From a virus (Duplodnaviria > Heunggongvirae > Uroviricota > Caudoviricetes): a stretch of DNA of 9,265 nucleotides. Location of the stretch: IMG/VR virus record IMGVR_UViG_2541047843_000007. One strand, written 5' to 3'. Both the position numbers and the translations under genes were made by a program. Below the pieces are notes generated by a model that was not told the origin of the DNA, did no database searches, and saw nothing but the letters and a program-made list of their open reading frames with translations. Shown one piece after another: positions 1 to 9,265 of this stretch. Position 1 is the first letter of the stretch, and every line of letters starts with the position of its first letter.

Positions 1-70
1 GAGTCTTGAGTCTTGAGTCTTGAGTCTTGAGTCTTGAGTCTTGAGTCTTGAGTCTTGAGTCTTGAGTCTT
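1..70 (-). repeat. Perfect heptanucleotide tandem repeat, (GAGTCTT)x10 on the + strand = (AAGACTC)x10 on the - strand. The tract runs to the window edge, so true copy number is >=10.
   Basis: Direct reading: 70 nt of uninterrupted 7-bp units, ending at position 70. Lies inside the 5' end of a minus-strand ORF starting at 75. Confidence 0.95.
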
Positions 71-75
71 AACAT
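1..75 (-). CDS. neuO: 5' end of a neuO-like phase-variable polysialic acid O-acetyltransferase gene (start codon only; rest of gene is left of the window).
   Basis: Minus strand reads ATG (75..73) TT then (AAGACTC)n, translating as M-L-(RLKTQDS)n. AAGACTC tracts at the 5' end of neuO, located downstream of the tailspike gene in prophage CUS-3, are established knowledge. Possible SD TAGGA about 8 nt upstream. The acetyltransferase body is not visible, so the identification rests on repeat identity and synteny. Confidence 0.6.
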   Translation of the reverse strand, partial: MLRLKTQDSRLKTQDSRLKTQDSRL

Positions 76-228
76 ATTAGTATCCTACGTTATTTTACCA
101 CTAGTTACTTTTCTTGTCATTAAAAAGCATTTAAATTTTTATATTTAATTTCGTTGACGTCAATGTTTTTTGCCAATGTACTTACTTCTTTATGTGATCA
201 GTTCATATTTTTGACGCCAACGAAACAT

Positions 229-3174
229 TTAGTGCTTCCCTTCTATTAAGTCTAACCTAGCTTTTATTCTTTCTATTTCTCTGCGCTGCCATGCTGCCTC
301 GATATAGAATAAGAGATCAGGTCTGACCCCCCATCTAGATCCTGCTGGCGTTATTTCAACGCGCTCAATGATGTCTTCCATTACCATCACTGGATTATCA
401 TCCTCATCAACAATGATGCTCCCGTCATTATCAGTCAGCGGCATTTCCCTTTGGCCAGTAATGACGTCATCATATACTGCGGGATAATCGTCATAGCAAA
501 GAAAGGCATAGCGGCATGTTGTGCTTTCTTCTTCCATGAGTCCGTGAGAAATAAGAACATCACGAAGTTGCTGCGCGATTACACCATGATGTATCCTCGC
601 CCCTTCTTCCCCCTTTATAGCGACAGCGTTCAGCCATTTATAAGCGATATACCTGACGTCACCCCAGGCATCCAGCAATGTTTCGTCAGGAGAGACCGGC
701 TCTGTCTTTAATGTTCCGTCACTGGTAACCACAGGATTGGAGCCAAGATAAACTATCGAGAACCTGTTTCCCGGACCACCAAGAGCATTTACATTATCAA
801 GATAAGGTTTAACATCTCCGTTCTCAAAAAGATGTTCGAGTGCGTTATATACCGCGCGACGTGGAGTACTGCTTCTGGAACCATGCAACGTTATCATTGC
901 ACCATCTGCTGAAGACGTTGTTTCACCGCCGCTAACGATTAATCTCTGAGCGGTAACATCATCAGACGGTACTTTCTTCGCAATAATGGCGTAATTACCC
1001 TCAAGTTTGACTTCCGCGCGAACTTGTCCTGATGTACCTGCATGGACAGTCAGTGACTGGACGGCAACATCATCTGTGAAATCAACGGGTACAGGAACCG
1101 TCCTCACGCCTGACGTCGACATAAAAGTAGGAAGCGTTCTGTTAGGAGTGGCTCCGTAGACAAAATCCCTTGAAACAAATTCTTCCTGTTTAATTTTCAC
1201 CCTGAAACAATACAAATCAGCCGGGTGACCATCGTGAACATAAGGATATTTTCTGTTGTTATCCCCTATGCTCCATGGGTTTAGAAAGTCTTCCCCACCG
1301 AAAATGTAGTACAGCCAGTTGTCTTTGATACAAACTGAACCAACACCAACCGCAGAGTTAACTATTCCGCCCTGATAAATCTGATCAGTAACATTAACCC
1401 ACTCTACATTATCCAGACTCCACTCATTGACGTTAACTCTGGTCATAAATGTTCTTGGATAGTTTCCTGCATAACGGTTATCAGGTTCTCCTCCTTCCCA
1501 CTCACCAAATGCGCGCTCACTGCCAAAAATAATCAGCTCATCGCCAACTTTGGCAAAAGGAAGGTTTGAGTGATGAACATTATTTGGGAAGCGAAGAGAA
1601 TTCCATGATGTACCTAAATCAGAGCTTCTGTGCAATGAACTACCGGGTTGAGTACTTAATGTCCCCCTGGTCGTCAGATACAGAATGCCATCATAATATT
1701 TTACACATGGCTCAGATGCATTCGCCTCATATTCTGCAGGTATGCGTCTGCGAACAAAGCTACCAGGAGAACCGAAAGCATCAGAGAAATAGAGTATCCC
1801 AAGCTCGCGTGGACCAATATCACCATTATGGTAGCCAACAGCAAAACTGTTATCGCTAATCGTCGCAAAACTGTGAATCTCAGTAACAGGAGTGCTTCCG
1901 TCAACAAAAGAAGGAATAGTTCCAAGACTGGTTTTTCTCCATGGTGACGAGTGAAATGATGTACCAAAACTCCAGTATCTACCCTCGTTATTCTGATCCA
2001 CATCCTGGGTATTTTGCGTCGTAACTGTAAAAGTATTTTTATCAATAACAGTAGTCACCGTCATATTCCCGGTAACACCTGTAACACCAGAGTTTGAGAA
2101 GTTGACAAAATCACCAGCAAATAATCCGTGATCAGTAATGCGAATATAAGCGACTTGCTGATTTGCTGCTTTCGTTATACCACCATAAACGCGAAGGCTG
2201 CGACTCATTGGGCGATCCCACAACTCTGCAACCTGCAGTTTATTTCCGCTCACGGTCCGCGTCTCAATTACAGCAAAAAGGCGATTTCTGACAACCCCCA
2301 TACTCATGCAGTGATAGTTAACTGTGGGATAGTTTTCATGTAAATCTGTAAGCCATTCCGGCGTTGTCCAGGTCTTCCCGTCATCTCCTGAGCGAACCCA
2401 TGCAACATGGAGGTTATTTACACCATGGCGGTCTCCAGCCATAAAAGGCGCATAGATGACATTGTCATATACAAACGTTTTATCCTGCGTCCAGGCGTTG
2501 TACCACGGTGTATCTGTAATTTTAAATAACTCTCCCTGGATAAAATCTTCAGAAACATAAAAAAGAGGCTGACCCGGTATTCTCTCAAATAAAAAACGAG
2601 CATTTTTAAATCGACTGACATCTGGAAGAGTTGATACTTTAAAAGTAAGCCCTCGCCCATCTATCTTTTCACCACCTGTTGCAACAGAAAGTAATTCTGA
2701 TAGAGCTGATGTATCATCATGAACACCATCACCAATAGCCCCCCAACCTCTTACATCATAACTGTCTCTCCATCTTGCTATCTGAAGTTTTGGGTATTTA
2801 TTCGCTCCATCTGGGTCTTCTAATTGCTGCCGTAGTTGATCAGGATCATACTTCAGCACATTCTGGAAATAGAACTGCTGTACGCCATACGCATCGTACA
2901 CAGCCATAGAATGGCCTTGCACAGTTACGAACTTGGCAATCCGTCCGTTATATACAGGGTAACCAGCAGCGTTAATGATGATTGGTTGCGAAACAGGAAC
3001 GTGAGAGCCGTCTTCGTTCTCTACATAAACCTGAATCCGGTTTTCAGGATTTACCGGGTCAGTGTCAATTTTACCGATATAAATTTTGCCATTGGCTACG
3101 GCTTTAAAAGAACGCGCCATAGTGAAGAGTTGCGAAGGCATCGATACAATCACATTGGCTGTAATGTCTGTCAT
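229..3174 (-). CDS. Tailspike protein with endosialidase (endo-N-acetylneuraminidase) module, 981 aa: P22-type head-binding N-terminus, sialidase central region, C-terminal intramolecular chaperone-like domain.
   Basis: Single uninterrupted 981-codon ORF. N-terminal ~110 aa (MTDITANV...[21 protein letters not shown]...VYNG...[12 protein letters not shown]...NVLKYDPDQ) closely matches the P22 gp9 head-binding domain as I recall it. Two sialidase Asp-box motifs (S-x-D-x-G-x-T-W) are present: SGDDGKTW and SSDLGTSW. The C-terminal ~150 aa resembles the autocleaving chaperone domain of K1-phage endosialidases. GGAG lies ~10 nt upstream of the ATG at 3174. Confidence 0.9.
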
Positions 3175-3232
3175 TTAATTTGCTCCAGATGCAAAGAATC
3201 GCCGCAGCATGGCCACGGTGAATTTTGGGCAT

Positions 3233-3255
3233 AAAAAAACCCAGCCGAAGCTGGG
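3233..3255 (-). terminator. Rho-independent terminator (minus strand) between the 147-aa ORF and the tailspike gene.
   Basis: Minus strand reads GC-rich stem CCCAGC (3255..3250), UUCG tetraloop (3249..3246), GCUGGG (3245..3240), then a 7-U run (3239..3233). It sits ~20 nt past the stop of the ORF at 3275..3718. Confidence 0.6.
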
Positions 3256-3274
3256 TCGTTGCGTTGGTTATCTG

Positions 3275-3718
3275 TCAGTAATTATGTACTGAAGGAGGTA
3301 ATTCTTTATTCTTAAGTCTCATCCATGCGGAAAGATTCGTTGGTCCGTCTGGCTCATTGATATCAACATCTCGTGTGTGATTGATTAAAACGTCTCTCGC
3401 CATATCGATAATACGGGAGAACTCATAACCGCAGTCATGACATCTGCCGGAATAGTTCGATTGAATTTGTTTTAGCGCCGGATACAGTTCGCGGAATAAT
3501 GCCTGTGAGCGGTTGGCATAATCCCATAGCCATACAAGGCTGTTTGCTTCTTTTGCAGAAAGCTCGTTGGTTTTCTTCTCTTGTTTGCCGATGAACTCAC
3601 CTTCAAGCACTACCCTGTGGATGTACTCTACTGCTTGTGGTATCTGAGATGCATCAAGCTCTTCAATACTTTCCACATTGAAACGCTGATGAATCATTGC
3701 ATAAGCTTCTGGGTACAT
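3275..3718 (-). CDS. Hypothetical protein, 147 aa, no recognised family; possibly the 3' remnant of a longer gene cut by IS911.
   Basis: 444-nt ORF on the tailspike strand, followed by a terminator. No convincing SD before the first ATG. The frame stays open upstream into the IS911 end (stop only at 3746..3748, inside the IS), consistent with 5' truncation. Contains a CHDC motif, but no domain I can name. Confidence 0.45.
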
Positions 3719-3808
3719 TAGATGCTTTTTGCTGACTGAAGTGGTTTACTGAATTTGGCCACCTGAACAGAGGTGATATGCTCACCTCAGAACAACACAG
3801 GTGCCATA

Positions 3809-4956
<1,148 letters not shown>

Positions 4957-4986
4957 CTCGGTGGCCAGTTTTTGTTGACCACTTCA

Positions 4987-5157
4987 ATGCAACAGTTCGC
5001 TATTGCAGGGGCGGCATCGGTTCGCCCTTTCAACCCGATTTTATCGGTACAGCATTCACGAAAAAACATTTTAACCGGAGCAGACTTTAAACAACCAAGA
5101 ATGAAAAGCTTGCTCGAAAAGCTTTGGGATATTTTGAAACAACAAGGCCGTCCATGA
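4987..5157 (+). CDS. Small hypothetical ORF (56 aa from the ATG at 4987); possibly the distal part of a gene truncated by IS911.
   Basis: The ATG is the first triplet after the IS911 right end and has no SD. The stop overlaps the next start (ATGA at 5154..5157), suggesting membership of an operon. Confidence 0.3.
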   Translation: MQQFAIAGAASVRPFNPILSVQHSRKNILTGADFKQPRMKSLLEKLWDILKQQGRP

Positions 5158-5312
5158 GTTTTACGGATAACTGGTCAGACGAAGAATTCATTCGTCAGAT
5201 AAAAGAATTAATCGGTAACGAAGGAGATATTCATGTCACTTGCAACCACAGTGAAGGAGAGCAAGTTACAGAGACGCATGTACACGCAGAAAGCTCTCTG
5301 GTATCGCCATAA
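5154..5312 (+). CDS. Small hypothetical early protein, 52 aa, immediately upstream of erf.
   Basis: ATG at 5154 with AAGG about 7 nt upstream. ATGA overlap with the preceding ORF. The position matches the small kil/arf-type genes that precede erf in P22-like phages, but no sequence recognition is claimed. Confidence 0.4.
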   Translation: MSFTDNWSDEEFIRQIKELIGNEGDIHVTCNHSEGEQVTETHVHAESSLVSP

Positions 5313-5413
5313 TGGTGACCGCGAAGGAATGCGGGTATGCCTTAATTTGTCCCGAGTCGAAGTATTAAATCAGCGTTATTTCCTTGGGCCGTGTCCATTC
5401 TGAGAGCAATCAT

Positions 5414-6019
5414 ATGAGCAAAGAATTTTACGCAAGACTGGCAGCTATTCAGGAGAATCTGAACGCGCCAAAGAATCAGTACAACTCATTCGGCAAATAT
5501 AAATACAGAAGCTGCGAAGATATTCTTGAAGGCGTTAAGCCGTTACTGAACGGTCTGTTTTTATCAATCAGCGATGAAGTTGTGTTGATTGGTGATCGGT
5601 ATTACGTGAAAGCCACGGCAACTATTACCGATGGCGAAAACAGTCATACGGCAACCGCTCTTGCACGAGAGGAAGAAAGCAAGAAAGGAATGGATTCTGC
5701 ACAAGTTACGGGAGCTACAAGCTCTTATGCACGCAAGTATTGCCTCAATGGTTTGTTCGGCATTGATGATGCGAAAGATGCAGATACAGACGAGCATAAA
5801 CATCAGCAGAACGCAGCAGCAAAGCAATCAAAACCATCACTTACACCTGAACAGGTTCTAAAAGCATTCACTGACGCAGCAATGCAGAAAAACACCGTAG
5901 AAGAGCTTAAACAGGCGTTCGCCAAAGCGTGGAAGATGCTCGAAGGGACGCCGGAGCAGCACAAAGCGCAGGACGTTTACAACATCAGACGAGACGAATT
6001 AGAAGGGGCAACTGCTTAA
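5414..6019 (+). CDS. erf: Erf (essential recombination function) single-strand annealing protein, 201 aa.
   Basis: N-terminus MSKEFYARLAAIQENLNAPKNQYNSFGKYKYRSCEDILEGVKPLL matches P22 Erf as recalled. The tool ORF begins at a TTG at 5384; the ATG at 5414 is preferred. Its stop overlaps the next start (TAATG). Confidence 0.8.
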   Translation: MSKEFYARLAAIQENLNAPKNQYNSFGKYKYRSCEDILEGVKPLLNGLFLSISDEVVLIGDRYYVKATATITDGENSHTATALAREEESKKGMDSAQVTGATSSYARKYCLNGLFGIDDAKDADTDEHKHQQNAAAKQSKPSLTPEQVLKAFTDAAMQKNTVEELKQAFAKAWKMLEGTPEQHKAQDVYNIRRDELEGATA

Positions 6020-6402
6020 TGGCACATTCGATTACAGTAAGACTAAACAAACCCGCAAGAGAGTTTCAGGGCGGGGAAAATATCGGATTCAACATCCGTG
6101 CTGGCGTTCAGTATTACGATCGCCAGACAAAAAAGAAAGAATGGACAAACTACAGCGCCGTTGTATTTGCCAAGCCGGGAGCGCAAGCGGATTACTATCG
6201 TAGCGTTCTGGTTGAAGGAGGCATTGTAGAAATTACCGGAGAAAACATCAGGGTTGATGTTTATCAGGGGCAAAATGGTCAATCAATCACTCTTGAATTA
6301 CTGAATGCAAAGATTGGATTTGCAACTTCAGGAAACAGCCAACAGCAGCAAAGTAGCAATCATCAAAATAATCCTGAATACGACGATTCCATCCCATTCT
6401 GA
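6019..6402 (+). CDS. Phage single-stranded DNA-binding-like protein, 127 aa, with an SSB-type acidic C-terminal tip.
   Basis: ATG at 6019 overlaps the erf stop (TAATG), suggesting translational coupling. The protein ends in DDSIPF (compare the canonical SSB tail DDDIPF), preceded by a Q/S/N-rich linker. The N-terminal ~100 aa has an OB-fold-like alternation (EW..YSAVVF). The tool ORF from 5929 is an upstream extension overlapping erf. Confidence 0.65.
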   Translation: MAHSITVRLNKPAREFQGGENIGFNIRAGVQYYDRQTKKKEWTNYSAVVFAKPGAQADYYRSVLVEGGIVEITGENIRVDVYQGQNGQSITLELLNAKIGFATSGNSQQQQSSNHQNNPEYDDSIPF

Positions 6403-6425
6403 TTTAGAAAAATAAGGATTTAATT

Positions 6426-6722
6426 ATGCCAGCGCCTTTGTATGGTGCGGATGACCCGCGCCGCTGTTCCGGCAATTCCGTATCGGAGGTGCTGGATAAA
6501 TTCAGAAAAAACTACGATCGAATAATGTCTCTACCGCAGGAAACGAAAGAGGAAAAGGAATTTCGCCACTGTATATGGCTTGCAGAGAAAGAAGAACGCG
6601 AGCGAATTTACCAGACATCAATCCGACCATTCCGCAAAGCCACATATACCCACTTCCCTGAATATATCGACCCGCGCCTGCGTAATTACCGCTCACGCTA
6701 TGGCGCTATCAGTAATGACTGA
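6426..6722 (+). CDS. abc2: Abc2-like anti-RecBCD protein, 98 aa (assignment from position and size; exact sequence not recalled).
   Basis: ATG at 6426 with AAGGA 7 nt upstream. 98 codons, the size I recall for P22 Abc2. It lies downstream of erf in the same operon, as abc genes do in P22. Confidence 0.55.
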   Translation: MPAPLYGADDPRRCSGNSVSEVLDKFRKNYDRIMSLPQETKEEKEFRHCIWLAEKEERERIYQTSIRPFRKATYTHFPEYIDPRLRNYRSRYGAISND

Positions 6723-6816
6723 GGAATTTACCATGAGAGGACTTGCTTAAGAGAAAGAGTTTCGGTTCTGTTAATGACAACAAATATCTGAATGCGATGT
6801 GGCGGAGTGGGAAGAA

Positions 6817-7335
6817 ATGAAACAAATGTCACTAATTGAGATGGATGGTTTTCTGAAAGGTAAATGCATCCCAAGTGATTTAAAGGTTAACGAAACAAAC
6901 GCTGAATACCTTGTCCGTAAGTTCGGTGAACTTGAATCAAAACTGGAAACGGCGTTGCGGGAGTGTAGTTCTGCTGGAATCACGATTGATAACCTTGAGG
7001 CTAAATGCGCGAAGATGGCTGCTGAAAATACCTCACTTAAGCAATCTGAGAAGGAATTTAATGACTTTTGTCGTGAGGAGTTTAGCGAATGGGAAGATGA
7101 TGTTACTGAAACCCCAGCCACCGATGCTTTTCTGGCTGAAGTGCGGGCGCAGGGGGTGGATGCTGCTATAGAAGCTGCAAAAAATCTGGTGGCCCAAGAA
7201 TATGAGTATAAGGATTTCAAAGCGGCGCAGAGTGATTGCTGTATGCACCCTGGTTCAGACCTGGTAGGGAAGGTTGAAATGACTGAGTGGTTAGTTGACT
7301 TTGCTGCCCAGCTTCGCAAAGGAGGCAACCAGTGA
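6817..7335 (+). CDS. Hypothetical acidic protein, 172 aa; first gene of a translationally coupled cassette.
   Basis: ATG at 6817 with GGAG 9 nt upstream (the tool ORF starts at a GTG at 6799). The stop overlaps the next start (GTGA). The large antisense ORF 6771..7568 is rejected as a shadow. Confidence 0.6.
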   Translation: MKQMSLIEMDGFLKGKCIPSDLKVNETNAEYLVRKFGELESKLETALRECSSAGITIDNLEAKCAKMAAENTSLKQSEKEFNDFCREEFSEWEDDVTETPATDAFLAEVRAQGVDAAIEAAKNLVAQEYEYKDFKAAQSDCCMHPGSDLVGKVEMTEWLVDFAAQLRKGGNQ

Positions 7336-7631
7336 CTGTATGTCTTATTGATAAACGTCGACGTGGGCAACAAATACCATCTGTTGAAATGCCGAATCAC
7401 ACATGGTTTTGCGTACTTGATATCGATGGTATGGATACGTTGGTTGACACTCGTCATTACTGCGATACCGCAACAGCTACTCCGGCGAAAGCAAAGAAAA
7501 TGGCTGCTCTGATAGAAAACTGGACTCCACCTGATGGTTGGTGCAATGGGAATGATCGAGATTGGCACGAAAAAATGAAGGGCTATATCTGCGATTTTTT
7601 ACGTAAATGCAACGGCTTCAGGGGGATGTGA
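7332..7631 (+). CDS. Hypothetical Cys-rich small protein, 99 aa.
   Basis: GTG start at 7332 with AGGAGG 6 nt upstream, overlapping the previous stop. Six Cys and several His are spread through the protein, so metal binding is possible but unproven. Confidence 0.55.
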   Translation: MTVCLIDKRRRGQQIPSVEMPNHTWFCVLDIDGMDTLVDTRHYCDTATATPAKAKKMAALIENWTPPDGWCNGNDRDWHEKMKGYICDFLRKCNGFRGM

Positions 7632-7632
7632 T

Positions 7633-8205
7633 ATGACCAAAATTAACTATCAGGCACTGCGTGAGGCGGCAGAACGTGCAATTCCGGCAATGGAACGCCT
7701 GTTAATGTTGCCAGTTGATGATGATTTGTTAAGTGAACAGGAACTTAAGGATTACGGTGTGGATATTGATGCGCTCAACGCCTTCAAATTTCTGACCGGA
7801 CCAGAAACCGTGCTGGCGCTGCTGGATGAACGGGAAAGAAACCAGCAATACATCAAACGCCGCGACCAGGAGAACGAGGAAATTGCGCTAACGGTAGGGA
7901 AGCTGCGCGTTGAGCTGGAAGCTGCAGAGAAGCGCATTGCAGAACTGGAAGCCGAACCTGTAAGCCAAACTTACAAGTTGAACGAGCTGTCGGGCAACTA
8001 TCCGGTAACTCCGGATGGTTGGATAAGCTGTAGTGAGCGAATGCCCGCTCAAGATGATTGGATTTTAATTTATTCAAAGCACGGCGAGTATATGGCAGGA
8101 CAGGTACAAGGGGAATACGTGGAGTTGAGCGACGGCACTTTATCGTGGTTAGGGAACGCCTTGTTCTGGATGCCGCTACCAGAACCGCCGCAGGAGGTTA
8201 ATTGA
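7633..8205 (+). CDS. Ead/Ea22-like protein with a C-terminal DUF551-like region, 190 aa.
   Basis: ATG 1 nt after the previous stop (TGAtATG). The N-terminus (MTKINYQALREAAERA...) is typical of lambdoid Ea22-family proteins as recalled, and the C-terminus (PDGWISCSERMP...LFWMPLPEPP) resembles DUF551. Coiled-coil-like middle (ELEAAEKRIAELEAE). Confidence 0.65.
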   Translation: MTKINYQALREAAERAIPAMERLLMLPVDDDLLSEQELKDYGVDIDALNAFKFLTGPETVLALLDERERNQQYIKRRDQENEEIALTVGKLRVELEAAEKRIAELEAEPVSQTYKLNELSGNYPVTPDGWISCSERMPAQDDWILIYSKHGEYMAGQVQGEYVELSDGTLSWLGNALFWMPLPEPPQEVN

Positions 8206-8399
8206 TGGTCTCCTTCGCGAAATATACGATTATTGACTGGATAGCATTCATTCAGGTTTTGCTCATCTGGTTTTATATGGCTTACAGGAGTGGACAGTGG
8301 ATTGTCAGTGTAGCCTGTAGCAATGGATGGCGTTGGTGGAACCGAAAGAATAAAAAAAGCGCTGGCCTTGGCTTCGTTTTACGAAGCATTCAATCTTAA
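8205..8399 (+). CDS. Small putative single-pass membrane protein, 64 aa.
   Basis: ATG at 8205 overlaps the previous stop (TGATG), with AGGAGG 7 nt upstream. Hydrophobic segment IIDWIAFIQVLLIWFYMAY followed by a basic stretch (WNRKNKK). Confidence 0.5.
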   Translation: MVSFAKYTIIDWIAFIQVLLIWFYMAYRSGQWIVSVACSNGWRWWNRKNKKSAGLGFVLRSIQS

Positions 8400-8482
8400 C
8401 AGTCTTCAGCCTGGTTCTGTCGTTGTAGTCACCACTCAAAGCGGCATGACGATACAAATTCACAAGCCAAAGGAGGAAGGTC

Positions 8483-8767
8483 GTGGCTAACCTGCAACTT
8501 GCCGTTAAAGGTGAATACTTCGATGCCATGATTCGCGGAGAGAAAACGGAAGAGTATCGCCTGTGTAATGACTACTGGAATAAGCGAATTATGTTCCGCG
8601 AGTATGACCGCCTGATTATCACAAAGGGATATCCGAAGCGCGACGATTCCAGCCGCAGAATTGACGTCCCGTATGACGGATATGAAATCAAGACAATCAC
8701 ACATCCGCACTTCGGCGATAAACCGGTAAAGGTATTCGCTATAAAGGTGAATATCGACAATGAATGA
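8483..8767 (+). CDS. ASCH-motif (PUA-like) small protein, 94 aa.
   Basis: GTG start at 8483 with AGGAGG 6 nt upstream. Contains G-x-K-x-x-E-x-R (GEKTEEYR), the ASCH signature as recalled. Confidence 0.6.
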   Translation: MANLQLAVKGEYFDAMIRGEKTEEYRLCNDYWNKRIMFREYDRLIITKGYPKRDDSSRRIDVPYDGYEIKTITHPHFGDKPVKVFAIKVNIDNE

Positions 8768-8839
8768 TAATCCTCGCACTCGCGGGGATTTCTTTTATCT
8801 GAACTCGCTACGGCGGGTTTTGTTTTATGGAGATGATAA

Positions 8840-9007
8840 ATGCACTTCCGAGTCACAGGTGAATGGAATGGAGAGCCATTCAACAGAGTTATCGAAGCAG
8901 AGAACATCAACGACTGCTATGACCACTGGATGCTGTGGGCGCAGATAGCACATGCAGACGTAACTAATATTCGAATTGAAGAACTGAAAGAACACCAAGC
9001 CGCCTGA
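8840..9007 (+). CDS. Small hypothetical protein, 55 aa (below the ORF-track size cutoff); the overlapping ORF 8760..8948 is the alternative.
   Basis: ATG at 8840 with GGAG about 8 nt upstream. Translation MHFRVTGEWNGEPFNRVIEAENINDCYDHWMLWAQIAHADVTNIRIEELKEHQAA. The stop TGA (9005..9007) lies in the loop of the terminator hairpin. It reads as more protein-like than the out-of-frame 8760..8948 ORF, but which one is real cannot be decided without homology. Confidence 0.35.
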   Translation: MHFRVTGEWNGEPFNRVIEAENINDCYDHWMLWAQIAHADVTNIRIEELKEHQAA

Positions 9008-9019
9008 TGGCGGTTTTTT
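8999..9019 (+). terminator. Rho-independent terminator closing the accessory operon, upstream of the excisionase-like gene.
   Basis: Stem GCCGCC (8999..9004), loop TGAT, stem GGCGG (9009..9013), then a 6-T run (9014..9019). Confidence 0.6.
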
Positions 9020-9064
9020 ATTGCCTGATTTGCAGGTTCGATTCCCTATTCGGAGATAGCACTC

Positions 9065-9265
9065 ATGCAACACGAACTACAACCTGATTCACTGGTTGAT
9101 TTGAAATTCATCATGGCCGATACTGGCTTCGGTAAAACCTTCATCTATGACCGGATTAAGTCCGGCGACCTGCCAAAAGCCAAAGTTATCCACGGGCGAG
9201 CAAGATGGTTATATCGTGACCATTGTGAATTCAAAAATAAGCTCTTAAGCCGCGCCAATGGGTAA
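9065..9265 (+). CDS. Excisionase / AlpA-family winged-helix DNA-binding protein, 66 aa; an integrase gene is expected just beyond the window.
   Basis: ATG at 9065 with GGAGA about 9 nt upstream. Translation (FIMADTGFGKTFIYDRIKSGDLPKAKVIHGRARWLYRDHCEF) fits the AlpA/Xis helix-turn-helix pattern. It is the last gene of the early-left arm, where xis sits in P22-like phages. Confidence 0.6.
   Translation: MQHELQPDSLVDLKFIMADTGFGKTFIYDRIKSGDLPKAKVIHGRARWLYRDHCEFKNKLLSRANG

Follow-up and report, generated by a model that had tools for sequence, protein, structure and literature searches.

The lic genes of Haemophilus influenzae are contingency loci that carry in-frame tetranucleotide repeats at their 5' ends. 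Contingency loci of other bacteria often act by promoter spacing. P22-like phages carry genes for polysaccharide modification beside the tailspike gene and the attachment site (att), as exemplified by gtrABC of P22 and oac of Shigella phage Sf6.

The closest described system is neuO of prophage CUS-3 in E. coli K1 (Deszo et al. 2005, cited in PMC3046976). The repeat tract of neuO lies 2 nucleotides after the start codon, comprises 2 to 93 copies, and usually gains or loses a single unit at a time via strand slippage. Full-length active enzyme is made only from multiples of three, and OFF alleles give a truncated protein (PMC3046976). The catalytic efficiency of NeuO climbs linearly as the heptads become more numerous, and the tail that they form is disordered in the crystal (PMC3046976). 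Among 64 complete genomes, 42 alleles were OFF and 22 were ON, with 3 to 53 copies, and fragment analysis of strain MS7163 gave 21 copies in 93% of the cells, 20 in 1.9% and 22 in 5.4% (PMC13001214). Within four passages, a strain came ON by a gain from 38 to 39 copies, which was seen in 2 of 30 colonies (PMC8653822). Transcription of neuO needs the host regulator DsdC, and NeuO reduces killing by K1 phages (PMC9659370). The phenotype has been demonstrated by mass spectrometry and HPLC (PMC13001214, PMC8653822). In the present analysis, the slippage mechanism, the switching rates, the tuning of activity, the regulation by DsdC and the phenotypes were taken from this literature.

The window (the whole stretch of 9,265 bases analysed here) was searched with Tandem Repeats Finder. 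A single array was found, at 1..70, with a period of 7, 10.0 copies, 100% matches and a score of 140, which is far beyond chance. Its unit reads GAGTCTT on the plus strand and AAGACTC on the minus strand. The order on the minus strand was AGGATACTAAT, ATG, TT, (AAGACTC)10, and then the end of the window. The start codon (75..73) and the TT ahead of the tract occupy 71..75 on this strand, and AGGA at 83..86, 7 nt 5' of the ATG, is a probable ribosome-binding site. The initial annotation had placed the tract 5 nt after the ATG. This stands if counted from the A of the ATG, but the distance from the start codon to the tract is 2 nt.

Translation of the N-terminus gave M-L-(RLKTQDS)n, in which three AAGACTC units code for one RLKTQDS heptad, in agreement with the repeating heptapeptide proposed at the outset. 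The strand opposite the tract, on the other hand, contained a stop codon in all frames. The ten exact units are clipped by the window edge, and the copy number is a lower bound of at least 10, since the tract touches base 1. Because the tract runs off the edge, the ON/OFF phase of this allele cannot be read from the window, as had been recognized initially.

Comparison with the Enterobacteria phage CUS-3 record (CP000711.1) identified the gene. Window 1..1500 was 100% identical to 2298..3797 of this record, in which 2235..2367 carries the annotation 'neuO, poly(psi) domain' with 19 copies of the heptanucleotide AAGACTC. The gene after this repeat region in CP000711.1 is siaK1, which encodes the endosialidase tailspike, and a tailspike ORF was found in the window at 229..3174 on the minus strand. 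The gene that had been described as 'neuO-like' and downstream of the tailspike is neuO itself, by the identity with CUS-3 and the poly(psi) label, and it does lie downstream of the tailspike. Window 1..75 (minus strand) is almost certainly the first 75 bases of phase-variable neuO, the polysialic-acid O-acetyltransferase gene of CUS-3.

The heptamer, the 2-nt spacing from the ATG and the siaK1 neighbor all match those of neuO in CUS-3, as does the argW/dsdC site in the closest genomes. There was no difference in the visible part of neuO, but the prophage in the window is a remnant with ISEc52 and about 30 kb missing. Around the locus, the argW/dsdC site of the closest genomes carries int, tRNA-Arg, yfdC and dsdC. 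The locus region was found in 194 of 5,426 complete E. coli genomes, and was chromosomal in every case. Phase variation of neuO is already known in detail, and finding neuO here is no new biology.

As in the lic genes of H. influenzae, ON/OFF control of neuO is exerted on translation by slippage, the repeat unit is not a multiple of 3, and the repeats lie at the 5' end of a gene for surface modification. Unlike in lic, the unit of neuO is 7 nt, the in-frame copies code for a tail that tunes activity, and the locus is phage-borne. The position of neuO between the tailspike gene and int/att is shared with gtrABC of P22 and oac of Sf6, and in these systems too the prophage changes its own receptor, limiting superinfection. 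The difference is that gtrABC and oac modify the O-antigen, whereas the product of neuO modifies the capsule. The phase variation of gtr is epigenetic, whereas that of neuO is repeat-based.

The tract was followed beyond the window edge in related loci. Complete tracts were available from 27 loci, namely CUS-3, 22 E. coli genome records (21 strains) and 4 IMG/VR viral contigs; 3 more viral contigs stopped within the tract and gave no complete count. The copy number ranged from 8 to 60 with 20 distinct values, so that the tract is not invariant across isolates. In the 13 loci with n mod 3 = 0, the ATG frame entered the enzyme body to give products of 251 to 356 aa (ON). These ON alleles spanned 15 to 60 copies, or 5 to 20 heptads. 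In the other 14, in which n mod 3 was not 0, the ORF from the ATG was only 28 to 129 aa long (OFF). The rule set out in the initial annotation, that the frame is open only if n is a multiple of 3, held in all 27 loci, and leftward extension found an acetyltransferase ORF after the tract in every one of them. Modelling of 9, 10, 11 and 12 copies on the CUS-3 body gave 237, 28, 45 and 244 aa, respectively.

The sequences on both sides of the tract did not vary. The 159 nt that run from the stop codon of the tailspike gene up to the ATG of neuO were identical in 31 of 31 loci with zero substitutions, and the 214-residue acetyltransferase body downstream of the tract was identical in 27 of 27. Variability was limited to the tract and the flanks were invariant, which is the signature of a slipped-strand contingency locus. 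In MS7163, the tract was counted as 21 copies, equal to the published Sanger-verified count. The ON:OFF ratio of 13:14 comes from a biased sample, in which genomes with an annotated acyltransferase were fetched preferentially, and the published 22 ON : 42 OFF is the better estimate.

Two of the related alleles stood out. E. coli PE144 (NZ_OZ287278.1) carried a 60-copy ON allele with 20 heptads and a 356-aa product. This number exceeds the range of 3 to 53 in 64 complete genomes (PMC13001214), and lies inside the earlier range of 2 to 93. The viral contig IMGVR_UViG_2537562173_000011 carried, at 4124..4228 (minus-strand count), an in-frame tract of 15 units, of which 4 were substituted (AAGCCTC, AAGTCTC). 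The longest perfect run in this tract was 3 units. Slippage should be much rarer in such an interrupted tract, and it may be a naturally stabilized ON allele.

The use of AAGACTC as a marker of neuO-related loci elsewhere was considered and rejected. Exact (AAGACTC)4 tracts occurred in more than 120 stretches among the matches listed (one genome per species), almost all of them in Planctomycetota, Acidobacteriota, Bacteroidota and symbionts. At least 10 (AAGACTC)4 loci each were counted in an Acidobacteria MAG and in the MAG of a sponge symbiont. These stretches were composite heptamer arrays, with 168 period-7 arrays and 55 different units in 561 kb. By a crude test, proximity to gene starts was no greater for the arrays than for random positions (0.438 vs 0.436). 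No connection of these arrays to neuO was seen.

The product of an ON allele was compared with known proteins. The ON allele of strain O18 (18 copies) encodes 258 aa with a Pfam Hexapep match (1.1e-10), and this protein matched PDB 3JQY, 'Polysialic acid O-acetyltransferase', with E = 9.7e-161 and no mismatch over the aligned length. The second-best structure was OatWY (2WLC, E = 4.6e-31) of Neisseria meningitidis W-135 and Y (PDB 2WLC-2WLG). OatWY resembles NeuO in belonging to the left-handed beta-helix fold family and in acting on a sialic-acid capsule. On the other hand, the 215-residue chain of OatWY aligned to the NeuO body alone (query residues 67..250), with no counterpart of the RLKTQDS tail.

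In the automated RefSeq annotation of ON genomes, a full-length acyltransferase CDS begins at the same ATG. In OFF genomes, RefSeq gives just a 111-aa 'acyltransferase' (WP_011478229.1) from an internal Met, and the reference CUS-3 record presents neuO as a repeat_region with no neuO CDS. Given these OFF fragments and the missing CDS in CUS-3, annotated proteins are no guide to whether a genome has neuO. The practical use of the present finding is in annotation: OFF alleles are called as fragments, and repeat counts from short-read assemblies are unreliable.

In the mechanism that fits best, neuO serves as a lysogenic-conversion gene of the P22-like CUS-3 prophage in E. coli K1. Slipped-strand mispairing in replication adds or removes AAGACTC units. 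Since 7 is not a multiple of 3, the frame from the ATG is open into the left-handed beta-helix body only if n is divisible by 3. The OFF copy numbers yield a short peptide ending 5 or 19 codons beyond the tract. In an ON allele, every 3 units add one more RLKTQDS to the unstructured N-terminal tail, and activity goes up. Downstream of the tract, GTTTTCCGTTGATGATAATGG followed by the 214-codon body would be expected in the source genome. NeuO O-acetylates the K1 capsule, with altered antigenicity and lowered killing by K1-specific phages and neutrophils as the outcome. The tract is both a switch and a dial, because the frame depends on n and, as published, activity grows with the number of heptads.

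It could be asked whether the tract has been selected chiefly as a dial, acting via how long the RLKTQDS tail is, and whether ON/OFF switching is a side effect of this. The linear gain of catalytic efficiency with the heptads (PMC3046976) would suit such a role, as would the range of 5 to 20 heptads (15 to 60 copies) among the ON alleles. Against it, from about half (this sample) to two thirds (42/64, PMC13001214) of the natural alleles are out of frame, and the commonest event is a single-unit change, which always shifts the phase (PMC3046976). The switch and dial roles are moreover compatible, and both have been described already. We considered it unlikely that the dial is the main role, and favored a tract that acts as switch and dial together.

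The prophage around neuO proved to be eroded. Window 1..3607 aligned to CUS-3 2298..5904, and the window was not collinear with CUS-3 beyond this. The siaK1 gene (229..3174, minus strand), directly upstream of neuO, encodes 981 aa with the Pfam domains End_beta_propel (1.2e-233), End_tail_spike, Head_binding and Peptidase_S74. Farther along the window, at 3275..3718 (minus strand), lies a C-terminal fragment of the antirepressor gene ant (Pfam P22_AR_C), which is cut by an IS and is also partial in strain 19AR1321. The IS is ISEc52 (3737..4986, plus strand), an IS3-family element of 1250 bp with terminal inverted repeats TGAAGTGGT. The region at 5154..9045 (plus strand) corresponds to the early-left region of CUS-3 (erf, anti-RecBCD and ea genes) up to the attR core (9030..9045), with 99.8% identity to CP000711.1 36317..40207. 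The torI gene occupies 9065..9265.

CUS-3 5905..36316, a stretch of about 30 kb with all virion, lysis, replication and immunity genes, was missing from the window. ISEc52 was without a target duplication, with GAC on its left and ATG on its right. The absence of the 30 kb together with the lack of a target duplication fits an IS-linked deletion. The left IS junction was found in none of the 5,426 complete E. coli genomes, and the right junction in CEA212U only. Compared with the window, the ant fragment of 19AR1321 was longer by 103 bp and its right side shorter by 152 bp, whereas in CEA212U ant was about 250 bp shorter and the right junction was equal.

The 167 bp to the right of the IS (window 4987..5153) were missing from the RS218 CUS-3 record. 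In many other prophages of the CUS-3 type, they adjoined the erf region without a break. By this comparison, we interpreted the segment to be a small mosaic difference among CUS-3 variants. In the closest genomes torI is followed by dsdC, whose product regulates neuO. The distance between neuO and dsdC is about 9.5 kb in the remnant and about 40 kb in an intact lysogen.

Other copies of CUS-3 were also truncated in an IS-linked manner: within the tailspike gene in O18, SF-088 and FY26, within an injection gene in PE144, and within ant in 19AR1321 and CEA212U. At least 6 differently placed truncations linked to IS3 or ISEc52 were seen, all with int, neuO and an uninterrupted tract. This suggested that the phage may have decayed repeatedly while neuO was retained. 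Whether neuO has been domesticated repeatedly, with selection keeping the phase-variable acetyltransferase as the phage decays around it, is a further step, which we put forward as possible though somewhat doubtful.

Such decay could also have reached neuO. The tract would then be a relic, with the neuO body deleted or inactivated beyond the left edge of the window, and changes in copy number would have no phenotype. The window is after all a CUS-3 remnant with about 30 kb gone and ISEc52 at the break, IS-linked truncations occur in other CUS-3 copies, and the neuO body sits beyond the window edge. However, an intact and identical 214-aa body was present in 27 of 27 loci with the same upstream sequence. 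These 27 include the closest remnants, 19AR1321 and CEA212U, as well as the truncated O18, SF-088, FY26 and PE144. Erosion in all these begins on the far side of the tailspike gene, and never at neuO. A relic is accordingly very improbable, and we infer that the neuO body is intact past the window edge in this genome.

The spacer between the tailspike stop and the neuO start (76..228, minus strand) had been noted as very AT-rich. Its G+C content was 27.5%, compared with 44% in the tailspike gene, and it was invariant in 31 loci. A consensus scan found 3 promoter-like sites, compared with 0.8 +/- 0.9 in shuffled sequences. The extended -10 motif proposed earlier at 100..92, TGGTAAAAT, was present, and together with ATGACA it made the best sigma-70-like match in the region (10/12 plus TG). 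This candidate promoter, P1 (92..120, minus strand), has the -35 hexamer ATGACA (120..115), a 17-nt spacer and the TG-extended -10 hexamer TAAAAT (97..92). Promoter function of the 100..92 motif is tentative. With a start about 7 nt past the -10, at about 85, transcription would begin on the AGGA and the leader would be only some 10 nt long. The candidate promoter P2 (135..163, minus strand) has the -35 hexamer TTGACG (163..158), a 17-nt spacer and the -10 hexamer AAAAAT (140..135), with a match of 9/12. With P2, the leader would be about 50 nt long.

No terminator-like site was found 3' of the tailspike gene, and read-through from the tailspike gene is therefore also possible. With no difference among the spacers of 31 loci, conservation is uninformative on the promoter. 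Scanning the window for Rfam families and tRNA genes gave no matches. No mapped transcription start for neuO was found in the literature covered, which was later than the original reports (Deszo 2005, King 2007). P1 and P2 are putative promoters, by consensus match.

A related endosialidase phage, vB_EcoP-720R6 (ON470605.1, position 2501), showed homology that ended at window 115. The sequence of vB_EcoP-720R6 past this point was that of host bioA and ybhB, a prophage end at another integration site. From this break, the neuO-int module of CUS-3 starts at about window 114. The boundary of this module falls inside candidate promoter P1.

Promoter spacing drives many contingency loci elsewhere, and the AT-rich region upstream of the tract contains promoter-like hexamers close to it. 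A tract that sets transcription, as a switch of promoter or leader spacing, in place of the reading frame is nevertheless next to impossible: the tract lies 3' of an ATG preceded at 7 nt by a ribosome-binding site, its promoter-proximal end is fixed so that the initiation region is equal at any copy number, the ORF length tracks n mod 3 exactly in 27 loci, RefSeq calls a full CDS from the ATG in ON genomes, and OFF alleles give a truncated protein (PMC3046976).

The finding of neuO in this window, with its tract as a switch of the reading frame, is new only as context, which consists of an IS-eroded CUS-3 remnant and other IS-linked truncations that keep neuO. The erosion of the prophage is a small addition, of relevance to the question of whether the phage still carries neuO along in such strains. 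If the domestication of neuO is true, neuO here would ride no mobile phage and would sit about 9.5 kb from the host regulator gene dsdC. The K1 capsule is a major virulence factor of E. coli in neonatal meningitis and urinary-tract infection, and the switching and tuning of neuO bear on its antigenicity, on resistance to K1 phages and neutrophils, and on serum sensitivity.

Follow-up and report, generated by a model that had tools for sequence, protein, structure and literature searches.

The closest described relative of the gene reported here is siaK1 of CUS-3, a P22-like temperate phage of E. coli K1 whose tailspike is an endo-alpha-2,8-sialidase. The modular origin and the endosialidase activity of this protein are already published (Stummeyer 2006, PMID 16689790), and the GenBank record of Enterobacteria phage CUS-3 (CP000711) annotates it as an 'endosialidase tailspike protein' with endo-alpha-sialidase activity, GO evidence IDA, on the basis of the same paper. 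The CUS-3 tailspike has also been presented in review as an example of module exchange, P22, Sf6 and HK620 sharing its N-terminal domain and K1F its catalytic one (PMC5380687). The K1F endosialidase gp17 (endoNF; PDB 1V0E, 3GVL and 3GW6) shares the propeller, barrel, stalk and C-terminal chaperone of the protein studied here, but carries a T7-type N-terminal adaptor where the latter has a P22-type head-binding domain. Conversely, the tailspikes of P22 (gp9), Sf6 (gp14) and HK620 have a homologous N-terminal head-binding domain, whereas the parts that bind the receptor are O-antigen endoglycosidases of the right-handed beta-helix type, and past residue 120 or so the similarity is gone. The phage endosialidases (endo-N-acetylneuraminidases) make up family GH58 of CAZy.

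We analysed a stretch of 9,265 nucleotides (hereafter the window) from the virus record IMGVR_UViG_2541047843_000007. An open reading frame at positions 229..3174 of the minus strand begins with ATG, contains zero internal stops and encodes 981 residues. A tblastn search against phage records aligned all 981 of them with siaK1 of CUS-3 (ABQ88383 / CAJ29292), a protein of the same length with the same order of domains, the neuO repeat downstream of its gene and ant upstream. We can say with near certainty that the frame is an allele of siaK1, stranded in a decayed prophage; nothing contradicting the identification as CUS-3 SiaK1 was met. In a profile search six Pfam domains tile the protein in order. 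The features of the gene, all on the minus strand, are the following:

229..3174, minus strand: endosialidase tailspike gene (siaK1 allele), 981 residues, intact, 99.4% identical to CUS-3 SiaK1
2836..3174, minus strand: residues 1-113, particle-binding domain, Head_binding PF09008 (profile positions 1-113 of 113, E 3.8e-64)
2539..2739, minus strand: residues 146-212, endosialidase N-terminal extension, End_N_terminal PF12218 (E 2.9e-37)
1189..2538, minus strand: residues 213-662, catalytic six-bladed beta-propeller, End_beta_propel PF12217 (profile positions 1-367 of 367, E 1.2e-233)
2368-2391, minus strand: residues 262-269, Asp-box SGDDGKTW, an S-x-D-x-G-x-x-W motif within the propeller
1957-2205, minus strand: residues 324-406, beta-barrel inserted in the propeller, End_beta_barrel PF12195 (profile positions 1-83 of 83, E 1.2e-46)
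1603-1626, minus strand: residues 517-524, Asp-box SSDLGTSW, again S-x-D-x-G-x-x-W within the propeller
724..1188, minus strand: residues 663-817, stalk, End_tail_spike PF12219 (E 6.7e-78; the alignment with PDB 1v0e ends at T817)
232..723, minus strand: residues 818-981, C-terminal intramolecular chaperone domain (PF13884 and PDB 3gw6)

The first-pass annotation, made from the sequence alone, had proposed a three-part chimera, and comparison with profiles and structures bears it out in each part. The first 110 or so residues had been likened to the particle-binding domain of P22 gp9, with similarity ending there. Besides the complete Head_binding match, the P22 tailspike aligns with residues 1-117 (E ~1e-51), matches to the gp9 structures (PDB 8tvr, 2xc1 and 1lkt) are limited to a segment from residue 1 to about residues 117-126, and Sf6 gp14 (PDB 7sg7) matches residues 1-118 with E values of about 1e-64 to 1e-66. 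The central region had been called a sialidase module from two Asp-boxes that might have been chance hits. Both boxes, starting at residues 262 and 517, lie inside a full-length match to the endosialidase beta-propeller profile, the barrel profile is likewise matched in full, and the K1F endosialidase structures (PDB 1v0e/3gvl) match residues 145-817 with E = 0. Finally, the C-terminus, said to resemble the intramolecular chaperone of endosialidases, matches Peptidase_S74 (PF13884) over residues 818-878 with E 2.8e-10 and 40.8 bits, against a curated Pfam cut-off of 22, and the K1F C-terminal chaperone construct (PDB 3gw6) over residues 698-979 with E 1.8e-93; the Ser/Lys pair of the endosialidase-type chaperone is kept. 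The architecture of head-binding, sialidase and chaperone parts is thus far above chance level.

Functional residues were mapped by alignment with K1F gp17, translated from AM084414. The two proteins are 64% identical over residues 114-980 of the tailspike and 70% identical in the propeller. K1F residues E581, R596 and R647, which reportedly have the catalytic roles described by Stummeyer and colleagues in 2005, correspond to E488, R503 and R554 here, and the motifs around them (ASEPC, TRGT and GSERA) are conserved. The PDB entry 3gvj is a K1F R647A mutant, which fits a catalytic role for R647. The K1F pair T910/S911 and K916 correspond to T817/S818 and K823, within the motif PVVT/SDGTLKT, and in the K1F record AM084414 the boundary between mature peptide and C-terminal domain is annotated exactly at the homologous residue. 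We predict autocleavage between T817 and S818, with K823 five residues downstream of the serine. In the stalk, K1F Q853, which we take to be part of a sialic-acid-binding site, aligns with M760 and is hence a point of difference between both proteins. As far as can be read from its sequence, the protein has all the parts for folding, self-processing and cleavage of polysialic acid.

These parts suggest how the protein would act if the phage were complete. Its N-terminal head-binding domain would dock the trimer on a P22-type tail machine, and the beta-propeller, through Glu488, Arg503 and Arg554, would bind and cleave the polysialic acid capsule and so give the virion access to the outer membrane. 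Folding of the trimer would be chaperoned by the C-terminal domain, which would then remove itself by a Ser818/Lys823-dependent cleavage after Thr817.

Comparison with the CUS-3 gene at the nucleotide level showed that the differences between both alleles are concentrated at one end. A total of 26 codons differ, 20 synonymously and 6 non-synonymously, all within roughly the first 130 codons; the six substitutions fall at residues 43, 46, 78, 98, 104 and 121, that is, in the head-binding domain and the linker. Beyond codon 130 or so the window and CUS-3 are nucleotide-identical. Enzymatic activity of the present allele would follow from its overall identity to SiaK1, the catalytic part being the same to the nucleotide. 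The tail fibre of the Uetakevirus vB_EcoP_ZX5 (QTH80017) is 99.5% identical in nucleotide sequence to window positions 261-2653, corresponding to residues ~174-971, but its N-terminal adaptor is unrelated and longer, bringing the protein to 1039 residues, and the phage is epsilon15-like, not P22-like. The shared stretch takes in the catalytic module and the chaperone domain. The near-identity of this module in ZX5, together with the confinement of the divergence from CUS-3 to the head-binding domain, shows ongoing exchange at the boundary between adaptor and catalytic module, which is the principle of Stummeyer et al. 2006 as summarised in review (PMC5380687).

These same observations could be taken to mean that the gene is retained in prophage remnants by selection, either as a domesticated enzyme for turnover, remodelling or trimming of the capsule, or as a donor module of K1 specificity. 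We hold this to be very improbable. In its donor version, which we rate just as low, superinfecting P22-like or epsilon15-like phages would switch to K1 by acquiring the module, the P22-like ones through recombination in the conserved head-binding domain. A near-identical catalytic module in an unrelated podovirus genus does indicate recent module exchange, and divergence restricted to the head-binding domain is consistent with recombination there. Selection would also account for a frame that has stayed open in several remnants with different deletions (the window and the loci of 19AR1321, CEA212U and PE144, described below). However, these remnants are 99-100% identical in nucleotide sequence, which leaves too little time for decay and makes intactness uninformative. 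Moreover, the gene is not always spared: at least 80% of it is carried by 181 of 5,426 complete E. coli genomes, but it is interrupted by an IS in FY26 and reduced to its last 403 nt at the 3′ end in APEC E12053.

The state of the surrounding prophage also has to be considered. The features flanking the tailspike gene are the following:

1..75, minus strand: 5′ end of neuO (polysialic acid O-acetyltransferase), ATG at 75-73, placed from the repeat and the equivalent CDS start in PE144
3238..3257, minus strand: intrinsic-terminator-like hairpin between the ant remnant and the tailspike start (8-bp stem with 5 GC pairs, then TTTTTTT), a putative function
3275..3736, minus strand: 3′ remnant of ant (antirepressor), 462 nt, truncated by the IS (Pfam P22_AR_C, E 7.2e-29)
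3737..4986, plus strand: IS3-family element, ISEc52-like, 1250 bp, bounded by imperfect terminal inverted repeats of 27 nt and encoding a transposase with HTH_Tnp_1 and rve domains
4987..9265, plus strand: surviving right arm, comprising the distal early-left operon, erf, abc2 (anti-RecBCD), ead/Ea22-DUF551, an ASCH protein and a TorI-like excisionase
9065-9265, plus strand: the TorI-like excisionase within that arm

After its ATG, neuO continues into 10 perfect AAGACTC phase-variation heptads (GAGTCTT on the plus strand, positions 1-70), an array that is incomplete because the window starts inside it. This poly(psi) repeat is likewise annotated beside siaK1 in the CUS-3 record, and phase variation of neuO through this repeat has been described mechanistically (PMC8653822, PMC13001214). 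The locus in PE144 is 100% identical over window positions 1-3737, and an acyltransferase CDS starts at its equivalent of position 75. The element at 3737-4986 is annotated as ISEc52 in near-identical genomes, where the ant remnant is a partial pseudogene by annotation; a full ant occupies the same position in CUS-3 and PE144. Comparison of both flanks of the element (left ...ctgac, right atgca...) revealed no target-site duplication.

Alignment with CUS-3 gives the extent of the loss. Window positions 1-3607 correspond to CUS-3 2298-5904 with 98.5% identity, and positions 5154-9045 correspond to CUS-3 36317-40207 with 99.8% identity, while the interval between them in CUS-3, from ~5905 to 36316, has no counterpart in the window. 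About 30 kb are hence absent, with the IS at the junction. This sets the window apart from the CUS-3 prophage, and confirms the earlier suggestion that the tailspike is stranded in a prophage deprived of its virion genes. The loss extends further than that, to lysis, replication and immunity. Compared with CUS-3, the window lacks the 5′ part of ant, mnt, and the genes for injection, head completion, coat, scaffold, portal, terminase and lysis, together with Q and nin, and also O/P, cII, cro, cI, N, cIII and kil. The hallmarks of a CUS-3-like prophage are nevertheless present: siaK1 has as its neighbour the phase-variable neuO, marked by the AAGACTC repeat, and early-left genes of P22 type are there as well. 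Closed genomes contain near-identical loci at the CUS-3 site, flanked by argW-intS on one side and dsdC on the other. Lacking the full complement of genes for the virion, lysis, replication and immunity, the prophage is a non-functional remnant of a CUS-3-like (Lederbergvirus) argW prophage.

The adjacency of tailspike and erf can be explained by an internal deletion. An inversion was considered and rejected, given that the prophage order in CUS-3, Sf6 and KplE1-type phages is int-neuO-tailspike ... erf-xis. Indeed, prophages with this recombination module normally have an integrase gene by the tailspike end and an excisionase gene at the far end (PMC2951348). Since int at attL and the excisionase at attR are normal, a deletion suffices to produce the window. 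This deletion, which is associated with the IS, took out the 5′ portion of ant and all that followed as far as a point shortly before erf. Candidate routes are intramolecular transposition with loss of the adjacent DNA, and recombination of one IS copy with another.

A mis-join during assembly at a repeated IS copy would produce the same sequence, with a full prophage present in the source genome. Copies of an IS are classic points of mis-assembly, and the two exact junctions of the window are not found together in any complete E. coli genome of the collection, CEA212U having the right junction only. We nonetheless regard such an artefact as extremely unlikely, because deletions of this kind, each with a single IS, occur at this chromosomal site in closed genomes. 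The comparison covered complete genomes with a single IS copy 100% identical to that of the window and with different flanks, as follows (lengths relative to the window):

CEA212U (L007): left of the IS, ant 253 bp less; right, same junction as the window
19AR1321 (L001): left of the IS, ant 104 bp more; right, 152 bp less
PE144 (L008): left of the IS, ant kept through a truncated injection gene; right, all lost up to just before torI
AH21I008 (L003): left of the IS, a holin gene; right, a truncated replication gene

In 19AR0253, as in 19AR1321, ant is 104 bp longer and the right side 152 bp shorter. An identical right junction in CEA212U, and nested endpoints in 19AR1321 and PE144, argue against a mis-join in the window, as does the fact that decay of this kind is already in the literature: CUS-3-like prophages at argW have been described in which the distance from neuO to dsdC is down to ~8 kb (PMC9659370). 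Judged from the equivalent loci, this distance is ~9.4 kb here. The series as a whole suggests that the prophage has been eroded in a nested manner, with the IS as the anchor.

Two seemingly one-sided junctions in other genomes (H27 and H34) were also considered as a case of recombination between two IS copies seen separately, but lend it no support, as the IS positions are unrelated. The copy in L003 sits between the holin gene and the truncated replication gene, and that in L004 belongs to another prophage, located at bio.

The deletion bears on the present state of the tailspike gene as well. With all other virion genes removed, there is no longer a particle for the protein to join. Also gone are the late promoter/Q system and the promoters of the ant region, and a crude consensus scan of the minus strand between the IS and the tailspike start (3174) found no promoter-like site. 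The loss of its normal promoters and the terminator-like hairpin just upstream suggest that the gene is probably a passenger with little or no expression. Some transcription may still arise by read-through out of the IS or at a cryptic promoter. Both the deleted promoters and the upstream terminator speak against retention by selection for a capsule-modifying enzyme, and so does the lack of a signal peptide or lysis system to deliver the enzyme to the capsule. Furthermore, hitch-hiking with the adjoining neuO, which is documented as advantageous to K1 strains (PMC9659370, PMC13001214), accounts for retention without it. The tailspike gene has probably survived through its place between the eroding zone and neuO.

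The tailspike is a textbook case of module shuffling, in which a P22-type particle-binding domain is fused to a K1-capsule depolymerase. Through such a fusion a temperate podovirus acquires neuroinvasive and uropathogenic E. coli K1 as its target, and the same prophage carries neuO, a modifier of the K1 capsule. The chimera was known before, every one of these points being already in print for CUS-3, and the window provides one further allele and one further example of prophage decay. It also has a minor practical value, in that defective prophages are seen to keep endosialidase genes intact; these may be mined as enzymes or may re-enter phages by recombination.

Comparison of the endosialidase tailspike gene (the siaK1 allele) with siaK1 of the E. 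coli K1 prophage CUS-3 revealed 26 codon differences, all of them within approximately the first 130 codons (window 2780-3174), which encode the head-binding domain and linker, whereas beyond this point the two genes are nucleotide-identical. This confinement suggests that a recombination breakpoint lies close to the boundary between domains. Phage vB_EcoP_ZX5, an epsilon15-like Uetakevirus, carries the catalytic and chaperone parts of the endosialidase too, as a module that is 99.5% identical at the nucleotide level (window 261-2653, corresponding to 3123-5515 of L006, the locus carrying the ZX5 tail fibre) but is joined to a different N-terminal adaptor. Such near-identity on a different adaptor points to a very recent passage of the module between podovirus genera.

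A 98.6%-identical endosialidase tailspike is encoded in a second P22-like prophage (locus L004, from NZ_OZ038590.1; positions 8115-11060 of the locus), beside the bio operon and ybhB. Its position matches the less common second insertion site described for CUS-3-like prophages, between pgl and bioA (PMC9659370).

At the window start lies the 5′ end of neuO, the polysialic acid O-acetyltransferase gene, with the following features:

1-70: phase-variation array, truncated where the window begins; 10 perfect repeats of GAGTCTT, which reads AAGACTC in the coding direction
75-73, minus strand: neuO ATG
120..92, minus strand: strong promoter-like site, 10/12 positions matched plus an extended TG

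Because the window edge cuts the repeat array, the ON/OFF phase of neuO cannot be read from the window.

At the right end, the annotated attR core that closes the CUS-3 GenBank record corresponds to about window 9030-9045, and a further ORF lies past the end of that record:

9065-9265: TorI-like excisionase ORF

This ORF is included in phage phiv205-1; the CUS-3 record stops before it. Either the CUS-3 att annotation is too short, or the excisionase comes from an older KplE1-like remnant.

The deletion junction is occupied by an insertion sequence:

3737-4986: IS3-family element, ISEc52-like, without target-site duplication

Immediately to its right, 167 bp (window 4987-5153) precede the point where homology with CUS-3 resumes. 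They are missing from the CUS-3 record and are shared by numerous prophages of E. coli, those in APEC O1 and ATCC 11775 among them; the early-left region is thus, judging from its sequence, a mosaic variant of that of CUS-3. In other complete genomes (19AR1321, AH21I008, CEA212U and PE144), a 100%-identical copy of the element is present in the same prophage with different, nested endpoints, suggesting that CUS-3-like prophages at argW have been eroded repeatedly, anchored on the IS.

Follow-up and report, generated by a model that had tools for sequence, protein, structure and literature searches.

A truncated antirepressor gene, ant, at an IS-associated deletion junction in a decaying CUS-3-like prophage

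The antirepressor Ant of phage P22 is a 300-aa protein of the immI region, encoded directly upstream of the tailspike gene, and it binds and inactivates repressors of the C2/cI type (Susskind & Botstein 1975, as cited in PMC3121763). The slot between genes 16 and 9 in P22-like phages is known as the "ant moron", and degraded forms of ant have been described in HK620 and Scho1 (PMC2629481). In the CUS-3-like group of prophages, transcription of intS and torI is uncoupled (PMC2951348), and among K1 strains there are some in which those located at argW-dsdC have decayed to a length of about 8 kb (PMC9659370).

The window analysed here is the whole 9,265-nucleotide stretch of IMG/VR record IMGVR_UViG_2541047843_000007. 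An earlier note on this DNA had described a 147-aa ORF upstream of the tailspike, followed by a strong hairpin, and had proposed that it was either an accessory or superinfection-exclusion gene or the remnant of an antirepressor-like gene. The program-listed ORF is real and runs from ATG to TGA at 3275..3718 on the minus strand, a strand that the earlier note had left unstated.

Prophage context and identity of the ORF

Comparison with related genomes places the window in a decaying CUS-3-like prophage (P22-like and K1-specific) integrated at argW. Genomes matching the window at 99.6-100% carry the element between argW/intS and torI/dsdC, in the order yfdC-argW-intS-acyltransferase-tailspike ... 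torI-dsdC; argW, intS and dsdC lie outside the window itself and were placed from these matching genomes. The 981-aa tailspike gene, downstream of ant at 229..3174 on the minus strand, is intact, and its product has the same accession, WP_000129907.1, in APEC O1 and PE144. Pfam searches identified the domains Head_binding, End_N_terminal, End_beta_propel, End_beta_barrel, End_tail_spike and Peptidase_S74, so that the protein is a fusion of the P22 head-binding domain with a K1 endosialidase and, at the C-terminus, a chaperone domain, as in the CUS-3 type. This gene has stayed fully intact although all other virion genes and the late promoter have been deleted. In its locus, its endosialidase tailspike and its shrinkage to about 10 kb the element resembles other decayed CUS-3-like prophages, for example that of CE10 (PMC9659370); these are presented in that paper without an ant fragment or IS junctions, and the junction varies by strain.

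The 147-aa ORF, which the earlier note could not assign to any family, was identified as part of ant at once by Pfam and PHROG scans and by megablast. The Pfam domain P22_AR_C (PF10548, "P22AR C-terminal domain") matched residues 47-119 with E=7e-29 and a score of 100.1 bits against a cutoff of 22.4, and the whole model was covered (1-73/73). The ORF also matched PHROG 245 (phrog_245, "anti-repressor Ant") with E=3e-48, aligning only to profile positions 169-292 of 319, the pattern characteristic of a C-terminal fragment. The remaining PHROG matches fell in antirepressor families or in families without a known function, apart from one weak match to a DNA-binding protein. Annotated ant genes or Ant proteins were matched by megablast in the genomes of phages vB_EcoP-611R6 (98%), epsilon34 (96%) and P22 (89%), and every phage ant match started at query position 64-65, which equals window 3736/3737. 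Scanning against NCBIfam gave no match, and thus no curated NCBI family; a PDB sequence search with full-length Ant likewise gave none, and thus no solved structure by sequence. An Rfam scan at the gathering cut-off found no RNA family in the window.

Window positions 1..3737 are 100% identical to E. coli PE144. Both PE144 and APEC O1 carry an intact 300-aa "phage antirepressor Ant" (WP_001350929.1) at the same position, directly upstream of the tailspike, so that the earlier comparison of this slot with the immI/ant position of P22 holds. As a check on the assignment, the fragment was compared with intact ant and does align with its 3' half. The remnant is colinear with the 3' 462 nt of the gene, and the retained DNA matches the corresponding stretch of the 300-codon ant of the PE144 and APEC O1 prophages at 100% identity (0 mismatches against PE144) and that of P22 ant at 89%. 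On the evidence of Pfam, PHROG and DNA identity, the ant 3' remnant, codons 148-300 and the stop codon, occupies 3275..3736 on the minus strand. The ORF is thus the leftover C-terminal half of a P22-type antirepressor gene, ant, which bears out the suggestions of the earlier note that it might belong to a larger gene and be an antirepressor-like remnant.

The break point can be read directly from these alignments. Homology to ant stops at window 3736/3737, the left end of an IS element, and identity to PE144 ant covers nt 442 onward, so that the gene is broken after nt 441, that is, after codon 147. In intact Ant, Pfam places P22_AR_N at residues 14-125 (in both PE144 and P22) and P22_AR_C at 200-272. 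A Pfam scan found no P22_AR_N (PF10547) in the window ORF because codons 1-147 have been deleted. The start of the ORF is the first in-frame ATG of the remnant and corresponds to Met154 of intact Ant. Upstream of this ATG the frame is open for 9 codons, the final 3 of them inside the IS end, before a TAA at 3746..3748; none of the 9 is a start codon. The frame does therefore run open into the IS end, as had been noted.

The hairpin reported after the ORF was found 18 nt past the stop codon, at 3231..3257 on the minus strand. A consensus scan recovered an intrinsic terminator with an 8-bp stem, a TTCG loop and a T7 tail: a G+C-rich hairpin of sequence GACCCAGC-TTCG-GCTGGGTT, followed by T7. Its folding energy is -14.5 kcal/mol (z = -2.6), and a fold as good was obtained in 1/200 shuffles. 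Base for base it is identical to the annotated "ant terminator" of the curated P22 record BK000583. By this identity the hairpin is the native terminator of ant and no mark of an independent gene, although the earlier note had taken it as the ORF's own. The locus therefore shares with P22 Ant (immI region, 300 aa) and its orthologue WP_001350929.1 the terminator, the C-terminal domain and the slot directly upstream of the tailspike. It differs in keeping codons 148-300 only, without the N-terminal domain, Pant, arc, mnt and the sar antisense RNA; of the features expected at the orthologous position, the tailspike and the ant terminator are present, and the IS has taken the place of arc, mnt, Pant and sar.

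A separate gene with an accessory, moron or superinfection-exclusion role and a terminator of its own might have been expected at this site: the slot, between the injection genes and the tailspike gene, is variable and holds sieA and immI in P22 (PMC2629481), and a terminator directly follows the ORF. Such a gene is scarcely credible, given that the ORF follows intact ant colinearly, at 100% identity, over the 3' 462 nt, that the terminator belongs to ant, that no PADLOC model was matched (no defence family at E<=0.01), and that the same 147-aa product is called wherever ant breaks upstream of Met154, whether by nonsense codon, frameshift or indel. The alignment to intact ant refutes the independent-gene reading. 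As far as can be told from the DNA, the ORF encodes part of a known protein and has no function of its own, an outcome that the earlier note had itself named as telling against an accessory gene.

The IS element and the 29.8-kb deletion

The element that abuts ant is a complete IS3-family IS of 1250 bp (3737..4986, plus strand), identified from its inverted repeats, its domains and the annotation of matching genomes. It is bounded by 27-nt terminal inverted repeats, TGAAGTGG at the left end (IRL, 3737-3763) and CCACTTCA at the right end (IRR, 4960-4986), and its termini are 5'-TG...CA-3'. On the plus strand it carries orfA (3809-4111) with a Pfam HTH_Tnp_1 domain, an orfB frame ending at 4956 with a Pfam rve domain, and an A6G (AAAAAAG) -1 frameshift motif at 4060-4066, which was read from the sequence. 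In the matching genomes PGAP names it "IS3-like element ISEc52 family". The earlier label, IS911, was close: the IS3 family stands and the name becomes ISEc52, an element taken to be IS911-like from its OrfA and inverted-repeat sequences and from the PGAP name. A literature search on ISEc52 returned nothing relevant to its relation to IS911. The same 1250-bp IS is 100% identical in four other strains.

Target-site duplication of 3-4 bp was sought around the IS and is not present, since the two flanks differ (gac to the left of the element, atg to the right). This absence points to a deletion or rearrangement and does not speak against membership of the IS3 family. The flanks were located in the intact prophage of APEC O1: window 1..3737 equals positions 9470..13206 of the APEC O1 locus (L007), and window 4987..9265 equals 43034..47312 of the same locus. 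The left and right flanks of the IS are therefore 29.8 kb apart in the intact prophage, which means that 29.8 kb is missing here and that the IS marks a large deletion. A simple insertion of the IS into ant, with the 5' half of the gene lying across the element, was rejected because the sequence on the right belongs to the early-left operon, at a distance of 29.8 kb in APEC O1, and because there is no target-site duplication.

The stretch deleted relative to APEC O1 includes the 5' half of ant and arc/mnt-type genes, and Pant, arc, mnt and sar have all been lost from the window prophage. All injection, head, portal, terminase, lysis, Q, nin and replication genes are deleted too, together with cro and the gene for the LexA-family (C2/cI-type) repressor of the prophage itself.

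On the right, the deletion ends in the early-left operon. A 56-aa ORF (4987..5157, plus strand) begins with its ATG directly after the right end of the IS; it equals the APEC O1 sequence from L007 43034 onward, annotated there as CDS WP_001183771.1. The sequence GAAGGAGCATCCT found upstream of this ORF in APEC O1 has been replaced by the IS, and the GAAGGAG ribosome-binding site is lost with it. No promoter-like site was found in 4900..5450. The retained operon, from erf to torI, has lost pL and has no obvious replacement promoter. Comparison with the annotation of L003 and L007 located early-left lesions at approximately 6735..6820, 7690..7950 and 8200..8490. Several early-left genes count as pseudogenes or fragments in the annotation of the intact APEC O1 prophage too: DUF2737 is present as a fragment, the ead/Ea22-like gene is truncated and the DUF4752 gene carries a frameshift. 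These lesions are therefore older than the IS deletion.

IS junctions and broken ant genes in related prophages

Five strains carry an identical copy of the 1250-bp ISEc52 element, in the same orientation, within the same CUS-3-like prophage, and the pair of flanks differs in each. The strains compared were those of the window, 19AR1321, CEA212U, PE144 and AH21I008 (loci L003, L004, L005 and L006 besides the window). Three of the junctions are nested inside ant, at nt ~339, 442 and ~695. Relative to the window, 19AR1321 retains a further 103 bp of ant and lacks another 152 bp on the right, and CEA212U shares the right junction and has lost an additional 253 bp of ant. The IS of PE144 lies between a fragment of gene 16 and a site immediately ahead of torI; that of AH21I008 has sequence from upstream of the holin gene on one side and a truncated replication gene on the other. 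Among the complete E. coli genomes searched none carries the window junction in one piece, the best two having 103 bp more of ant; the exact IS-ant junction of the window was found in a short Logan contig (L015), present in 4 samples.

These end points suggest how the junction may have arisen. An ISEc52 element sits at the break, with ant abutted after codon 147 on the left and the early-left (erf) operon on the right. One or more IS-associated deletions would have taken the 5' half of ant, Pant/arc/mnt/sar and the virion, lysis, replication and repressor genes, leaving ant codons 148-300 and the native ant terminator. We infer from the end points that a one-ended adjacent deletion by intramolecular transposition was the likeliest route, and it looks as though serial IS-adjacent deletions whittled the prophage down. 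The locus agrees with IS911/IS3-family adjacent deletions in having an intact IS at the junction with TG..CA ends, OrfA/OrfB, A6G and no target-site duplication, and in the series of end points on either side given by related strains; it differs in that the mechanism is here deduced from end points. A search for an intermediate IS with a target-site duplication found none.

Homologous recombination between two directly repeated ISEc52 copies, one in ant and one before the 56-aa ORF, would also leave a single copy and would likewise predict the loss of the target-site duplication. Two IS3-family copies within this prophage are known from another strain, APEC E19019, though there the IS is different and the copies are inverted. 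This route is rather unlikely: the window and CEA212U share the right junction and differ by 253 bp on the left, so that an extra independent insertion would be needed, whereas a further one-ended deletion from IRL gives exactly this pattern. An identical IS in the same orientation with five flank pairs is a better fit to repeated adjacent deletions from one ancestral copy.

In APEC E19019 (L016 3229..10456) the two inverted copies belong to another IS3-family element, of a type with an annotated "AL1L pseudoknot". Most of the tailspike and the stretch from the injection-protein gene to the 5' part of erf have been deleted from that prophage, and ant is intact. It is an independent case of IS-driven decay of the same prophage. 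In CEA212U (L003 9261..9518), PGAP calls an 85-aa "P22AR C-terminal domain-containing protein" with its start codon 49 nt inside the left end of the IS; this IS-ant fusion ORF, created by the deeper deletion, is probably an annotation artefact. The 19AR1321 copy of ant is labelled by PGAP as a pseudogene, "incomplete; missing N-terminus".

Gene calls in assemblies that lack the IS include the same 147-aa product as well, beside a separate ORF carrying P22_AR_N. A natural two-gene form of ant was considered for these loci and rejected, as each represents full-length ant with a nonsense codon, a frameshift or indels. The gene was broken by an E124* nonsense mutation (L008 5542..6444), a 35-bp indel (L009 4063..4940), a 1-nt deletion causing a frameshift (L011 1518..2419) and two indels (L014 255..1159). 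In a further CUS-3-like prophage, near bioA, ant was cut at nt 330 by another IS3-family element (L010 1..713). A weaker reading of these many independent lesions (nonsense, frameshifts and at least four IS junctions) is that they may reflect selection to silence ant, stabilising the neuO-carrying prophage; a look-up of the 147-aa product finds only broken ant by construction, and the loci are thus a biased sample that gives no frequency of breakage. The ant morons of HK620 and Scho1 resemble the present case in that a remnant of ant is left in the slot between gene 16 and the tailspike of a P22-like genome. The lesion described here differs in being recent, clean and IS-bounded, with no point decay, and HK620 and Scho1 are functional phages, whereas here a ~30-kb deletion inactivates the whole prophage.

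Expression and function of the fragment

A simple consensus scan, a method that may miss transcription that is weak or comes from read-through, found no minus-strand site resembling a sigma-70 promoter in 3150..3900, and no Shine-Dalgarno motif was seen in GCAAAAAGCATCTA, the sequence upstream of the ORF ATG. The natural target of Ant, the repressor of the prophage itself, has been deleted. Lacking a promoter, a ribosome-binding site and the N-terminal domain, the fragment most probably makes no functional product. The ORF is almost certainly not a working gene, and we would put the probability that it is an inert ant pseudogene fragment at about 0.93. The earlier proposal of an accessory or superinfection-exclusion function is not sustained, with the N-terminal domain, promoter, regulators and ribosome-binding site missing and PADLOC giving no match. 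Since no mutations separate the fragment from intact alleles, the deletion was recent, and the state of decay is uninformative on selection.

The fragment keeps the whole of P22_AR_C and about 50 preceding residues, and this domain makes up the bulk of some short PHROG families (phrog_7640, 107 positions; phrog_377, 213 positions). It is conceivable that the retained part of Ant would fold on its own. The 3' ~330-360 nt of ant, from nt ~544-590 on, are common to many E. coli prophage antirepressor genes at 80-97% identity, as measured on the intact ant of L004 (9275..10177). The genes that share this 3' part, including those of O157:H7 prophages, have different 5' parts. A mosaic recombination boundary lies in ant just before the Pfam P22_AR_C domain. 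To judge from this distribution, the C-terminal module is evidently a mobile unit.

A stand-alone P22_AR_C protein (residues 154-300), expressed at a low level from a promoter that is weak or arose by chance, within or close to the IS end, could in principle still act in trans. The activity proposed for it would be to bind cI/C2-type repressors of resident lambdoid prophages or to be dominant-negative on the full-length Ant of incoming phages. The complete and undamaged state of P22_AR_C speaks for such a protein, as do the mobility of the C-terminal module, which is joined to varied N-terminal parts in E. coli antirepressor genes, the short PHROG families of which the domain fills most, and the action of P22 Ant on the repressors of several phages (PMC3121763). 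We nevertheless consider it very unlikely, because the minus strand has no promoter-like site and the ATG no Shine-Dalgarno motif, Pant, arc and sar are deleted, and ant is cut elsewhere in other strains, in CEA212U inside the part retained here. Such differing cuts argue against selection for a product of the fragment. If the fragment were active in trans, the dead prophage would have left behind a small regulatory or immunity-modulating protein.

An inert fragment of ant remains the preferred reading, and as such the feature is an ordinary one of a known kind: a truncated ant at an IS-mediated deletion junction of a decaying CUS-3-like prophage. It has little importance beyond correct annotation, for which the proper label is ant pseudogene fragment, in line with what PGAP has done in one strain, and not hypothetical or accessory protein. 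The locus offers a tidy example of how IS elements whittle down a prophage while its host-relevant end is kept, a general phenomenon already described at this locus (PMC9659370).

Follow-up and report, generated by a model that had tools for sequence, protein, structure and literature searches.

The gene at positions 6019–6402 of the window, the 9,265-nucleotide stretch of viral DNA (IMG/VR record IMGVR_UViG_2541047843_000007), very probably encodes an SSB-type ssDNA-binding protein that acts in a phage recombination module. As judged from sequence comparison and a structural model, its 127-residue product is related, though very distantly, to bacterial SSB and has a predicted OB fold joined by a short disordered linker to an acidic tip that nearly copies that of the E. 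coli protein. The gene is the second cistron of an arf–erf–ssb–abc2 recombination module in the early-left operon. Both this kind of module and the SSB-1b family to which the protein belongs are already known, the family at the level of computational annotation, and the original prediction, made from the letters alone, is thus a correct rediscovery: its description of the gene is correct throughout, its observation was confirmed, and its interpretation is supported by the comparisons below.

The reading frame lies on the forward strand and closes with TGA at 6400–6402 (6019..6402 includes the stop codon), and its product, MAHSITVRLNKPAREFQGGENIGF...NHQNNPEYDDSIPF, starts with MAHSITVRL and ends in NNPEYDDSIPF. 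In the mechanical list of open reading frames, this frame opens further 5′, with a GTG at 5929; we take 6019 to be the real start because the ATG position (MAHSIT or MHSIT) is where 108 of 108 full-length homologues begin. The gene had been placed directly after erf with a TAATG overlap, and the sequence reads exactly so: the erf stop codon TAA occupies 6017–6019 and the ATG of the SSB gene 6019–6021, giving a shared TAATG at 6017–6021 on the forward strand. A Shine-Dalgarno-like GAAGGGG (6002–6008, forward strand), which may serve the downstream gene, is located within the 3′ end of erf, 10 nt from the ATG. Through this overlap, translation of the SSB is probably coupled to that of Erf, keeping production of the two proteins in step.

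The slot between erf and abc2 is likewise as first described. Upstream, erf (5414–6019, forward strand) encodes the 201-residue ssDNA-annealing protein that is the presumed partner of the SSB and matches PF04404 (E = 3.5e-44) and PHROG 155. Downstream, abc2 (6426–6722, forward strand) encodes an anti-RecBCD protein (PF11043, E = 4.3e-62; PHROG 656) and closes the module. A small arf-like ORF (5154–5312, forward strand) is situated 5′ of erf; its match to PHROG 2123 (E = 6e-41) covers residues 11–62 of the listed ORF, its counterpart in phage CUS-3 is ECRS218_0052, and its positional counterpart at locus L172 has the PF17585 (Phage_Arf) domain.

Direct sequence comparison leads only a short way towards SSB. 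The protein has no match to any Pfam family at E ≤ 0.1 and does not reach the gathering score of PF00436, and its score against TIGR00621 (NCBIfam ssb) is 19.1 bits (E = 1.3e-3), under the cut-off of 53.95. A distant family member matches PF00436 over its full length at a sub-threshold E = 0.005. Searches of PDB sequences gave a marginal SSB match for the single sequence (7d8j, E = 0.036) and 4dam at E = 0.88 for the family profile. Because these direct routes gave little, fold prediction and profile–profile comparison were needed. The AlphaFold2 model, a single-chain prediction made with 25 diverse homologues as input, confidently predicts an OB fold (mean pLDDT 84.8, with values >90 at residues 1–100) that is composed of a β-barrel and one helix (residues 55–63), followed by a disordered stretch at residues 108–121 and then the tip. 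A Foldseek search of the PDB with this model returned, among the top 50 matches, only bacterial, mitochondrial, and apicoplast SSBs and PriB (E ∼1e-4 to 1e-3, TM ∼0.45–0.55), and the matches in BFVD, a library of viral structures, are phage SSBs. Alignment of the family against E. coli SSB with hhalign gave a probability of 94.5% over 57 columns, and residues 2–127 match positions 89–228 of the 271-position profile of PHROG 44, ‘single strand DNA binding protein’ (E = 3.4e-29). The OB-fold-like character that the original prediction had assigned to the protein is therefore borne out by the model, by Foldseek, and by hhalign, all of which agree on an SSB-type OB fold, and the comparison with E. 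coli and phage SSBs that it had proposed gives an SSB-type match.

The resemblance extends to the residues expected to contact DNA. In E. coli SSB, the sequence of which was verified residue by residue against PDB 1eqq/4mz9, Trp40, Trp54, Phe60, and Trp88 stack on ssDNA. The hhalign alignment places Tyr32, Trp42, Phe50, and Tyr82 of the phage protein at these positions, which are conserved almost without exception among the 108 full-length homologues (Tyr in 107, Trp in 107, Phe in 108, and Tyr or Phe in 108, respectively). In structural alignments, identity to E. coli SSB and the bacterial SSB family is only ∼15–18%. The OB domain (residues 1–103; 6019–6327, forward strand) has a calculated pI of ∼9.0 and would bind ssDNA via these stacking aromatics. 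The fold, the profiles, the aromatics, and the basic OB domain are consistent with one another and together point specifically to a very divergent SSB. The phage and E. coli proteins share an OB fold, four stacking aromatics, a disordered linker, and an acidic IPF tip, and they also differ in size: the linker of the phage protein, which is rich in Gln, Asn, and Ser (residues 104–121; 6328–6381, forward strand; pLDDT <50 at 108–121), has ∼18 residues compared to ∼60 in E. coli SSB, and the whole protein has 127 residues compared to 178.

The tip itself (DDSIPF; 6382–6399, forward strand) had been called a near-copy of the bacterial SSB C-terminal tip, and it is identical to the E. coli sequence DDDIPF at five of six positions, with Ser in place of the third Asp. 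The flanking residues follow the same pattern, position −7 being aromatic and position −8 acidic in both proteins (NNPEYDDSIPF here and PPMDFDDDIPF in E. coli SSB). An acidic stretch with a terminal (I/P/A)PF is kept in 81 of the 108 full-length homologues, which are 50–97% identical in the OB domain; the 81 end in DDSIPF, DDDIPF, DDEPPF, DDAPPF, NVDIPF, and similar sequences, and ∼20% of the homologues lack an IPF end, and these come mostly from environmental metagenomes. From typical residue frequencies, we estimate that D-D-x-I-P-F would occur at the C-terminus of ∼3e-7 of proteins by chance, a frequency which, together with the retention of the end in the homologues, argues that the tail is not a chance match. 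The linker that precedes it is hypervariable, ranging from 14 to 106 residues in length and varying also in sequence. At the level of sequence, a conserved tip beyond a hypervariable linker is the mark of a short linear motif that functions at the end of a disordered tether.

The closest named relative is gp40 of phage HK97, which is 93.7% identical over 127 residues (tblastn) and falls in the same length class. Its gene, like the one described here, stands between erf and abc2 and overlaps erf by −1. In the available text of a recent classification of lambdoid Rec modules (Zheng et al., Genome Res 2025, PMC12315714), gp40 was named SSB-1b on the basis of its AlphaFold3 fold and is described as having a predicted structure like that of bacterial SSB with little or no recognisable sequence similarity; SSB-1b-type proteins are reported there to be without experimental study, and neither the tail nor the conserved aromatics of gp40 are taken up in the same text. 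Membership of the SSB-1b type is marked by similarity to gp40 and by a position in the early-left recombination module beside an annealing gene, and the protein described here has both. The gp40 tip differs in the HK97 GenBank record, where a 1-nt insertion (an extra A) turns DDSIPF into DDSNPILI, and the copy in phage HF4s, annotated ‘ssb protein’, is frameshifted and 94 residues long; neither the tip nor the gene can thus be indispensable for growth in the laboratory. With the observation that P22 Erf works without any phage SSB, these cases argue against strict necessity.

The family is small and separate from canonical SSBs by sequence, since the family profile matched only 218 clusters (at 50% identity) with E ≤ 1e-3 among 1.84 billion representatives. 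Of 5426 complete E. coli genomes, 579 (∼11%) carry the gene, and the RefSeq label of its product is always ‘hypothetical protein’, always beside an ‘ERF family protein’, an annotation gap that arises because neither Pfam nor NCBIfam models the SSB-1b-type family. The 1.37-kb stretch from erf to abc2 is 100% identical to that of CUS-3 from E. coli K1 RS218, in which the copy of the SSB gene is ECRS218_0055, also a ‘hypothetical protein’, and the encoded proteins are 100% identical (CP000711). The same stretch is 97% identical in many lambdoid phages (HK542, HK633, Sf101, mEp213, and Stx phages among them). One residue is unusual: Gly18 of the protein stands at a position that is Ala in >90% of the family. 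No family of the PADLOC anti-phage defence models was matched by the protein. Retron-Eco8 senses phage SSBs; the work on this uses the T7 SSB (gp2.5) and also cites the SECphi4 SSB.

The genomic company of the family points to a role with annealases. Members lie directly 3′ of Erf in CUS-3, HK97, Edwardsiella phage GF-2, Serratia and Chimaeribacter prophages, and metagenomic phages, but the upstream partner may be of another kind: in a Leminorella prophage, the member is directly 3′ of a Sak4-like AAA_24 recombinase; in a Vibrio phage, it follows RecT and a PD-(D/E)xK-type nuclease; and in a Drexlerviridae phage, a relative of ∼29% identity follows RecE and a recombinase. Of the nine junctions between a family member and its upstream gene that were inspected, six have a stop codon overlapping the start codon (TAATG or ATGA). 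We also surveyed ∼150 IMG/VR loci that were recovered with the Erf N-terminal domain. The slot with the −1 overlap holds an SSB of the SSB-1b type or, in more distant phages, of the canonical or a third type, and nearly all SSBs in this slot have an IPF-type tip. The −1 overlap is found in essentially all related erf loci whatever type of SSB follows, and at the erf/abc1 junction of P22 as well. From this survey, the arrangement in which an annealase is followed by a translationally linked SSB is general, with the type of SSB interchangeable, in keeping with the known design principle, confirmed here, that a phage annealase is usually accompanied by an SSB of its own. A comparable association has been described in phages of Firmicutes, where ssb accompanies ∼80% of erf genes (PMC8093625).

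Two patterns that might have tied the tail to a particular recombinase did not hold. PPF-type tips do not track Sak4, given that the PPF members in Serratia and Chimaeribacter follow Erf, that the third (Rahnella) has a transposase upstream, and that the member following Sak4 in the Leminorella prophage has the tip DFDDDIPF. Nor is the type of Erf C-terminal domain more than a loose guide to the type of SSB: one and the same domain type precedes SSB-1b proteins, canonical SSBs, SSBs of the third type, and, now and then, a gene for something other than an SSB. With neither tail flavour nor domain type tracking as supposed, these loci give no covariation evidence for a specific contact between Erf and the tail.

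Proteins of known systems occupy the same slot. Canonical phage SSB-1 (Sf6/ES18) follows erf or sak4, overlaps the recombinase gene, and carries a DDDIPF-type tip. P22 Abc1 likewise lies between erf and abc2, with a start codon overlapping the erf stop codon, but differs in having 94 residues and no SSB-like tail; that it might be a truncated SSB homologue was rejected, as BLASTP gave no alignment at E ≤ 100. The best functional model, by analogy of position and function in an unrelated sequence, is the HK620 protein HkaK (‘SSB-2’), which sits in the same recombinase–SSB–abc2 slot and ends in the SSB-like tip NDYPPF. HkaK differs in being a 21-kDa, N4 gp45-like protein of the DUF669 family, which the protein at 6019–6402 does not match (Pfam, E ≤ 0.1), and in having Sak4 instead of Erf as its partner. 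HkaK binds ssDNA and is a bona fide SSB, and it boosts both annealing by Sak4 in vitro and recombineering in vivo in a manner that requires its last six residues, NDYPPF (Hutinet et al., PMC5928155); an N-terminal scar cost the HK620 SSB affinity. RecT-type annealases likewise need the seven C-terminal residues of SSB (Filsinger et al., bioRxiv 10.1101/2020.04.14.041095).

By analogy with these systems, the protein is most likely a cognate recombination SSB, the tail of which would recruit the annealase and/or host partners. Abc2 would reprogramme RecBCD such that ssDNA is exposed on the ends of the phage DNA, and the SSB would coat this ssDNA through its OB domain. The tail could then recruit Erf, for which the C-terminal domain of Erf is a possible docking site, and/or host proteins that bind the SSB tail; docking of the tip would hand the ssDNA to Erf, which would anneal complementary strands and so lead to circularisation of the genome and to recombination-dependent replication. 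Both roles put forward in the original prediction, helping Erf-mediated annealing and engaging or competing for the partners of host SSB, are plausible. The aid to Erf annealing is the better supported of the two because at least four unrelated kinds of annealase are found upstream of the family and because the HK620 SSB provides a precedent. A direct contact between the tail and Erf is one that we infer, and the naming of any one specific partner for the tail is tentative, somewhat more apt to be wrong than right.

The host-like tip may instead do its main work on the host, rather than in the service of Erf. The SSB would then load phage ssDNA with partners of host SSB (PriA, the χ subunit, RecO, RecQ, ExoI, RecJ, and others), or draw these partners off host SSB by titration in a way that favours replication or recombination of the phage or protects its 3′ ends. 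Key determinants of interactions with the SSB C-terminus are the terminal Pro-Phe and the flanking acidic residues, and both are included in the five of six tip positions that the phage protein shares with E. coli SSB. Members from enterobacterial prophages mostly end like the host protein (DDxIPF or DFDDDIPF), and a single shared host partner is easier to reconcile with four unrelated types of neighbouring recombinase than are four specific contacts. The HK620 SSB, moreover, stimulates strand exchange by host RecA in addition to annealing by Sak4 (PMC5928155). On the other hand, many members have PPF-type or non-IPF ends that are unlike the host tip, and the tight overlap of stop and start codons with the annealase gene points to a stoichiometric partner of phage origin. 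We consider a mainly host-directed function unlikely, though by no means negligible, and it is compatible with service to Erf rather than exclusive of it. Far less probable is that the protein is an OB-fold factor other than an SSB, such as a PriB-like adaptor or another nucleic-acid-binding protein with an IPF end acquired by convergence. PriB has neither a disordered linker nor an acidic tip, whereas the protein described here matches the SSB architecture of OB domain, linker, and tip part for part and has conserved aromatics at all four of the SSB stacking positions.

If the protein is an SSB, it might still serve replication in general, on the ssDNA of lagging-strand or rolling-circle synthesis, with its adjacency to erf a matter of operon history only. 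The fold and the tail are those of replicative SSBs, and the operon of the Leminorella prophage that contains a family member also encodes a protein resembling the θ subunit of DNA polymerase III. The gene, however, lies in the early-left recombination module, whereas O and P of CUS-3 are across the immunity region, and the family consistently abuts annealase genes of different families. Most lambdoid phages, moreover, do without an SSB of their own: according to the available text of the lambdoid classification, 177 of the 246 with Rec modules lack an SSB gene and rely on host SSB for replication (PMC12315714). A general replicative role is, in our view, improbable, and service in the recombination module remains the preferred reading. 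Whether this service is rendered in the genome at hand is a separate matter. The order of elements in the window is tailspike, truncated ant, ISEc52, the arf-like ORF, erf, ssb, abc2, ea-type genes, and torI, an arrangement that is located at argW and is common to only three complete E. coli genomes, in the closest of which the ISEc52 transposase is frameshifted. The window is thus part of an IS-deleted prophage remnant of ∼12 kb and not of an intact CUS-3. Everything between ant and arf is missing at the ISEc52 junction, including the early-left promoter PL and the N gene; no σ70-like promoter was found at 4900–6800, where 3.0 would be expected by chance, and no promoter-like site lies between the IS element and the SSB gene. 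The gene may accordingly be a silent relic here, with the SSB normally not made, for which we would give a little less than an even chance. Against this, the ORF is intact and 100% identical to the copy in the complete CUS-3 record, and read-through from the IS element or weak promoters could supply transcripts. A silent state would in any case concern expression in the host of the window and not the identity of the protein.

The C-terminal domain of Erf merits separate comment. The Erf proteins of P22 and CUS-3 are near-identical over ∼140 residues and divergent over the last ∼55, a region that in the Erf of the window forms a helical-looking module of ∼55 residues (residues 146–199; 5849–6010, forward strand). 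In a BLASTP comparison, this module and the C-terminal 54 residues of the Sak4-like AAA_24 recombinase of the Leminorella prophage are 52% identical (E = 5e-14). The recombinase is unrelated to Erf outside the shared domain, and its gene is followed, with a −1 overlap, by the SSB-1b family member. A relationship to the C-terminal domain of Redβ was rejected (hhalign probability 0.1%), and a PDB profile match of a 23-residue helix to the receptor-binding region of colicins E2/E3/E9 (E ∼1e-3) is regarded as compositional. Because the module is common to two unrelated annealase cores that adjoin SSB genes, we hypothesise from these sequences that it is a candidate domain for interaction with SSB or another partner, and it provides a concrete, testable candidate for the function of the Erf C-terminus. 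A more specific proposal, which we hold to be unlikely but worth stating, is that the Erf/Sak4 domain may act as a portable receptor on which SSBs dock by their acidic (I/P)PF tip. If so, a recombinase core with this domain and any IPF-tipped SSB would constitute an exchangeable two-gene cassette, which would explain the free mixing of annealase cores with SSB types in lambdoid phages and offer a transferable handle for fitting annealases to a chosen SSB in recombineering.

Given that the kind of module is known, the remaining value of the locus lies in the annotation gap in RefSeq, Pfam, and NCBIfam, in an SSB-1b family that is open to experiment, and in the lead offered by the Erf/Sak4 domain. 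The Erf/SSB-1b pair (201 and 127 residues), being naturally coupled and native to E. coli, could also be tried as a compact recombineering cassette. Among relatives of the Leminorella Sak4 in IMG/VR, the shared C-terminal domain is present in all those with a readable end (∼79 of 80, the remaining ORF running off its contig), and about two-thirds of these genes are followed by an SSB gene at a spacing of 0, −1, or −4, with other small genes following the rest.

The Erf protein encoded in the window shares its C-terminal domain with a recombinase of a different type. Residues 146-199 of Erf (5849-6010) align with the C-terminus of the Sak4-like AAA_24 recombinase of a Leminorella prophage (L004:3834-3995) at 52% identity (E=5e-14), and outside these ∼55 C-terminal residues the two proteins are unrelated. 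A gene for SSB-1b, the predicted single-stranded DNA-binding protein of the HK97 gp40 type, also comes next after the Leminorella recombinase gene. Of 80 IMG/VR relatives of this Sak4, essentially all carry the Erf-type C-terminal domain (the ORF of one extends past the contig end), and a divergent version occurs in P22 Erf. The ∼55-residue segment looks like a portable partner-interaction domain. The profile of the Erf/Sak4 domain also matches, with the helix at alignment columns 33-55, a 23-residue colicin helix, ERQAKAVQVYNSRKSELDAA, at E∼1e-3; this helix belongs to the coiled coil with which colicins E2, E3, and E9 bind their receptor. The match is probably compositional, though oddly specific.

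A subset of the phage SSBs encoded downstream of erf or sak4 ends in ...PFPRH(A/T)IH(A/V)I (loci L096, L152, L205, L214, L218, L219, L222, L231, L247, and L249-L252). In this terminus, a conserved extension of ∼8 residues comes after an IPF-like motif, so that the Phe has no free carboxylate. These SSBs may constitute a distinct tail class.

In the GenBank record of HK97, the 3' end of the gp40 gene (L014:2370-2390) has one A more than the corresponding window sequence (6388-6402), and the extra nucleotide in the last codons replaces the DDSIPF tip by DDSNPILI. Either the record contains a sequencing error here, or this well-growing laboratory phage carries a natural variant that lacks the tail. 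In phage HF4s, the gene annotated as a 94-residue 'ssb protein' (L002:3136-3535) is a copy of the SSB-1b gene with a frameshift, the rest of which is annotated as an ORF of its own (36 residues), and similar frameshifts are found in several database homologues (P0086, P0116, P0046, and P0054). Residue 18 (codon at 6070-6072) is Gly in the window and in the E. coli K1 phage CUS-3 (EFQGGEN), whereas it is Ala (EFQAGEN) in >90% of the family. Of 5426 complete E. coli genomes, 579 carry the SSB-1b gene, and each listed copy is labelled 'hypothetical protein'; neither Pfam nor NCBIfam holds a model for the family.

The window itself does not represent an intact phage but a CUS-3-like remnant, truncated by an IS and located at argW. 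The tailspike gene (229-3174) and a truncated ant gene (3275-3718), both on the minus strand, are followed by the ISEc52 transposase ORFs (∼3773-4956), after which the order is arf-like, erf, ssb, abc2, and onward to torI. The ant-to-arf region, including PL and N, is absent as a whole, and the resulting junction was found in only three complete E. coli genomes. At the right end, the ORF that begins MQHELQPDSLVDLKF (9065-9265) corresponds to the gene that RefSeq annotates as torI in the matching genome; TorI is a KplE1-type excisionase and TorR inhibitor. The intS integrase gene lies at the other end of the prophage, past the tailspike gene and an acyltransferase gene.
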